DNA of 64,000 nucleotides from Spirochaetia bacterium (GTDB lineage: Bacteria > Spirochaetota > Spirochaetia > UBA9216), in the NCBI GenBank assembly GCA_965140585.1, contig OZ223269.1:480001-544000 (forward strand), given 5' to 3'. This document shows positions 1 through 64,000 of the stretch, piece after piece. Below the pieces are notes generated by a model, which saw nothing but the letters and a program-made list of their open reading frames with translations, searched no databases and was not told the origin of the DNA. The number at the start of each line of letters is the position of its first letter. Position 1 is the stretch's first letter. A program made the translations under genes and the position numbers.

Positions 1-4
1 AGGC

Positions 5-562
5 TTATTTTTTATATCCGAAGTGTATTTTAGCCTTGAAAAATCGCTTAAGCTCACTGATTCTTCGCAGATGCTTGTGCATCTCAAAAGTGACTATTGA
101 TAACGCCTCCCATGCAAAAACCCAGCCGCCGATCATCAGACCTTCAACCAGTACATTTCCCCAGATACTCTCAATTTCATTTCCGCTTTCGATCATGTAA
201 TACGCAAAAATACATACAATAGCGATCGCTGTGAGAGTTATGACCTGAAAAAGACTTCTGTTCATCTTTTTTCGTTCAATTCTCTGCATAAAGGTGTAAT
301 AATTGAGGTAACTCGTCTTAATCTGATTTTCCCTTGTTTCATTGACTTCCGGATCTTCTACGAAGAAGTGAATTTCAAGTTTTTTGCGCAGGGGAATTTC
401 CTCAGAGCAGTAATTAAGATATTCTTCAAGTTCAGGATGAATGTCTCTAATCTTGAAAGAGGTATTATCCCATTCATTGAAAAAGTCGTTGTAGTTATCA
501 AGTGCAATATCGATTATCACACTTCCTCGATTCTTATTGATACGGTAAAATTTTTCGTACAT
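5..562 (-). CDS. Hypothetical membrane protein (2 C-terminal TM helices)
   Basis: 185-aa ORF. Hydrophobic segments VITLTAIAIVCIFAYYMI and VLVEGLMIGGWVFAWEALSIV. Extended -10 TGtTAGTAT lies 6 nt before the ATG. Confidence 0.75.
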   Translation of the reverse strand: MYEKFYRINKNRGSVIIDIALDNYNDFFNEWDNTSFKIRDIHPELEEYLNYCSEEIPLRKKLEIHFFVEDPEVNETRENQIKTSYLNYYTFMQRIERKKMNRSLFQVITLTAIAIVCIFAYYMIESGNEIESIWGNVLVEGLMIGGWVFAWEALSIVTFEMHKHLRRISELKRFFKAKIHFGYKK

Positions 563-673
563 ACAGTTATACTAACAGAATTGTGGTTGTTCAGCCATCT
601 GCTTTATCTTTCAGGTCTATGAAAAAGCTCTGTCACAACACTGACTGAACCGGTTCGGTATAGTGCCGGTGGC

Positions 674-702
674 TTGACCGATATACGTGTTTTCCATAGA
701 AT
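674..702 (+). promoter_or_regulatory. sigma70-type promoter for ileS
   Basis: TTGACC-17 nt-TAGAAT. Confidence 0.65.
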
Positions 703-741
703 GATTTAACTTTTATATTGCACATTTCAGTGGAGGAAATT

Positions 742-3700
742 TTGTATAATTCTGTCGATCCGAAAGTCAGCTTTCCCGGTATGGAGGAGCGAATACTTGA
801 ATTCTGGAAGAATAATGACATCTTCAAAAGATCAATAGATCAGCGCGATGGCAATGAGGAGTTTGTCTTCTATGACGGTCCGCCATTTGCTACCGGTCTT
901 CCTCATTTCGGACATTTTGTACCAGGAACTATTAAAGATATTATCCCCCGCTATCAGACAATGAAAGGCAAGAAGGTCGGACGCCGCTTTGGTTGGGACT
1001 GTCACGGACTTCCTGTAGAATATGAGATGGAAAAGGAACTTGGAATCTCGGGTAAAAAAGAGATCGAGGACTACGGTGTTGCTGAATTCAATGAATCCTG
1101 CCGTTCCATCGTGCTCAGATACACGAAAGAATGGGAAACCATAATCACGAGACTCGGACGATGGGTTGATTTTGAGAATGACTACAAGACCATGGAACCT
1201 GATTACATGGAATCAATCTGGTGGGTTGTAAGCGAGCTCTGGAAAAAAGGCCTGATGTATGAAGGTCATTACATCCTGCCGTACTGTCCCAGATGTTCAA
1301 CTGTTCTTTCAAACCACGAACTCAATCTTGGCGGATACAAGGATGTTCATGATCCTGCTATCACTGTTAAGTTTAAAACCAAGGAAGACCCTTCAACCTT
1401 CTTTCTTGCATGGACGACAACTCCATGGACCCTTCCGTCCAACCTTGCACTTGCGGTGGGTGAGGAAATTACCTACGTGAAAGTTAAGGACGGTGATGAA
1501 TGCTATATCCTTGCTGAAGAAAGACTGGCTTCCTACTACAAAAGCGCTGAAGAATATGAACTTCTGGGAACTATGCCCGGTTCCGCACTTGTAGGTAAGG
1601 AATATGAACCGCTTCTGCCGTATTTTGCTGACGCAGCTGAGAAGGGAGCTTTCAGAGTTTTCCCTGCTGACTATGTAACAACTGAAGACGGTACCGGTAT
1701 TGTTCATACGGCTCCCGGTTTCGGTGAAGATGACTATAACACACTAAAGACAACAGAAATTCCTACTGTCTGCCCGATTGATGCAGAGTGTAAATTTACA
1801 GCAGAAGTATCAGATTATGAAGGCCGATTCGTAAAGGAATGCGACAAGGATATAATTGCAAGGCTTAAGGAAGAGGGAAAACTCGTAAAACGTGAGAACT
1901 ACCTCCACTCATACCCGCACTGCTGGCGCTGTGAAAGTCCGCTTATATACCGGGCAATTTCATCATGGTTTGTCGACATCGGCAAGGTGAAGGCCAAGAT
2001 GCTCAAATCAAACGATACTGTTTACTGGGTTCCCGGACACCTCAAGAAGGGCCGTTTCGGCAAGTGGCTCGAAGGCGCAAGAGACTGGGCCATATCACGA
2101 AACCGATACTGGGGTAATCCGATTCCTGTATGGAAGTGTCCTGACTGTAATGAAATGATCTGTATCGGTTCACGTGAAGAGCTTGAGGAAAAATCAGGTA
2201 TTAAGGTTACCGATCTTCACAAGCATTACGTCGATCACATTGAGATAGACTGCAAGTGCGGATCAAAGATGAAAAGAATCCCCGATGTTCTCGACTGCTG
2301 GTTTGAGTCCGGCTCTATGCCCTATGCTCAGAATCACTATCCCTTCGAGAATAAGGAGCATTTTGAAAAGAACTTTCCGGCTCACTTTATATCCGAGGGC
2401 CTGGATCAGACCAGGGGCTGGTTTTACACATTAACAATTCTGGCTGCCGCGCTTTTTGATAAACCTGCGTTTCAGAGTGTAGTAGTAAACGGTCTTGTTC
2501 TGGCTGAAGACGGCAAAAAGATGTCAAAGTCGGCCAGAAACTATTCCGATCCTGTTGAAGTCATAAACAAATTCGGTGCAGACGCACTTAGACTTTTTCT
2601 TATGAACTCGGCCGTAGTAAGAGCGGAAGACCTGAAATATTCCGATGACGGTGTTCTTGAGATTCTTAAAAGCATAATTATACCGCTGTGGAATGCTTAC
2701 AGCTTTTTTGTAACATATGCAAACATCGATGAAGCCAAACCGGTTTCAGCTCCGGAGAATCCGGAGAACCCGCTTGACAGGTGGATTCTTTCGGAAGCCG
2801 AAAGACTTATTGCCGACGTTACCGAACAGCTTGATGCTCTGGAGCTTCAGAAAGCTATCAGCCCGATTCTCAATTTTATCGATCTCCTGAATAACTGGTA
2901 TATCAGAAGATCAAGAAGAAGGTTCTGGCGTTCAGAGAACGATTCCGATAAGAATCAGGCATATGAAACACTATATTCAGTTCTTATGAAGCTGATTACT
3001 GTTGCATGTCCCTTTATTCCTTTTGTAACTGAAGAGATTTACCAGAATCTCAAACCTGAAGGATATGCAGATTCAATTCACCTTGCAGACTGGCCGGTTG
3101 CCGATCAGTCCAAACGTGATGAAGAACTCGAAATTAAGATGGCAGTAACAAGACAGGCAGTGTCTATGGGCCGCGCACTTCGTTCTATGCATTCTCTTAA
3201 GACAAGGCAGCCGCTGAAGGCTCTTAACCTTGTTACCAGGGACCAGAAGGAGAAGCTGGTTCTTAGGGAAATGGCTGATATTATTGCCGAAGAGCTTAAT
3301 GTTAAGGATGTTATCTTCCGCGAGAATGAGGAAGAACTGGTTGAATATAGTGCAAAGGCTAACTTCAAGGTTCTGGGTAAAACACTCGGAAAGAATATGA
3401 AGGCAGCTGCCGCCGCAATTGAAGAACTTACCCCCGGTGAAATTCAGTCACTGCTTGACGGTGCTACGCTCTCTCTCGACCTGGACTTCGGAACTCTTGA
3501 ACTTACCGAGGAGTCTGTAGTTATTCAGCGAAATGAGAAAGAAAACATGAAGGTGCTCAATGAAGGTTCGCTGACTATTGCTCTTGATTCAGAAATCACT
3601 GAAGAGCTGCGGCAGGAAGGTGTAATCAGAGATATTGTCAGAAGTATCCAGAATATGAGGAAGGAAGCCGATTTTGATGTAACCGACCGCATTGTTCTTT

Positions 3701-3861
3701 CAATCAGTGGTTCTGATTCAATAAAAGCAGCTGTTGAAGCCTTTCAGGATTATCTTTCAGCTGAAACACTTGCAGAAAGCTGGGTCTGGGAGGCAGTTCC
3801 GAATGCACAAAAGGTGGAATGCGGTGATGATGAATGCAGCATCGCTCTTAAAAAAGCGTAA
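742..3861 (+). CDS. ileS: Isoleucine--tRNA ligase (type 2)
   Basis: DGPPFATGLPHFGH (HIGH-like), GWDCHGLP, WTTTPWTLPSN, KMSKS motifs. Likely start is TTG at 742 after GGAGGA (ORF track starts at 718). Confidence 0.97.
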   Translation: MYNSVDPKVSFPGMEERILEFWKNNDIFKRSIDQRDGNEEFVFYDGPPFATGLPHFGHFVPGTIKDIIPRYQTMKGKKVGRRFGWDCHGLPVEYEMEKELGISGKKEIEDYGVAEFNESCRSIVLRYTKEWETIITRLGRWVDFENDYKTMEPDYMESIWWVVSELWKKGLMYEGHYILPYCPRCSTVLSNHELNLGGYKDVHDPAITVKFKTKEDPSTFFLAWTTTPWTLPSNLALAVGEEITYVKVKDGDECYILAEERLASYYKSAEEYELLGTMPGSALVGKEYEPLLPYFADAAEKGAFRVFPADYVTTEDGTGIVHTAPGFGEDDYNTLKTTEIPTVCPIDAECKFTAEVSDYEGRFVKECDKDIIARLKEEGKLVKRENYLHSYPHCWRCESPLIYRAISSWFVDIGKVKAKMLKSNDTVYWVPGHLKKGRFGKWLEGARDWAISRNRYWGNPIPVWKCPDCNEMICIGSREELEEKSGIKVTDLHKHYVDHIEIDCKCGSKMKRIPDVLDCWFESGSMPYAQNHYPFENKEHFEKNFPAHFISEGLDQTRGWFYTLTILAAALFDKPAFQSVVVNGLVLAEDGKKMSKSARNYSDPVEVINKFGADALRLFLMNSAVVRAEDLKYSDDGVLEILKSIIIPLWNAYSFFVTYANIDEAKPVSAPENPENPLDRWILSEAERLIADVTEQLDALELQKAISPILNFIDLLNNWYIRRSRRRFWRSENDSDKNQAYETLYSVLMKLITVACPFIPFVTEEIYQNLKPEGYADSIHLADWPVADQSKRDEELEIKMAVTRQAVSMGRALRSMHSLKTRQPLKALNLVTRDQKEKLVLREMADIIAEELNVKDVIFRENEEELVEYSAKANFKVLGKTLGKNMKAAAAAIEELTPGEIQSLLDGATLSLDLDFGTLELTEESVVIQRNEKENMKVLNEGSLTIALDSEITEELRQEGVIRDIVRSIQNMRKEADFDVTDRIVLSISGSDSIKAAVEAFQDYLSAETLAESWVWEAVPNAQKVECGDDECSIALKKA

Positions 3862-4807
3862 AAGATTTTTTAAAACCGGAGCGGCAGCAGCCGTTCTGGT
3901 TTTATTGTTTATATTGAGCGGATGTGCCGGTATCCCTGAAAGAGCCGAATCTGTCAGCAACGTTCAGCTTCTTCCTTCAGAGCCAAAGGTAATCATCTAT
4001 GCCTCAATTGAAGAGAACCGGGAGCTGATTGAACCTGCAATGGATATTTTAGGTTCGGAACTGCCTGAAGCTCTGAGGGCGGAATTCCTTGACAGAACAG
4101 ACAGCATATGGGCCGGTATAATACCTGTGTCACCAGCAAAAGCTGAGAATACTGAGATTATTGAGGAGCCCGGGTTCAGTCTTGTCGCTTCAGGTGATTA
4201 TCCGTCATCTACCATCAGTTTCAGTCTCGGAATCAGTCCTGACTGGAAAAAGAGCAAACATAAATCAGATAATGGAGGCTCCGCTTTCAGTTATTGGCAG
4301 AGTCAGCAGACCCGGCAGCAGATTTCAATGCCCGATAAAAGTCTGATTCTTGCGTCCAGCGGTAATATAAATGAAATGGCCGATGCCTGGAGTAAAGGCG
4401 GATCTGTCCCCGGCTACGGCTGGCTTGAAGCAGAAACCTCCTCCGATGTAGTAATACAAACCGGAGGCATGCTTCCCGAAGAATACGCGGTATTCATTCC
4501 GGAGTTTAAAAAGCTGCCGATTGAAACCGTACAGCTTAGACTTAAAAGAAGCGGAGACGAATACCTTATTTCAGGCAGTTTTTATATGAACAGTGAAGTT
4601 AATGCTTTTCTGTTCTCTGTCATGATGAGAGCTTCGGTTATCGCTTCCAAAAATCCTGATGGAAGCCGGATGTTTGAAAATCCGCGTGAAATAGAAATAG
4701 TGAAAGACGGAGCCACAGTCAAACTTAAAGGAATGAAGCTGCCCGTTTCCGTACTTGTAGATACCGGAAAGAACTGGATTGGGGTAATGCAGCGGCCCCA
4801 GGAGTAG
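3830..4807 (+). CDS. Putative lipoprotein
   Basis: Basic N-region KKRKRFFK, hydrophobic stretch and lipobox LSGC. The start (ATG 3827 or 3830) overlaps the ileS end. Confidence 0.75.
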   Translation: MNAASLLKKRKRFFKTGAAAAVLVLLFILSGCAGIPERAESVSNVQLLPSEPKVIIYASIEENRELIEPAMDILGSELPEALRAEFLDRTDSIWAGIIPVSPAKAENTEIIEEPGFSLVASGDYPSSTISFSLGISPDWKKSKHKSDNGGSAFSYWQSQQTRQQISMPDKSLILASSGNINEMADAWSKGGSVPGYGWLEAETSSDVVIQTGGMLPEEYAVFIPEFKKLPIETVQLRLKRSGDEYLISGSFYMNSEVNAFLFSVMMRASVIASKNPDGSRMFENPREIEIVKDGATVKLKGMKLPVSVLVDTGKNWIGVMQRPQE

Positions 4808-4810
4808 AAT

Positions 4811-5413
4811 ATGATTTGTGTAGTAGATTATGAAGCAGGAAACCTGAGAAGTGTAGAGCTTGCTCTTAAGCACCTCTCTGCAGATTTTTTTATCAGCAAC
4901 AAACCTGAAGAACTTCTAAAGGCTGACAAGATGATATTTCCCGGAGTAGGTGAAGCTTATTCATCAATGGCGGTTCTGAAGAAAACAGGGCTTGATGATG
5001 CTGTGAAGGAATTTGTCAGTCAGGGCAAACCTGCTTTCGGCATATGTCTGGGATGTCAGATTTTCTTTGATTTTTCAGAAGAAAGAGATACCGAATGTCT
5101 TGGTATTATTCCAGGCCGAGTACGCGAGTTCTCAAAGGATATGGGGCTTAAAGTGCCTCACATGGGCTGGAATCAGGTAAGGCATGAGGGAATCCACCCT
5201 ATGTTTAATGGTGTGCCCGAGAACTCTTCTTTCTATTTCGTACATTCATTTTATCCGGATGCTGAAAAAGAAGAGAATATTGCAGGATATACCGAATACG
5301 GTATCCAATTCAGCAGTGCCGCATTTAAGGATAATGTTTTTATTACCCAGTTCCACCCTGAAAAATCAGGCGAAGTCGGTTTAAAGCTCCTGTCGAATTT
5401 TATAGCTGTATAA
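4811..5413 (+). CDS. hisH: Imidazole glycerol phosphate synthase, glutaminase subunit
   Basis: GNLRSV, FPGVG, GICLG (catalytic Cys), PHMGWN, YFVHS, QFHPEKS. Confidence 0.96.
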   Translation: MICVVDYEAGNLRSVELALKHLSADFFISNKPEELLKADKMIFPGVGEAYSSMAVLKKTGLDDAVKEFVSQGKPAFGICLGCQIFFDFSEERDTECLGIIPGRVREFSKDMGLKVPHMGWNQVRHEGIHPMFNGVPENSSFYFVHSFYPDAEKEENIAGYTEYGIQFSSAAFKDNVFITQFHPEKSGEVGLKLLSNFIAV

Positions 5414-5422
5414 GAGGGTAGT

Positions 5423-6190
5423 ATGCTTCAGAAAAGAATTATTATATGTCTCGATGTAAGAGACGGAAAAACGACCAAAGGAATCAAGTTCAAGGGCAAT
5501 GTCGATATTGGTGATCCTGTAGAGATGGCTGCCGAGTATTACCGACAGGGAGTCGATGAACTTGTTTTTTATGATATAACTGCATCGGCAGAGAAGCGGG
5601 GGATTATGATTGATGTAGTTTCCCGTGTTGCCGAACAGATATTTATTCCATTCTGTGTAGGCGGAGGTATAGGATCAGCTGCAGATATGCGTGCGGTTCT
5701 ACTTGCCGGAGCTGAGAAGATAAGCGTCAATTCTCAGGCTGTGAAAAATCCTGATATTATCTCTGAGGGTGCAGCTCTTTTCGGGCGCCAGTGTATAGTC
5801 CTGGGGATGGATGCTGCTGCCGATAGTGAGATGCCTTCAGGTTACAGGGTTGTTATAAACGGAGGCCGTACAGCAACCGAGCTTGATGCCCTCGAATGGG
5901 CGCTTAAGGCGGAAAAGCTGGGTGCTGGTGAGATAGTTCTGAATTCTATTGATGCCGACGGTACTCAGGATGGCTACGAAATCAATCTGACAAGAATGAT
6001 TTCCGAGGCTGTAGGTGTGCCGGTAGTTGCTTCAGGCGGAGCCGGGACTTCGGACCACCTTGCGGAGGTTTTGACAGACGGAAAAGCCGATGCTGCTCTT
6101 ATCGCCTCTATGGTACATTTCGGCGGTTATACAGTTCCGGGTATTAAAGACTATCTTGACGGTAAGGATATACCAGTACGCAGAGTTTGA
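5423..6190 (+). CDS. hisF: Imidazole glycerol phosphate synthase, cyclase subunit
   Basis: [42 protein letters not shown]. Confidence 0.96.
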
Positions 6191-6232
6191 TAAAAACACT
6201 GTAAACAGAGGTTTCCTGTGTTATATAAATTA

Positions 6233-6261
6233 TTGACCCTGCGGATCAAAATTATTATATT
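6233..6261 (+). promoter_or_regulatory. sigma70-type promoter for the FmdB-like gene
   Basis: TTGACC-17 nt-TATATT. Confidence 0.55.
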
Positions 6262-6263
6262 TA

Positions 6264-6306
6264 GGACATCTCTAATATACTAAAACTAAGGTGATTAGAG
6301 ATGTCC
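6264..6306. repeat. Perfect 13-bp inverted repeat (operator or 5'-UTR hairpin)
   Basis: GGACATCTCTAAT-17 nt-ATTAGAGATGTCC. Confidence 0.8.
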
Positions 6307-6328
6307 CAATTCATGAAATGGAGATATT

Positions 6329-6673
6329 ATGCCTACTTACGAATATGAATGCAGAGAATGCGGCAACAGGTTCGAGGTCTTTCAGAACATGTCTGATGAA
6401 CCGCTTGATAAATGCGAAGAATGCGGCGGGGCTGTAAAAAGACTAATTTTCGGCGGTACCGGAGTTATTTTTAAAGGCAGCGGATTTTATGTAACTGACA
6501 CAAAGGGTAAATCTTCAACCTCATCAACGGTTTCAAAAAGCGACAGTTCCACGTCTGAAGCATCTTCAGATTCAAAGACTGAAAAGAAAACTGAAACATC
6601 CGCTAAAAAGACTGAAACCAGTAAGCCGGCCTCAAGAGACAGCAAAAATAAAAAGCAGCCCGCTTCGGTTTAA
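6329..6673 (+). CDS. FmdB-family zinc-ribbon protein
   Basis: MPTYEYECRECG...CEECG...FKGSGFYVTD followed by an S/K-rich tail. SD GGAG. Confidence 0.92.
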   Translation: MPTYEYECRECGNRFEVFQNMSDEPLDKCEECGGAVKRLIFGGTGVIFKGSGFYVTDTKGKSSTSSTVSKSDSSTSEASSDSKTEKKTETSAKKTETSKPASRDSKNKKQPASV

Positions 6674-6695
6674 CCGCGGGCTATTTCTTTTATTT
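6645..6695. terminator. Bidirectional intrinsic terminator at the convergent FmdB/hisS stops
   Basis: AGCCCGC..GGT-TTA-ACC..GCGGGCT hairpin, with an A-rich run on the left and a T-rich run on the right. Confidence 0.6.
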
Positions 6696-7980
6696 TATCG
6701 ATAGCTTCTTCAAGACTTATCTTGTCAAAATTCTCACGCTTAATTGAATCTTTCACGTTTACCTTGTTTTGAGCGTATTCATCCTCTCCGCATATCAGGA
6801 GAGCTGGAATATTCTTGTTGTCAGCAAAGCTGAACTGGTTCTTAAGCTTTTTAGTATCAAGGTAGACTTCTGCTTTCAGTCCTGCCCGTCTCAGTTTAGC
6901 GGCCATTGAAAAATAATGACTTTTGAGTTTTTCATCCATGTTCAGTATAAGCACATCGGTATTGCTTCTACGGCTGGAAATTTTGCCTAACTCTTCAAGT
7001 GCTGCTAGCAGCCGGTCAAGTCCTATGGATGAGCCTACACCAGGCATCTCTTCCTTTGAATAGATTGAAGCGAGATTATTGTATCTGCCTCCCGAACATA
7101 CTGACCCTATTCCGGGCAGTTCGTCAAGAAATGTCTCAAAGACTATTCCTGTGTAATAATCAAGTCCCCGTGTGATTGATGGGTTTAAGACAAAAAGGTC
7201 CGCCATTCCGGTATCAGCCATCATTCCGCGAAGCTGCCTGAGTCTTGCTGAATCAGGGCTTTCTCCACCGGCAAGATCTTCAATTTTATCAAGTATTTCC
7301 TCAAAACTTCCTGAAGCGTTAATGTATTCAAGAATAAGCTGTCCTTTTTCACGACCGGTAATGTCATCAAGAAGAGTCAAAACCTGCTCCTCTCCGATTT
7401 TGGCAAGCTTATCAACTGTCCTGAGGACTTCTGCTGAAGCCTCTGATAATTCAAGCTTTTCAAGGAAGCGGTTGAATATACCTCTGTGTGAAACATGAAT
7501 ATGAATACCGTCTACGCCGAGAGCCTTCAGTGAGTCATGCATTATGGAAAGTATCTCGAAATCAGCCTCAGCGCTGTCTATGCCTACGATATCGAAATCA
7601 CATTGTGTAAACTCCCTGTACCGGCCCCTCTGGGTGTTTTCTCCTCGCCAGACCTTTGATATATGATAGCGTTTAAAAGGAAGGTATAATTCGTTCCGGT
7701 GCGCAGCCATAAAGCGTGCAAAGGGGACTGTCAGATCAAAACGCATGGCAACATCACGTTTTCCGTGATCGTTGAAACGGTAAATCTGCTTGTCGGTTTC
7801 ACCGCTGCCCTTGCCGAGAAGTACTTCGGTGTATTCAAGAACAGGGGTATCAATTGGTACGAGCCCGAATGATTTGAAGGTGTTTTCGAGTGTGTTTCTA
7901 ATATCGGAACGCAGAATTTCAGATTCGGGAAGAAAATCACGAAAACCTTTGAGTATTCTGGGGTCGACTAATTTGGCCAT
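6670..7980 (-). CDS. hisS: Histidine--tRNA ligase
   Basis: KGFRDF, RFDLTVP, WRGENTQRGRYREFTQCDFD, RGLDYYTG, SGGRY, GLDR. Confidence 0.97.
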   Translation of the reverse strand: MAKLVDPRILKGFRDFLPESEILRSDIRNTLENTFKSFGLVPIDTPVLEYTEVLLGKGSGETDKQIYRFNDHGKRDVAMRFDLTVPFARFMAAHRNELYLPFKRYHISKVWRGENTQRGRYREFTQCDFDIVGIDSAEADFEILSIMHDSLKALGVDGIHIHVSHRGIFNRFLEKLELSEASAEVLRTVDKLAKIGEEQVLTLLDDITGREKGQLILEYINASGSFEEILDKIEDLAGGESPDSARLRQLRGMMADTGMADLFVLNPSITRGLDYYTGIVFETFLDELPGIGSVCSGGRYNNLASIYSKEEMPGVGSSIGLDRLLAALEELGKISSRRSNTDVLILNMDEKLKSHYFSMAAKLRRAGLKAEVYLDTKKLKNQFSFADNKNIPALLICGEDEYAQNKVNVKDSIKRENFDKISLEEAIDKIKEIARG

Positions 7981-8025
7981 TATCTGCTCCTGATGTGTGG
8001 GTTTCTGTCAAAAAGGCGTTATGAG

Positions 8026-8054
8026 ATTCTAATAAAAAAGGTTATGAGTATCAA
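8026..8054 (-). promoter_or_regulatory. sigma70-type promoter for hisS
   Basis: Minus strand TTGATA-17 nt-TAGAAT. Confidence 0.6.
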
Positions 8055-8125
8055 TAGAAAATAATGTACTTGAAATTCTTTAGCATTACATTTATAAATT
8101 TAACAAAACTTACACGGATGTAGAA

Positions 8126-9253
8126 TTGCTAATCAGATACGGGACAACAAAAAAGGGCAAGCGGATTAAGCTTGCAAACATCTATACAATTGATGAGCAC
8201 AGAATTTCTACCGGAATGATAGACAGTGATGCTCTGAAAGTTATAAAGAAACTCAGGCAGGCGGGATTCCAGGCCTATGTGGTCGGGGGCGCAGTCCGTG
8301 ATCTGCTAATCGGCAAACATCCTAAAGATTTTGATATTGTTACTGATGCACATCCGAGGCAGATTAGAAAGCTTTTCTGGAATTCCAAGGTTATAGGGCG
8401 AAGATTCCGTCTTGTACATATTCATTATCCGGATAAAATTTTTGAAGTTTCGACATTCCGAGGCTCAAACCCGGGTGATGAACAGAATATTTACGGTACC
8501 ATCGAAGATGATGTAAAGCGCCGTGATTTTACCTTCAATGCCCTTTATTACTCGCCCTACGATGAACAGATAATAGATTATATCGGCGGATACGAAGATG
8601 TCCGGCAGGCCAGAATTAACTCTCTTATTCCTCTGGATATTACATTCAGAGAAGATCCTGTTAGACTGATAAGAACAGTCAAATATGCGGCAACTACCGG
8701 CTTTATGCTTCCTGGAAAAATTAAAAAAGCGCTTAAAAAATATTCAGGAGAGCTTTCACGGGCTGCTTTATCAAGGCTTACAGAAGAACTTATGAAAATC
8801 CTGGCATCAGGCGCTTCCGAACAGATAGTACGTTACCTTATCGACTACAACATGCTGGTTCATATAGTTCCCTATATATCACGAAATATAAACGATTGTA
8901 TTCTTGATGATTTGAAAAAACTTGATGAAATGGTTAACTCAGATAAGGAATGCAACCGTGAGCATATGATCTACATGCTTACAAGGTCATTCCTCACTCC
9001 GCCTACGGAACTGATGATAAAGACGAAAACTGCCCAGCGCGAGGTTTTCAAGCAGATAAAAGAAATTATCAGCCCGCTTACTCCTCCGAACATTGAAGTG
9101 GACAAGGCTGTAGCCTTTTATTTCAAAGAGAAGGGTATAAAGATTAAAAACACCTCAAGCCATAATTCACGGCAGCGTCAGCATAATCGTAAACGCAAGT
9201 ACCCCAGACGAAAAAAAGAGCCGGCTTCAGAGAAACCGGCCCGAAATAATTAG
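8126..9253 (+). CDS. pcnB: Poly(A) polymerase (PcnB-type nucleotidyltransferase)
   Basis: VGGAVRD..DFD, PAP signature IGRRFRLVHI, RRDFTFNAL, EDPVRLIR, basic C-terminal tail. Confidence 0.88.
   Translation: MLIRYGTTKKGKRIKLANIYTIDEHRISTGMIDSDALKVIKKLRQAGFQAYVVGGAVRDLLIGKHPKDFDIVTDAHPRQIRKLFWNSKVIGRRFRLVHIHYPDKIFEVSTFRGSNPGDEQNIYGTIEDDVKRRDFTFNALYYSPYDEQIIDYIGGYEDVRQARINSLIPLDITFREDPVRLIRTVKYAATTGFMLPGKIKKALKKYSGELSRAALSRLTEELMKILASGASEQIVRYLIDYNMLVHIVPYISRNINDCILDDLKKLDEMVNSDKECNREHMIYMLTRSFLTPPTELMIKTKTAQREVFKQIKEIISPLTPPNIEVDKAVAFYFKEKGIKIKNTSSHNSRQRQHNRKRKYPRRKKEPASEKPARNN
9211..9242 (-). terminator. Intrinsic terminator of the minus-strand TPR gene, embedded in the pcnB 3' coding end
   Basis: Minus strand GGGCCGGTTTC-TCT-GAAGCCGGCTC followed by T7. 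Confidence 0.7.
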
Positions 9254-9278
9254 TTTAATCAGTTTAATCAGTTTAATC
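9252..9278. repeat. 3 x 9-bp tandem repeat (AGTTTAATC)
   Basis: Directly visible between the convergent stops of pcnB and the TPR gene. Confidence 0.85.
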
Positions 9279-10557
9279 AGCCCTTGGCAGCTCCTGCAGT
9301 AGCCGCTTCAATTTCTTTGTCACTTACACCCATTTCTTTAAGGTAGGATGTTACTGTACCGGGTTTTTCCTCTTCCATCTGTTCAAGGAGGCTGACAGCC
9401 TTTGCTCCGTAAAAACCGGGATCAGCATTGTAGGACTCTACAAGAAATTCAACAGCTGCTTTATAGCGCTCGTCAGCATAGGCGTTAACACCAAGGGCAT
9501 AGAAGGAAATACCCTGTTCGCCGCCCATCTGAATGGCTGTCTGGTAGTAGTATTCTGCCATACCGTAATCATGTTCGGCATAGTAGATAAGACCCAGGTA
9601 GTAGTAGGGAACCGGATGATCTTCACGCATGCTGACAGCATTTATAAAAGTTCTTTCAGCAAGGCTCAGATCGCCTGCATTGTACTGGTCTATACCGTCT
9701 TCAACGAGGTCCGGAAAGGTTTTTATTCTTTCAACATAGCTGACAAAATCGCGGGAGAAATCATTTTTCCCAACCCATTCGAAGGCATTTTTAATCGTTG
9801 AACTTTCATTAGCCTTTCTGTCTGCAGCAGCGGAGAGACTCTTGATTGAATCCCACATTATTCGGTTATAGGAATTATTACTGCTGTTTAGAAGGAAGGT
9901 TACAAGACCCCATGACTGTGCGTAAAATACATCAATACTTGAGTTGGCATTTTCAACATTCATAGTGAGAAGGGTAGGAAATGGAATAATAGAACCATCA
10001 CTGCCTTCCGAAGCATTGTTTATGTATTTTTTAAGGGTATAAAGCCAGCTGAGATTTTCTTCATAAACAACTTTTTTTGTAGCCGGATCGTAATATGAGT
10101 TTTCAAAATAAATTGCAAATCCCTTCTGAAGCCATAACGGAGGCTGCGGGATGAATGTTTTCAGAAACTGCATGAATCCATGGTGCGCAAGATATCTGTT
10201 GTAGCTGCTGTCGTCGGTGTAGTATCCGACCAGCTCGTTTTTGTCAGCCTGGTTATACTGAAGAAATACAAAAGAATTCTTCTGTTCAGGGATTATGTCG
10301 GACAGGTATTCATCGAATGAAGCCTTATCCTTGAAAATTTTAACTCTCATCAGATACGGTACTTCTGCCGCATCAAAATGGAAGTAGGAATTGAAAAAAT
10401 TGAAGTATGCATCAAGAACTTCTGCTGTATCAGCTGCGTGACCTACGCTCACTTCTGAATATACTTTGTAATAATCGCTCTCTATCAGGTTCATTTCCTG
10501 TGAAAAAGCATGGGCAGTCAAAAAAACTAGGCAAAAAGTCAATATAACTTTCTTCAT
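9277..10557 (-). CDS. Secreted TPR protein with degenerate gluzincin/peptidase MA-like domain
   Basis: Signal peptide (AHA-FS). LAHHGFMQFL...PLWLQKGFAIYF and FYAQSWGLVTFL resemble the HExxH...WxxEGxAxY family. C-terminal TPRs (YYYLGLIY, YALGVNAY). Confidence 0.75.
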   Translation of the reverse strand: MKKVILTFCLVFLTAHAFSQEMNLIESDYYKVYSEVSVGHAADTAEVLDAYFNFFNSYFHFDAAEVPYLMRVKIFKDKASFDEYLSDIIPEQKNSFVFLQYNQADKNELVGYYTDDSSYNRYLAHHGFMQFLKTFIPQPPLWLQKGFAIYFENSYYDPATKKVVYEENLSWLYTLKKYINNASEGSDGSIIPFPTLLTMNVENANSSIDVFYAQSWGLVTFLLNSSNNSYNRIMWDSIKSLSAAADRKANESSTIKNAFEWVGKNDFSRDFVSYVERIKTFPDLVEDGIDQYNAGDLSLAERTFINAVSMREDHPVPYYYLGLIYYAEHDYGMAEYYYQTAIQMGGEQGISFYALGVNAYADERYKAAVEFLVESYNADPGFYGAKAVSLLEQMEEEKPGTVTSYLKEMGVSDKEIEAATAGAAKG

Positions 10558-10619
10558 GGCTCCCTTTCTCCTTGTCCGGAATATTAGACTCTAAATTTTA
10601 GGCACTACTGTTAAATATG

Positions 10620-11495
10620 TCAAACCTTTTTCTTTTTTGTGAAAAAGTCCTCCACCTTTATATTAACGGTATCAATCATAATACCTGAATACCTTTCTAG
10701 ATTATCGATCAGATACTCCCTAAAGTTGTGCACAATATTTGATAATTCGACTCCATAGGGCAATCTTATGTCGATTGAGAGCTTATAACCGTTTATTTCC
10801 TCACGGAAAGTGACTTTGAGAATGGCAATAGAGCTGTCAAACTCATCGGCACAGTGAAGGACCATCTGTGTCAGGGCTGATTCTGAAATACTTACCCGGC
10901 CTTTTTTTGAGAATTCAGGTCGCACAACTGTTTTTTCAAAGTATTTTCCCTTCTTGCGGAAGTTCATGAATTTCTTTTCCATAAATACCTTAACCGAGTC
11001 ATAAACCATCTGAGAATAATTACGGTTTATTTCAACAGCCGGTACCGGAATAACATGCTTGCCTTCTTTGCGTGACCTTATGGCAGTATTTATCTCGTCT
11101 TCAGTCGCAATATCTTCGATTTGTATTACTTTTGTTACAGGAGGCAGATCAAGCCGGGCCGCTATTTTTCTTGTCATCCTTTCTGATGTTCCGATTATGA
11201 GGATTCTTCGGAATTTCTCTTCTTTAAGCTTTTTGCAGACTGCTTCCCTGTGTTTTCTGTCGTCAAAAAGTGCGGTTTTTATCGCGCCGAGGTAATTTGA
11301 TTCTTTTTTAGCTGATTTACCTGATATGATTTTATTGCCCCGGATGAGCAGTCCGTCATCAATAAGAAGTTCAATGCCGTACTTATCTGCAATGAGTTTT
11401 GAACGGAAACTCTTTCCTGTTCCGCTTTTTCCGACAAGGGCAAAAACCTTGACGCCTTTGAGAATCCACTGGAGGTTCAGTAACAAATGCTTCAT
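10620..11495 (-). CDS. P-loop NTPase fused to an Asp23/Gls24-like C-terminal domain
   Basis: ALVGKSGTGKS Walker A, IDDGLLI. C-terminus GRVSISE...IDIRLPYG...LERYSGIMIDTVNIKVED resembles Asp23. Confidence 0.75.
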   Translation of the reverse strand: MKHLLLNLQWILKGVKVFALVGKSGTGKSFRSKLIADKYGIELLIDDGLLIRGNKIISGKSAKKESNYLGAIKTALFDDRKHREAVCKKLKEEKFRRILIIGTSERMTRKIAARLDLPPVTKVIQIEDIATEDEINTAIRSRKEGKHVIPVPAVEINRNYSQMVYDSVKVFMEKKFMNFRKKGKYFEKTVVRPEFSKKGRVSISESALTQMVLHCADEFDSSIAILKVTFREEINGYKLSIDIRLPYGVELSNIVHNFREYLIDNLERYSGIMIDTVNIKVEDFFTKKKKV

Positions 11496-11565
11496 TAGAT
11501 AATAATACTTGCGTATTGCTGTTTTTCCAATACCTGCAGAGAAATAATTGCTGTTACTGACAGAT

Positions 11566-12564
11566 TTAAAGACTGATAATTGTGCTGTTTATCCTGTTAA
11601 AAAAATCAGTGCTGATATTACAGTCTATATGTTTTTCCAGAAAACTGCAGGATTGGGTATCCGGTACGGCAGTCACTCTGTCGAAGCTCATAACAGGTGT
11701 TTTTTCAGGATTAATAAGCATATAGGAATGCAGGAAGTATCTCTTGAAGCCGGATACAGTTCCGTTATATTTTGCATCTCCGGCAAGAGGATAGCCGGCC
11801 GCCGATACCTGTGCCCGTATCTGGTGTGTTAGTCCGGTGATGATCTCAAAAATACAGAGAGTAAAACCCTTTGTTTGTGTGAAAGGGTGCACTATCGTTA
11901 CAGCTTTTTTATCAGAATCACCGCTTATATCTATTTCTGAGACAAGTTCACTTCGCTTCAGGTTGTCTTCAAGCACTATACTTTTTTTGAGGTTTCCCAG
12001 GCACAGGCCTATATAGAATTTTCTTAGACCTCCGAATCTAAGCCTCTCGCTGAAATCTCTTGCACCCTGGATTGAGCATGAGGCGGCAAGCAGTCCAGAT
12101 GTGTTCCGGTCAAGTCGGTGCAGGGGGGCAGGAGTGAAGGATAAAGATTCTGCAAGCTGAGGTTTTAATTCTGATTTCAGAAGACCGGCAGCAGAATTAT
12201 CTCCGTGGGTAAGCATTCCTCTGGGTTTATTCAGGAAAATAAGGTTTTCAGTTCTTAATACTGTCATAGCGTCAAGCCGGGAGCTGTTCGGAGCAGAATT
12301 GGTTTTGTTTACAGAGCCTATTGTTCCATCTGAAAAATTTGCAGCAGGATTAGCTTCACGTATTGACTGATGTATCTCAAGCCGGTCGTTTTCAGAGAGT
12401 CTGTAATCGGGGTTTATTTTTTTACCGTTAATGAGAATCTTTTTTTTCCGCATGGCAGAGTATATAAGACCTGCAGGAATTTCCGGCATGAATTTCTTGA
12501 TTACTCTGTCTGCTCTTCTGCCTGCATCATCAGGGCCTGAATAAAAAACTATATAGCCTTTCAC
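11566..12564 (-). CDS. RluA-family pseudouridine synthase with S4 domain
   Basis: GRRADRVI S4-like start, NKPRG, HRLDRNTSG catalytic motif, TGLTHQIR, GDAKY. Confidence 0.92.
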   Translation of the reverse strand: MKGYIVFYSGPDDAGRRADRVIKKFMPEIPAGLIYSAMRKKKILINGKKINPDYRLSENDRLEIHQSIREANPAANFSDGTIGSVNKTNSAPNSSRLDAMTVLRTENLIFLNKPRGMLTHGDNSAAGLLKSELKPQLAESLSFTPAPLHRLDRNTSGLLAASCSIQGARDFSERLRFGGLRKFYIGLCLGNLKKSIVLEDNLKRSELVSEIDISGDSDKKAVTIVHPFTQTKGFTLCIFEIITGLTHQIRAQVSAAGYPLAGDAKYNGTVSGFKRYFLHSYMLINPEKTPVMSFDRVTAVPDTQSCSFLEKHIDCNISTDFFNRINSTIISL

Positions 12565-12631
12565 GGATTGTCATACTAACACGGCTGGTTTATAATATCC
12601 ACACTACTAAACCTGATAATACGAGAGAGTA

Positions 12632-14134
12632 ATGCTCAGAAAATATGTTCATAATCTTCCTTTTGTCCTCTGCTTTGTGTTGTGCTGTGCCATAGTGGTT
12701 CTGTTTAACGGTTCAGCAGATTCCGGAAGAGCCTGGAATGGGTATTACACCGTTGCAGTACCGAAGGAAGATTATAACAGCAGCACGGCCGAAACTTATT
12801 TTACAGGTTTTGAGTATATCGCCTCCTTTAATACAGAGCTGCGGTATAATGATTTCGGTACCTTCCGCACAGTTACCCCGGATGAGCTTGAACAGCGTTT
12901 TGTTGAAGGCGATCCCAGAGTTGATGAATACATGCGTAATGCCGCCTACTATTTCAGAGCGGAGGACCGGGATGGTTCAGAATACCGTCTTTTTTACATA
13001 AAATCAGACAAACCCTTTCAGAGTTTCTATATAGACCCGGTATTGACCGGTAATTTTCCTGAAACATGGAGTTTTCCGGATTTCAATATTGCCGGCAGAA
13101 TTGCTTCAGGTTTTCTTTTTCTTTTGATATGGGCCTTCGGCATCTGGATGCTCAGAGAGATCAGGCTTCTGTCTGTATTTACCGGTGTCCCATGGTTTCT
13201 TCTTGTTACTGCTGCCGGCAGCGGATATCTTTCTGCCGCCTGTATTGTCTATATATCACAGCTCATTGCTATCAAGGAGATATACCCGGAGGTTATTTTC
13301 TATCTTAACTACAGGGAAACCAGAATAAAGGCTTCTGCATATCCTGCTCTACTGACTTACGGCGCTGCCCTTATTGCATCCTCTGCTGCACTTGGTCTTG
13401 TATTTCATCTGTCTGTTTTTCCCGCGGCCGCAGCAATTGTTGGCGACCTGCTGCTTATATTTGTGTATTACAGTACTAAAAGCGAACGGGTTCGGAGACA
13501 GGAACACCGTATCTTTTTCCCCATAAAAATGGTTGATACCGGATATGAGGCAAGAAGCAGAAAGCTTCCGGTTTATGCCGCAGCTCTAGCTGTTTCTTTG
13601 ATTATGCCGTTTTTTACACTTTTTATCCCGTCCGGTACCGGACTGAATATGCCGCTGCCCGATTCTGCAGCAGCTGAAAGCGGTTACTCCTTCAGTGAAC
13701 TGAAAACCGTTTTTGACAGCCGTAAAGCAGGAACATTGACCGGTGCTGCAGATCTGATAGCTCATGAGGCTTATCAGGAAGGTTTTATGTACGGTATGGA
13801 ATATCATTTTCCGCAGCTTGACGAACAGCTTGTTATCAGGCGCTATCATCAGGAAAATAATGAAATTCAGAAGGTTAACGATGCTGTTCTGCAGTTTACA
13901 CTGGACTGGTATACAAGTATAATCGACGCGAATAAAGAAACAGGACTTGCTGCACTACTGATTTCCCAGTCCTCGTCAGCCAATGCCGTAATGGGATATA
14001 TAGCAGCAGACCAGAAAAATTTACAAATCCTGTTGAAATTCTTAATAATAAGTGTTGTTATCTATCTTCCGGTTTTAAGCCTATTTATCCCGGGAGTATC
14101 TATATCTTTAAAAAGGAAGGGTCAGGAAGCATGA
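12632..14134 (+). CDS. Uncharacterised multi-pass membrane protein coupled to rnfC
   Basis: 500 aa with about 8 hydrophobic segments. Its stop overlaps the rnfC start (ATGA). Confidence 0.75.
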   Translation: MLRKYVHNLPFVLCFVLCCAIVVLFNGSADSGRAWNGYYTVAVPKEDYNSSTAETYFTGFEYIASFNTELRYNDFGTFRTVTPDELEQRFVEGDPRVDEYMRNAAYYFRAEDRDGSEYRLFYIKSDKPFQSFYIDPVLTGNFPETWSFPDFNIAGRIASGFLFLLIWAFGIWMLREIRLLSVFTGVPWFLLVTAAGSGYLSAACIVYISQLIAIKEIYPEVIFYLNYRETRIKASAYPALLTYGAALIASSAALGLVFHLSVFPAAAAIVGDLLLIFVYYSTKSERVRRQEHRIFFPIKMVDTGYEARSRKLPVYAAALAVSLIMPFFTLFIPSGTGLNMPLPDSAAAESGYSFSELKTVFDSRKAGTLTGAADLIAHEAYQEGFMYGMEYHFPQLDEQLVIRRYHQENNEIQKVNDAVLQFTLDWYTSIIDANKETGLAALLISQSSSANAVMGYIAADQKNLQILLKFLIISVVIYLPVLSLFIPGVSISLKRKGQEA

Positions 14135-15456
14135 AGGGAATAAAGACGTTTCCCAGAGGTGGTATACATCCTCCTGGAAGGAAGCATCTCACCAATTCTA
14201 AAGAGATAGTAAGAGCTGCGATACCTGCAGAGCTTACAGTTCCTATGGGGCAGCATATCGGCAGTCCGGCTAAACCGGTTGTTGAAGCCGGTGATGCTGT
14301 AAAGGAAGGCCAGATAATCGGTGAGGCAACCGGATTCATTTCGGCAGCTATTCACAGTCCTGCTGACGGTACTGTCAAGGAAATTACTGAGATTTACCTT
14401 GCAAACGGAATGAAATCTACAGCAATTGTTATTACGGTTGATGAAGATTTTAAACCCGGAGAGTACTCAGAAAAAAAAGACTGGTCCTCCATAGAGTCAG
14501 CAGAGCTTAATGAAATCATTAAGAACTCGGGAGTTGTCGGAATGGGCGGAGCCACATTCCCGGCTAATGTAAAATTTTCAGTTCCTAAGGGCAAAAAGGT
14601 TGAATACCTGATTATCAACGGCGTTGAATGTGAACCTTATCTTTCTGCTGACCACAGACTGATGCTCGAGAAGACTGAAGTGCTTCTGGAAGGTATCAGG
14701 ATAATCAGTGCTATAACCAAGCCTGAAAAAATGGCTGTGGGGATTGAGATAAATAAACCCGATGCAATCGAAAAAATGCGCGAAGCTGCAAAAGCAGCCG
14801 GTATGGATGTTGAGATTGTACCGTTAAAGCTTAAATATCCTCAGGGTGATGAAAAACAGCTTATCAAGGCTGTTACCGGACGCGAAGTTCCCTCAGGCGG
14901 TCTTCCAATTGAAGTCGGCTGTGTAGTAGCCAATGTAGGTACTGTAAATGCAGTGTACGAAGCTGTTGCCCTTGATAAAAAAGTTTTTGAAAGGGTCGTT
15001 TCAGTGACTGGTCTTGGAGTACAGAATCCGGGCAATATTCTTGCAAGGGTAGGTACTCCGGTAAGTGCTCTCATTGAAGCCTGCGGCGGAATGAAAGAGA
15101 ATTCGGCTAAAGTCGTTATAGGCGGGCCGATGATGGGCTTTGCAGTTTACGATCTTGATACACCGGTAACAAAGGGTACTTCCGGTATTCTGATTCTCAC
15201 AGATAAAGAGATTAAGGCTTCAGGCAGAACCAACTGTCTTTCCTGCGGGAAATGCATTCAGAAATGTCCGATGGGTCTTAATCCTACGAAAATGTTTAAA
15301 CTTATAGATCATTCCGACTACCAGGATGCTATGAATATAGGACTTATGGACTGTAAAGAGTGCGGCTGCTGCTCTTTTACCTGCCCTGCTCATATCCCGC
15401 TGGTTCAGGGGATGCGGCTCGGCAAGAAAATGGCAAGAAAGAAGAAGGTTAGCTGA
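14131..15456 (+). CDS. rnfC: Rnf electron transport complex subunit C
   Basis: QHIGSP, GMGGATFP, NGVECEPY, YPQGDEKQL, GGPMMG, two CxxCxxCxxxCP clusters. Confidence 0.96.
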   Translation: MKGIKTFPRGGIHPPGRKHLTNSKEIVRAAIPAELTVPMGQHIGSPAKPVVEAGDAVKEGQIIGEATGFISAAIHSPADGTVKEITEIYLANGMKSTAIVITVDEDFKPGEYSEKKDWSSIESAELNEIIKNSGVVGMGGATFPANVKFSVPKGKKVEYLIINGVECEPYLSADHRLMLEKTEVLLEGIRIISAITKPEKMAVGIEINKPDAIEKMREAAKAAGMDVEIVPLKLKYPQGDEKQLIKAVTGREVPSGGLPIEVGCVVANVGTVNAVYEAVALDKKVFERVVSVTGLGVQNPGNILARVGTPVSALIEACGGMKENSAKVVIGGPMMGFAVYDLDTPVTKGTSGILILTDKEIKASGRTNCLSCGKCIQKCPMGLNPTKMFKLIDHSDYQDAMNIGLMDCKECGCCSFTCPAHIPLVQGMRLGKKMARKKKVS

Positions 15457-16493
15457 TGTCTGATGGATTAAATCTTACTGTCGGCAGTTCGCCGCAGATA
15501 CATTCAACGGGAACTACATCAAAAATTATGTGGCTGGTTGTTCTGGCCCTTGTTCCCTCGGGTTTATGGGGAGTTTATGCCTTCGGGCTAAGGGCTCTGC
15601 TGGTTCTGGCTGTTTCAATTATTTCAGCTGTCGCAGCTGAGTTTATTGTTGTAAAGCTTCTTAAAAAAGGCGGTACAATAAATGACGGAAGCGCCTTTCT
15701 CACCGGTATTCTTATAGGATACAACATGCCTGCAGAGGTTCCTCTGTATGTTGCGGTAATGGCCTCACTGTTTGCTATTCTTGTTGTTAAATGGACTTTC
15801 GGCGGTCTTGGAACAAACTGGATGAACCCTGCGCTTGCAGGACGTGTGTTTGTTTTCTTTTCCTGGACCGGCGGCATGACAAGATGGTCAATGCCTAAGA
15901 TGATTGCAGCAGATGCTGTAACATCCGCGAGCCCGCTCGGTTTTGTTAAAACCGGACTTTTAAGTTACAGCGGAGGTTCTTCAGGACCGATGGACTTTCT
16001 TTCATCTCAGGGTTATCCGGTCGACAGCTATCTGGATCTCTTTTTAGGTAAAATTCCGGGCTGTATTGGTGAGGTTTCAGCTCTTCTTCTGCTTCTTGGA
16101 GGAGTCTTTCTGATACTCATGCATATCGTAGACTGGGAGATCCCTGTTTTCTATCTCGGTTCGTTTTCAATTCTGGTATGGATTTTCGGCGGCCTCGGAT
16201 TCGGAAACGGGTTTTTCAGCGGAGATGTCCTTTTTCATCTTCTTACCGGAGGTATAATGCTTGGAGCCTTTTTTATGGCGACCGACATGGTGACTTCTCC
16301 GGTAACAAAAAAAGGGATGATGATATATGCCGTCGGGTGCGGATTTCTAACCTTTCTTATTCGTTTTTACGGGTCATTCCCTGAAGGCGTATCTCTCGCA
16401 ATCATCCTTATGAACATCTTTGTTCCAATGATTAACAGACTGACTCAGCCGGTTAAGTTCGGAACAGTTAAAAAAGAGAAGGGCGGTGAATAG
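15456..16493 (+). CDS. rnfD: Rnf complex subunit D
   Basis: SSPQIH, FGGLGTNWMNPALAGR, GCIGEVS, FFMATD, PEGV. Confidence 0.95.
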   Translation: MSDGLNLTVGSSPQIHSTGTTSKIMWLVVLALVPSGLWGVYAFGLRALLVLAVSIISAVAAEFIVVKLLKKGGTINDGSAFLTGILIGYNMPAEVPLYVAVMASLFAILVVKWTFGGLGTNWMNPALAGRVFVFFSWTGGMTRWSMPKMIAADAVTSASPLGFVKTGLLSYSGGSSGPMDFLSSQGYPVDSYLDLFLGKIPGCIGEVSALLLLLGGVFLILMHIVDWEIPVFYLGSFSILVWIFGGLGFGNGFFSGDVLFHLLTGGIMLGAFFMATDMVTSPVTKKGMMIYAVGCGFLTFLIRFYGSFPEGVSLAIILMNIFVPMINRLTQPVKFGTVKKEKGGE

Positions 16494-17034
16494 TATGTTG
16501 AAAATAGGAAGCAAGCTCGCTCTTATATGTGCTGTTTCAGCATTCCTTCTCGGGATTGTAAATATGATAACCGAACCGCAGATTGCCAAATTCAGGGCAG
16601 AAAAGCTGAAAGCAGCTCTGGAGCAGGTATCACCCGGCGGAACCATCGGAGAACTCACTGAGGCAGGTGAGCCGGTTGTTATGAGCTATTACAAGACAGA
16701 GGATGCAGGGGAGACTACCGGTTATATCCTGAATCTCAAGGGTTCGGGATACGGCGGCAACCTGATAATTCTTGCAAGCTACAAGCCGGACGGCTCTGTG
16801 CACGGAGTTGTTCTCATGCAGGATGAGGAAACACCCGGTCTTGGAAAAGAAGCTGAAAAATCAGTTTATATGGAAAAATACCTCGGTTTCAGCGGGAATG
16901 AAATTCCGTCCATGAAAAATCAGCTTGAACAGGCTGATGCCGATACAATTTCAGGTGCAACTATAACCTTTGCCGGAATTGGCAAGGCTCTTATCAGTGG
17001 CTCCGAATATGTTAAAAACAAGGAGGGCATGTAG
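16486..17034 (+). CDS. rnfG: Rnf complex subunit G
   Basis: N-terminal TM, GYGG, ETPGLG, flavinylation motif DTISGAT. Confidence 0.94.
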   Translation: MNSMLKIGSKLALICAVSAFLLGIVNMITEPQIAKFRAEKLKAALEQVSPGGTIGELTEAGEPVVMSYYKTEDAGETTGYILNLKGSGYGGNLIILASYKPDGSVHGVVLMQDEETPGLGKEAEKSVYMEKYLGFSGNEIPSMKNQLEQADADTISGATITFAGIGKALISGSEYVKNKEGM

Positions 17035-17661
17035 ATGCTTAAAGAATTCACCAAGGGTATCTTCAAGGAAAACCCTGTATTTGTACTTGCCCTCGGACTC
17101 TGTCCCTCTTTAGGTGTAACTTCGAAGGTTATTAATGCCCTGGGTATGGGCGCAGGGGTTATTTTTGTACTTCTGGGTTCAAATATCTTTGTTGCGCTTC
17201 TGAAAAACTTCATACCGGGAAAGGTCAGAATACCTGCCTATATCGTAATTATTGCATCCTTTGTTACAATAGTTCAAATGGTGATGGAAGCGTTTATTCC
17301 GGCACTCTATGAGGCGCTCGGAGTTTTCGTTCCTCTTATTGTTGTAAACTGTGTAATTCTCGGACGTGCTGAAGCTTTTGCGAACAAGAACACTGTGGGC
17401 GCATCAATTATAGACGCGCTTGGCATGGGTATAGGATTTACACTTTCACTCATTCTTATAGCCCTTGTACGTGAAGTATTAGGTGCAGGAACAATTACCC
17501 TGGTGCCTGTCGGAGGCTGGGATGGAATTATTTCAATTCCCGGACTGTCAGCATCACCCGCCAGAGTCTTCACCCTGGCTGCAGGAGCATTGCTTGTTAT
17601 GGGATATCTTCAGGCCTTCTTCATCTGGTACGGCATGAAAAAATCAGGAGCTGCAAAATGA
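17035..17661 (+). CDS. rnfE: Rnf complex subunit E
   Basis: ENPVFVLALGLCP, VRIP, PLIVVNCVILGRAE. Confidence 0.95.
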   Translation: MLKEFTKGIFKENPVFVLALGLCPSLGVTSKVINALGMGAGVIFVLLGSNIFVALLKNFIPGKVRIPAYIVIIASFVTIVQMVMEAFIPALYEALGVFVPLIVVNCVILGRAEAFANKNTVGASIIDALGMGIGFTLSLILIALVREVLGAGTITLVPVGGWDGIISIPGLSASPARVFTLAAGALLVMGYLQAFFIWYGMKKSGAAK

Positions 17662-18248
17662 CATATGTTGGCATAATAATAACCTTTGTTTTTATAAATA
17701 ACTTTATTCTTACTCAGTTCCTGGGACTTTGTCCCTTTATCGGAGTTTCAAAGAATGTAGAATCTGCCATAGGAATGGGTTTTGCTGTTACATTTGTTAT
17801 GTCTATTGCGGCTCTTGCAACCTGGGCAATACAGAATTTCATTCTTGTTCCGCTGCATATCGAGTTTCTTCAGACAATTTCATTTATTCTGATGATTGCT
17901 GCTCTTGTTCAGTTTGTTGAGATGTTCGTTCAGAAATCATCTCCATCTCTATACAAGGCTCTTGGTATCTACCTTCCCCTGATTACTACAAACTGTGCAG
18001 TACTCGGTATCGCGCTCATAGCAGTTCGAAGCAACTATAATGCAATAGAGAGCTTTGTTGCCGGACTTGCTGCAGGGCTTGGTTTTCTTCTTGCAATTCT
18101 TCTAATGTCTACGATCAGGGAAAAGCTTGACTCTGAATGGGTTCCAAAACCGCTTAGAGGTACACCGATAGCATTTATTACCGGCGGACTGATGGCACTT
18201 GCTTTTATGGCTTTTGACAAAGCACTGCTAAATAATCTTATAGGCTAG
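17658..18248 (+). CDS. rnfA: Rnf complex subunit A
   Basis: NNFILTQFLGLCPF, LGIYLPLITTNCAVLG. Confidence 0.95.
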   Translation: MTYVGIIITFVFINNFILTQFLGLCPFIGVSKNVESAIGMGFAVTFVMSIAALATWAIQNFILVPLHIEFLQTISFILMIAALVQFVEMFVQKSSPSLYKALGIYLPLITTNCAVLGIALIAVRSNYNAIESFVAGLAAGLGFLLAILLMSTIREKLDSEWVPKPLRGTPIAFITGGLMALAFMAFDKALLNNLIG

Positions 18249-18256
18249 GAGAGAAT

Positions 18257-19066
18257 ATGATCGACAGAGTAATATACGCCTTTTTATCAGTTGGAGTTCT
18301 GGGCGGACTTCTGGGAATTGCGCTTGCCTATGCCGCAAAGATATTTGCAGTAAAAAAAGATGAAAGAATCGAACAGGTTGAAGAAATCCTTCCCGGTGTT
18401 AACTGCGGAGCATGCGGATACCCCGGCTGCTCAGGATATGCGGAAGCCATTGTTAAAGATGATGTTGAAATTACACGCTGCAGTCCCGGCGGACCCGATG
18501 TTGTAAAAAAGATTGGCGAGCTCCTGGGAGTTTCAGCAGATGTTTCCGGTGAGAAAATGGTTGCTCAGGTTCACTGCAGAGGAACCGCTGCAACAAGTAC
18601 CAGGAAATACGAATACAACGGACTTGATGATTGTAATGCAATGCATTCTTCATTCGGCGGAGACAAAACCTGTCCTCACGGATGTCTTGGACTGGGCAGC
18701 TGCATCAAGGTTTGTCCCGTTGATGCAATAGTAAAAACTGAAGCCGGATGGCTTGATATTGATAAAGACAAGTGCATTTCATGCGGAAAGTGTGTAGATG
18801 TATGTCCTACCGGTGTTATCAAAATGATACCATACAGCGCCTCTCATATTGTAGCCTGCAATTCCACAGATAAAGGCGGAGTTGTAAGAAAGTACTGTTC
18901 AGTCGGCTGCATTGGGTGTAAAATGTGTGATAAGAAATCTCCCGAAGGGGGATTCCGCGTAGAGAATTTTCTTGCTACTATAGATTATTCATCCGCGGGG
19001 AGCAGGTTTGAAGCTGTCGAAGTGTGCCCTGCCAAATGTATTATCGATCTGGATGCTGCTGAATAG
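18257..19066 (+). CDS. rnfB: Rnf complex subunit B
   Basis: N-terminal TM, LPGVNCGACGYPGC, multiple ferredoxin CxxCxxCxxxCP motifs. Confidence 0.95.
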   Translation: MIDRVIYAFLSVGVLGGLLGIALAYAAKIFAVKKDERIEQVEEILPGVNCGACGYPGCSGYAEAIVKDDVEITRCSPGGPDVVKKIGELLGVSADVSGEKMVAQVHCRGTAATSTRKYEYNGLDDCNAMHSSFGGDKTCPHGCLGLGSCIKVCPVDAIVKTEAGWLDIDKDKCISCGKCVDVCPTGVIKMIPYSASHIVACNSTDKGGVVRKYCSVGCIGCKMCDKKSPEGGFRVENFLATIDYSSAGSRFEAVEVCPAKCIIDLDAAE

Positions 19067-19095
19067 GGAGGGGTAGTAGCCGGAGACAACAGGTA

Positions 19096-21102
19096 GTGAA
19101 GAAAGTCAAATTAATTATAGGAACCGTTAATAACGGTTCCGCATCTTTTACAGAAGAAAAACTCAATCAGGTTTATGAAAATTCATACCTCCCTTTCCTC
19201 AAACTGATCCACGACTGTAAAATACCTGTAACCATGTATTACAGCGGTGAACTTATGTCCTGGATAATTGACAAACATGCGGGAATGCAGATGCTCTTTA
19301 ATGATCTTTTCAGGGAGCGGAAGATCGAAATCCTCGGCGGCGGGTACTATTCTCCTCTTTTTTCTCTTATTCCGAGAAAAGACAAGGTTGGACAGATTGA
19401 ACTGATGACTACCGAGCTGCGGCGCAGGTTCGGAAAGCGTCCCAGAGGCATGTGGATAACAGAAAAAGTCTGGGAACCCTCAATGCCTATGACGATGAAT
19501 TATGCAGGCATGGAGTATACATTTCTTGATGAAGAATTCTTTGAGGATGCCGGTTTATTTAACGGGGAACTCTATCAGCCGTGTATGACTGAAGATCAGG
19601 GTAAAAAAATCATTGTAATACCCCTGTCTAACCGAATACTAAGCCAGTTTCCGATATCTACACCTGAAGAGATAGTTTCCTCTATTCTCGAATGTCGAAG
19701 TGAGAAAGAAGAACGCATTGTCAGTTTTCTTCTGAGAGGAGAAGATCTCGATTTTTTAAAGGGTGCCGGGGATAAAATTAGACGCATATTTGAACTTATT
19801 GGTCAAAACAGCCGGAAAATTGATGTTCAGCTCCCCGGTAAAATTACAAGGAGTCTGGGGCCGCTTAAAAAAGTGTATTTCGGATGTGTTTCTCCAGGTG
19901 ATGTCGGCCGCTGGTCAGGACCGGTTTACCGTGATCGGCTGGATTATGAAGAAGGCTGGTCCGATAAATATGAAGATACCTCACTCGCAATAAACCCTGT
20001 TAACAACCAGAGTTTCTTCAGACACTTTCTAGCTAAATATCCGGAGAGTAATAACCTGTATTCAAGGATGATTAACATCCATTATCTTATTTCACAGCTT
20101 CGGGGAGACAAGCAGAGAAAGAAAAGCGCTGAAAATGAACTCTGGAAGAGTCAGAATCATATAGCATACTGGCACGGCGGAGGCGACCCCGGCATTTACT
20201 CATCAGATGCAAGGGCCAAGGCTTATACTGCTCTGATAGAGGCCGACAAGTATTCTAGAGAACGGGGTGTCTTTAAAACAAGTCTTGTTAAAGATGACTT
20301 TGATTTGGATGGTGTAGAAGAACTTATTTACCGCGGACCCGGAATGAATGCCTTCATCCATTTAAACGGAGGTATGATATTCGAACTTGATTACCTCAGG
20401 GTTTCATATAATTATGTGGACACTATGGCAAGGCATCATGAATGGTATCATAGCGCTGATGAAGTAAAAGACTGGTACACAAGAAATGCATTTGTCGATC
20501 ATTTCCTTCATCCTGATGAAAAGCTCCAGAATTTCTATGAAATGAAATACCGTGAAGCCGGTGATTTTCTTTCAGCACCCTACCGGATTGAGAAATATAA
20601 CAGGGATAAGAAAACCGTTCTTTTAGTAAGAAATGGAAATATCAGTACAAAGAAAAACCGTTTTCCTGTAATCCTGAAAAAAGAATACAGTTTTAAACGA
20701 AACAGCGTTATCGTTGACTATGAAATAATCAATAAATCCGAAGATGTTTTAAATACCGTTTTCGGAACAGAAATCAACCTGTCCTTCGGCGATCCGTACA
20801 GCTGCGGCGCAGAGTTCAAGCTTTTAAAAACTGACAGTGAAACAGTTCCTGAAGGTGAGGTATTCAGCGACAGCGGAGTGACAGAGATTCAGGTAAACGA
20901 CATTAAAAGGAAGACCGGTATTTCGCTGAATCCTGATATTCCCTGTTCACTTTGGGCATTTCCGGTAAAAACTCGTACAGGAACCGGAAAAGAAGTCGAG
21001 GAGCTGTATCAGTCATGCTGTTTTCTTCAGAAATGGGAACTTACCGTTAGTCCCGGAAAGAGCTGGAAGAACCGGGTTCAGCTCCGGCTTGAACGAAGTT
21101 AA
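19096..21102 (+). CDS. GH57 alpha-amylase/4-alpha-glucanotransferase-like protein (degenerate active site)
   Basis: SYLPFL, EILGGGYYSP, GMWITEKVW, FFRHFLAKYPESN, YWHG, DFDLDGVEE, and a C-terminal beta-sandwich (DUF1926-like). Confidence 0.85.
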   Translation: MKKVKLIIGTVNNGSASFTEEKLNQVYENSYLPFLKLIHDCKIPVTMYYSGELMSWIIDKHAGMQMLFNDLFRERKIEILGGGYYSPLFSLIPRKDKVGQIELMTTELRRRFGKRPRGMWITEKVWEPSMPMTMNYAGMEYTFLDEEFFEDAGLFNGELYQPCMTEDQGKKIIVIPLSNRILSQFPISTPEEIVSSILECRSEKEERIVSFLLRGEDLDFLKGAGDKIRRIFELIGQNSRKIDVQLPGKITRSLGPLKKVYFGCVSPGDVGRWSGPVYRDRLDYEEGWSDKYEDTSLAINPVNNQSFFRHFLAKYPESNNLYSRMINIHYLISQLRGDKQRKKSAENELWKSQNHIAYWHGGGDPGIYSSDARAKAYTALIEADKYSRERGVFKTSLVKDDFDLDGVEELIYRGPGMNAFIHLNGGMIFELDYLRVSYNYVDTMARHHEWYHSADEVKDWYTRNAFVDHFLHPDEKLQNFYEMKYREAGDFLSAPYRIEKYNRDKKTVLLVRNGNISTKKNRFPVILKKEYSFKRNSVIVDYEIINKSEDVLNTVFGTEINLSFGDPYSCGAEFKLLKTDSETVPEGEVFSDSGVTEIQVNDIKRKTGISLNPDIPCSLWAFPVKTRTGTGKEVEELYQSCCFLQKWELTVSPGKSWKNRVQLRLERS

Positions 21103-22338
21103 TCAATCATATTTGCGCATTTTAGTGAACAGACTGTCTATCCACGGCCTTGATTCAATATAGAACTTGTCCTGGGCCTTGAGAAAGGCCTTGAACGAGT
21201 TATTATAATCCTCAAGAAAGTAATAGACCTGACCAAGATAAAAACTTGCTGATGCTTCAATATCACGGTCTCTGCGTATTTTCTGAAAATCAATAAGTCT
21301 TAGTTTTGCAGCCTCGTAATCCCCGCCGGAGAATTCTGAATTTAGAATTGCGGAAAGAATAGCCCGTTCACTTCCCTGTGCAGGATTTCGGTCCTGTTTG
21401 AGAATAACCGGTTCAATTACATCAGTTGCCGGAAGACTGATTCCCCTTAAAAGCATGGAAACTGCAGCTTCCGTAGATGTTGAGATATCTTTCTTCTCCG
21501 GAACTATATCAATGGCTGAAGTTGATAGCTCACGTCCGGTCTGAAATCCGCGGCTTAGCGAGAGGTAGGGAAGAGGTCTCGGTCTTGATATTACAGTCTT
21601 AGGCAGGCCGACACGTTCAGTATTTCTGAGTGTGATTTCAACGGGTACAGAGGTAAAGTTTTCTCCTGCTTTGAAAATGAAATTACCTGTTTTAATCAGA
21701 TTTGAATCTATGATACCGTAATAGTATCCGATACCCGGAACCGGATAATCAGTATATGAGCTGGCGGAACCCTGAATAGTTGCTATCAGGTTTGCTGCAA
21801 GCAGATCGTCACGGGACTCGATCGGTTCGGTATTCCTGTATACAAAAAGTTCAGATGCAGGTTTGCTTGAGCGGAATGAAAGCTGTATAGCTTCTTCTGT
21901 AGCCCAGGCTTTCAGGCTTGTGATAAGGGAAGGACTATTATCCTTGATCTTTTCAGCTATTCTTGCACCCTTGGTTGTTAAATTCCTGAAAGGAATAAAT
22001 ACTTCATTAAAATTACCGTCAGGTTCTTCCATGAAAACAGCATAATAGTAGTCGGTTCTGCTGTATGGCGGGAAATCTTCGTAATATTCAATATCTTTTG
22101 CTACACGTGCTATTTTAACTGCGGAAGACAGATTTTCGGAAGTAATCTGAACTGTATTCCGGTAGATTATACAAAGACCGTCTACATCATCTGTGTCATT
22201 CCAGGTCAGGGTTATACTGTTATCTCCCGATTCAGCCTTAAGTCTCGAGACAAACGGAGTAAAGATGGAATTTTCCTGACTGAATAGAGCGGAACATGCG
22301 ATTGTAAGTAAACTGAGCAGAATAATACTCTTTTTCAT
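21103..22338 (-). CDS. Secreted protein with two FN3-like beta domains and a C-terminal TPR
   Basis: Signal peptide. Duplicated motifs ITLTW..IYR..YED..YYYAV and IQLSF..VYR..YTD..YYYGI. FYLGQVYY TPR. Confidence 0.75.
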   Translation of the reverse strand: MKKSIILLSLLTIACSALFSQENSIFTPFVSRLKAESGDNSITLTWNDTDDVDGLCIIYRNTVQITSENLSSAVKIARVAKDIEYYEDFPPYSRTDYYYAVFMEEPDGNFNEVFIPFRNLTTKGARIAEKIKDNSPSLITSLKAWATEEAIQLSFRSSKPASELFVYRNTEPIESRDDLLAANLIATIQGSASSYTDYPVPGIGYYYGIIDSNLIKTGNFIFKAGENFTSVPVEITLRNTERVGLPKTVISRPRPLPYLSLSRGFQTGRELSTSAIDIVPEKKDISTSTEAAVSMLLRGISLPATDVIEPVILKQDRNPAQGSERAILSAILNSEFSGGDYEAAKLRLIDFQKIRRDRDIEASASFYLGQVYYFLEDYNNSFKAFLKAQDKFYIESRPWIDSLFTKMRKYD

Positions 22339-22390
22339 ATCTTATATTATATTCGGTCTAATCCGGCATACACCATAGGAAAAAGAGGGT

Positions 22391-22419
22391 TTGACATAAA
22401 AAAAATATCTTTCTAAACT
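22391..22419 (+). promoter_or_regulatory. Near-consensus sigma70 promoter, with ATG at the expected +1 (leaderless)
   Basis: TTGACA-17 nt-TAAACT-6 nt-ATG(22426), no SD. Confidence 0.75.
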
Positions 22420-22425
22420 GTATCA

Positions 22426-22698
22426 ATGTTCGTATCAGTAGTATGTGATATTGCCGACGGCGGCCACAGAGATCAGGTTTTTGATTATCTTCGCCGATAC
22501 GGTTTTAAGAGTGTTATAGAGAACACCTTTGAGAGCACTTCAATAAGCGAGAAGGCTCTTCAGCGGCTGAAATGGGATATAGATAAATCCACTGATTTTT
22601 ATGATAAAATCAGGTTTTATCAGTATCCTTTTGAGGGAACTATGGTAATATCATTTCTCAACGAAAAGAAATGGAAAAAATCAGTTATTAAAACATAG
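22426..22698 (+). CDS. cas2: Stand-alone Cas2-like (Cas2/VapD ferredoxin-fold) protein
   Basis: 90 aa. VSVVCDI (compare LVxYDI, Asp8), LRRYGF..VIENTFE (compare L..yG..vQ.SVFE), DKIRFY (compare D.irvY). Confidence 0.75.
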   Translation: MFVSVVCDIADGGHRDQVFDYLRRYGFKSVIENTFESTSISEKALQRLKWDIDKSTDFYDKIRFYQYPFEGTMVISFLNEKKWKKSVIKT

Positions 22699-22717
22699 CA
22701 GACAAACGGGAGGCTTT

Positions 22718-23822
22718 ATGCTGCAGGATATAGACTCAGAGCTTGTTCAGCTCGAAAAAAAGATATCAGAAACTTGGAGGCATCTTTGACCCGGACAAGC
22801 TGAAGTCACAGATAGCCGAATTTGAAAAACAGACTGCCGACGAAAATTTCTGGAATGACCGTGAAAATGCAGAGAGAGTACTTGGCGATATGAAGCGAAT
22901 CAGGGGCAGACTTGAACCCTGGGAGCAGATTAAAACCGAGGTTGAAGATGCAAGGGAACTTTATACGCTGGCAGTTGAGGAAGAAGATGAATCCCTTGAA
23001 ACGGAAATTAAATCAGCGGTAGATGCCATAGCATCCCGTTATGAAAAACTTGAAATTCTTGAGCTTCTCGGTGATAAATTTGATTCAAATAATGCATTCC
23101 TTACTATACATTCCGGTGCCGGCGGAACTGAGGCCTGTGACTGGGTTAATATGCTTTACCGTATGTATTCAAGATGGATTGAAAGACATGATTTTAAATT
23201 CAGTCTGCTTGATCTCCTTGAAGCGGAAGGCGGCATAAAATCTGTTACTGTTCAGGTTTCAGGCGATTATGCTCATGGATACCTCAAGGGAGAATCGGGA
23301 ATACACCGGCTTGTAAGAATTTCTCCATTTGATTCAAGTGCCAGACGCCATACTTCATTCGCCTCTGTATATGTATCACCTGTGATTGAAGATGATATTG
23401 ATGTCGATATAAAACCGGATGATATCCGTATTGATACATACAGGGCTTCCGGAGCAGGCGGCCAGCATGTTAACAAGACCGACTCTGCAGTACGAATTAC
23501 TCATATTGCTACAGGTATTGTAGTGCAGTGTCAGAATGAACGCAGTCAGCATAAGAACAAAGCTAATGCAATGAAAGTTCTGCGTTCCAGGCTTTATGAG
23601 CACTATCAGGCTGAGCAGGAAAAAGAGAATGAAAAGCATGCCCAGGAAAAAAAAGATATTTCCTGGGGAAATCAGATAAGATCATATGTCTTTCATCCCT
23701 ACAACATGGTAAAAGATCACAGAACCAGGCATGAAACCGGAAATATTCAGGCGGTGATGGATGGAGACCTCGAAAAGTTTATAGAGGAATTTCTTAAATG
23801 GAACTGGGCGCAGAAAAACTGA
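22718..23822 (+). CDS. prfB: Peptide chain release factor 2, expressed through a programmed +1 frameshift
   Basis: SD GGGAGG and ATG 22718, 23 codons, then GGAGG-CAT-CTT-TGA-C slippery site (TGA 22787-22789). The +1 frame contains the SPF and GGQ motifs. Confidence 0.97.
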
Positions 23823-24217
23823 CGGACGGACTGCTCTCACGTGGTGTGATGATAGTCGATGATCTATCGTTTATGAGAACAGTAATACGTGAAATACTTG
23901 AAGAGGCATCAATTCCGGTTGCTGATGAAGCTGAAAACGGTCTTGAATGCCTTGAAAAATATTACAGCAATCCGGTTGATATTGTTCTGCTTGATATAAC
24001 CATGCCTGTAATGGATGGGCTGGAAGCACTTGAAAAGCTGATGAAAATTGACGGTAATGTCAAAGTTATAATGTGCTCTGCCATGGGACAGGATAAGTTT
24101 ATCATAAAGTCGATTCAGCTCGGTGCCCGGGATTTTATAGTAAAGCCTTTTAAACCGGAAAGAATACTTTCTGCAGTAAGGAAAGCTGCCGGGTATAATG
24201 AAAAATCAGTTAACTGA
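23798..24217 (+). CDS. Single-domain response regulator (CheY-like)
   Basis: IVDD, LLDITMPVMDG, SAMGQ, KPF. Confidence 0.9.
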   Translation: MELGAEKLTDGLLSRGVMIVDDLSFMRTVIREILEEASIPVADEAENGLECLEKYYSNPVDIVLLDITMPVMDGLEALEKLMKIDGNVKVIMCSAMGQDKFIIKSIQLGARDFIVKPFKPERILSAVRKAAGYNEKSVN

Positions 24218-25646
24218 AATGCGAAAACTCATTACGCTTTTACTGATGCTGTTTTCAGCAGCTGTCAGCCATTCTCTTGATCTGGAGCAGTCCCTGGCAG
24301 TTGGAATAACCGAATTCAGCTACACAGGCTCTTCCGGAAATGCATATCTTTCTTCAGCTCTTCCGGCGCGGATATATGAGAAAATCAGTATAACTGAAAG
24401 CCGTTTTGCCGGTCCTGCTGAACTTGGTCGAATGGCTCGCGAAGAGAAGTCCGAAGAGATTAAGCTTGCCCAAAAAGAACTTGAGACTCTCTATTCAGAG
24501 AGAGATCAATTTCTCTTTTCCGGCTCAGCTCAGCTTGATTTTAAAAACAGTCTTATCGAAAAAGATGAAAAAATCAGTGAAAAACTCGAACAAATTAATT
24601 CTCTGAATCTGGAATATACATCTTTTGAAACAGCACCTCTTTATAACCGGACAGCCGGGTTGAATCTTGAGTTTAAAAGGCCGGATGAACACAGTTTTTA
24701 TAAATTAAGTATTGATGAAGAGGCAACAGCTGATAAATACGACCTGGATTTTATACTCAGCGGAAATATAGAAGCTGTTGATGAGCTTGTTTATCTGGAT
24801 ATGATTATCTGGTATCGTTTCACGGAAGCTCCTGTTTACAGTTTTAAAACAGCAGTACCGGCTGCCGATATCTTTAATATTATCGACAGGCAGGCAAACC
24901 GCATTATTTCAGCTCTCCGTGATCGGGAATGGTCGCTTCTGACGCTGCGCAGCAACAGCAATGCAATGATCTATATCGATGATAATTTCAGCGGGATCTC
25001 TTTTATTTCAGATATAATGCTTCTGCCGGGAGCCCATAAAATTAAGGTTAGAATGCCGGGCTTTAAATCTGAAGAGAGGGTTATAAACACCAGTCCTGAT
25101 GAAAGACTTGAATATAATCTTTTTCTGAATGAACAGCTTGAGAAGGAATTTATCATCCAGACTTTCCCGCAGCATGCTGATATATATAAAAATTCTGTGT
25201 GGGAAGGCGAGTCTCCGGTCAAAATAACCGTAAACGAATTTCCAGCCACAATTATGATAAAAAAAGAGGGTTATAAAGATCAGATTTTCTTTGTTCATGA
25301 AAACGATCAGTCTCTTATGAACATCAATCTTAATTCTTCAGCTGCAGATGATGAGCTTCACATACAGAAGAAAAAGTCTGCATTTTATGGAAGTTTCGGT
25401 GCTGCACTGCTTTCAATTCCGCTTACCATGATGTCATATTCAGCTGTTGAGCAGTCTACTTTGGCCTACAACACCGAGCTGGCGCTTGAAAATTCCGATC
25501 AGTCTGTTCTGAATGACATCATTGCGCTTGAGTACGCGCAGTACGCTGTTTATCTGGGCTGTACAGGGCTGAATGTTTTTCTGATTTTTGATACAATAAT
25601 TAAAGCTGTTGATTATATTAACAGTGTTGAAATGTCGATCAAGTGA
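24198..25646 (+). CDS. Secreted/membrane PEGA-domain protein
   Basis: Signal peptide, coiled coil, two PEGA-like repeats (AMIYID..PGAHKIKVRMPGF; TFPQHADIY..GESP..IKKEGY), C-terminal hydrophobic helices. Confidence 0.8.
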   Translation: MKNQLTEMRKLITLLLMLFSAAVSHSLDLEQSLAVGITEFSYTGSSGNAYLSSALPARIYEKISITESRFAGPAELGRMAREEKSEEIKLAQKELETLYSERDQFLFSGSAQLDFKNSLIEKDEKISEKLEQINSLNLEYTSFETAPLYNRTAGLNLEFKRPDEHSFYKLSIDEEATADKYDLDFILSGNIEAVDELVYLDMIIWYRFTEAPVYSFKTAVPAADIFNIIDRQANRIISALRDREWSLLTLRSNSNAMIYIDDNFSGISFISDIMLLPGAHKIKVRMPGFKSEERVINTSPDERLEYNLFLNEQLEKEFIIQTFPQHADIYKNSVWEGESPVKITVNEFPATIMIKKEGYKDQIFFVHENDQSLMNINLNSSAADDELHIQKKKSAFYGSFGAALLSIPLTMMSYSAVEQSTLAYNTELALENSDQSVLNDIIALEYAQYAVYLGCTGLNVFLIFDTIIKAVDYINSVEMSIK

Positions 25647-25657
25647 TGAGGTAAATT

Positions 25658-26530
25658 TTGGCAGTTAACGGACTAGGTGCTAAACTTAAAAAACTATTCA
25701 GCGGTTCAGGCTCTGACGAAGAGTTTTATGAAGATCTTGAAGATCTTCTTATAGAAGGGGATATAGGCGCTTCTACCGCTATGGAACTCAGCGATATGCT
25801 GAAAGATAAATTCGGAAAAAAATGCAGGGCTTCAAAGGATGAGGTAACAGGATTTCTTCAGGAGAAACTGCAGGAAATGATAAAGACCGGAATGCCGGTA
25901 ATAGAGCCTTCCAGACTTAATATAATCCTTGTTCTAGGTGTGAACGGTGTAGGTAAAACCACAAGTATAGCTAAAATGGCTGATTTCTACCGGCGTGAAT
26001 ATGAGCTTGAGGCTGTTTTAAGTGCCGGTGATACTTTCAGGGCGGCAGCAATTGATCAGCTTAAGCTGCACGGTGAAAGATTGAATTTAAGAGTTATTCA
26101 CCAGCAGCCGGGTTCAGATCCGGGAGCTGTTATATATGACAGTATTGAAAGTGCTGTTTCAAAGGGTGAGAAACTGATAATAGCAGATACTGCCGGACGT
26201 ATGCACAATAAAGCAAATCTTGTGAAGGAGCTTCAGAAGATTGATAAAATAATTGCAAACAAGGCACCTGATGCTAACTACCAGAAAATACTGGTAATTG
26301 ATGCAACAACCGGTCAGAACGGTTTCAGGCAGGCGGAACTTTTTAGTGAGGCGGTAAAGGTGGACAGCATAGTGCTGACCAAGTATGATTCCACTGCTAA
26401 AGCAGGTACTGCTGTTTCAATATCCACCAAACTGGGTATTCCATTTGCTTTTATGGGCACAGGCGAAAAATACAGCGATTTTGCTGAATTTGATAAGAAA
26501 AAGTTTGTAGAGAATATGCTCAGGGAATGA
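25658..26530 (+). CDS. ftsY: Signal recognition particle receptor (NG domain only)
   Basis: GVNGVGKTT, DTFRAAA, DTAGR, DATTGQN, TKYD, GTGE. TTG start after GAGG. Confidence 0.96.
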   Translation: MAVNGLGAKLKKLFSGSGSDEEFYEDLEDLLIEGDIGASTAMELSDMLKDKFGKKCRASKDEVTGFLQEKLQEMIKTGMPVIEPSRLNIILVLGVNGVGKTTSIAKMADFYRREYELEAVLSAGDTFRAAAIDQLKLHGERLNLRVIHQQPGSDPGAVIYDSIESAVSKGEKLIIADTAGRMHNKANLVKELQKIDKIIANKAPDANYQKILVIDATTGQNGFRQAELFSEAVKVDSIVLTKYDSTAKAGTAVSISTKLGIPFAFMGTGEKYSDFAEFDKKKFVENMLRE

Positions 26531-27582
26531 TAAAGAAAGTATTCTTATTCTTAATTATTATTTTTATACCGGGAATACTCACGGCGCAGTTATATTTTAA
26601 ATCGAATATGATCGGTATGAGACTGGCTCCTGTTGAGGCCGATGAAGTATCAGGATTTGAGTGGCATCTTGAAGTATCTGATGATGCTGAGGACTCCGAG
26701 GTTTCCATCCTGTACCATGAGGGTCGTATTTACTCCAGAAAAACTGTTTCTGTTTCAGGCGGTAAATCAGTTGAAACCCTTACTAAGGCTGATGTGACAG
26801 AAATCTCAGTCAGAGAGGACGGTCTGGTGATTTCTGAAGAATCAAGAAATTCAGACGGCACTGACTTAAAAACTGTTTACAGCTACTCAGGAGCAGATAT
26901 CAGTGAGGTTACATCGTATGAAAATGAAACACGGCTGTATACTGATCGCTATTTGTATTCTGCAGGCGGCAGACTTCTTGATGTAAAAAGAGAGTATACT
27001 GACAGTGATGATTCTTCACTTATGTCCTTTCTTTTTACTGGTGGAAATATCAAAGCCTACCTTATCAGTATGACAAAAAAAAGCAGCCTCCTGGTTTATG
27101 ACGATGAAGGCAGGCTTAAACTGGAAGAAGTTAAAAATGATCAGACTGTTACTAAAATAAGGCGTATAAGCAGGGACAGCCGCGGCAGCAGAGAGGTCAT
27201 AGAAAACAGTACCGACGGTACAGTTACCACTTTGACTTTTAATTTCGAAAATTTGCTTATACGAGAGGATCAGCGAGATTCGGATGGAATACGAATTAAA
27301 ACGGTCGATTTTACCTACAAGGATGGTAAGACTGCCTCAATTATTCGAACAGTGCCGGGAACGGTTGAAAAGGAATTTTTTACAAATGATAACGAGGGTA
27401 TACTTATTTCAGAATTGTATATGAGAAACGGAAACCGGATAAGAGAGATTAACTATACAGACGAAAACTCCTATTCAGAAATCTTCTATAGAAACGGCAG
27501 ACCCTCAGTAGAAATAAAATATGAGAATGATGATGCTGTTGAGGTAATAGATTTAATTTCGGGCGGGAGCAGCAATGATTAG
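26527..27582 (+). CDS. Secreted beta-rich protein with YD-like repeats
   Basis: Signal peptide. Repeated Y.Y..GRL, YDDEGRL and Y..G motifs. Confidence 0.7.
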   Translation: MIKKVFLFLIIIFIPGILTAQLYFKSNMIGMRLAPVEADEVSGFEWHLEVSDDAEDSEVSILYHEGRIYSRKTVSVSGGKSVETLTKADVTEISVREDGLVISEESRNSDGTDLKTVYSYSGADISEVTSYENETRLYTDRYLYSAGGRLLDVKREYTDSDDSSLMSFLFTGGNIKAYLISMTKKSSLLVYDDEGRLKLEEVKNDQTVTKIRRISRDSRGSREVIENSTDGTVTTLTFNFENLLIREDQRDSDGIRIKTVDFTYKDGKTASIIRTVPGTVEKEFFTNDNEGILISELYMRNGNRIREINYTDENSYSEIFYRNGRPSVEIKYENDDAVEVIDLISGGSSND

Positions 27583-28774
27583 GAAATGGATTATTTTTAT
27601 TTCCTCCAGATATATGCAGGTCGGACGAAAAAACAGAAGATTCACTGCTACACTTTTATCGGGAATAGGTATAGCCGTCGGTGTAACGGCATTGATAACG
27701 GTTATATCGGTTATGAACGGTTTTCAGATGGGATTTATAGAGGACATTCTTGAGATATCATCTTTTCATGTGATGGTAGAGGGTATTGATGCCGACATTG
27801 CAGCTGAAATCAGAAAACTTCCCGCTGTAAGAAGTGTAATGCCCTTTAAAGACACCCAGAGTATAATAAGCACAGATTATTCACTTGAGCCCTGTCTGAT
27901 AAAGGGGATTCCGCCTGATTTTCAGACTCTGGATCCAGGTTTTGCGAATCAGCTGAACATAACTGACGGTGAGCTGGAGCAGGATGTTCATTCGGTGATT
28001 ATCGGGAGGACTATGGCATACCGGCTTGGCGTAAATATTGGTGATAAAGTCTCCCTAATGTCTCTTAACGGCGGAAAGTTCAATGCTATGAGACCCGTTA
28101 CGACAGACTTTATAATAAGCGGTTTTTTCAGATCCGGATACAGCGATTTTGATTCCAGTCTGATGATTACAAATCTTGAAGATATCGAAGTCCTCGATGG
28201 TATTACCGGAATAAAATACGGGGTAAAACTTAAGAACCGTTTCAGAACTAATTCGGCCATTCAGAGTATCTCAGACATTGTGGGTGATTATGATACGGTA
28301 AGCGTCACAGGCTGGCAGGAATACAACAGAGCATTTTTCGGAGCACTCAGGCTTGAAAAAAATATGATGTTTATTCTTCTTGGACTGATTTTTCTTGTCG
28401 TTTCTTTCGGAATATTCAATTCTACCCGTCGAACTGTCTTTGAGAAGCAGGAAGAAATCGGTATTCTAAGAGCAATAGGAGCCACCCCTTCGAATATCAG
28501 GAATATATTCATTATCGACGGTTTTATCATCGGTGCGGGCGGCGGACTGACAGGTGTGGTTCTCGGACTTCTGATCACTTTTAATATAAACAATATTCTT
28601 GGACTTCTATCACTCAGGACAGCAGGATTTCTTATTGATGTTCCGGTCAGGGTCGTCCCCTCCGAGGTGACATTAATTTTTTCAGCCGCTGTAATTTTCT
28701 GTATAGCCGCGGCTGCCGCTGCTTCTGCAAGGGTTTCAAGAATAATGCCGCAGGAGGTTCTGCGGTATGAGTAG
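27575..28774 (+). CDS. lolC: LolC/E-family ABC permease
   Basis: GIAVGVTALITVISVMNGF, EIGILRAIGA, PQEVLRYE terminus. Confidence 0.85.
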   Translation: MIRKWIIFISSRYMQVGRKNRRFTATLLSGIGIAVGVTALITVISVMNGFQMGFIEDILEISSFHVMVEGIDADIAAEIRKLPAVRSVMPFKDTQSIISTDYSLEPCLIKGIPPDFQTLDPGFANQLNITDGELEQDVHSVIIGRTMAYRLGVNIGDKVSLMSLNGGKFNAMRPVTTDFIISGFFRSGYSDFDSSLMITNLEDIEVLDGITGIKYGVKLKNRFRTNSAIQSISDIVGDYDTVSVTGWQEYNRAFFGALRLEKNMMFILLGLIFLVVSFGIFNSTRRTVFEKQEEIGILRAIGATPSNIRNIFIIDGFIIGAGGGLTGVVLGLLITFNINNILGLLSLRTAGFLIDVPVRVVPSEVTLIFSAAVIFCIAAAAAASARVSRIMPQEVLRYE

Positions 28775-28806
28775 GTCTGGTCCTATATTATTTCGGGAGG
28801 ATTATT

Positions 28807-29475
28807 CTGGTAAAAATAGAAGGTCTTAAAAAGGCCTATAAAACAGGAAATGAGGATCTTCAGATACTCAAAAATATTGATCTCAGAATAGAGAAGGGAA
28901 CGAAGGTTATGATTACCGGCGGCAGCGGTTGCGGTAAAAGTACGCTTCTTAATATCATAGGCGGTCTTGATAACTGTGACGATGGCCTGGTTGAAATTGA
29001 CGGAAGTCAAATCAACACGATGACTGAATATGAAATTGCCAGGTATCGTCAGAAAACTATAGGTTTTATTTTCCAGTTTCATTACCTTCTGAAAGATTTT
29101 ACTTGTGTAGAAAATGTAATGATGCCGCTTTACATGGCAGGTGAAAGCAGGAAAAAAGCTCTCAAAAAAGCTGAAGAACTGCTTGAGCATGTAAAACTCG
29201 GCGAACGGCTGAACCACTTTCCTTCACAGCTTTCAGGCGGGGAAAGGCAGCGAGCCGCAATGGCCAGAGCTCTTGTTAATGATCCGAAACTTATTCTTGC
29301 AGACGAACCTACCGGCAACCTTGATGAGGAAAATTCCGCTATTGTAGAAGAACTGCTTTTCAGGCTTGTGGCTGAATATGGTAAAACGCTCATCATGGTT
29401 ACTCACGACATGGAGCTGGCAGGCCGCGGAAGCATTGAATATAAACTTACATCCGGAGAGCTGGTCAAATTATGA
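28807..29475 (+). CDS. lolD: LolD-family ABC ATPase, probable CTG start
   Basis: [39 protein letters not shown]. The conserved N-terminus [11 protein letters not shown]...ILKNIDL lies upstream of the first ATG (28909). SD GGGAGG is 6 nt before CTG 28807. Confidence 0.85.
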
Positions 29476-30707
29476 TGAATTCTCCGGGTTTTTCTGTATT
29501 TCTCGGTCTTAGAAACTTTATGACCTTCAACAGGGGTAAAAAACGGACCATGGCTGGAGCCGCAGTGGGAATAGCCTTGTCAATGATTCCGCTTATAGTA
29601 GTTCTAGAAGTTTCTACCGGTATGATTGAGGGCATAACAAGACGGTTTATTGAAATAGGTACCGGCCATTACCAGATAAGGTTCTTTGATGAACCTGATA
29701 AAAGCGAAATTGCTGAAGCTCTCGATAAGACTGAAAAAATTCCCGAGGTACTTTGTGCATATCCGGTTTATACAGGCAGTGCATTGATATACTCTGCGTC
29801 GTATAAAAGCGGAATACAGGTGAAAGGGCTTCCTGATGATGTTTATGAAAGAGATTCCGGACTTAAGGAATATCTTGAAATTGACAGCGGAACTTTTGAT
29901 ATCCATGAAAATAATTCGATAATGATAAGCAGCGGAATTGCAGATCTCCTTGATGCTGTTCCAGGCCAGGATGTGAAACTGCTGACTGCTATGCAGACTT
30001 CCAGCGGTCGTACTGTTCTGCGCCCCGAAGTTTTTACGGTAACCGGAATATTTTCAACCGGCTATTACGAACTGGATGCTCTTTCAGCTTATATAAATTA
30101 TGACAAGGCAGCGATGCTTTTCAGAAGCAGCGGAGAGATGCATCTTGAGACTAAGGTTGAAGATCCCTATTCCGGGTCGGGGACTATAAATGAAGAACTG
30201 CAGAGTGCAGCAGGTGAAGGCTCAATGATATATTCCTGGTATCAGCTTAACAGAAGTATGTATGAGTCGCTGAATACCACAAGAACTCTGCTTTTATTTA
30301 TCATGATTATTATTGTAGTTGTTGCATCGGTTAATGTGGCCTCTTCAATGATTATTATGATTATGGACAGACAGCAGGATATTGCCATTTTAAAAAGCTG
30401 TGGTGCCGGCCGGGGGCAGATAAGACTTGCTTTCATTATTACAGGGGCTGTGACCGGCATTACCGGAGCATTCGCAGGTATTTCTGCAGGACTTCTGATA
30501 TCATTGAATATTAACCGTATTATTCTGTTTTTTAACAGGATTTCCGAAGCGGCCGGTTTCTACCTGGATCACATTCCGGTCATCATCAGGCCTTATCAGA
30601 TAGCTGCAGTTTTTATTACAGCAGTGATTCTATCATCGCTTGCGGCAGTCATACCTGCCGGAAAAGCCGAAAAGCTGAAACCATTGGAAGTAATCAGTAA
30701 ACACTGA
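29472..30707 (+). CDS. lolE: LolC/E-family ABC permease
   Basis: GIALSMIPLIVV..GMIEGI, DIAILKSCGA, KLKPLEVI. Confidence 0.8.
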   Translation: MMNSPGFSVFLGLRNFMTFNRGKKRTMAGAAVGIALSMIPLIVVLEVSTGMIEGITRRFIEIGTGHYQIRFFDEPDKSEIAEALDKTEKIPEVLCAYPVYTGSALIYSASYKSGIQVKGLPDDVYERDSGLKEYLEIDSGTFDIHENNSIMISSGIADLLDAVPGQDVKLLTAMQTSSGRTVLRPEVFTVTGIFSTGYYELDALSAYINYDKAAMLFRSSGEMHLETKVEDPYSGSGTINEELQSAAGEGSMIYSWYQLNRSMYESLNTTRTLLLFIMIIIVVVASVNVASSMIIMIMDRQQDIAILKSCGAGRGQIRLAFIITGAVTGITGAFAGISAGLLISLNINRIILFFNRISEAAGFYLDHIPVIIRPYQIAAVFITAVILSSLAAVIPAGKAEKLKPLEVISKH

Positions 30708-30769
30708 CAAAAATTAAATCACTTTATTTTAATCGCAAATTTTATTAAACTAATATGTAAGGTGGCTGA

Positions 30770-31282
30770 ATGAAATGTGATATTTGCGGCGATAATGACG
30801 CCGTTATACATGTAAAACAGATAATGGGTAATGATGTAAAAGAACTGCACTTATGTACATCCTGCGCCGGTGAAAAAGGAATTTCAGGAGAAGAGGATAT
30901 AATTGAACTCTCTCTTTCTCAGCTCCTGACCGGACTTATAGATATCACCGACAAGGTTTCCGAAAAAGCGGACAGTGAGGTTTGCAGGAATTGCGGTACA
31001 AATATAAAGGATTTCAGGAAAAACGGAACAGTCGGCTGTCCGGAATGCTATAACGTGTTTATTAAAGATGTTGAGAATTATCTTCAGAATACAGCAGGGA
31101 ATTTTCGGCATACCGGCAAGCTTCCTGAAAAGGTAATAACACTTAAAACCCTGCTTGTTGACAAGGAAAGCCTGCGTGAAAAGCTTTCAAACGCAATCAG
31201 CAGCGAAGATTATGAACAGGCGGCTATCCTCAGGGACCGTATAAAGCTTCTTGAAAAGAGAGCGGGGGTCGGTGATGAGTAA
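30770..31282 (+). CDS. mcsA: McsA (four CxxC motifs plus UVR domain)
   Basis: CDIC, CTSC, CRNC, GCPECY, HTGK.P, EDYEQAAILRD. Confidence 0.92.
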   Translation: MKCDICGDNDAVIHVKQIMGNDVKELHLCTSCAGEKGISGEEDIIELSLSQLLTGLIDITDKVSEKADSEVCRNCGTNIKDFRKNGTVGCPECYNVFIKDVENYLQNTAGNFRHTGKLPEKVITLKTLLVDKESLREKLSNAISSEDYEQAAILRDRIKLLEKRAGVGDE

Positions 31283-32336
31283 CAGTCTGCTGATTAAGGA
31301 CAAAGCCGGATGGTTTTCTGAAAGCGGAGCACAGGAAGATGTCGTAATCTCCAGCCGTATAAGGCTTTCCAGAAATCTGAACGGACATATGTATCCGGGA
31401 AAGATGGAGCAGGATGAAGAAGACAAGGTAGGCGCTGAGATATCTGAATCATTTGGAAAAATTTCCGGTTCTACTGTTTTCAGAACTGATGAGGTAGGTA
31501 ATATCAATCCTCTTGATCGGAAGATTCTGCTTGAACGAAATCATATTTCTCAGGATTTCACCCTGCACCAGTCAAGAAGATTCGCACTGAGTGAGGATAA
31601 TCTGAGCTCCTGTATGATAAACGAACGGGACCATATCAGGCTGTCGGTATTCGGCGGCGGGCTTGGAGTTGAAGAGTGTTATAAAAAAGCAGATTTAATA
31701 GATCGGGAACTTGAAAAATATCTGGATTATGCTGTCTCATTTGATTTGGGATATCTTAATACGGAGGTTGGGAATCTTGGTACCGGGATGAAAGTTTCTG
31801 TTATGATGCATTTGCCGGCCCTTGTTAAAACAAACCTGATTGAAAAAGCATTGAAAGCGGTGGTTCAGATTGGTTTTACTGTAAAAGGTTTTATGGGTGA
31901 TGAAGATCACTCACTCGGAAGTATGTACCAGATATCAAATCAGTTTACCATTGGTCACACCGAGCAGGAGCTTATCGAAAAGCTTGAGAATCTTGCACAG
32001 CAGATAAGTCTCTATGAACGAAAAGCCCGTGAAGAACTGTTTGAAAAGAAACGAACTGAACTGGAAGATACTGTTTACCGTGCATACGGCCTGCTGACTA
32101 ACTGCAGACTGCTCGGATCAAACGAAGCAATGCAGAATCTGTCAATGCTGAGGCTCGGAGCCGCGCTTGGAATGTTAGAGCTTCCAATGAATATATGCAG
32201 TACGCTGATATTTCTCAGTCAGAAATCGCATATACAGAGAATGCTTGGAAAGGATGAAGATGCATCCAATGATTCATTAATAGATTTTACTAGAGCCGAA
32301 CTTATAAAAAAGGTAATACTGGAAAAACAACTGTAG
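31275..32336 (+). CDS. mcsB: McsB-like ATP:guanido phosphotransferase (catalytic residues altered)
   Basis: SSRIRLSRNL, INERDH, NLGTG, MHLPAL, YQISNQ. Lies between mcsA and clpC. Confidence 0.88.
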   Translation: MSNSLLIKDKAGWFSESGAQEDVVISSRIRLSRNLNGHMYPGKMEQDEEDKVGAEISESFGKISGSTVFRTDEVGNINPLDRKILLERNHISQDFTLHQSRRFALSEDNLSSCMINERDHIRLSVFGGGLGVEECYKKADLIDRELEKYLDYAVSFDLGYLNTEVGNLGTGMKVSVMMHLPALVKTNLIEKALKAVVQIGFTVKGFMGDEDHSLGSMYQISNQFTIGHTEQELIEKLENLAQQISLYERKAREELFEKKRTELEDTVYRAYGLLTNCRLLGSNEAMQNLSMLRLGAALGMLELPMNICSTLIFLSQKSHIQRMLGKDEDASNDSLIDFTRAELIKKVILEKQL

Positions 32337-32354
32337 AAAAATACGGAGGACGGA

Positions 32355-34853
32355 ATGTTCAAAGGCCTTACACAGAGAGCGCAGAGAATACTGACAATAT
32401 TTGCCCAGGAAGAAGCTAAGCGGTTTCACTCGGATCAGCTGCTTCCCGAACATATCCTGCTTGCAATTATAAAGGAAGGTGAGGGCATCGGTTATAAAGC
32501 CATGAAAAAGCTTAATATCGATCCCATAGAACTTCAGCTTGAGATAGAGCGCAATATACCTAAAAAACACAGCGGACTGATACTTGGCGATGTGCCTCCT
32601 TCACGACGCGGTAAGAAAATTCTTGAAGATTCAGCTGAGGAAGCAAGAAATCTCGGTCATGACTATATCGGTACCGAGCATCTGATTATTGCTGCAGTTA
32701 ATGAAGCGGGTAGTATTGCTTCACGCTTTTTCATTAAATATTCAGTTAATCCTGATGACTTAAGAAATACAGTGATTGAAATCAGAGGCCCGGGGAATGT
32801 GAAGCAGAAGCCGGCACCGACTGATGAACCGGCAAGGAAGAAGCTTCCCATTAACAGCAAAAAATCTACACCTACTCTGGATGAGTTTGCCAGGGAGCTG
32901 ACCGAATACGCCAGGCAGGAAAAGCTTGACCCTGTAATAGGACGTGAAAAGGAAATCCAGCGTGTAATTCAGATTCTCGCCAGACGTAATAAGAATAACC
33001 CCGTTCTCATCGGTGAACCGGGAGTAGGTAAAACCGCCATAGTAGAAGGTCTTGCACAGAAAATTGTCGACGGAGAAGCTCCCGAGGTTCTTATCGGAAA
33101 GCGTGTTCTTACCCTGGATCTGGCTTCACTCATAGCAGGTACAAAATACCGCGGTGAATTTGAGGAGAGACTCAAGCGTGTAATGAAAGAAATACGCGCG
33201 GCAGGAAATGTCATTCTGTTTATTGACGAACTTCATACAATTATCGGTGCAGGCGGTGCTGAAGGGGCCATAGACGCATCAAATATGCTTAAGCCTGCAT
33301 TATCCCGAGGAGAGCTTCAGTGCGTTGGTGCTACTACACTGAACGAATACAAGAAGTATATCGAGAAAGATGCTGCACTTGAAAGACGCTTTCAGACCAT
33401 TCTTGTAGAAGAACCGAATGTTGAGGATACCATTGCCATACTTCATGGGGTGAAAGCTAATTACGAAGAACATCATAATGTTAAATATACCGATGAAGCT
33501 GTTATTGCTGCAGCCAAGCTTTCGGATAAGTATGTACCGGACAGGTTTCTGCCGGACAAAGCAATCGATCTTATTGATGAAGCAGGTTCATACAAGCGGA
33601 TAAACAACAGTATCCGGCCCAAAGAACTTGCAGATATGGAAAAGAAGATCGAAGAGCTTACACAGGAAAAAATAACCCTTGTAAACAGCCAGAACTACGA
33701 AAAGGCTGCTGCTGTACGTGATAAGGTTCGTCAGATGAAATCTGAGGTTGAAGAGCTAAAGAAGGGCTGGCAGGATACGCTGAGGCATGAGAAAAATGTA
33801 GTGACTGATGAGGATATTCAGGAACTTATTTCAAATATCACCGGCATACCCTTGTTCCGTCTTGTACAGACTGAATCTGAAAGACTGCTTAAAATTGAGG
33901 CCGAACTTCACAAGACGGTTATCGGTCAGGATGATGCAATTAAAGTTGTTGCCTCATCGATAAGAAGATCGCGGACAGGTCTCAGTTCACCTACAAGGCC
34001 TATGGGGTCATTTATTTTCCTCGGTCCAACAGGTGTAGGAAAGACCCTTCTTGCAAAAACGCTTGCAGAGTTCCTCTTTGGAAATCAGGATTCCTTAATC
34101 CGTATAGATATGTCTGATTACATGGAAAAACATAACCTTTCAAGGCTTGTAGGAGCTCCTCCGGGATATGTAGGCTATGAAGAAGGCGGAGTCCTTACAG
34201 AACAGATACGAAGAAGACCCTATAGTGTAATTCTACTTGATGAAATTGAAAAAGCTCATCCTGATGTATTTAATCTGCTGCTGCAGGTTCTTGAAGAAGG
34301 TGAGCTTGCTGATAACCTCGGACACAAGGTCTCTTTTAGAAACACCGTGCTGATAATGACAAGTAATGCCGGTGCAAGAGAAATATCAAAAGGCTCGTCT
34401 CTTGGTTTTCAGGTATCTGAAGGTCTTATGGATCACGGTGAAATTAAGACTTCTGCCATGAATGAGCTTAGAAGAGTTTTCAGACCTGAGTTCCTTAACC
34501 GAATTGATGATATTGTAGTGTTTCACAGTCTTGATAAAGCTAATGTCAGTGAAATTTTCGATGTAATGATGTCTGAAGTAGCCATCAGGCTGTTTGAGAA
34601 TAATATTTTCATTGAAATTAGTAAAAAGGCAAAAGAGCGTCTTATTGAAATCGGTTACGATGTTAAATACGGAGCAAGACCTTTAAGAAGAACAATTCAG
34701 AACGAGATAGAAGATCCCCTGTCAATGGAGATTCTTAAAGGCAACTTCAAGAGCGGTGATCATATTCTTGTAGAAAGCAGAAATGAAAAGATAAAGTTTC
34801 GTTTAAAGAAAAATAACAAAGAACAGACAGAGCATGCTGAACAAAAAAATTAA
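32355..34853 (+). CDS. clpC: ATP-dependent Clp protease ATP-binding subunit ClpC
   Basis: Clp-N repeats, GEPGVGKT and [11 protein letters not shown] modules, UVR middle domain, ClpP-binding LGF loop. Confidence 0.96.
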
Positions 34854-35433
34854 CGAACTTACATACGTCGCATTTGACTTTGAGACAACCGGCCTCTATC
34901 CAGACAAGGATAAAATTATTGAGATAGGGGCGGTTAAATTTGATCTCTGCGGTGCAGAATACCGTTTTTCCGGCCTGATAAATCCCGGAGTCGGGATTCC
35001 CGAGGCAGCTTCGGCCGTAAACGGAATATCTGATGATATGGTAGCAGATAAGCCCTCAATAGATGTAATACTTCCCGACTTCATTGAGTTCATAAAAGAT
35101 TCGGTGCTCGTTGCGCATAATATCGGCTTTGACGCTGCATTTTTAAGGCAGAGTATTTCTGACTGTGGTTGGCTTGTGCCTGAACTTCCCCTTGTTGATA
35201 CTCTAGCACTTTCAAGAAGACATCTAAGGGGTTACCAGCGGTATACACTTGAAAGTCTGGCAATGAATCTTGGAATTAACCTTGAGAATGCACACCGTGC
35301 TGAAGATGATGCGGCAGCTTGTATGGAGGTTTTTCTTGTATGCCTTCAGAAAGTCGGCGGTTCATCAACCAGAACCCTGAGGGATTATCTCAAACTCTCC
35401 GGTCATCCCTTGAAAACGCTTTCAAAAAAGTAG
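34834..35433 (+). CDS. DEDDh 3'-5' exonuclease (DnaQ-like)
   Basis: [21 protein letters not shown]. Confidence 0.92.
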
Positions 35434-35455
35434 TTTTTATGATAGGTTTTTCCCG

Positions 35456-36385
35456 ATGAATCTTGAAGCTTTTATACTTGGAACCGGTGGCATGATGCCC
35501 CTTCCTTACCGATTTTTGACTTCTGTGCTTTTGAGAAGAGAAGGTGATTTATTTCTTTTTGACTGTGGAGAATCTACCCAGGTCTCTCTAAGAAAACTTA
35601 ATCTTAAGTGGAAAAAGATAAATTCTATTTTCATATCACACACTCATGCAGACCATGTAACCGGTCTTCCGGGCATTCTTATGCTCTCATCTCAGGTTGA
35701 TCGTGATGATCCTCTTTATATTTACGGACCGCCAAGAATAAAGGAATATGTTGAGACCAGCCGAAGGGTTTTGGAAATGTACATTAATTATGAGATAGTA
35801 GTTAAGGAAATTTTTGAACCCGGTGTCATTTATGAAAATGATGAGTTTTACATTAAAACAATACAGCTCAATCATACAAGGCCATGTGTCGGTTATTCGC
35901 TTGTAGAAAAAGACAGGCCAGGAATATTCTTTCCTGAAAAAGCTATCGCATCGGGTGTTCCGAAGGGGCCCCTCTGGTCGCAGCTGCAGCGGGGTGAAAA
36001 TGTTGTTCTTGAAGACGGAGTCACTGTCAAGCCCGGAGATGTTCTTGGCGAAGCAAGGAAAGGCCGAAAGTTTTCATTTATTACCGATACAGCAGTTACT
36101 TCTGAAATGCCCGAATTTGTTAAGGATTCAGATCTTCTTATTTGTGAAGGCATGTTCTGTGATGAACTGAAAGACAGTGCCTGGGAAAAGCGGCACATGA
36201 CTGCTGTGCAGGCTGCTGAAATTGCAAAAGCCGCTGGTGGTGTAAAACAGATGGGGCTCATCCATTACAGTCCGCGATATACTGAATATGATCTGAAACA
36301 TATGCTGAAAGAGGCCGCGGCAGTATTTCCTGATACATTCCTCTCTAGAGACGGTCAGTATATTCCAATTCTAAATGAAGACTGA
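35456..36385 (+). CDS. rnz: Ribonuclease Z
   Basis: LGTGG..P, DCGE, HTHADH, exosite GVPKGP, HYSPRY. Confidence 0.93.
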   Translation: MNLEAFILGTGGMMPLPYRFLTSVLLRREGDLFLFDCGESTQVSLRKLNLKWKKINSIFISHTHADHVTGLPGILMLSSQVDRDDPLYIYGPPRIKEYVETSRRVLEMYINYEIVVKEIFEPGVIYENDEFYIKTIQLNHTRPCVGYSLVEKDRPGIFFPEKAIASGVPKGPLWSQLQRGENVVLEDGVTVKPGDVLGEARKGRKFSFITDTAVTSEMPEFVKDSDLLICEGMFCDELKDSAWEKRHMTAVQAAEIAKAAGGVKQMGLIHYSPRYTEYDLKHMLKEAAAVFPDTFLSRDGQYIPILNED

Positions 36386-37552
36386 TTAAACCTTCGTAGC
36401 TATAAACTGCCTGTATTTCTTTAAATCTGTCCTGAACGCTATTGTAGAACTGCCCGTTTCTTTTTCCGCCTTCGAAAGGGCTACCTTTGCTTCATGAATC
36501 ATCCGCTCCTCGTTGAGAAGCCGTCCATTACGCGAAGTAAGGCCTGCGAATATTTTAAAAGCTGATTTCGGAAATCGATTCTGTATACTTTTTTTGAAGC
36601 GTTCTACATCGGTATGACCTTCATCTATATCCTTGTCAGGAATAATAATACAAAAATCGCTGCTGCCGTATTCAAATGCAAGATCCTTGTAATTGAAATG
36701 TTCTATGATAAGTTCGGAAATATTTCTGTAGGGTATGAATCCTGATGGACTCTTTATGCTTATAAAAGTTAAGCAGGCATCCTGATCAAATGAAGCTGCT
36801 CTTTTAAGTTCAGCGGAGAGGCGTTCAGGAAGAAGATGTTCCCATACAAGACCGCTTTTTGGAGAGAATAAACTGCCTGTATCTTCTTTCGGCCTGGAAT
36901 CAGAGACCGCTGCTGCCTGGGGATCAACCCTTTCATCAGCAGGGTCTTCATTATTATCGGGAGAAGAATCTTCGTTATAAGGTTTGTCATTTGTGGTAAC
37001 TGCAGCATTTCTGCTCCCGTTAATGCTGAGAAAGATACCGGTTACAAGAAGAAAAAGTACAGCAAGAACAAGTGAATTTCTTAAGACCGGAAGTATTGAT
37101 GAGCGGGTAAAAGTATTTACTACTATTGTCAAAAAAAGATCGCTTGAAGGAACTGATAATTTAACAGATCTTTGAGTAAAGAAAGGGTTGTAGAGATTGA
37201 AATCAGGCTGCCCATTCCATCCAGAAATATCTGAAGGATCTGAGTTTAAAATCTTCTTGTCATAGATATTGAAATATACAGGTCCTTCGAGTTTGCTGTA
37301 GATAATTAACCCCGATAATTCAGAATAACTGCTCATTATCTCTCGTACACGCTGACTGAACCCGCTTCCTGAAAAGCCTTTCGAAAGCGAATATGAAACT
37401 TCAGCATCTTTCTGCAGAACATTGATGATTTCAGCAGCTGATGTATCACCGTTTTTCTTGAATCCATCTATCGAGTACCATATGTAGCCTGCAAGAGCTA
37501 TAAAAAATATCAAACTTACCGCAAAATATATTTTAACCGATGTTTTAACCAT
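36386..37552 (-). CDS. Membrane protein with degenerate GGDEF-like domain
   Basis: Two TM helices flank a periplasmic region. C-terminal ELKRA...EYGSSDFCIIIPD...GLTSRNGR lacks GG(D/E)EF. Confidence 0.7.
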   Translation of the reverse strand: MVKTSVKIYFAVSLIFFIALAGYIWYSIDGFKKNGDTSAAEIINVLQKDAEVSYSLSKGFSGSGFSQRVREIMSSYSELSGLIIYSKLEGPVYFNIYDKKILNSDPSDISGWNGQPDFNLYNPFFTQRSVKLSVPSSDLFLTIVVNTFTRSSILPVLRNSLVLAVLFLLVTGIFLSINGSRNAAVTTNDKPYNEDSSPDNNEDPADERVDPQAAAVSDSRPKEDTGSLFSPKSGLVWEHLLPERLSAELKRAASFDQDACLTFISIKSPSGFIPYRNISELIIEHFNYKDLAFEYGSSDFCIIIPDKDIDEGHTDVERFKKSIQNRFPKSAFKIFAGLTSRNGRLLNEERMIHEAKVALSKAEKETGSSTIAFRTDLKKYRQFIATKV

Positions 37553-37619
37553 ATATAATAATATTCGGTAGAAAAAAATATGTATATACTATTTTTTAAT
37601 AAAAAAGAGAGGCTGCTAT

Positions 37620-38444
37620 ATGTCCATACGCTACAGGAAGCTTCCAGAAGGCTGGTACCCTTCCCGAAGTGCTGATATCAAAAAAATGATAGATAATTGG
37701 ACCGAAGGGGTCGAGTATGATGAAACGTCTCATGCTGCAGTTGTTCCCCATGCAGGATGGTATTTTTCAGGAAGAACAGCTGCAAATACTTTAAAACAGC
37801 TGTGTTCTAATAAGGATGTTATAGCTGTAATTGGCGGACATTTACCGCCGGGTAATTCGATACTTGCTGCTTCTGAAGATTATTTTGAATTGCCGGATAA
37901 TGGAAAAGCTGTAAATGCAGCAGATGTTCTCGGTCTTTTAAAAAAAGAACTCTCTATCAAAGAAGATGTTTATACTGATAACACTGTTGAGGTTCTACTG
38001 CCTATGATAAATCAACTGGCTCCGGAGGCAGAGATACTTTGGCTTCGTGCACCTTCAGATTCAAAAAGTATTATTTTGGCTGAAAAACTGAAAAAACTTT
38101 TTACTGAACAGGAAATTTCAGGTGCTGTAGTCGGCTCTACGGACCTGTCTCACTATGGCCCTAACTACGGTTTTGCGCCTATGGATTCGCTGAATGACCC
38201 GGTAGGGTGGGTAAAAAAAGTAAATGATCAAAGAATAATAGATGCGATGATAAGCATGAGACCTGAAAATATTTTGAATACCGCATTAAATGAGTCATCT
38301 GCATGCTCTCCGGGAGCGGCGGCAGCAGCAGCAGTATTTGCAGGCCTGTCAAATATTAAATCAGGTAAGCTTGTTGAATATACCAGCAGCTATGATATTC
38401 AGCCATCAAGATCCTTCGTAGGTTATGCAGGTATTATTTATTAA
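37620..38444 (+). CDS. amrB: MEMO/AmmeMemoRadiSam protein B family
   Basis: GWYP, VPHAGWYFSG, STDLSHYG, YTSS, FVGYAGI. Confidence 0.88.
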   Translation: MSIRYRKLPEGWYPSRSADIKKMIDNWTEGVEYDETSHAAVVPHAGWYFSGRTAANTLKQLCSNKDVIAVIGGHLPPGNSILAASEDYFELPDNGKAVNAADVLGLLKKELSIKEDVYTDNTVEVLLPMINQLAPEAEILWLRAPSDSKSIILAEKLKKLFTEQEISGAVVGSTDLSHYGPNYGFAPMDSLNDPVGWVKKVNDQRIIDAMISMRPENILNTALNESSACSPGAAAAAAVFAGLSNIKSGKLVEYTSSYDIQPSRSFVGYAGIIY

Positions 38445-40098
38445 GATAAATCCCTGTAGCTTCAAGAGCCCAAAGCCTGACCTTTCTCAGTATCTCCGAG
38501 GATGAAAAATTACTGTTTCGGTATTTTTTTCGGTAAACTGCAGCAATAGGGAAAAGTGTCGTCCATATATCGGTTACAGTAAAATCCAGCATAGAAAAAT
38601 ATAATGAAAGCGGTTCTGCGGGTTCAGGCAGATCAAGAATTTTTTTTCTGTAGTTCTCCAGAAAGTCGTACCAGCTGGATCTGCTTTTGCCGGCTGAAAA
38701 AAAACTGGTAAAATTTGATGTATGTTTATTCGGATTCTGAATTATTTCGAGTTTTTCACCCTGTCCGGGAACCGGAATAATCCTGCCTCTGACATTTGCA
38801 GAAAACTTTTCAAGCCTTTCTCGGTAACTGAGCATCGGTCTGGTTGTATAGCGAAAACCGTAATCGGTTTTAACTAGATTTATGTTCTCATTGCGGTGCA
38901 GAAAATTATAGAAATTGGAATCAATTCCTGATGTCCGTACTGCTCTGCTCCCGAAATAAGGATAGATATATGTACCTCTTGCATATGATTTACCTTCCGG
39001 ATAAGAGAAATCTGTTCCATAGAGGTAAATCTCTGCAGCACCAAGAGAGTCTGCAAGCGATAGTGCCGCATGGGTAACATTTCCGCCGGATGTATCGATA
39101 AAGGGGAACTGTCTCCAATTACGGTTAATGTATTTTGAAAAAGGATGTCCGCTTGTAAAGAAAAAGGTTTTATCTGTAAGCCTTGTAAGAAATGAAGGTG
39201 ACGCAAGATCCAATACCAATGGTACATCCTCGGGGTATCCGGCCATAAAGTGATGATAAGTTATCTGCTGGCAATCTATCGAAATTACCAGGTCCGGTTT
39301 TATTGAGTGACTCATTAGACTGGGCAGTGCAGTATCAGTTGAAATTAAAAAGCTTTCTTTTCTTCTTTTAATCAGATCATCAAGCTGAATATCAAGAGAT
39401 GGTCCGGCAGCCGCTATCAGAACTTTTTTTGCCGGTGGAATTATAGTTGTTGAATTTTGCGCTGCCTCTAGATTGGCCAGCGAATTAATAAACCATTTTT
39501 TGCCGAACCAGGTCTGGACAGTATAATCATCAGAAAGCGCATCAAGAATATCCTTGATGGAATCACCTATTTCATTGAAATAATTTTTTTCAGTTTCGAC
39601 CCTTGACCGTAGATATATTGTCTGGAAATCTCCCATTACGGCAGGAAGATAACTGGATAGAAGAAATTCTTTTATAGACTCTATTGTTTCATCAATGAGA
39701 ATGGTTATTCTTGCATCGGATAGTATATCTGAAAGATCAATTGATAACAGGATTGCTTTTAAAACAGTTATATCCTTGTCGATAATCAGGATCCCGTTGA
39801 TATCGTTACGTTCTAAAAGTCCCTTAATATGATAACAGGCACCCATACCGAAAATAACTATGTATCCTCCTCCGTGTACGGATTCTGAATAACGTTTTCC
39901 TTCTTTTATCGGATCGAAGAGACTATGCAGAGCAAAATCTCTTCCGTTATATTTAATCATAGGAACAAGCAGGCCGGTTCTTGAATCCTTAAATTCGGTG
40001 TTAACAGATTTAGCACAATTTGATAATCTTACCGACAGTTCCTTGTGGCGCAGTGAGAGTGATAATAGATTTCGTTCGAACAATGAATTAGTTAACAT
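38434..40098 (-). CDS. Motility-associated factor (Maf) glycosyltransferase family protein
   Basis: LHSLFDPIKE, AAAGPSLD, DTAL, PDLVISID, GGNV, LYGTDFSY. Confidence 0.85.
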   Translation of the reverse strand: MLTNSLFERNLLSLSLRHKELSVRLSNCAKSVNTEFKDSRTGLLVPMIKYNGRDFALHSLFDPIKEGKRYSESVHGGGYIVIFGMGACYHIKGLLERNDINGILIIDKDITVLKAILLSIDLSDILSDARITILIDETIESIKEFLLSSYLPAVMGDFQTIYLRSRVETEKNYFNEIGDSIKDILDALSDDYTVQTWFGKKWFINSLANLEAAQNSTTIIPPAKKVLIAAAGPSLDIQLDDLIKRRKESFLISTDTALPSLMSHSIKPDLVISIDCQQITYHHFMAGYPEDVPLVLDLASPSFLTRLTDKTFFFTSGHPFSKYINRNWRQFPFIDTSGGNVTHAALSLADSLGAAEIYLYGTDFSYPEGKSYARGTYIYPYFGSRAVRTSGIDSNFYNFLHRNENINLVKTDYGFRYTTRPMLSYRERLEKFSANVRGRIIPVPGQGEKLEIIQNPNKHTSNFTSFFSAGKSRSSWYDFLENYRKKILDLPEPAEPLSLYFSMLDFTVTDIWTTLFPIAAVYRKKYRNSNFSSSEILRKVRLWALEATGIYLNK

Positions 40099-41644
40099 AT
40101 CTGCTTATTTTATTAATAAAGATTTCAGCTTCTTCTGCAAGATTATTACCCATTTCAGAGAGCCTGTCCACTGAAACTTTTTTATATCTGCTTTTGAGCT
40201 CAAGGAGTCCGGGTAAAAACAGATTAAAAAAAATGCTTTTATCAGGATTGGTTAATATTTCATCAAGAGATTTAGCAATGTCAGATTTCAATAATCTGAT
40301 TTCATTCCGGGGTTTTAATAAATACTCACAAATTTTAGAATTCCGTGTATCCGCGTCAGGATAATTTAATTTTTTGGTGAATGATATGTTTTTAACACTA
40401 TTTGCCGTTAAAGATAAAATTTGATTGTCATTTAAAGCTGTATAGCCTGGAGGTGCGCCTTTTTGAGGATTATGAAATAAAACTCTATTTGATAATCTTC
40501 TGCTGTTTGATGCAAACCATCCGTAGTAAGCTTCCATAGCGTGATTGCGTCTGTCGAATCCGTGACCGATTTTAGTACTGTCCGATGCATTTCGATTATA
40601 ATAGGTGTTATGAAGTGGATTTGTTCTTTCTGACGAACTCTCGATTATATTGTCAAAAGTGTGGGGACGGCAGTGAGCCTGTATATCAGAAGAACATAGA
40701 TCAAGACCGCAGAAAATAATGTATGAATTGCATATTGTACTTGAAAGATCTAATGCTGAACCGGCGACAGTACCATTAGAAGGTATGTTCAGGAAATTTG
40801 ATTCATGATTTAAAATTTCGTCTTCAAGAAAGTAATTCTGAGTGAAAATAACGTTTTTTGTTTGTGAAGTACCATTTTGCGCTCCGGTAAGTGGTGATGC
40901 AACCGGTATATCTAAATTACTTAAATGCAATGAGGCATAATACCCTGGATCGGTAGATATGATTAAATCAGGTTCTATATCATTATTAAGCAGACAGGAT
41001 ATTGAAGAGGGGAGTGCTGCAAGGAAAACTGATTTTCTGATGTTTTTTATAATATTTATACTCTCTGAAAGACCCGGTCCTGAAGCTGCAATTACAATCA
41101 AATCAGATTTTCCGGTAAGTTCAAATGTGTTTTCAGTTCTCCTGTAATTTTGAATAAAATTGGAAAACATTCTTTTACCAAATCCTGAAAGGGTCGTTAT
41201 GTTTCCATGAAGTTCACGAATATATTGACTTAGAATATTTTCAATGTAAGCAGTTTCTCGTTTGAAGATTTTGTCGGATGCTGTCCATTTGAGCAGTGAA
41301 AATCCCTCAATATCAAGTTCATTTAAAACTGATGACAGAAAAGTTTTGAGCGGTAAATCACTCTCTGCATTCCAGATAAAATCTGATTTATTATTGTCTT
41401 TCTCAGCAAAAATAGTGCATGCATAGAGTGATACAATTTTGATATTGTAAGAGCAGTATTTGCGTGCTTCATCAGCAATGTAATTCAATCCGGGACAGAT
41501 TAATACAACTGTTGTGCTATTGATTTTTAAATTTGATTTTACGAATCGATTTGCTTCTTTAACCGGGTCAAAACTGGAATGCAGAAAAAGACCGTTTATT
41601 TCAACAGTTTTCTTTCCTGATCTGCTTTCGAGGAAATTGTACAT
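40088..41644 (-). CDS. Maf family protein (second, more divergent copy)
   Basis: LHSSFDPVKEA, AASGPGL, PDLIISTDPG, GTVAGSAL, GLDL. Confidence 0.82.
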   Translation of the reverse strand: MYNFLESRSGKKTVEINGLFLHSSFDPVKEANRFVKSNLKINSTTVVLICPGLNYIADEARKYCSYNIKIVSLYACTIFAEKDNNKSDFIWNAESDLPLKTFLSSVLNELDIEGFSLLKWTASDKIFKRETAYIENILSQYIRELHGNITTLSGFGKRMFSNFIQNYRRTENTFELTGKSDLIVIAASGPGLSESINIIKNIRKSVFLAALPSSISCLLNNDIEPDLIISTDPGYYASLHLSNLDIPVASPLTGAQNGTSQTKNVIFTQNYFLEDEILNHESNFLNIPSNGTVAGSALDLSSTICNSYIIFCGLDLCSSDIQAHCRPHTFDNIIESSSERTNPLHNTYYNRNASDSTKIGHGFDRRNHAMEAYYGWFASNSRRLSNRVLFHNPQKGAPPGYTALNDNQILSLTANSVKNISFTKKLNYPDADTRNSKICEYLLKPRNEIRLLKSDIAKSLDEILTNPDKSIFFNLFLPGLLELKSRYKKVSVDRLSEMGNNLAEEAEIFINKISRYVN

Positions 41645-41646
41645 TA

Positions 41647-43461
41647 TTAGTCGGCAAGATTTTTAATATGAGTATCAAGTTCTTCAGTATCTATGCCGGA
41701 CTGAAAAATTGAAACAATTGGAGGAGAATCTATATTGTTTTTATCAAAAACTGAATAAACTGCAGTTTTTATCTGATTTCTAAGGATGTCGGGAGTAACG
41801 CGTAAACCTGAAAAGAATCCTATAAAGAATCGATGGCCTCTGACCCTAAGAAAACAATCCTTATCAGTTGTCATTGAAAAAAGAAGTTTTGTAATATCCT
41901 TCTCAATATTAAATGTATCTACAAGTGAGTTGGATGATTCAAAAGATTTTATGATTCCTGAATAATCAATAAGTGTGAATTTAATTTCCTGATGGAGCTC
42001 AATTCCGTTTTTCTCATAGAAATCAATAACATTTGAAGTTATATCAGCAAAATCAATTGCAGGGAGGTTTCCGGCTGATGAAAGTTTTGCGATCCGATTA
42101 ATACGGTTTTTAAACATCATTTCGGATGTTTTTGAAATGAAGTAATAAGCTGCTTCCGGAAAATGACTGTCATGAAGTGCAGGTGAATCAAGAATTATCA
42201 TTATGCCGGAAAGTTTATCCTGATACATAAATACAAGAATATTAAAAGATTCTGTGATATCGAGCTGTCTTTTTGAAAAGAAATCGGTAAAAAGTGATTT
42301 TTCAAGATTTAAGAATATGGAATCACCATTCATTAGAATGTTTTTCTTTTTTAAAAAGTCAGAGCTGATCCTGCATCTTCTAAGGCTTGTCTGATCTATT
42401 CCTGTTGAAGCAAAAGGGTGAAGAATTTCTTTTTCTGAATCAAAGGTAAGCATTATACCTGACTTAATTAAAAAATATTCCCTGGCAGCTTTAAATATCT
42501 CAGCGGGAAGTTCAAGGCTTCCTGATAGATTTCTTACAATAGTTCTAAGTTTGTCATGATCATAGAGCCATTTAATATCAGAATTCAGGATATCTGAAGG
42601 AAGAGTTCCGGGTGAGGAATTGGTTTTTTTTTCCGGCAGTTCATCTATACTTAGAAGATTGTCGCCGTTTTCATTTTTTGTTTTAAAATTTAATGAGGGA
42701 AGTTCCTCAATATCGTCATCAGAATCATCAGCTCCGGGAAGTTCTTCAAGATCTTCAAGATCATCAAGACCGTCCAGATCAGAGACATCTTCATCAGGTT
42801 CTTCTTCAACTTCTGAAGGTGAGGGGAGAAGGTCATCGTTAAAATCAGGAGAATCAATCTCAACAATAGAATCATCATCTTCAAGATCGTCAATTTCTTC
42901 GAGATCAGAAAAATCTTCATCTATTTCTATGACAGGTTCATCGATTGAAATTTCAATATCCTCAGTAATCTCTTCGACATTGTCCTCTTCATCATCGAAG
43001 GCTTCTTCAAGCTCTGTAATCTCAGAATCATCTTCAAAATCATCGGTCTCTTCTATCACTTCAACAGATTCATCTTCAGGAAAATCTTCTTCTAATTCAA
43101 TAACCTCTTCAGGTTCTTCAGTAACCTCTTCGATTTCTTCGATTACCTCTTCGAGTTCTTCAATATCGCTGTCATCGAAAGGAGCTTCCTCAATTTCTGT
43201 AAGTTCTGTATCCTCTGGTTCAGATGTGATTGTTTCTTCTGTATCTAAATTGAATTCATCCTCTTCAACTTCTTCGATTAAATCGTCAACATTTTCATCA
43301 AAATCATCCCCGTTAATAGGAACAAGATCTTCTATATCATCATTAATACCTGCTTCTTCATGATATTCACCGGAGTCCAGTTTGATATCTTCAATTGAAT
43401 CACTGACGTTTAAAAGCAGAGCCCTGCCGAGCAGGCCGGACTTATTAGTTTGAACATCCAT
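41647..43461 (-). CDS. Protein with about 250-aa D/E-rich N-terminal region and GAF-like C-terminal domain
   Basis: Acidic low-complexity N-terminal half. LHPFASTGID...GIMIILDS is GAF-like. TAATG overlap with the upstream gene. Confidence 0.75.
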   Translation of the reverse strand: MDVQTNKSGLLGRALLLNVSDSIEDIKLDSGEYHEEAGINDDIEDLVPINGDDFDENVDDLIEEVEEDEFNLDTEETITSEPEDTELTEIEEAPFDDSDIEELEEVIEEIEEVTEEPEEVIELEEDFPEDESVEVIEETDDFEDDSEITELEEAFDDEEDNVEEITEDIEISIDEPVIEIDEDFSDLEEIDDLEDDDSIVEIDSPDFNDDLLPSPSEVEEEPDEDVSDLDGLDDLEDLEELPGADDSDDDIEELPSLNFKTKNENGDNLLSIDELPEKKTNSSPGTLPSDILNSDIKWLYDHDKLRTIVRNLSGSLELPAEIFKAAREYFLIKSGIMLTFDSEKEILHPFASTGIDQTSLRRCRISSDFLKKKNILMNGDSIFLNLEKSLFTDFFSKRQLDITESFNILVFMYQDKLSGIMIILDSPALHDSHFPEAAYYFISKTSEMMFKNRINRIAKLSSAGNLPAIDFADITSNVIDFYEKNGIELHQEIKFTLIDYSGIIKSFESSNSLVDTFNIEKDITKLLFSMTTDKDCFLRVRGHRFFIGFFSGLRVTPDILRNQIKTAVYSVFDKNNIDSPPIVSIFQSGIDTEELDTHIKNLAD

Positions 43462-46283
43462 TATGATTTAAGTCCCAGTTCCTCAAAAAGTTTTTTATAA
43501 ACCTCGAAATGCTCAGATTTGGCAAATTCAGTAATCTTATCATCAGGAAGAGATTCAAGCAGGTGGTCCATATATGAGAGTACTGATTTTATATCATCTC
43601 TGAGATCTTCAGGTATGGAGGCGATGGTGTCATCATCAACAGCGGATATTTCAGAGATGTCTGATGCATTTTCTTCCGATTCAACTGATTCCGGAGCGGG
43701 ATCTTCCGGGGGGAGTTCTTCTATCGGTGAAACATCACTGTCATCAGTCTCCAGTTCTTCGTCGAATGAAATCTCATCAAAAGGCTCGTCTTCTATAGAA
43801 ACACCTGAGGATTCTTCACTTACAGATTCATCAGGATGTTCAAGCTCGTCAAGGCCTTCGATTTCAATCATCGAATCATCAGGCTCAGAGTCAATTGCAA
43901 ATTTTTCACCATCAAGCTCAATCTCGTCAGTAAGGTTTGTTTCCTCTTCTGGAATTTCGAGGGTAGTTGTACCGACTTCTATATCTGCAAAGCTTTCATC
44001 TTCATCCTCAAAAGAAAGCTCGTCAAGGTTAATATCATCAGTTGGTTCTTCAGACGGTTCCCCGATATCAGAGATTTCACTGTCTTCAAAAGAGAGTTCA
44101 TCGAGGTTGATTTCAGTATCTTCCTCGAGGTTTATAGCCTCGCCGTTGAGTTCTATAGCAGATTCATCAAGCTCTAATTCAGTGTCGTCGAGTTCAAGTT
44201 CGGTATCTTCAAGCTCTAATTCAGTATCTTCAAGCTCTAATTCAGTGTCGTCGAGTTCAAGTTCGGTATCTTCGAGCTCTAATTCAGTATCTTCAAGCTC
44301 TAATTCAGTATCTTCAAGCTCTAATTCAGTATCTTCGAGTTCTAATTCAGTGTCTTCAAGCTCTAATTCAGTGTCTTCAAGCTCTAATTCAGTGTCTTCA
44401 AGCTCTAATTCAGTATCATCGAGTTCAAGTTCGGTATCTTCGAGTTCTAATTCAGTGTCGTCGAGTTCAAGTTCGGTATCTTCAAGCTCTAATTCAGTAT
44501 CTTCAAGCTCTAATTCAGTATCTTCAAGCTCTAATTCAGTGTCTTCAAGCTCTAATTCAGTATCTTCGAGTTCTAATTCAGTATCTTCGAGTTCATCATC
44601 AAGTATGATCTCACCGTCATTAAGTTCAGCAGCAACTTCATCAAGATTCAGCTCTTCATCTTCCTGTGAGGTTTCTATATCCTCCAGAAAGAGATCGTCA
44701 TCGATTTCCAGTTCCTCTTCTTCAAGTTCGATATCGTTATCAAGATTAAGTTCGTCATCATCAATTTGAACACCTATTTCAGACAAATCAAGCTCTTCTT
44801 CAGCAGCGGCGGGTTCTTCAGTTGTTTCAACGTTTTCTAAAATTGTATTATCACTTGTAATAAGACCTTCTTCTTCCAGATTGAGGTCATTAAGATCGAT
44901 TTCTTCAGTTTCAGGTTCTTCAAGAACTATATCATCAAGATCAATGTCATCAGGAACATCTGTAATAATGTCGTCAGAAAAACTGACGGAAGAGGGTTCG
45001 TCACTTTCTTCTTCATTGATGTCAAAATCATCCATTTCAAGATCTTCAACTGAGGAAAGGTCAATTTCCTCATCATGGATAATCTCAAGTTCTTTTTCGT
45101 CAAGCTGAGACTCATCCGGCATTTCATCTGTATATCCGGAATCTGAAACTGACTCTTCAGGGATTTCAGTTACGTCAAATCCCGAAAGTAATTCTTCGGT
45201 GTCATCCTGGTTGAAAGTGTCATCAGCGGATGGGATGTCTTCGTTAAGAAGTGATTCTACATCGGTATCTGTTATTTCCTCTGAAGTAAAGGGTTCTTCA
45301 GGTTCCGCATCAAGATCCAGACCGCTGATTGAGTCAAGGTCAATATCTTCTATATTATCAAGTGAATCATCTGCCACTGTCTCGGTATGTGAATCATATG
45401 ATTCTTCAGGGGCTTCAGTTTCCTGTCCGCTTTCTTCTGTGATATCAGCTGTGTTAAGAATATTATCAAGCTCATCGCCTGTCAGCGCTATTGTTTCATC
45501 TTCATCTTCTTCGAAAAATCCGCCTGTCTCATCCGATTCAGCCGCAGAAGCTCCGGGAGCGGATTTGATAGTTGAAAGTTCTGATTTAAGGTCAGTAAGT
45601 TCCTTTTTAATAGAAAGAAGTTCTTCTTCTATCTTCATGAGAATCGATTTTGAACTTACAGATTCAAGTTCGTCAGCAGATGAGACTGTTTCACTCAATT
45701 CTGACATGCTTCCTGAAAGGTCATCTTCAATATTTGTTAAATCAGCTTCAAGAGCGTCAAGATCGTTAAATTCTGTATCAGTATCAGTTTCTATTTCAGG
45801 TTCTTCCATATCGAGTTCAGGAAGCTCGATATCAGGTCCTTCCAATGTGAAAGTGTCTTCGTCAATAACAGAGGCTTCGTCATCAGCTGTCGGAATGGTA
45901 TCATCTATATCGTCAAATGAGAAATCTTCATCATCGTCAATACCCGCTTCAATTTCGGACATCTCATCCTCTAAAGAGCTTAGAAGATTTTCTTCTTCGT
46001 CAGTCAGCAGGTCGTGTTCTTCTTCGTAATCTGCATCCTCATCTTCATCTTCTAAATTAAAATCGGAATCAAAATCTTCTTCAAAATCATCGCCTGAGAG
46101 ATCTTCAAGTACAAAATCTGAACTGTCGGTTTCATCCTCGGATTCATCGACGTCTACCGGGCCTGTTTTTACCCATACACCGTATTTTTCGAGTTCATCA
46201 TTGTCGTCTTCAAGTCCGGCTTGGATTTCGGTGTTGTCGTCTAAATCGTCAAAAGAAACATCCATATCATCAAAAGCGGCCAT
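43461..46283 (-). CDS. 940-aa hyper-acidic protein with a 20 x (E/D)DTELEL repeat
   Basis: SD AGGAG. D/E-dominated sequence with short ordered islands (LEKYGVWVK; a coiled coil; GGFFEEDEDETIALTGDELDNIL; C-terminal IKSVLSYMDHLLESLPDDKITEFAKSEHFEVYKKLFEELG). Confidence 0.85.
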   Translation of the reverse strand: MAAFDDMDVSFDDLDDNTEIQAGLEDDNDELEKYGVWVKTGPVDVDESEDETDSSDFVLEDLSGDDFEEDFDSDFNLEDEDEDADYEEEHDLLTDEEENLLSSLEDEMSEIEAGIDDDEDFSFDDIDDTIPTADDEASVIDEDTFTLEGPDIELPELDMEEPEIETDTDTEFNDLDALEADLTNIEDDLSGSMSELSETVSSADELESVSSKSILMKIEEELLSIKKELTDLKSELSTIKSAPGASAAESDETGGFFEEDEDETIALTGDELDNILNTADITEESGQETEAPEESYDSHTETVADDSLDNIEDIDLDSISGLDLDAEPEEPFTSEEITDTDVESLLNEDIPSADDTFNQDDTEELLSGFDVTEIPEESVSDSGYTDEMPDESQLDEKELEIIHDEEIDLSSVEDLEMDDFDINEEESDEPSSVSFSDDIITDVPDDIDLDDIVLEEPETEEIDLNDLNLEEEGLITSDNTILENVETTEEPAAAEEELDLSEIGVQIDDDELNLDNDIELEEEELEIDDDLFLEDIETSQEDEELNLDEVAAELNDGEIILDDELEDTELELEDTELELEDTELELEDTELELEDTELELEDTELELDDTELELEDTELELDDTELELEDTELELEDTELELEDTELELEDTELELEDTELELEDTELELEDTELELDDTELELEDTELELEDTELELDDTELELDESAIELNGEAINLEEDTEINLDELSFEDSEISDIGEPSEEPTDDINLDELSFEDEDESFADIEVGTTTLEIPEEETNLTDEIELDGEKFAIDSEPDDSMIEIEGLDELEHPDESVSEESSGVSIEDEPFDEISFDEELETDDSDVSPIEELPPEDPAPESVESEENASDISEISAVDDDTIASIPEDLRDDIKSVLSYMDHLLESLPDDKITEFAKSEHFEVYKKLFEELGLKS
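44169..44588. repeat. In-frame VNTR, 20 x 21 bp
   Basis: Unit AAGCTCTAATTCAGTATCTTC (plus strand) counted 20 times with minor variants. No spacers between units. Confidence 0.95.
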
Positions 46284-46315
46284 TCTTTACTCCTGAATAC
46301 AAAACGCTGTAATTA

Positions 46316-46342
46316 TTATCGGCAAGAAAAACGTATTAATAA
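46316..46342 (-). promoter_or_regulatory. sigma28/FliA-type promoter upstream of the acidic-protein/maf operon
   Basis: Minus strand TTAT-15 nt-GCCGATAA (perfect -10, imperfect -35). Confidence 0.55.
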
Positions 46343-46427
46343 ATTATAATACACAATATATAAAATAAGAAAGCAGGTTTAAGCGATAAGACTTAAGAAA
46401 GATGTAAAACAATCCGTAATAACTAAT

Positions 46428-46871
46428 ATGAAAACTTCAATCAGGCTGGCAATATCCGTATGGCTCACTATGGCTGTCTTTTTTATACTGACCCTTGTAT
46501 CCGGACCGGATGGAATGAATTCCTACAGAAAACTTGAGGAATATAAGGTGTCGCTTGAAGATAACATTGAGCGTCTTGATTCGATAAATACCGGTTTGAA
46601 GAAAGAATCGCAGAGACTTATGACTGATTCTGATGAAATACAGGTCAAAGCCAGAGAGCTCGGATACTTTGCCCCGGATGAGGGAATGATTCTTGTGAAA
46701 GGTTATTCAAATGACAGCCGAACTCTCTATTCAATGGGGCTGCTCTTAAGCAGCGATTATAGGCAGAAGGATAACAGTCCCGCATTCAGAATATCAGCTT
46801 TAATCACGGGAATGCTGTTCTTTGTAACGTCCTGGATACTGCTTGACAGACCCTTTTCGAAAAAAACTTAA
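46428..46871 (+). CDS. Septum formation initiator (FtsB/DivIC-like)
   Basis: N-terminal TM, GPDG, coiled coil, ARELGY..PDE, plus an extra C-terminal TM. Confidence 0.8.
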   Translation: MKTSIRLAISVWLTMAVFFILTLVSGPDGMNSYRKLEEYKVSLEDNIERLDSINTGLKKESQRLMTDSDEIQVKARELGYFAPDEGMILVKGYSNDSRTLYSMGLLLSSDYRQKDNSPAFRISALITGMLFFVTSWILLDRPFSKKT

Positions 46872-46940
46872 AAAACTTTTGAATAACAGTGGAAATCTGA
46901 ATTGCCAGTTACTACAATAAGAGTAGGCAACACTTTCTCC

Positions 46941-46996
46941 TGTGAACGTGGAAGTCCTTCTGGCAGGAAGCAAACTTCCGCGTTCGCATTTTTTTT
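46941..46996 (+). terminator. Strong intrinsic terminator (possible 3' end of an sRNA)
   Basis: TGTGAACGTGGAAGT / ACTTCCGCGTTCGCA 15-bp stem followed by T8. Confidence 0.85.
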
Positions 46997-47018
46997 GTCC
47001 AAATGAAAATCAAACTTC

Positions 47019-47051
47019 AGAAATTCAAAACCCGGAAGGTTTTGAATTTCT
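47019..47051. repeat. Perfect 14-bp inverted repeat
   Basis: AGAAATTCAAAACC-CGGAA-GGTTTTGAATTTCT. Confidence 0.85.
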
Positions 47052-47127
47052 TACCTCAGATTTAAATGAAGAAAATTTTTAAAAATCTCTTTAAAATCTT
47101 GAATTATGATATGGAAAATTTCTTCAA

Positions 47128-47164
47128 ATCACATCATAAAACCAACCAGGTTTTATGATGTGAT
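47128..47164. repeat. Perfect 16-bp inverted repeat overlapping the DUF1015 stop
   Basis: ATCACATCATAAAACC-AACCA-GGTTTTATGATGTGAT. Confidence 0.85.
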
Positions 47165-48490
47165 CATTCTTGCCTCAACATAGAATCTTTTTTCAAAAGC
47201 TTCACCCATTGAAAAAGTCTTTCTAGGGAAGGCTCCGTCGTTTATTACTGTTCTGAAAAAGCTGTCTTTTGCTATCGACGGCAGGGCAATACCCATATTT
47301 CCGTATTTACTTCCGATTTCTTCAGTAACGTCAAGTCCGTGAACATAGTCGATTTTCACATTCTTGTTTTTCTCAATGTATGCATCAAGGAAATTCTGAA
47401 AGGTTCCTGCTGCTATTGAAGAGTCAGGCTTCAGTGCAGTAATTACACCGGCACCTTTTTCAGTTACAAAGGCGCAGCGCTGAACATCAGTATTTTCAGT
47501 CATCAGACTGAGCGCTTCGTTGAAATCAGACGCTGCTGTAACACTGAAGCTGCCATCAGATGTTGCGGCACTTACAAAATTATCATAATCAAGACCGAAA
47601 AGAATCCTGTGGATGGCTTCAAATTCAATTCCTTCGCAGTAGATATTCTCAATTTCAACAAGGGCCCACCTTGCAGGGTTGCTCATAAGCTGCGGATCTG
47701 AGGCATTATTCTTTTTATAGTCTTCCCAGATTGTTTTAGCTGTTGCCAGAGAGTGGTTTCCGTCACCCATGGCAAAAAGCAGCCTGTCTTCTGTTCCGTA
47801 CATCTTCTTTGCTGTATCTGCGGAACCGAGCTTTTCGAATGCTGCCGCGATCTGTTCCAGTTTTTCCTGGCTGTTTATCCGGTATCCTGTAAGATGTCCG
47901 CTCTTATTATTAAGTTCGAAATCGTACACCTTCTCAAGAGATTCAGTATCAGCAGAAAGAGGTTCAATGAGGCTCTTTTCAGGATCATCGATTAAAACCA
48001 TGATATGCGGAAGTTCAATTGGTGCATTTTCACGAATTCTGACTCTCGGAGGTATGCGTTCAAGTATTGTTCCTTCGGTAGCTCTGATGGCACTGACCGA
48101 ACCGACGCTGAAATCATACATTTCAAGATCAAGCGAAACCATCAATCCCCATCTCGGAGCTGACGCAGGTGTTTCTCTTTTTACCAGAATAAATCCGGGA
48201 ACAGGTTCGCCAAGAACTCCTGAGTCTATGTAGTTATGCATGTGTGAATTGATGCTTTTGATGCGTTCAGCCTCATCGCCGTCTTCAAGGTAGCATTCGG
48301 GAAATATACAGTTCAGAGTTGAAGGTGCGTCAGCAATCAAATCCTTCAGGCCAGTCCAGTAGTCCTTCTGGGAGGTGTACTGGTCACAGGCTACAACTGC
48401 CCATTTAGTCATGTCTGTTCCAGCTGCAGGCAGGAGTATTTCCGGTACTGCAACAGCATTCTTCTTCAGTATATCTGCAATCTTTTCCAT
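47153..48490 (-). CDS. DUF1015-family protein
   Basis: KWAVVACDQYTS, RATEGTI..RIPPR, GDGNHSLATAK, PRKTFSMG. Confidence 0.85.
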   Translation of the reverse strand: MEKIADILKKNAVAVPEILLPAAGTDMTKWAVVACDQYTSQKDYWTGLKDLIADAPSTLNCIFPECYLEDGDEAERIKSINSHMHNYIDSGVLGEPVPGFILVKRETPASAPRWGLMVSLDLEMYDFSVGSVSAIRATEGTILERIPPRVRIRENAPIELPHIMVLIDDPEKSLIEPLSADTESLEKVYDFELNNKSGHLTGYRINSQEKLEQIAAAFEKLGSADTAKKMYGTEDRLLFAMGDGNHSLATAKTIWEDYKKNNASDPQLMSNPARWALVEIENIYCEGIEFEAIHRILFGLDYDNFVSAATSDGSFSVTAASDFNEALSLMTENTDVQRCAFVTEKGAGVITALKPDSSIAAGTFQNFLDAYIEKNKNVKIDYVHGLDVTEEIGSKYGNMGIALPSIAKDSFFRTVINDGAFPRKTFSMGEAFEKRFYVEARMITS

Positions 48491-48568
48491 GTGCTGATTT
48501 TACCTGATTCATTGTTTATTGAACAGATCCTTTACACCTTAAAATTGATCTGGTATTTTGAAAGCTGG

Positions 48569-49477
48569 ATGAATAAAGAAATGAATCAAGTATTAAATCT
48601 GGATTTTCAGCCTCCTGCCGCAGAAAGGCTGCTGCTTCTCCCTTCGGAACTTTCGTATCATGGTATTTCAGAAATTATTATCAGGCTTCTGGATAATTTC
48701 CCATGGACTTTTGAATCCAGACTGCTGTCCTGCGGTACTTTGCCGGAAGAAGTTATGGGGCATCTTGTAAAGCTTTTAGATAAGCAGGGGATATCTTTTT
48801 CACTTATGTTTCCGGGAGCTTCAGATCTTGGAAGACTTTTAAGAATTCCCGGTTACCGCCGGATGTTCCGGAAAGAAGAGAATATTCTAACTATCAATCC
48901 TGAAGCTACAGGTTTTAAGCGGTTTATGGATGATGTTCTTGAAGATATCACAGCTCTCTGTGAGAACATATCATCATTTTATCTCCTTGAATCAGAGGCA
49001 TCAGAGCATCCTGAATACCATGCGGCTGTAGCGGAAATTATAGGTGAATATGATATTGCGCTGAGGATTCTAAAAAATGATTGTGTTATGAGTCCCTTTG
49101 AACAATTTTGCAGCAGAGGTTCACTTGGTTTCTCCGGAAAAGAGGTTCCGGCTGGTTACATTCAGTCTTTCAAAAATTTTGAAGACGGACGTAAAAAAAT
49201 TGCACTGCTTTCCTCAGAGCTTCGATATCTTATCTCGATAGACGCCGCAGGGGTACGCTGTATTACACCGGAGGGGAAGAATATTTCAATGCTGTATAGA
49301 GAAATGGACAGGGCAATTCAGCAGTTGAGTAAAATATCTGAGGAACTAACCGATTCAGGCTCCGGTTTTGCTGATATTCACTGGCTTGAAGCATATTCAC
49401 GTTCAGTTCTTAAAAGCTGCGAAGAAGATTACCTGCAGTCGGGGATACGGCTGTCTCAATGCGGCCTCATTTCATAG
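48569..49477 (+). CDS. Hypothetical protein, weak similarity to GH20 (HexD/GcnA-like) N-terminal barrel
   Basis: LNLDFQPP...LLDNFPW...LLRIPGY..M pattern. Start probably ATG 48569 (ORF track starts at 48491). Confidence 0.6.
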   Translation: MNKEMNQVLNLDFQPPAAERLLLLPSELSYHGISEIIIRLLDNFPWTFESRLLSCGTLPEEVMGHLVKLLDKQGISFSLMFPGASDLGRLLRIPGYRRMFRKEENILTINPEATGFKRFMDDVLEDITALCENISSFYLLESEASEHPEYHAAVAEIIGEYDIALRILKNDCVMSPFEQFCSRGSLGFSGKEVPAGYIQSFKNFEDGRKKIALLSSELRYLISIDAAGVRCITPEGKNISMLYREMDRAIQQLSKISEELTDSGSGFADIHWLEAYSRSVLKSCEEDYLQSGIRLSQCGLIS

Positions 49478-49496
49478 TCCAAAACCCCGTTTATTA

Positions 49497-49525
49497 TTGA
49501 AAAAAAACGTAAAAATCATTATTCT
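49497..49525 (+). promoter_or_regulatory. sigma70-type promoter for ilvD
   Basis: TTGAAA-17 nt-TATTCT. Confidence 0.55.
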
Positions 49526-49561
49526 GATCAAAACTGTTAAACAGTAAATAAGGAGCTGCAT

Positions 49562-51397
49562 ATGAAAATACCTCTGAGAAGTGACGATACTACACAGGGA
49601 CGAAGAATGGCTGGAGCCAGAAGCCTCTGGCGTGCAAATGGTATGAAGCCGGAACATTTTGGAAAACCTGTTATCGGTATTGCCAACTCTTTTACTCAGA
49701 TGGTTCCCGGCCATGTTCATCTTCATGAGATTGGACAGCATGTTAAGAAACTTGTAGAGGCAAAGGGATGTTTTGCGGCAGAATTCAATACAATAGCGAT
49801 CGATGATGGTATAGCCATGGGGCATACAGGAATGCTGTATTCTCTACCTTCAAGAGAGCTGATTGCTGACAGTGTCGAATATATGTGCAATGCCCACAGG
49901 GTAGATGCTTTGGTTTGTATAAGCAACTGCGACAAGATTACCCCGGGCATGATGATCGGTGCGATGAGACTTAATATTCCGGTTATCTTTGTTTCCGGAG
50001 GGCCTATGGAAGCAGGTCATGTTAAGGGACGAGATACCGATTTAATTGATGTAATGATCAAGGGCGGTGATCCCTCTGTAAGCGATGAAGATTTGATGGA
50101 TATGGAGATTAACAGCTGTCCGACCTGCGGTTCCTGTGCAGGTATGTTTACAGCAAATTCCATGAACTGTCTTAACGAGGCTCTCGGTCTTGCACTTCCA
50201 GGAAACGGTACAATCGTAGCAACACATAAAAAAAGAATTAAACTTTTTGAAAAAGCAGCTGACCTGATCGTCGATCTTGCATATCGATATTACGGTGACG
50301 GCGATGAGAGCGTTCTTCCGCTTAATATGCTTACCAAAGAAGTATTCATGAATGCCATGTCTCTTGATATTGCAATGGGCGGTTCAACAAATACTGTTCT
50401 TCACCTGCTTGCTGTTGCAACAGAAGCCGGAGTTGATTTCAAGATGAAGGATATCGATGCACTCTCAAGACGCATTCCATGTGTTTCAAAAGTAGCACCT
50501 AATTCAAGCTACCATATTCAGGACGTCAACCGCGCCGGCGGAATTCTCGGTATACTCGGCGAGCTCGACAGGGCAGGACTGCTGAACCGTGATGTAAAGC
50601 GGCTTGACTATCCAACCCTCGGTGATGCGCTTGATGCCTGTGATATTATGCGCCCCACATGCACTGCTGAGGCCGAAGAGGTTTATCACTGTGCGCCGGC
50701 AAGAAAGGGCAGGAACCTTGTGCTTGGTTCACAGGATGCAAGATATGCAGAACTTGATAAGGATAGAGCCGGCGGATGCATCAGAAGCGTTGAAAACTGC
50801 TACTACCCGGACGGAGGGCTTGCGGTGCTTTTCGGAAACATAGCTGAAAAAGGCTGTATTGTTAAAACTGCCGGTGTTGATCCTTCAATTTTTCAGTTTG
50901 AGGGGACTGCAAGGGTGTTTGAAAGCCAGGAAGATGCCTGCGACGGAATACTTGACGGAGCAGTAAATGAAGGCGATGTTGTAATCATAAGATATGAAGG
51001 CCCCAAGGGCGGTCCCGGAATGCAGGAAATGCTGTATCCAACCACCTACTTAAAGTCCCGGAAGATAGATAAGAAATGTGCTCTTCTTACTGACGGACGC
51101 TTTTCAGGCGGTACATCAGGATTATCCATAGGGCATGTTTCTCCTGAAGCCGCTGCCGGCGGAGCTATCGGGTTAATTAAAAGCGGTGATAAAGTATCAA
51201 TTGATATTCCTGCAAGAAAAATTCAGCTTGAGGTTTCTGAGAGTGAACTGGCTGAAAGAAGAAAGGCGGAAAATGCCAGGGGCGATAAAGCTTTTACTCC
51301 GGTATCAAGAGACCGTAAAGTATCAGCTGCACTGCGGGCTTACTCATTATTTGCTTCATCTGCAGACATCGGAGCAGTTAGAATAGTTCCGGAATAG
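49562..51397 (+). CDS. ilvD: Dihydroxy-acid dehydratase
   Basis: [47 protein letters not shown]. Confidence 0.97.
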
Positions 51398-51414
51398 CAG
51401 ATAAACAGCGAGTA

Positions 51415-51561
51415 TCAGATCCGGCAGTTCTGTTTTCGGTGCTGCTGGATTGTCCTTGCTGCTTCAAGAAGGTTCTGGAGCTCAACAGCTTCTATCGGAT
51501 CCTTTGTTTTCATAATGGAAGTTTCAAGAAAAAAAATCAGTTCCGTAATAGCATCATTCAT
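51415..51561 (-). CDS. Unannotated 48-aa small protein
   Basis: MNDAITELIFFLETSIMKTKDPIEAVELQNLLEAARTIQQHRKQNCRI. SD GAGGAG 9 nt upstream, GCCGACAA box at 51586-51593. Confidence 0.55.
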   Translation of the reverse strand: MNDAITELIFFLETSIMKTKDPIEAVELQNLLEAARTIQQHRKQNCRI

Positions 51562-51666
51562 ACTAATCATCTCCTCATCATATTATTGTCGGCGTACTGA
51601 CTTATTTATTAGAGTAAATATGATTAATCTTATTAAAATTACTATTATTAAATCAGGAGTTTATTT

Positions 51667-52185
51667 ATGCAGAGTTTATTAATTTCAGGACTTATTGTTT
51701 TTGCCGCAAGGATACTTCAGGATCTTGTTTTCAATATGAAGATTGAACTTTTCAACAGGGGTAAAATGGCCGGTGTTTTCGGAATCAATTTTGTTGAAAG
51801 TATTATTGGTGTGACTGTCATAGCAATGGTAGTCAGTTTTATAAACGATAAACCGGCTCTGCTGGTTTTTCTGGGGCTCGGCTCTTCTATAGGAGGCCTG
51901 ATAGTTCTTAAGATCAGGGATCTTATGAATGTGAAGGTTATAGGTCAGCGGCAGTATTATGCACGTATTTCATTTACCGGTAATGAAGATCTTGTTGAGA
52001 TTCTTCAGAAAGATGGGTACCTGTTCACCATGGAACAGCGTGAGTTCCTTGACGGTGTAACAAGAACAGTTCTTGAAGGTTCACTTGAAAACAGGGCAAG
52101 GAAGGAACATCTCAAAACGCTGCTGAGAGGACGTGAAGGCAAGCTGGTAACTATCATTCCAGCCAGAGAGGTATATGCTCTGTAG
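51667..52185 (+). CDS. Membrane protein, DUF5698/DUF2179-like
   Basis: FAARILQD..MK....RGK....INFVESII pattern, three TM helices, small C-terminal alpha/beta domain. SD AGGAG. Confidence 0.65.
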   Translation: MQSLLISGLIVFAARILQDLVFNMKIELFNRGKMAGVFGINFVESIIGVTVIAMVVSFINDKPALLVFLGLGSSIGGLIVLKIRDLMNVKVIGQRQYYARISFTGNEDLVEILQKDGYLFTMEQREFLDGVTRTVLEGSLENRARKEHLKTLLRGREGKLVTIIPAREVYAL

Positions 52186-52238
52186 GAGCATAATTGCACT
52201 ATAAATACATATATGCTCTATAAGTTATATCAGCATTT

Positions 52239-53441
52239 TCAATATGGATTAGGCGCCTTCCGGCGTATTATAAATCCTTCGGAAACTGGGGCTGATGTAT
52301 GGAGAAAGTAGGTTTTTCCATGATCAGCCTGGCTCACATCATTTCCTTCTTCATCTGTGATTCTATAAGAGTCGTCAGTTGTAAAAAGGATGTCAGGGCC
52401 TATATATTCAAGTTCCTCTCCGGGAATGATCTGGTTTTTAACGTCGATGCTCCATCTTCCTTCACCTGCATTTTTTCCAATTGTGCCCAGGAAGATGTAC
52501 TGTCGAAGATATGATTTTTCGGTAGGTTTTTCGATTTCTTCCTTTCCGTAGTAAAAACCGGTTGAAAATTCACGGTGACTGACTTTTTCAAGTTCTTCTA
52601 TGTATCCGTCGGTATCACCTGTGAAAGTACCTTCAAGCTTGTCTATTGCCTTCCTGTACGCACGGGTTACCACAGCGGTGTAATAAACAGATTTCATTCT
52701 GCCTTCAATCTTCAGTGAATCAACTCCGGCATTCTTAAGATCTTCCAGATGGTTGATCATACAGATATCACGTGAGCTTAGAATGCTTGTGAATCCGTCG
52801 CCTTCATATATAGGGTAGTATTCCCCAGGTCTTTCTGCTTCTTCCAGTACCCTGTACTCCCACCTGCATGAGTGTGAACAGTGTCCCTTATTCCCGCTGC
52901 GATTCGCCATCCATGCACTTAGAAAACATCTACCGGAATAGGCAAGACACATGGCTCCGTGTATGAAGCACTCAATTTCAACATCAGGCACCTTATTCTT
53001 GATGCGTTCAATTTCTTTAAGTGAAACCTCGCGCCCCAGGACGACCCTGGTAAAGCCCATATCCCGGTAGAACTTCACTGCTTCAGAGTTTACACAGTTT
53101 GCCTGGGTGCTAAGGTGCAGTTCAGTATTCGGGAAATGCTTTTTGAGGGTGGGGACGGCTCCTATGTCGCTTATAATATAGGCGTCGAAGGGGTACTCGT
53201 TCAGATATTCGATCTCTTTTTCAAGAGTATCAAGGTCATGTTCATGAAAGTATATGTTGAGAGCCCCGTAAAGTTTACGGTTTCCCTTTATCTTTTTAAT
53301 TGTTTCATACTCGCGGCTGCTGAAATTATCAGCCTTCTGCCGAAGTGAAAAGTTCTTGACGCCGATATAAACCGCATCGGCACCGTATTGGTAAGCGTAT
53401 TTCAGCTTTTCGATATTTCCTGCCGGAGAAAGAAGTTCCAT
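52239..53441 (-). CDS. U32 family protein (TrhP/PrtC-like)
   Basis: MELLSPAG, GADAVYIG, HLSTQAN, HGAMCLAYSGRC, CSHSCRW, LKIEGR. Start revised to ATG 53441. Confidence 0.92.
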   Translation of the reverse strand: MELLSPAGNIEKLKYAYQYGADAVYIGVKNFSLRQKADNFSSREYETIKKIKGNRKLYGALNIYFHEHDLDTLEKEIEYLNEYPFDAYIISDIGAVPTLKKHFPNTELHLSTQANCVNSEAVKFYRDMGFTRVVLGREVSLKEIERIKNKVPDVEIECFIHGAMCLAYSGRCFLSAWMANRSGNKGHCSHSCRWEYRVLEEAERPGEYYPIYEGDGFTSILSSRDICMINHLEDLKNAGVDSLKIEGRMKSVYYTAVVTRAYRKAIDKLEGTFTGDTDGYIEELEKVSHREFSTGFYYGKEEIEKPTEKSYLRQYIFLGTIGKNAGEGRWSIDVKNQIIPGEELEYIGPDILFTTDDSYRITDEEGNDVSQADHGKTYFLHTSAPVSEGFIIRRKAPNPY

Positions 53442-53523
53442 AGCATGAACATAGCAGGAAAACGCTCTGGAATCAATCACAGGGGGGATATACAAACGAA
53501 TTAAGTATTATTAAAATACATGG

Positions 53524-54432
53524 ATGAAGTTCATTTTCCGGATATACATACTTATACCGGTATTTTTTCTTTTAACAATAGGACTCTCCGCTGCGCAGGA
53601 AATTACCGGCGGTCTTATGTATCCTGACCAGTGGCCTGACAATGTTTTTCCAGCTGATCCGCTTAAGGGACGAGTACGGCAGGTTACAGAAAAAGCTTTC
53701 AGCATGAAAGACGGAAACGGCCGCAGCTTAAAAGAACTTGAGTACACGCTTATTTTGAGTTATGACGAGAATGGCTATCTTGTGTCTGAAGCATACTTCA
53801 ATGCAGACGGAAGTCCGGCAAACACCATTGAATATGATTACGACAACGGAAACCTCAGCCTTAAACTTCAGAAGCACCCTGAAGTCCGGAATCCTGATCG
53901 TGAAATGTTTACCTATTCACCGGACGGCAGGATTCTTGAAGCTGAAAAGATATATTCAACAGGAAATTACGGCTGGCGTTATAAAAACAGCTATAACAGC
54001 AATGGTAAAATTGTACTTACGAGTAAATATGATCGTTACTGGAAATGGATTTTAGTTTACAGCCGCATGTTTGAGTATGACAATAAAAACAGACTGACTG
54101 CTACAGAAGGTTTCGGGATGGACAGTGAGCTGCTATGGCGCGATGAGCGGAAATATGATGAATTAAGCCGTGTTGTTGAAGAAATAAAATACGATCCTGA
54201 CGGAGTACTTGTAGTAAGTGTTGCTACCGAATACAACAGCCGTAACCTCGCTGTAAAGAAAGAATTTACAGACAACCGGGGAATAGTATATGCAGTATAT
54301 GCATACGGATATACATACGATGAAAAGGATAACTGGCTTGTGAAGATTATAGGAAGGGAAGAGCCGGGCACTTATTCAAACTACCTTATCCCTGAATCAA
54401 CTGTTGAACGTGAAATTGAATATTATAATTAA
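53524..54432 (+). CDS. Secreted YD/RHS-like repeat protein
   Basis: Signal peptide, LKGRVRQV.E start, repeated YDENG/YSPDG/YDNKNR units, YDEKDNW..EREIEYY end. Confidence 0.75.
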   Translation: MKFIFRIYILIPVFFLLTIGLSAAQEITGGLMYPDQWPDNVFPADPLKGRVRQVTEKAFSMKDGNGRSLKELEYTLILSYDENGYLVSEAYFNADGSPANTIEYDYDNGNLSLKLQKHPEVRNPDREMFTYSPDGRILEAEKIYSTGNYGWRYKNSYNSNGKIVLTSKYDRYWKWILVYSRMFEYDNKNRLTATEGFGMDSELLWRDERKYDELSRVVEEIKYDPDGVLVVSVATEYNSRNLAVKKEFTDNRGIVYAVYAYGYTYDEKDNWLVKIIGREEPGTYSNYLIPESTVEREIEYYN

Positions 54433-54439
54433 GATTACA

Positions 54440-54457
54440 GGTAAAAACATTTAACTA
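54440..54457. promoter_or_regulatory. Distal copy of the putative ROK operator
   Basis: GGTAAAAACATTTAACTA matches the proximal AGTTAAAACATTTAACTA at 16/18. Confidence 0.5.
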
Positions 54458-54510
54458 AATACAGTCACTAAAAACACCCATATTTAGGAGCAGCTTATAT
54501 AATTTTAAAT

Positions 54511-54568
54511 TTGACAATCATATTAGCTCATGTTAGCATTTAATAGTTAAAACATTTAACTATTAAAT
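54511..54568 (+). promoter_or_regulatory. sigma70 promoter with overlapping palindromic operator
   Basis: TTGACA-17-TAGCAT (with TG extension), then ATTTAATAGTTAAA-ACA-TTTAACTATTAAAT perfect 14-bp arms (54538-54568). Confidence 0.8.
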
Positions 54569-54586
54569 CTTTAAACAGGAGTTTTT

Positions 54587-55336
54587 ATGATTAATGTACT
54601 GTACGCTGGCGATTACGCCCTGATTAGCACCACCTTTTATAAGGGAATGAATTCGTTTTCTTTTGCAGAGCTTTTTGATGAAAGAGCTTTTTTACTTGAA
54701 CCGCTCAAATCGGACACCGAATTGAATATTACTTATCTGCCTACGCCGAATGTCTCAAAGGACTTTCCATCTACCATTGAGGATATTTCAAAGTATGATG
54801 TAATCCTTTTAAGTGATCTTGGCACTGATACAATATTGCTCTATCCAGACAGATTTAAAATACCAATGGGATCGAACCGGTTGAAACTGATAGAGAATTA
54901 TGTGAAAAACGGCGGCGGCCTTGCTGTAGTAGGCGGCTGGATGGGATTCGGCGGACAGATGGGGCAGGGGCGGTATCACAATACTGTTTTTGAAGATCTT
55001 CTTGATATTAATGTAAGTCCCTTTGATGATAGAGTGGAAATACCTGAAGGTTCAAAATTCAATCCTGTAAAAACTGAACATCCACTCATCAAGGATATGG
55101 AATGGGATAGTTCCCCTCTGCTTTTTTTAGGGTATAATCGTTTTGAAGCAAGAAATAAAGATAAAATTATTGCTGAATGGGACGGGGATCCGATGATGGT
55201 TGTAAACAACTATGGAAACGGACGTACTCTTGCTTTTGCATCCGATTTAGCTCCGCACTGGGGTCAAGGATTTATTAACTGGAAAAACTATGCAAAATTC
55301 TGGAGCAGATGTTTCAGATGGCTGGCAAATAAATAA
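54587..55336 (+). CDS. Class I glutamine amidotransferase-like protein (DUF1355/STM3548-like)
   Basis: FP.T.E....YDVILLSD, YVKNGGGLAVVGGW, DDRVE.PEG, GYN, GRTLAFASD.APHW. Confidence 0.82.
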   Translation: MINVLYAGDYALISTTFYKGMNSFSFAELFDERAFLLEPLKSDTELNITYLPTPNVSKDFPSTIEDISKYDVILLSDLGTDTILLYPDRFKIPMGSNRLKLIENYVKNGGGLAVVGGWMGFGGQMGQGRYHNTVFEDLLDINVSPFDDRVEIPEGSKFNPVKTEHPLIKDMEWDSSPLLFLGYNRFEARNKDKIIAEWDGDPMMVVNNYGNGRTLAFASDLAPHWGQGFINWKNYAKFWSRCFRWLANK

Positions 55337-55362
55337 AAATTTTTTTTTACTGGAGAAGGAAT

Positions 55363-56529
55363 TTGGATACAAGGAATTCGCCCTACAATAAGGTTTTTAA
55401 CCGTCATCTGGTAATAAGAAGTCTTTTCAAGAATTCTTACTCACGGGCCGAACTGTCCCGGTTGACCGGACTTACAAAGGCCTCAATCAGTAATATCACT
55501 GATGAACTGATTAATGAGGGCCTTATAAAAGAATCAGGCCTTGAGCTTAACAACAAAAACGTAGGGCGGAATCCAACAACTCTTGAAATAGTATCTGAGA
55601 GGTACAATATACTCTGCGTTGATATCGCCCGCGACGGATGCAGTATAGGTTTAGTGGATTTAGGCGGAAATGTACTTACCTCGAAAAAAGTTGATATTTT
55701 CAGCTGCAGATCACCTCAGCAGGCTGTTGAAATTATTTGCAGCGATATCAAAAAAAGTATTCTGAATATAAGAACCGTTAATGAAATTCTGGGTCTTGGA
55801 ATAACTACACCGGGGCCTGTTGATACACTTAATGGAATTATTGATGAGATACCGGATTTTGAACTATGGCGGGGGTTCAATATCATTAACGAGTTTAAAA
55901 AATATTTTGATTTTGAAATCAGGCTGGAGCGTGATGCAAATGCAGTAAGTCTTGCTGAATTGTATTTCGGTTATGGCCGTCAATTTGATGATTTTATCTG
56001 TATTATGTCCTATGTCGGTCTGGGTTTCGGGATAATCAGAAATCGAAAACTATTCAGCGGTGAGCTAGGATTGACTCCGGAATTCGGGCATCTCTCTATC
56101 GATTTTCAGGGTGAAAAATGTGTCTGCGGTAACCGGGGATGCTTATACGGGTTTTATGGACTGCTGAATATTCTTGAAAGAGTCCGGAAAGATTTCCCTG
56201 ATTTGAAGAATTGGGAAGAGATTGTAGACAGGGCTTATGCCGGTGAAAAATATTTTATAAATATAATTGAGTATTATGCCGGAATTTTTTCTACAGCAGT
56301 AGTAAATGCAATAAATTTTACAATGCTTAAAAAGATTGTTCTTTCCGGTTTTATAATATATAAACCGGAGATGTTCATTAATGAACTAAGGAAGAAACTG
56401 AAAGATTCATATATCGCCAGAAACTTTTTTGACGTGGATGTTTATATCACCGATTTGAGAGAATCAGAAAATCTGATAGGTGCAGCAACCGGAATTATCG
56501 AATACAGCTTTAATAAATACAGGCAGTAA
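55363..56529 (+). CDS. ROK-family transcriptional regulator
   Basis: HTH SRAELSRLTGLTKASIS, GRNP, PGPVD, DANA, EFGH..CVCGNRGC. TTG start. Confidence 0.92.
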   Translation: MDTRNSPYNKVFNRHLVIRSLFKNSYSRAELSRLTGLTKASISNITDELINEGLIKESGLELNNKNVGRNPTTLEIVSERYNILCVDIARDGCSIGLVDLGGNVLTSKKVDIFSCRSPQQAVEIICSDIKKSILNIRTVNEILGLGITTPGPVDTLNGIIDEIPDFELWRGFNIINEFKKYFDFEIRLERDANAVSLAELYFGYGRQFDDFICIMSYVGLGFGIIRNRKLFSGELGLTPEFGHLSIDFQGEKCVCGNRGCLYGFYGLLNILERVRKDFPDLKNWEEIVDRAYAGEKYFINIIEYYAGIFSTAVVNAINFTMLKKIVLSGFIIYKPEMFINELRKKLKDSYIARNFFDVDVYITDLRESENLIGAATGIIEYSFNKYRQ

Positions 56530-56541
56530 CACAGCGGTAAG

Positions 56542-57714
56542 CTACCTGCTTTCAGTTAAATCAATCTGCCTGATATTGCGGTTAAAATAATCATGCATCA
56601 GCATGTAGCGCTGCATGAAAAAGTCATTCCAGGGCTGCGGAACAGGCTGGTGGGTCAGCTGTTCAAGCGGTGTAATAACTACTTCCCGGTTAGTTGTCAT
56701 CATGTTTGCGGTTGGAATGGCCTCGACCCTGTCAAACACAATTTTTCCGTTTCTGAAGGCGGCCTCTATCTGGATAATTGCGGAATCGCCGGTATAGGAC
56801 CATTCCTCTTCGGGTAGATCCGGATCTATTATTCTGCCCTGACCGGAGATGAAGTTGCCTAATGAGTTCATTACAACGCCTGTTCTTACTCCGGTAGTGA
56901 CAATATCAACAGGCTGTATTATGTGCGGATGATGACCCCAGATTATATCAACACCGGCCGCAACCAGGTCATTAAAAAACTCAGTCTTTGCTTTTACCGG
57001 ATCTGCTAAATACTCAACTCCTCCGTGGTATGCAAGTACAAAGAGGTCGTAATCGGGCCGGATATTCTTTATGAAATCTACAAAGGCTGAGGTCTCGTCC
57101 CCGTCACGGAAATCGACAAGCTGCATATAGCCTCTGCCGGGATTATGGTTTGAGAACTGGGCAACAGCCAGATAACCAATTTTCCACCCGTTTTTACGTA
57201 TTGTAACAGGTTTGAAATCAGTTTCAGGATTATCCTTGGCACCGGAAAAATGCAGTTCCCTGTTCTGCTGCCTTTTATAGTAGCTCATAAGAGAGTACAT
57301 TGTACTGACTGTAGCCTGCAGACCTGGAACACCCTGATCTGCGGTGTGATTGTTAGCTATAGATACCACATCCACGCCTGCGTCAATGGCGGCCATGACG
57401 TATTCTGGATGGATGTTGAAAACAGGGTAGCTTGCCTGGGGAATTTCAGGATTGACCGGAAACTCAACATTGCTGAAGGTCAGACTGTCATTCTGCATGA
57501 TTGATTCGATGTCGCGGTAGATTAGTGAGTAGTCTTTCATGCTGTAGTTGATGACATGGGCCATCATGTCGCCGGTAAAGCTTAATACCAGCGGCTCTTT
57601 TATTGCCGGAACCTGAATACCGGCGTCCCTGTACTGCATTGCAGAAGCAGGGACTGCTGATATTAATGCCAGAGAAATTACAGATATATACGGCAGTTTA
57701 AAAAATCTTCTCAA
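56542..57714 (-). CDS. CapA-family (PGA_cap) metallophosphatase-fold protein
   Basis: TGDMM, NVE, ANNHTADQG, HGGVEY, GHHPH, SLGNF. Signal peptide. Confidence 0.9.
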   Translation of the reverse strand: MRRFFKLPYISVISLALISAVPASAMQYRDAGIQVPAIKEPLVLSFTGDMMAHVINYSMKDYSLIYRDIESIMQNDSLTFSNVEFPVNPEIPQASYPVFNIHPEYVMAAIDAGVDVVSIANNHTADQGVPGLQATVSTMYSLMSYYKRQQNRELHFSGAKDNPETDFKPVTIRKNGWKIGYLAVAQFSNHNPGRGYMQLVDFRDGDETSAFVDFIKNIRPDYDLFVLAYHGGVEYLADPVKAKTEFFNDLVAAGVDIIWGHHPHIIQPVDIVTTGVRTGVVMNSLGNFISGQGRIIDPDLPEEEWSYTGDSAIIQIEAAFRNGKIVFDRVEAIPTANMMTTNREVVITPLEQLTHQPVPQPWNDFFMQRYMLMHDYFNRNIRQIDLTESR

Positions 57715-60037
57715 TTACCTCATCCATCATTTCAACAGGGTGAAATGTTATGCCTTTTTTAACATGATCCGGAATCTCATCCAGATCGCGTTCATTGGCC
57801 TTGGGTATTATAATATTTTTTATGCCTGCGCGTCTTGCGGCAATTGTTTTTTCTTTAAGACCGCCTATCGGCAGAACCTTTCCTGCGAGTGAAAGTTCTC
57901 CGGTCATTGCGAGCTTCTTTTTCATCATTTTACCTTTCGCAAGAGAGAGCAGGGCAGATGCCATTGTAATACCAGCAGACGGCCCGTCCTTGGGTGTTGC
58001 ACCTTCGGGGATATGCAGATGAATCATGTTCTCGGCGAAAAACTTCGGATCCACACCATTATTTTCAGCTATATGACGGACATAGGTGTAGGCAATTCCT
58101 GCTGATTCCTGCATTACCTTGCCCATCTGGCCTGTAAGTTTGATACCTTCCTTGCCTTTAATATTCACTGCTTCGATCATAAGAGTATCTCCGCCGAAGT
58201 TTGTCCAAGCAAGTCCTACAGCCATACCGGGACTTGTGACCACCTTTATCTCATCTTCACGGAAAACAGGTTTCCCAAGGTATTCCTCAAGGTTTTCAGG
58301 GGTGATATTGAATGGTGCTTTGACATCATCAAGTACAATTTTTCGGGCAAGTTTGCGGTGAATTTTGTCCAGAGCCTTTTCATAATTGCGCATACCTGCT
58401 TCGCGGGCGTAATTTACAGCTATAGCGGAAAGGGTTTTTGTTGTGTATTTAACTTCTTTACGCTTTAGTCCTGTCTTTGTCAGCGATTTGGGTATCAGAT
58501 ATTTCTGGGCTATCTTGATTTTTTCCTGCTCAATGTATCCCGACAGCCGGATAATTTCCATACGATCCAGAAGCGGTCTTGGAATTGTATCTAGTGTATT
58601 GGCTGTGACTATGAACAGGATGTTTGAGATATCAAAGGGGAGATCAAGATAATGATCCCTGAAGCTGATATTCTGTTCCGGATCAAGTACTTCAAGCAGA
58701 GCCGAGGACGGGTCTCCCTGGTATGATGCACCCATTTTATCAATCTCATCTATCATGAAAACCGGGTCCTTGGCCTTCACTATCTTGAGTCCCTGAATAA
58801 TTTTACCCGGCATTGCGCCTACATAAGTTCTTCTATGCCCCTTGATTTCCGCCTCATCACGCATTCCTCCGACCGAAAATCTGAAAAATTCCTTATTCAG
58901 TGCGCTGGCAATGGATTTTCCTATTGATGTTTTACCGACACCCGGAGCCCCTACAAGACAAATTATGGAGCCTTTAGAATCTTTCTTGAGTTTTCTAACG
59001 GCAAGATACTCAAGAATACGTTCCTTTACATCTTCAAGCCCGTAATGATCACGGTCAAGTATGGTTCTTGCTTCTTTCATTTCGAAATTTTCAGGTTGCG
59101 GATCTTTCCATGGCAGCGAAACAATGGTGTCAAGATAGTTTCTTGTAACAACAAACTCGGATGAGTTGGGATCCATCAGTTTGAATTTCTCAAGCTCCTG
59201 GTTTACCTGCTCTTTTATTTCGCCTTTGAATTTGAAGGCATCAACAGCTTCCTTAAAACGGTTGTATTCCTCACTCTTGGCGTCCACCGGCATCCCCAGC
59301 TCTTTCTTGATCGCCTTAAGCTCTTCCTTAAGAAAGTATTCACGCTGATTCTTTTCGATCTTTTCATTGATCTGGTTCTGAATTTTACGCTGAATACGCA
59401 TCAGCTCCTGTTCCTTCTTTATGTAGACAAGAACGTTCTCAAGTCTCTTCTGGACATCCAGTGTTTCAAGGATCTTCTGCTGGTCTTTACGGTCGATATT
59501 CAGTATTGAGCTGAAAAAATCTGCGATTTTACCGGGCTGATCGATATTTACCATTGAAAGGCGCATCTCTTCCGAGAACAGCGGGTTGTTCTCGGAAAGC
59601 TGTTTCATCTCATTGATTATAGAGCGTGTAAGCGCTTTAACCTCAATAGAGTCATCATTCTCATCATCAAGATAATCAACTGCTGCAACATAGGGCTGCT
59701 CATCAGAAAGGTATTTCTTGATTTTGAAACGTTTAAGTGTTGATATGAAAATGTTTATCCCGCCGTCGGGAAGGTTGATTTTCTTAACAATTTTTCCGAC
59801 TGTACCTATATTGTACATGTCTGACGGTGCCGGATTTTCTGTTTCCTCGTCTTTAATCATCAAAAGCCCGATCATACTGTTTTGATTTAGGGCCTGATCA
59901 ACAACCGTGATATCACTTTCCGACTCGATCATCATCGGTGTAAAAATTCCGGGAAAAACCGGTTTCCCAAGCGTCGGAATAATAAACAGCCTGCTAGGTA
60001 GCATTTGATCCGCGGGCACAATTTGTTTATCTGGCAT
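57698..60037 (-). CDS. lon: Lon protease
   Basis: DHYGL, GAPGVGKTS, GHRRTYVGAMPG, PKDGPSAG, GGLKEK. Confidence 0.97.
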   Translation of the reverse strand: MPDKQIVPADQMLPSRLFIIPTLGKPVFPGIFTPMMIESESDITVVDQALNQNSMIGLLMIKDEETENPAPSDMYNIGTVGKIVKKINLPDGGINIFISTLKRFKIKKYLSDEQPYVAAVDYLDDENDDSIEVKALTRSIINEMKQLSENNPLFSEEMRLSMVNIDQPGKIADFFSSILNIDRKDQQKILETLDVQKRLENVLVYIKKEQELMRIQRKIQNQINEKIEKNQREYFLKEELKAIKKELGMPVDAKSEEYNRFKEAVDAFKFKGEIKEQVNQELEKFKLMDPNSSEFVVTRNYLDTIVSLPWKDPQPENFEMKEARTILDRDHYGLEDVKERILEYLAVRKLKKDSKGSIICLVGAPGVGKTSIGKSIASALNKEFFRFSVGGMRDEAEIKGHRRTYVGAMPGKIIQGLKIVKAKDPVFMIDEIDKMGASYQGDPSSALLEVLDPEQNISFRDHYLDLPFDISNILFIVTANTLDTIPRPLLDRMEIIRLSGYIEQEKIKIAQKYLIPKSLTKTGLKRKEVKYTTKTLSAIAVNYAREAGMRNYEKALDKIHRKLARKIVLDDVKAPFNITPENLEEYLGKPVFREDEIKVVTSPGMAVGLAWTNFGGDTLMIEAVNIKGKEGIKLTGQMGKVMQESAGIAYTYVRHIAENNGVDPKFFAENMIHLHIPEGATPKDGPSAGITMASALLSLAKGKMMKKKLAMTGELSLAGKVLPIGGLKEKTIAARRAGIKNIIIPKANERDLDEIPDHVKKGITFHPVEMMDEVIEKIF

Positions 60038-60133
60038 AGCTGAACCTCTTCTTTTAGTTTACTTATCTTAAAAATATGCAAAAAAGAGCTAAAAGGCAAA
60101 TATTGATGAGCTTTTATGTTATAATATTTTTCG

Positions 60134-60886
60134 ATGGACAGGAATTGTCAGACAGAAGCTGTCGTACTTAAAACCAGACGATTCGGTGATTTCCACAAAT
60201 CAGTTACGATGCTCAGCCCTGAACAGGGGATAATCGATGCTGTTGCCCATGGGGCTTACAAGGGCAAAAGCAGAATGAGCAGCATAACCGATATATTTGC
60301 CGTTTCAAGCTTTGATTTATATTATAATCCAACCCGTGACAGCTGGAAAATAAACAGCTGTGAATCAGCATCGCTTAACTCCGGAATCAAGGAAAATATG
60401 GATGCTTTGTGCAATGCTTCATTATGGTCGGAAGTCGTACTGAAATCTCATGCAGCCGGAGCAGATTACCTTCCAGTGTACAGCCTGCTTACATCGGCAT
60501 TAAGGCTTCTTGACAGTCACCCTGATAGGGCTGTGGAGCTTACCGTTCTGTTTCTGTACGGATTTCTTTTCGACGCAGGGTTTATATCTGATCTTGGCTC
60601 ATGCGGCCGCTGTGGAAGAGATTCTGTGAATGAATCGATGTTCTATTCACAGGTTGAAAACATATTTATCTGCGGTCGATGCAGATCTGCAGGCATGCCG
60701 GTTCTTGATGCGGACGCATCTGAATATCTTCAAAGTTATTCACGGCTTAAGCTTGAAGAAGCTCTTGAAAAAAGGTTAGATTTACAGCTGATGAAAAAAA
60801 CAAGGGATCTGCTTATAATAATTCTTAAAAGCGTTATTGAAGTTCCCCTGAAGACTTTAGGTTTTATTGAATATGATATGGAATAA
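60134..60886 (+). CDS. recO: DNA repair protein RecO
   Basis: EAVVLK...OB-fold start, CGRCG...CGRC zinc finger. TGtTATAAT 8 nt upstream of the ATG. Confidence 0.88.
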   Translation: MDRNCQTEAVVLKTRRFGDFHKSVTMLSPEQGIIDAVAHGAYKGKSRMSSITDIFAVSSFDLYYNPTRDSWKINSCESASLNSGIKENMDALCNASLWSEVVLKSHAAGADYLPVYSLLTSALRLLDSHPDRAVELTVLFLYGFLFDAGFISDLGSCGRCGRDSVNESMFYSQVENIFICGRCRSAGMPVLDADASEYLQSYSRLKLEEALEKRLDLQLMKKTRDLLIIILKSVIEVPLKTLGFIEYDME

Positions 60887-62981
60887 AAAAGATATCGACG
60901 CAGATAAAGTGAGACAGATATCCGTACGCTTCGGTCTGGATCTCCTTACCTCATCAATATTTGTACGTCGAGGTATAACTGAAAATGAAGATATTAAGTT
61001 TTATCTTGAAGATGACTCACAGTATCTGCATAATCCTTTTCTCTTTGAAGAAATGGAGGACATCATTGATCGGATAAAGCAGGCTGCTGCTGAAGAAGAA
61101 AAGGTAAAGATCTTCGGTGACCGTGATGTTGATGGTATTACGTCTACGGTGCTTATATACAATGCCCTGAAAGAAATAGGCATCGAGGCTGAATGGGCCC
61201 TGCCGACCGGTGATGAGCCTTACGGACTTACCATGCAGGCCGTCGATAGTTTTGCTGAAGTTGACGGCAGCCTGCTTATCACAGTTGACTGCGGAATATC
61301 CAACTATAATGAAATTGAATATGCAAATGAAAAGGGCATAGATACAATAGTAATCGATCATCATAACAGCCCTGAAGTTCTGCCTCCGGCATACGGAATT
61401 ATAAATCCGAAAATGGAAGACTGCTGTTATCCATTTGCTCATCTTGCGGGCTGCGGTGTCGTTTCCAAGGTTATATGGGCGCTTAGATTCTCATCACTTG
61501 ATATATACAATCAGCAGTTCTGTCTTATGAATGTTCGGCCTGGAAATGATTCGGTGATCCTTGAAGCAGTCAAGATGAAGAACCTCGTTGTTGAAGACCG
61601 GATTACGGAAACCCTGGCTCCAGGCATTGTTGATATGCAGAACACCAGATTAATGGACTTTTTATCGCTTCAGATTATTGTCTATGATGCAGAACCCCAG
61701 CTTCGAATGCTTAAATCTGTGTTCGGGCAGAATACTGATATTCATTTAGTAGATTCTGCTCCTGAGATATGGAAGGTCTTTCCGTCATTACGGGGTAGAA
61801 GTCTTCTGAAAATGAGAGACGGAAGCCGTCTTGCCCGCTACAGTGAGAAACCGCCGGGGGAACTTGATGTTCTGATCAACCTGTTTACTACTTTTATTAT
61901 GAAGAAAGACCAGGGATTTGTTCTTAAATCAGAGCATGACCTGGACCTGGTAGCACTTGGCACTATTGCCGATCTGATGCCCATAGAAAATGAAAACCGG
62001 ATTCTGATTAAACGCGGAATGAAGGTTGTTGAGAAAACTGAGCGTGAAGGACTTAGAAGCCTTCTTTCTGCACAGAATATGCTTGCACGCAGACTTAATA
62101 CGACCGATATCGGCTGGCAGATTACGCCGGTAATCAATGCAACCGGAAGAATGGGTGTTCCATCGAGAGCGGCCGAGCTCCTGCTGAGCAGTGAGCCTTC
62201 CGATATAAACCGTCTTACAACCGAGGTTGTGGAACTTAACCGTCAGCGGAAAAAACTCGGCGAGGATATTTGGAATAAACTGCTTCCTTCAGCAAAGCGC
62301 AGCTATCAGGATCTTGAAGCCAGACTGGTTCTTGTTGCTGATAAGGATCTCAACCGCGGAATTACCGGTATAATTGCATCGCGGCTTGCAAACTTCTTCG
62401 GTGTTCCGGCTATGGCTGTCTCCATCATGGAAGACAAGGCGGTCGGCTCTATAAGAAGTGCAATGAATATTAACGTTAAAGATTTTATTGCAGGTGCATC
62501 TGATATCTTTATAGATTTCGGCGGACATGATTTTGCAGCCGGTTTCAGTATGGAGCTTTCACGTTTTGCAGATTTTACAAGCCGGATAGAGGAGCTTGCC
62601 CCCGGTCTTAAAGGGGCCGACACAACTGAGGCAAGTCTTAATATTGATGCCGAACTTCCTGTCAAATATCTCAACCCTGATCTGATAAAAACCGTTGAGA
62701 TGTTTGAACCATACGGTGAAAGCAGTCCTCCGCTTGTTTTTATGGCCAGAAATATAAAGATTCTGAATATGGAAATAATGGGAAAAAATGAAAAGAATCA
62801 CCTTCGGCTGCTGTTTGAGGCTGATAAGTTTAAATGGCCTGCGGTCTACTGGAACGCTGCTGAGAAAGCAAACCGAGATTTCAGTACCGGAGAGAGAGTT
62901 GATATAGTTTTCAGGCTGGGCCGTAACTATTTTATGAATAAGGAAACCCTTCAGCTTACAATACTGGATATGAAAAGATGA
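60873..62981 (+). CDS. recJ: ssDNA exonuclease RecJ with internal insertion
   Basis: GDRDVDG, TVDCG, DHH, LGTIAD, INATGR, GSIRS, GGH, PYGE. Confidence 0.94.
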   Translation: MIWNKKDIDADKVRQISVRFGLDLLTSSIFVRRGITENEDIKFYLEDDSQYLHNPFLFEEMEDIIDRIKQAAAEEEKVKIFGDRDVDGITSTVLIYNALKEIGIEAEWALPTGDEPYGLTMQAVDSFAEVDGSLLITVDCGISNYNEIEYANEKGIDTIVIDHHNSPEVLPPAYGIINPKMEDCCYPFAHLAGCGVVSKVIWALRFSSLDIYNQQFCLMNVRPGNDSVILEAVKMKNLVVEDRITETLAPGIVDMQNTRLMDFLSLQIIVYDAEPQLRMLKSVFGQNTDIHLVDSAPEIWKVFPSLRGRSLLKMRDGSRLARYSEKPPGELDVLINLFTTFIMKKDQGFVLKSEHDLDLVALGTIADLMPIENENRILIKRGMKVVEKTEREGLRSLLSAQNMLARRLNTTDIGWQITPVINATGRMGVPSRAAELLLSSEPSDINRLTTEVVELNRQRKKLGEDIWNKLLPSAKRSYQDLEARLVLVADKDLNRGITGIIASRLANFFGVPAMAVSIMEDKAVGSIRSAMNINVKDFIAGASDIFIDFGGHDFAAGFSMELSRFADFTSRIEELAPGLKGADTTEASLNIDAELPVKYLNPDLIKTVEMFEPYGESSPPLVFMARNIKILNMEIMGKNEKNHLRLLFEADKFKWPAVYWNAAEKANRDFSTGERVDIVFRLGRNYFMNKETLQLTILDMKR

Positions 62982-63892
62982 TAAAGAAAGTTTCAGCATT
63001 ATTTTTCGCATTTGTACTTACTGCGGCATTTCTTCCGGCTGCCGAACTTATTCTTACTGATAATGTTCCTCAGGGCGGGATTATTACCGCAGTTTTAAAG
63101 GGAATAGAGGCAAGCGGCGCTGAGATTCTGCTGCAGAGAAGCGGACGGACAGTTGCCAAGACTGAAAGTTTTTTTGTCGATCTTGACGGCAATACCGCTG
63201 TAATAGCAATGCTTGGTGTTCCCTCGGACGCTGCGCCCGGAATGTATTCTGTCTCAGCAGCCGACGGAAAGAAACTTCACCTTGAAGCGATTGTGAATGT
63301 TATTGCACGTGATTTTATAAGTGAGGACATCCCGCTTACTAAATCAATGTCTACGCTTCGTCAGTCTGAAGATATCCGAAAAGCCGAAGAGTGGAAGATC
63401 CTCTATGGAATACTGACATCGGTCAATCCGGACTCTGTATATATGAGTTCTGATTTTTCACTTCCGGTAACTGCTCTCCGTCAGACCTCGTTCTTCGGTG
63501 ACCGAAGACGCTACCTTTATGATGACGGAACAACTGCCACATCATTGCACAATGGTATTGATTATTCCGCTGTACCCGGGACTCCGATTTATGCTCCGGG
63601 TCCGGGGAAGGTTGTATTTGCTGATATGAGGATTCTTACCGGTAATACTGTTGTGATAGAGCATCTTCCCGGTGTTTATTCCCTTTATTATCACATGCAG
63701 GAAATAAACACGGAGGCCGGAACAATGCTGAAAGAAAGGGAGCTTATAGGTACAGTCGGAGCCACAGGTCTGGTTACCGGAGCCCATCTTCACTGGGAGA
63801 TACGTGTAGCCGGAGTTGCCGTAGAGCCCGAGACCTGGCTTACTGAAAGCCTTATTGACAAAGACTTTATAATAAGTAATATTAAACAATAA
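62978..63892 (+). CDS. M23 family metallopeptidase, secreted
   Basis: HNGID, YYH, GATG..TGAHLHW. Confidence 0.92.
   Translation: MIKKVSALFFAFVLTAAFLPAAELILTDNVPQGGIITAVLKGIEASGAEILLQRSGRTVAKTESFFVDLDGNTAVIAMLGVPSDAAPGMYSVSAADGKKLHLEAIVNVIARDFISEDIPLTKSMSTLRQSEDIRKAEEWKILYGILTSVNPDSVYMSSDFSLPVTALRQTSFFGDRRRYLYDDGTTATSLHNGIDYSAVPGTPIYAPGPGKVVFADMRILTGNTVVIEHLPGVYSLYYHMQEINTEAGTMLKERELIGTVGATGLVTGAHLHWEIRVAGVAVEPETWLTESLIDKDFIISNIKQ
63855..63882 (+). promoter_or_regulatory. Possible sigma70 promoter for rpsU inside the M23 gene 3' end
   Basis: TTGACA-16 nt-TAATAT. Confidence 0.45.
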
Positions 63893-63917
63893 TTATACAC
63901 AAAAGGGGGTGATTGCT

Positions 63918-64000
63918 ATCGCTCATGTTAACATTGATGAAGGCGAGCCGCTCGAAAAGGCTATAAAACGCTTTAAGAGAATGGTTGAGAAAGAAGGTAT
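63918..64000 (+). CDS. rpsU: 30S ribosomal protein bS21 (5' part, runs off the window)
   Basis: Translation (I/M)AHVNIDEGEPLEKAIKRFKRMVEKEG matches bS21. Not in the ORF track. Confidence 0.9.
   Translation, partial: MAHVNIDEGEPLEKAIKRFKRMVEKEG

What the first reader, a model, noticed from the sequence alone, without database searches (positions are those of the whole stretch)
22391..22698. Orphan, leaderless Cas2-like gene heading the prfB-ftsY-lolCDE housekeeping run
Seen: a 90-aa ORF with the Cas2 pattern and the metal-binding Asp8 position retained (CDI). Its ATG sits at the +1 of a near-perfect TTGACA-17-TAAACT promoter, and prfB starts 19 nt after its stop. No cas1, other cas gene, leader or CRISPR array occurs in the 64 kb, and no small antitoxin ORF is adjacent. 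Known: Cas2 normally works with Cas1 in spacer acquisition, and its relative VapD is a toxin nuclease. Inference: this is a domesticated Cas2-fold protein co-expressed with translation-termination and membrane-targeting genes, possibly a housekeeping RNA-binding or nuclease factor rather than a defence protein.
Basis: partly seen in the sequence, partly recalled or inferred. Interest (0 to 1): 0.75.

Follow-up and report, generated by a model that had tools for sequence, protein, structure and literature searches.

The report
CRISPR-free Cas2 gene heading prfB operon
A small protein of the Cas2 family, normally part of CRISPR immunity, has been kept for a very long time by spirochaetes without any CRISPR system, as the first, leaderless gene of the operon that makes translation release factor 2, which points to a non-immune job that nobody has yet studied.

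Summary
Window 22426-22698 (+) encodes a 90-aa protein that passes Pfam's Cas2 threshold (31 vs 23.8 bits). Its model (pLDDT 95.9) matches solved Cas2 structures first (Z 8.7-10.9). The genome (98.5% complete) gave no Cas1, Cas4, Cas5 or RAMP match and no CRISPR array.

This is not a stray gene. One copy occurs in 178 of 401 sampled genomes of its class, mostly family by family, under strong purifying selection. prfB follows directly in 80 of 80 fetched loci. A TTGAC -35 box lies 34-39 nt before the ATG in 72 of 80, and a Shine-Dalgarno-like motif in 1 of 80, so the leaderless layout is conserved.

Of 26 genomes with the gene, 18 gave no Cas1 match. The 7 of 8 others whose adjacency I could read keep their own Cas2 next to cas1.

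Stranded RNA-seq of a Treponema relative shows expression continuous into prfB and almost no reads upstream of the ATG.

In another class of the phylum the orthologue has a ribosome-binding site and is not next to prfB, so the protein's role does not depend on that linkage.

The biochemical function is untested. A metal-dependent nucleic-acid-binding or nuclease protein is my inference. I found no paper on this family.

The parts
22391..22396 (+). -35 hexamer TTGACA of the operon promoter
   Evidence: Sequence and scan. TTGAC lies 34-39 nt before the ATG in 72 of 80 orthologous loci, against 6% of random 60-nt windows holding TTGAC.
22414..22419 (+). -10 hexamer TAAACT, 17 nt after the -35 box and 6 nt before the ATG
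   Evidence: At the 17-nt spacing the hexamer is TAAACT in 25, TACACT in 16 and TAGAGT in 5 of the 73 loci that have TTGAC.
22426..22698 (+). Cas2-family ORF, 90 aa, leaderless (no Shine-Dalgarno motif; the A of ATG sits at the expected +1)
   Evidence: PF09827 31 bits. AF2 pLDDT 95.9. Solved Cas2 structures score Z 8.7-10.9. hhalign to spirochaete canonical Cas2 gives probability 96.8%. dN/dS 0.035-0.081. SD-like motif in 1 of 80 loci.
22708..22713 (+). Shine-Dalgarno GGGAGG of prfB, inside the 19-nt spacer after the Cas2-like stop
   Evidence: Sequence. Most loci show GGAG/GGAGG before the prfB ATG; the gap from the Cas2-like stop to the prfB ATG is mostly -11 to +52 nt.
22718..23822 (+). 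prfB (release factor 2), with a programmed +1 frameshift at CTT TGA C (22784-22790) after 23 codons
   Evidence: PCRF + RF-1 domains. CTTTGA is present in 79 of 79 related loci. Directly downstream of the Cas2-like gene in 80 of 80 loci.
23798..24217 (+). Receiver-only response regulator, overlapping the prfB 3' end by 25 nt
   Evidence: PF00072. Follows prfB in 63 of 80 loci.

Best explanation
The ORF at 22426-22698 is a real, expressed gene for a Cas2-superfamily protein that has left CRISPR-Cas. It is a single-copy, vertically inherited lineage of the phylum Spirochaetota.

In the class Spirochaetia it is fixed as the first cistron of the prfB operon. A sigma-70-type promoter is placed so that transcription starts at or within a few bases of the A of the ATG. 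That gives a leaderless mRNA, on which ribosomes start at the 5' AUG without a Shine-Dalgarno sequence. prfB follows after a very short spacer, with its own Shine-Dalgarno sequence and its +1 frameshift.

Shown or strongly supported: homology and fold; absence of CRISPR-Cas partners; clade-wide conservation; the fixed promoter-to-ATG geometry; co-transcription with prfB in a Treponema relative.

Inferred: the protein keeps the Cas2 ferredoxin-like core and the N-terminal acidic residue. It adds a family-specific invariant patch (E36, K49, D53, D57, D60, R63, Y65, Q66, P68) and a basic C-terminal hairpin (K-K/R-W-R/K-K/R). I therefore think it most likely acts as a Cas2-like dimer that binds a divalent metal and binds or cuts nucleic acid, probably RNA, in a housekeeping rather than an immune role. 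Its dosage in Spirochaetia is tied to that of RF2. I put about 0.3 on that biochemical part alone.
For: Family and fold:
- PF09827 above its cut-off.
- A profile of 80 orthologues finds solved Cas2 proteins first (6k2e, 3exc, 1zpw, 4qr0; E 1e-3 to 7e-2).
- AF2 pLDDT 95.9, strand/helix order b-a-b-b-a-b-b-b.
- In Foldseek the first 22 rows are Cas2 or Cas2/3, TMq 0.51-0.71, and most later rows too.
- VIA ranks 1-36 are all Cas2, Z 8.7-10.9.
- hhalign against 12 canonical spirochaete Cas2 sequences: probability 96.8%, E 2.8e-10.
- Residue 8 is D in 73, E in 6 and G in 1 of 80.

Separate from CRISPR:
- The own genome gave 0 matches to Cas1, Cas4, Cas5 and RAMPs, and no array.
- Cross-tabulating for 41 related genomes: gene and Cas1 in 8, gene only in 18, Cas1 only in 5, neither in 10.
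- Canonical Cas2 beside cas1 scores 52-99 bits on PF09827; this family scores 24-42 bits.
- The family profile hits exactly one place per genome, even in genomes with up to 4 Cas2 matches.

Conserved, vertical, selected:
- 178 of 401 class genomes and 78 of 156 genera. Taxonomic families are mostly all or none (10/10, 16/17, 5/5, 8/8 against 0/38, 0/37, 0/12), with one mixed at 11/20.
- 15 further hits in other classes of the phylum.
- dN/dS 0.035-0.081 in the 6 of 21 close pairs where dS could be computed; dS was saturated in the rest.
- Pairwise identities track those of RF2: Pearson 0.79, Mantel 0 of 999.
- Only 70 clusters among 1.84 billion representatives match at E <= 1e-3.

Operon and leaderless start:
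- prfB on the same strand within 250 nt in 80 of 80 loci.
- The stop-to-ATG gap is mostly -11 to +52 nt, and in 9 loci the genes overlap by 8 or 11 nt.
- TTGAC at 34-39 nt in 72 of 80; SD-like motif in 1 of 80; ATG in 79 and GTG in 1 of 80.
- RNA: three stranded raw-read runs of a Treponema relative (reads 90-99% alike) were laid on L119, where the ATG is at 2567. Depth on the strand expected for a + strand RNA is 0.45/0.11/0 in bin 2520-2583. It rises to 136/39/53 in the next bin and stays at 320-540 (run X20) across the Cas2-like stop into prfB.
Against: - No biochemical or genetic test exists. Nuclease activity, metal binding and dimerisation are all inferred.
- D8 is less conserved (73 of 80) than the family-specific patch (80 of 80), so the active surface may not be the classical Cas2 one.
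- The RNA-seq 5' boundary is imprecise. Fragment ends pile up 17 and 33 nt downstream of the ATG (L119 2584 and 2600), the reads come from a strain only 90-99% alike, and no TSS-specific library was available. So +1 on the A of ATG is not proven.
- The prfB link is not universal. In 7 of 7 loci from other classes the orthologue has a Shine-Dalgarno motif and no prfB within about 2.5 kb. Whole families of the class have prfB without the gene. RF2 therefore does not need it, and it does not need prfB beside it.
- The Cas1 cross-tabulation rests on 41 genomes, which are kin and partly incomplete.
Confidence: 0.8

Rival explanations
1. It is a translation-linked factor that works with RF2, for example by recruiting RF2 to stalled or non-stop ribosomes or by tuning termination or the prfB frameshift. 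The operon link would then reflect a physical or functional partnership.
For: prfB is directly downstream in 80 of 80 Spirochaetia loci, with overlapping or very short junctions. The two genes are co-transcribed at similar depth in a Treponema relative. The C-terminal stretch is basic and conserved, with K/R around the invariant W83. That known RF2-recruiting rescue factors are small and have basic tails is my recollection, not a call.
Against: Orthologues in other classes of the phylum are not next to prfB (0 of 7). Families of the class keep a frameshifted prfB without the gene. There is no complementary pattern with an ArfB-like rescue factor: an ArfB-like ORF is present in 21 of the 26 genomes that carry the gene and in 4 of the 15 that lack it. 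The fold is a compact Cas2 domain, not an unstructured tail protein.
Confidence: 0.1
2. The ORF matters mainly in cis. It would be a translated leaderless upstream cistron that sets the transcription, mRNA stability or translational coupling of prfB, and the protein itself would be incidental.
For: The promoter-to-ATG geometry is fixed and the junctions to prfB are very short or overlapping.
Against: The protein sequence is under strong constraint: dN/dS 0.035-0.081 and 12 invariant residues in 80 sequences. It folds with pLDDT 95.9. It persists as a Shine-Dalgarno-led stand-alone gene away from prfB in other classes.
Confidence: 0.06
3. It is a VapD-like toxin or a leftover of a degraded defence locus, in other words a selfish or decaying element.
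For: Cas2 and VapD share the fold. H. influenzae VapD scores Z 8.6 and 7.7, which is within the tie range of the lower-ranked Cas2 rows.
Against: There is no antitoxin-sized ORF beside it. It is single-copy, clade-consistent and co-inherited with RF2 and under purifying selection. It sits at the head of an essential-gene operon in 80 of 80 loci and is expressed at prfB-like depth. 36 Cas2 entries rank above VapD.
Confidence: 0.03
4. It is a working adaptation Cas2 encoded away from its cas1 and serving a CRISPR locus in trans.
For: It passes the Cas2 profile and keeps the N-terminal acidic residue. 8 of the 26 genomes that carry it do have Cas1.
Against: The own genome has no Cas1 and no array. 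18 of 26 carriers gave no Cas1 match. Where cas1 is present, a much higher-scoring canonical Cas2 lies within a few hundred bases of it in the 7 genomes where this could be read (G007, G009, G016, G024, G031, G032 and, among non-carriers, G011, G014, G026, G033).
Confidence: 0.01

Closest known systems
Canonical CRISPR-associated Cas2 (Pfam PF09827; solved examples 1zpw, 2i0x, 4es2, 6k2e, E. coli Cas2 in 4p6i/5ds4)
   Same: Detectable sequence homology. The same ferredoxin-like core, about 90 aa. An acidic residue at the end of strand 1 in 79 of 80 sequences.
   Different: No cas1, array or other cas gene in the genome. Low scores on the Cas2 profile, 24-42 bits against 52-99 for the cas1-linked Cas2 of the same group. 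Its own invariant motif (LK-D-D--TD-YD--R-YQYP) and KKW(R/K)(K/R) hairpin. Vertical single-copy inheritance and a housekeeping operon.
BPSL1038 of Burkholderia pseudomallei, described as a Cas2/VapD nuclease sub-family (PMC10491678; I read the search listing and the passages returned by a term search)
   Same: A Cas2-fold protein studied outside a CRISPR locus, with the catalytic Asp retained (D11 there) and described as a homodimer. It is a precedent for Cas2-fold proteins with non-CRISPR roles.
   Different: According to those passages, BPSL1038 has no BLAST-detectable similarity to Cas2 and carries an added C-terminal helix. The spirochaete family passes the Cas2 profile and ends in beta strands. 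It belongs to a different phylum, and nothing in the passages I read mentions a prfB link.
VapD toxins (H. influenzae VapD, 6zi1/6zn8)
   Same: The same fold class, Z 8.6 and 7.7.
   Different: No partner antitoxin gene and no mobile or patchy distribution. Cas2 entries rank higher.
Leaderless bacterial mRNAs, known in spirochaetes from the Borrelia burgdorferi 5'-end map (PMC5314773; I read passages only)
   Same: The -10 box lies about 6-7 nt before an ATG with no Shine-Dalgarno motif. That paper reports 85 mRNAs with a 5' UTR under 10 nt in B. burgdorferi, so the mode exists in the phylum.
   Different: Here the leaderless cistron heads a polycistronic mRNA whose second gene, prfB, has a normal Shine-Dalgarno sequence. 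The arrangement is conserved across a whole class. No TSS map of a carrier species was available.

Membership tests
Cas2 superfamily (PF09827) | Sequence match to the family profile above the curated threshold | tested here: met
   31 bits against a cut-off of 23.8, E 3e-7. PADLOC Cas2 models up to 31.7 bits. hhalign to spirochaete canonical Cas2: probability 96.8%. The NCBIfam Cas2 models did not match.
Cas2 superfamily (PF09827) | Ferredoxin-like b-a-b-b-a-b fold of about 90 aa | tested here: met
   AF2 pLDDT 95.9. VIA ranks 1-36 are Cas2, Z 8.7-10.9, with 66-83 residues aligned. In Foldseek the first 22 rows are Cas2 or Cas2/3.
Cas2 superfamily (PF09827) | Conserved acidic (metal-binding) residue at the end of strand 1 | tested here: met
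   D8 in the window. D in 73, E in 6 and G in 1 of 80 orthologues. That this Asp binds metal in Cas2 is taken from the literature (BPSL1038 paper passages) and from recall.
Functional CRISPR adaptation module (Cas1-Cas2) | Encoded with, or co-occurring with, cas1 and a CRISPR array | tested here: not met
   The own genome gave 0 Cas1 matches and no array. 18 of 26 carriers gave no Cas1 match. The neighbour is always prfB.
Functional CRISPR adaptation module (Cas1-Cas2) | Cas2 dimer that bridges two Cas1 dimers | not testable with these tools
VapD-type toxin-antitoxin | Adjacent small antitoxin gene (VapX-like) | tested here: not met
   Apart from the first frame of prfB, only 20-24 aa chance ORFs flank it. 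The upstream neighbour is a divergent 411-aa gene and the downstream one is prfB.
VapD-type toxin-antitoxin | Closer to VapD than to Cas2 in fold | tested here: inconclusive
   VapD scores Z 8.6 at rank 37 and Cas2 up to 10.9. The lower Cas2 rows are within 1 Z unit of VapD.
Leaderless mRNA | Promoter placed so that +1 falls on the start codon, with no Shine-Dalgarno motif | tested here: met
   The -10 box ends 6 nt before the ATG. TTGAC at 34-39 nt in 72 of 80 loci; SD-like motif in 1 of 80.
Leaderless mRNA | Mapped 5' end at the start codon | tested here: inconclusive
   Standard stranded RNA-seq of a Treponema relative shows almost no coverage upstream of the ATG. Fragment ends lie 17 and 33 nt inside the ORF. 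It was not a TSS library and not this organism.
RF2-dependent ribosome-rescue factors (works like, not member of) | Distribution complementary to other rescue factors | tested here: not met
   An ArfB-like small RF-1-domain ORF co-occurs with the gene in 21 of 26 carriers.

The most novel reading that the evidence does not exclude
Spirochaetes turned a Cas2 protein into a translation-linked housekeeping factor. It would be a metal-dependent RNA-binding or RNA-cutting dimer, made from a leaderless cistron in step with RF2, that acts at terminating or stalled ribosomes, for instance by clearing or cutting mRNA where RF2 acts. That would be the first Cas protein recruited into core translation quality control.
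Probability: 0.1. Interest if true: 0.9.

Novelty: new variant of a known kind. Interest (0 to 1): 0.62.

Why it matters
Cas2 is the least understood core Cas protein. Its nuclease activity is dispensable for spacer integration, and its origin is linked to toxins of the VapD type. This is a Cas2 lineage that a whole bacterial class has kept for a very long time, in single copy, without CRISPR, at the head of the release-factor-2 operon. It is a natural experiment in what the Cas2 fold does on its own.

The family includes cultivable oral Treponema species, so the question can be tested directly.

It also has a practical side. Databases label these proteins 'CRISPR-associated protein Cas2'. That label inflates counts of CRISPR-Cas components in spirochaete genomes that have none.

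The class-wide leaderless first cistron ahead of a Shine-Dalgarno-led, frameshift-regulated prfB is also a clean system for studying leaderless translation in spirochaetes.

Tried and rejected
1. Complex prediction. RF2 (post-frameshift part, alignment A3) was folded with the Cas2-like protein (A2). The score was 0.00 and the verdict 'no answer'. This is neither for nor against binding.

2. Rescue-factor replacement. I asked whether the gene stands in for ArfB. It does not show that pattern: ArfB-like ORFs mostly co-occur with it.

3. CRISPR array scan of the whole genome. The two candidates (G000:C6:524173-524530 and 1179189-1179708) are coding tandem repeats of 21 nt and 57/30 nt.

4. Conserved partner outside Spirochaetia. 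Neighbours in 7 other-class loci vary. A TPR protein lies divergently upstream in 3 and a GGDEF protein is adjacent in 2. None is shared by all.

5. Literature searches (PMC Creative Commons papers plus bioRxiv only):
- 'Cas2' + 'prfB' gave 1 unrelated paper.
- 'Treponema' + 'Cas2' + 'release factor 2' gave 0.
- 'Cas2' + 'spirochaet' + 'leaderless' gave 1 unrelated paper.
- Orphan/stand-alone/Cas2-like terms gave 31 papers, of which 28 were listed and none concerned this family.
- 'Cas2' with exaptation, non-defense and solo gave 4 papers; I saw the listing only.
- UniProt id Q73L19 and T. denticola locus tags guessed from memory gave 0, and the guessed tags carry no weight.
Supplements are closed, so a mention in a supplementary table cannot be excluded.

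7. I could not map the conserved residues onto the model, because model coordinates are not returned. No statement about a surface patch is made beyond positions along the sequence.

8. I did not cross-tabulate Cas1 against the gene over all 401 class genomes. Only the 41-genome set was compared.

9. The weak hit in G575 (31 bits, residues 1-67) gave no tblastn match to the window's protein. I treat it as a canonical Cas2 and did not count it as an orthologue.

Full report
WHAT IS THERE

The ORF runs from 22426 to 22698 on the + strand (ATG to TAG, 90 aa).

Upstream lie TTGACA (22391-22396), a 17-nt spacer, TAAACT (22414-22419) and 6 nt. The A of the ATG therefore sits where sigma-70 promoters usually start transcription. 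There is no Shine-Dalgarno motif.

Downstream, 19 nt after the stop and behind GGGAGG, prfB starts at 22718. After 23 codons it reaches the classical CTT TGA C +1 frameshift site. The genes that follow are a receiver-only response regulator, a PEGA-domain protein, FtsY and LolCDE-like ABC parts.

As a single site the promoter match is not significant: the scan found 27 promoter-like sites in 10 kb against 24.6 expected.

IS IT A Cas2?

Yes, by sequence and by fold.
- Pfam PF09827 scores 31 bits against a cut-off of 23.8. PADLOC Cas2 models reach up to 31.7 bits. NCBIfam's models did not match.
- A profile of 80 orthologues finds solved Cas2 proteins first.
- The AlphaFold2 model built on that alignment has pLDDT 95.9, with strands 2-8, 28-31, 34-37, 61-69, 72-79 and 82-88 and helices 12-24 and 42-55.
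- In Foldseek the first 22 rows are Cas2 or Cas2/3.
- In the VIA second look, ranks 1-36 are all Cas2 (Z 8.7-10.9). VapD appears at rank 37 (Z 8.6).
- Profile-profile comparison with 12 canonical Cas2 sequences taken from related spirochaete genomes gives probability 96.8%, E 2.8e-10.
- The acidic residue at position 8 is D in 73, E in 6 and G in 1 of 80 orthologues.

IS IT AN ORPHAN?

Yes, and not only within the window. The assembly is 98.49% complete in 10 contigs.
- Its only Cas2 match is this gene.
- It has no match to Cas1, RAMPs, Cas5 or Cas4.
- My repeat scan found only two coding tandem repeats. That scan needs exact 14-mer seeds, so a diverged or unassembled array is not excluded.

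HOW WIDESPREAD, AND IN WHAT CONTEXT?

In 41 related genomes the protein is present in 26 and Cas1 in 13. The overlap is 8, so 18 carriers have no Cas1 match. Five genomes have Cas1 without this gene.

Where Cas1 is present and adjacency can be read, a canonical Cas2 scoring 52-99 bits lies a few hundred bases from it. This family scores 24-42 bits. So it does not complement a cas2-less cas1.

With the family profile, 178 of 401 sampled genomes of the class have exactly one copy (E 1e-30 to 1e-45). Taxonomic families are mostly all or none, with one mixed at 11 of 20.

A pattern scan of species-representative genomes confirmed 285 relatives. The best 80 are all spirochaete records.

In those 80 loci:
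- prfB is on the same strand directly downstream in 80 of 80.
- The response regulator follows in 63 of 80.
- The divergent upstream 411-aa gene is present in only 51 of 80.

The gap between the Cas2-like stop and the prfB ATG is mostly -11 to +52 nt. In 9 loci the genes overlap by 8 or 11 nt. The frameshift site is present in 79 of 79 loci.

Genomes of the class that lack the gene still have a frameshifted prfB. In one of them the upstream neighbour abuts prfB directly, which is a clean absence.

THE LEADERLESS LAYOUT IS CONSERVED

- TTGAC lies within 60 nt upstream in 73 of 80 loci, and at 34-39 nt from the ATG in 72 of them. Only 6% of random 60-nt windows hold TTGAC.
- The hexamer at 17-nt spacing is TAAACT, TACACT or TAGAGT in 46 loci.
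- A Shine-Dalgarno-like motif occurs in 1 of 80.
- The start codon is ATG in 79 of 80, and M-F is invariant.
- GC-rich members keep the same geometry with TTGACG ... TAGGGT.

EXPRESSION

The Treponema orthologue (locus L119; its protein is identical to a T. denticola database entry) served as a proxy, because raw-read RNA runs exist for that group.

Three stranded runs gave almost no depth in the bin ending 16 nt past the ATG (0.45/0.11/0). Depth rose to 136/39/53 in the next bin, then stayed at 320-540 (run X20) across the Cas2-like stop into prfB. All of this was on the strand expected for a + strand RNA.

Fragment ends pile up 17 and 33 nt inside the ORF. The reads are only 90-99% alike and the libraries are not 5'-end specific. 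The data therefore show expression, co-transcription with prfB and no detectable leader. They do not pin the +1.

SELECTION AND INHERITANCE

- dN/dS is 0.035-0.081 in the 6 of 21 close pairs where dS could be computed. It was saturated in the others.
- Pairwise identities follow those of RF2 from the same loci: Pearson 0.79, and 0 of 999 permutations reach it.
- In a library of 1.84 billion representative proteins only 70 clusters match at E <= 1e-3 and 34 at E <= 1e-10. This is a small, well-separated family.

BEYOND THE CLASS

A phylum-level sample adds 15 hits in other classes (E 1e-23 to 1e-27, full length). In 7 such loci the orthologue (36-41% identical, keeping the D-K-L-R-I-Y-Q-Y-P and K-W-K-R motifs) differs in three ways:
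- It has a GGAG-type Shine-Dalgarno motif.
- It has no prfB within about 2.5 kb.
- Its neighbours vary.

So the protein is older than its marriage to prfB. Its function cannot depend on that adjacency.

WHAT IT PROBABLY DOES

Shown: it is a constrained, expressed Cas2-fold protein with no CRISPR partner. In Spirochaetia it is made from the same leaderless transcript as RF2.

Inferred: it is a Cas2-like dimer that binds a metal through the position-8 acidic residue and binds or cuts nucleic acid, probably RNA, in a housekeeping role. The invariant residues (E36, K49, D53, D57, D60, R63, Y65, Q66, P68, W83) are more conserved than D8, so the working surface may be new.

A direct tie to RF2 function is attractive but weakened by three results:
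- The other-class loci are not linked to prfB.
- Whole lineages have prfB without the gene.
- There is no complementary pattern with ArfB-like factors (21 of 26 carriers also have one).

KNOWN OR NEW?

Databases already call these proteins 'CRISPR-associated protein Cas2' or 'hypothetical protein'.

My full-text searches found no paper that describes this family, its prfB linkage or its leaderless start. Those searches cover only the held open-access library, and supplements are closed.

The nearest precedent I read is BPSL1038, a Cas2/VapD-fold nuclease studied outside CRISPR in Burkholderia (passages only). Leaderless mRNAs are documented in a spirochaete, B. burgdorferi (passages only).

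VERDICT

It is a new variant of a known kind: a Cas2 lineage exapted out of CRISPR and fixed at the head of the prfB operon. The biochemical function is open.

Noticed in passing
window about 44167-44588 (G000:C6:524167-524588): A 21-nt unit repeated about 20 times head to tail. My CRISPR scan flagged it, but it has no spacers and is not an array.
   Followed up: partly
G000:C6:1179156-1179800 (outside the window): A 57/30-nt tandem repeat (consensus units GGATACCAGGGCAA...), lying in an open + strand frame with no stop over 1.3 kb. Also not a CRISPR array.
   Followed up: partly
window 23798-24217: A receiver-only response regulator (PF00072) overlaps the 3' end of prfB by 25 nt. It follows prfB in 63 of 80 related loci, which is an unusual conserved partner for a release-factor gene.
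   Followed up: partly
window 21103-22338 (- strand): A divergent 411-aa gene with no Pfam match. It is the upstream neighbour in 51 of 80 loci and stays next to prfB in one genome that lacks the Cas2-like gene.
   Followed up: partly
L112-L118 (other classes of Spirochaetota): Orthologues there are Shine-Dalgarno-led (two start with GTG) and not next to prfB. A roughly 690-aa TPR-like protein lies divergently upstream in 3 of 7 loci and a GGDEF-domain protein is adjacent in 2 of 7.
   Followed up: partly
G000:C1:747890-748234: A small RF-1-domain ORF (open frame 152 aa, 64.7 bits), probably an ArfB-type peptidyl-tRNA hydrolase. Similar ORFs occur in 25 of the 41 related genomes.
   Followed up: no
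L120 (Treponema socranskii-like locus): Here the spacer between the Cas2-like stop and prfB is long (roughly 110 nt in the printed sequence) and the protein carries a 16-aa C-terminal extension. The tight junction is therefore relaxed in some Treponema.
   Followed up: no
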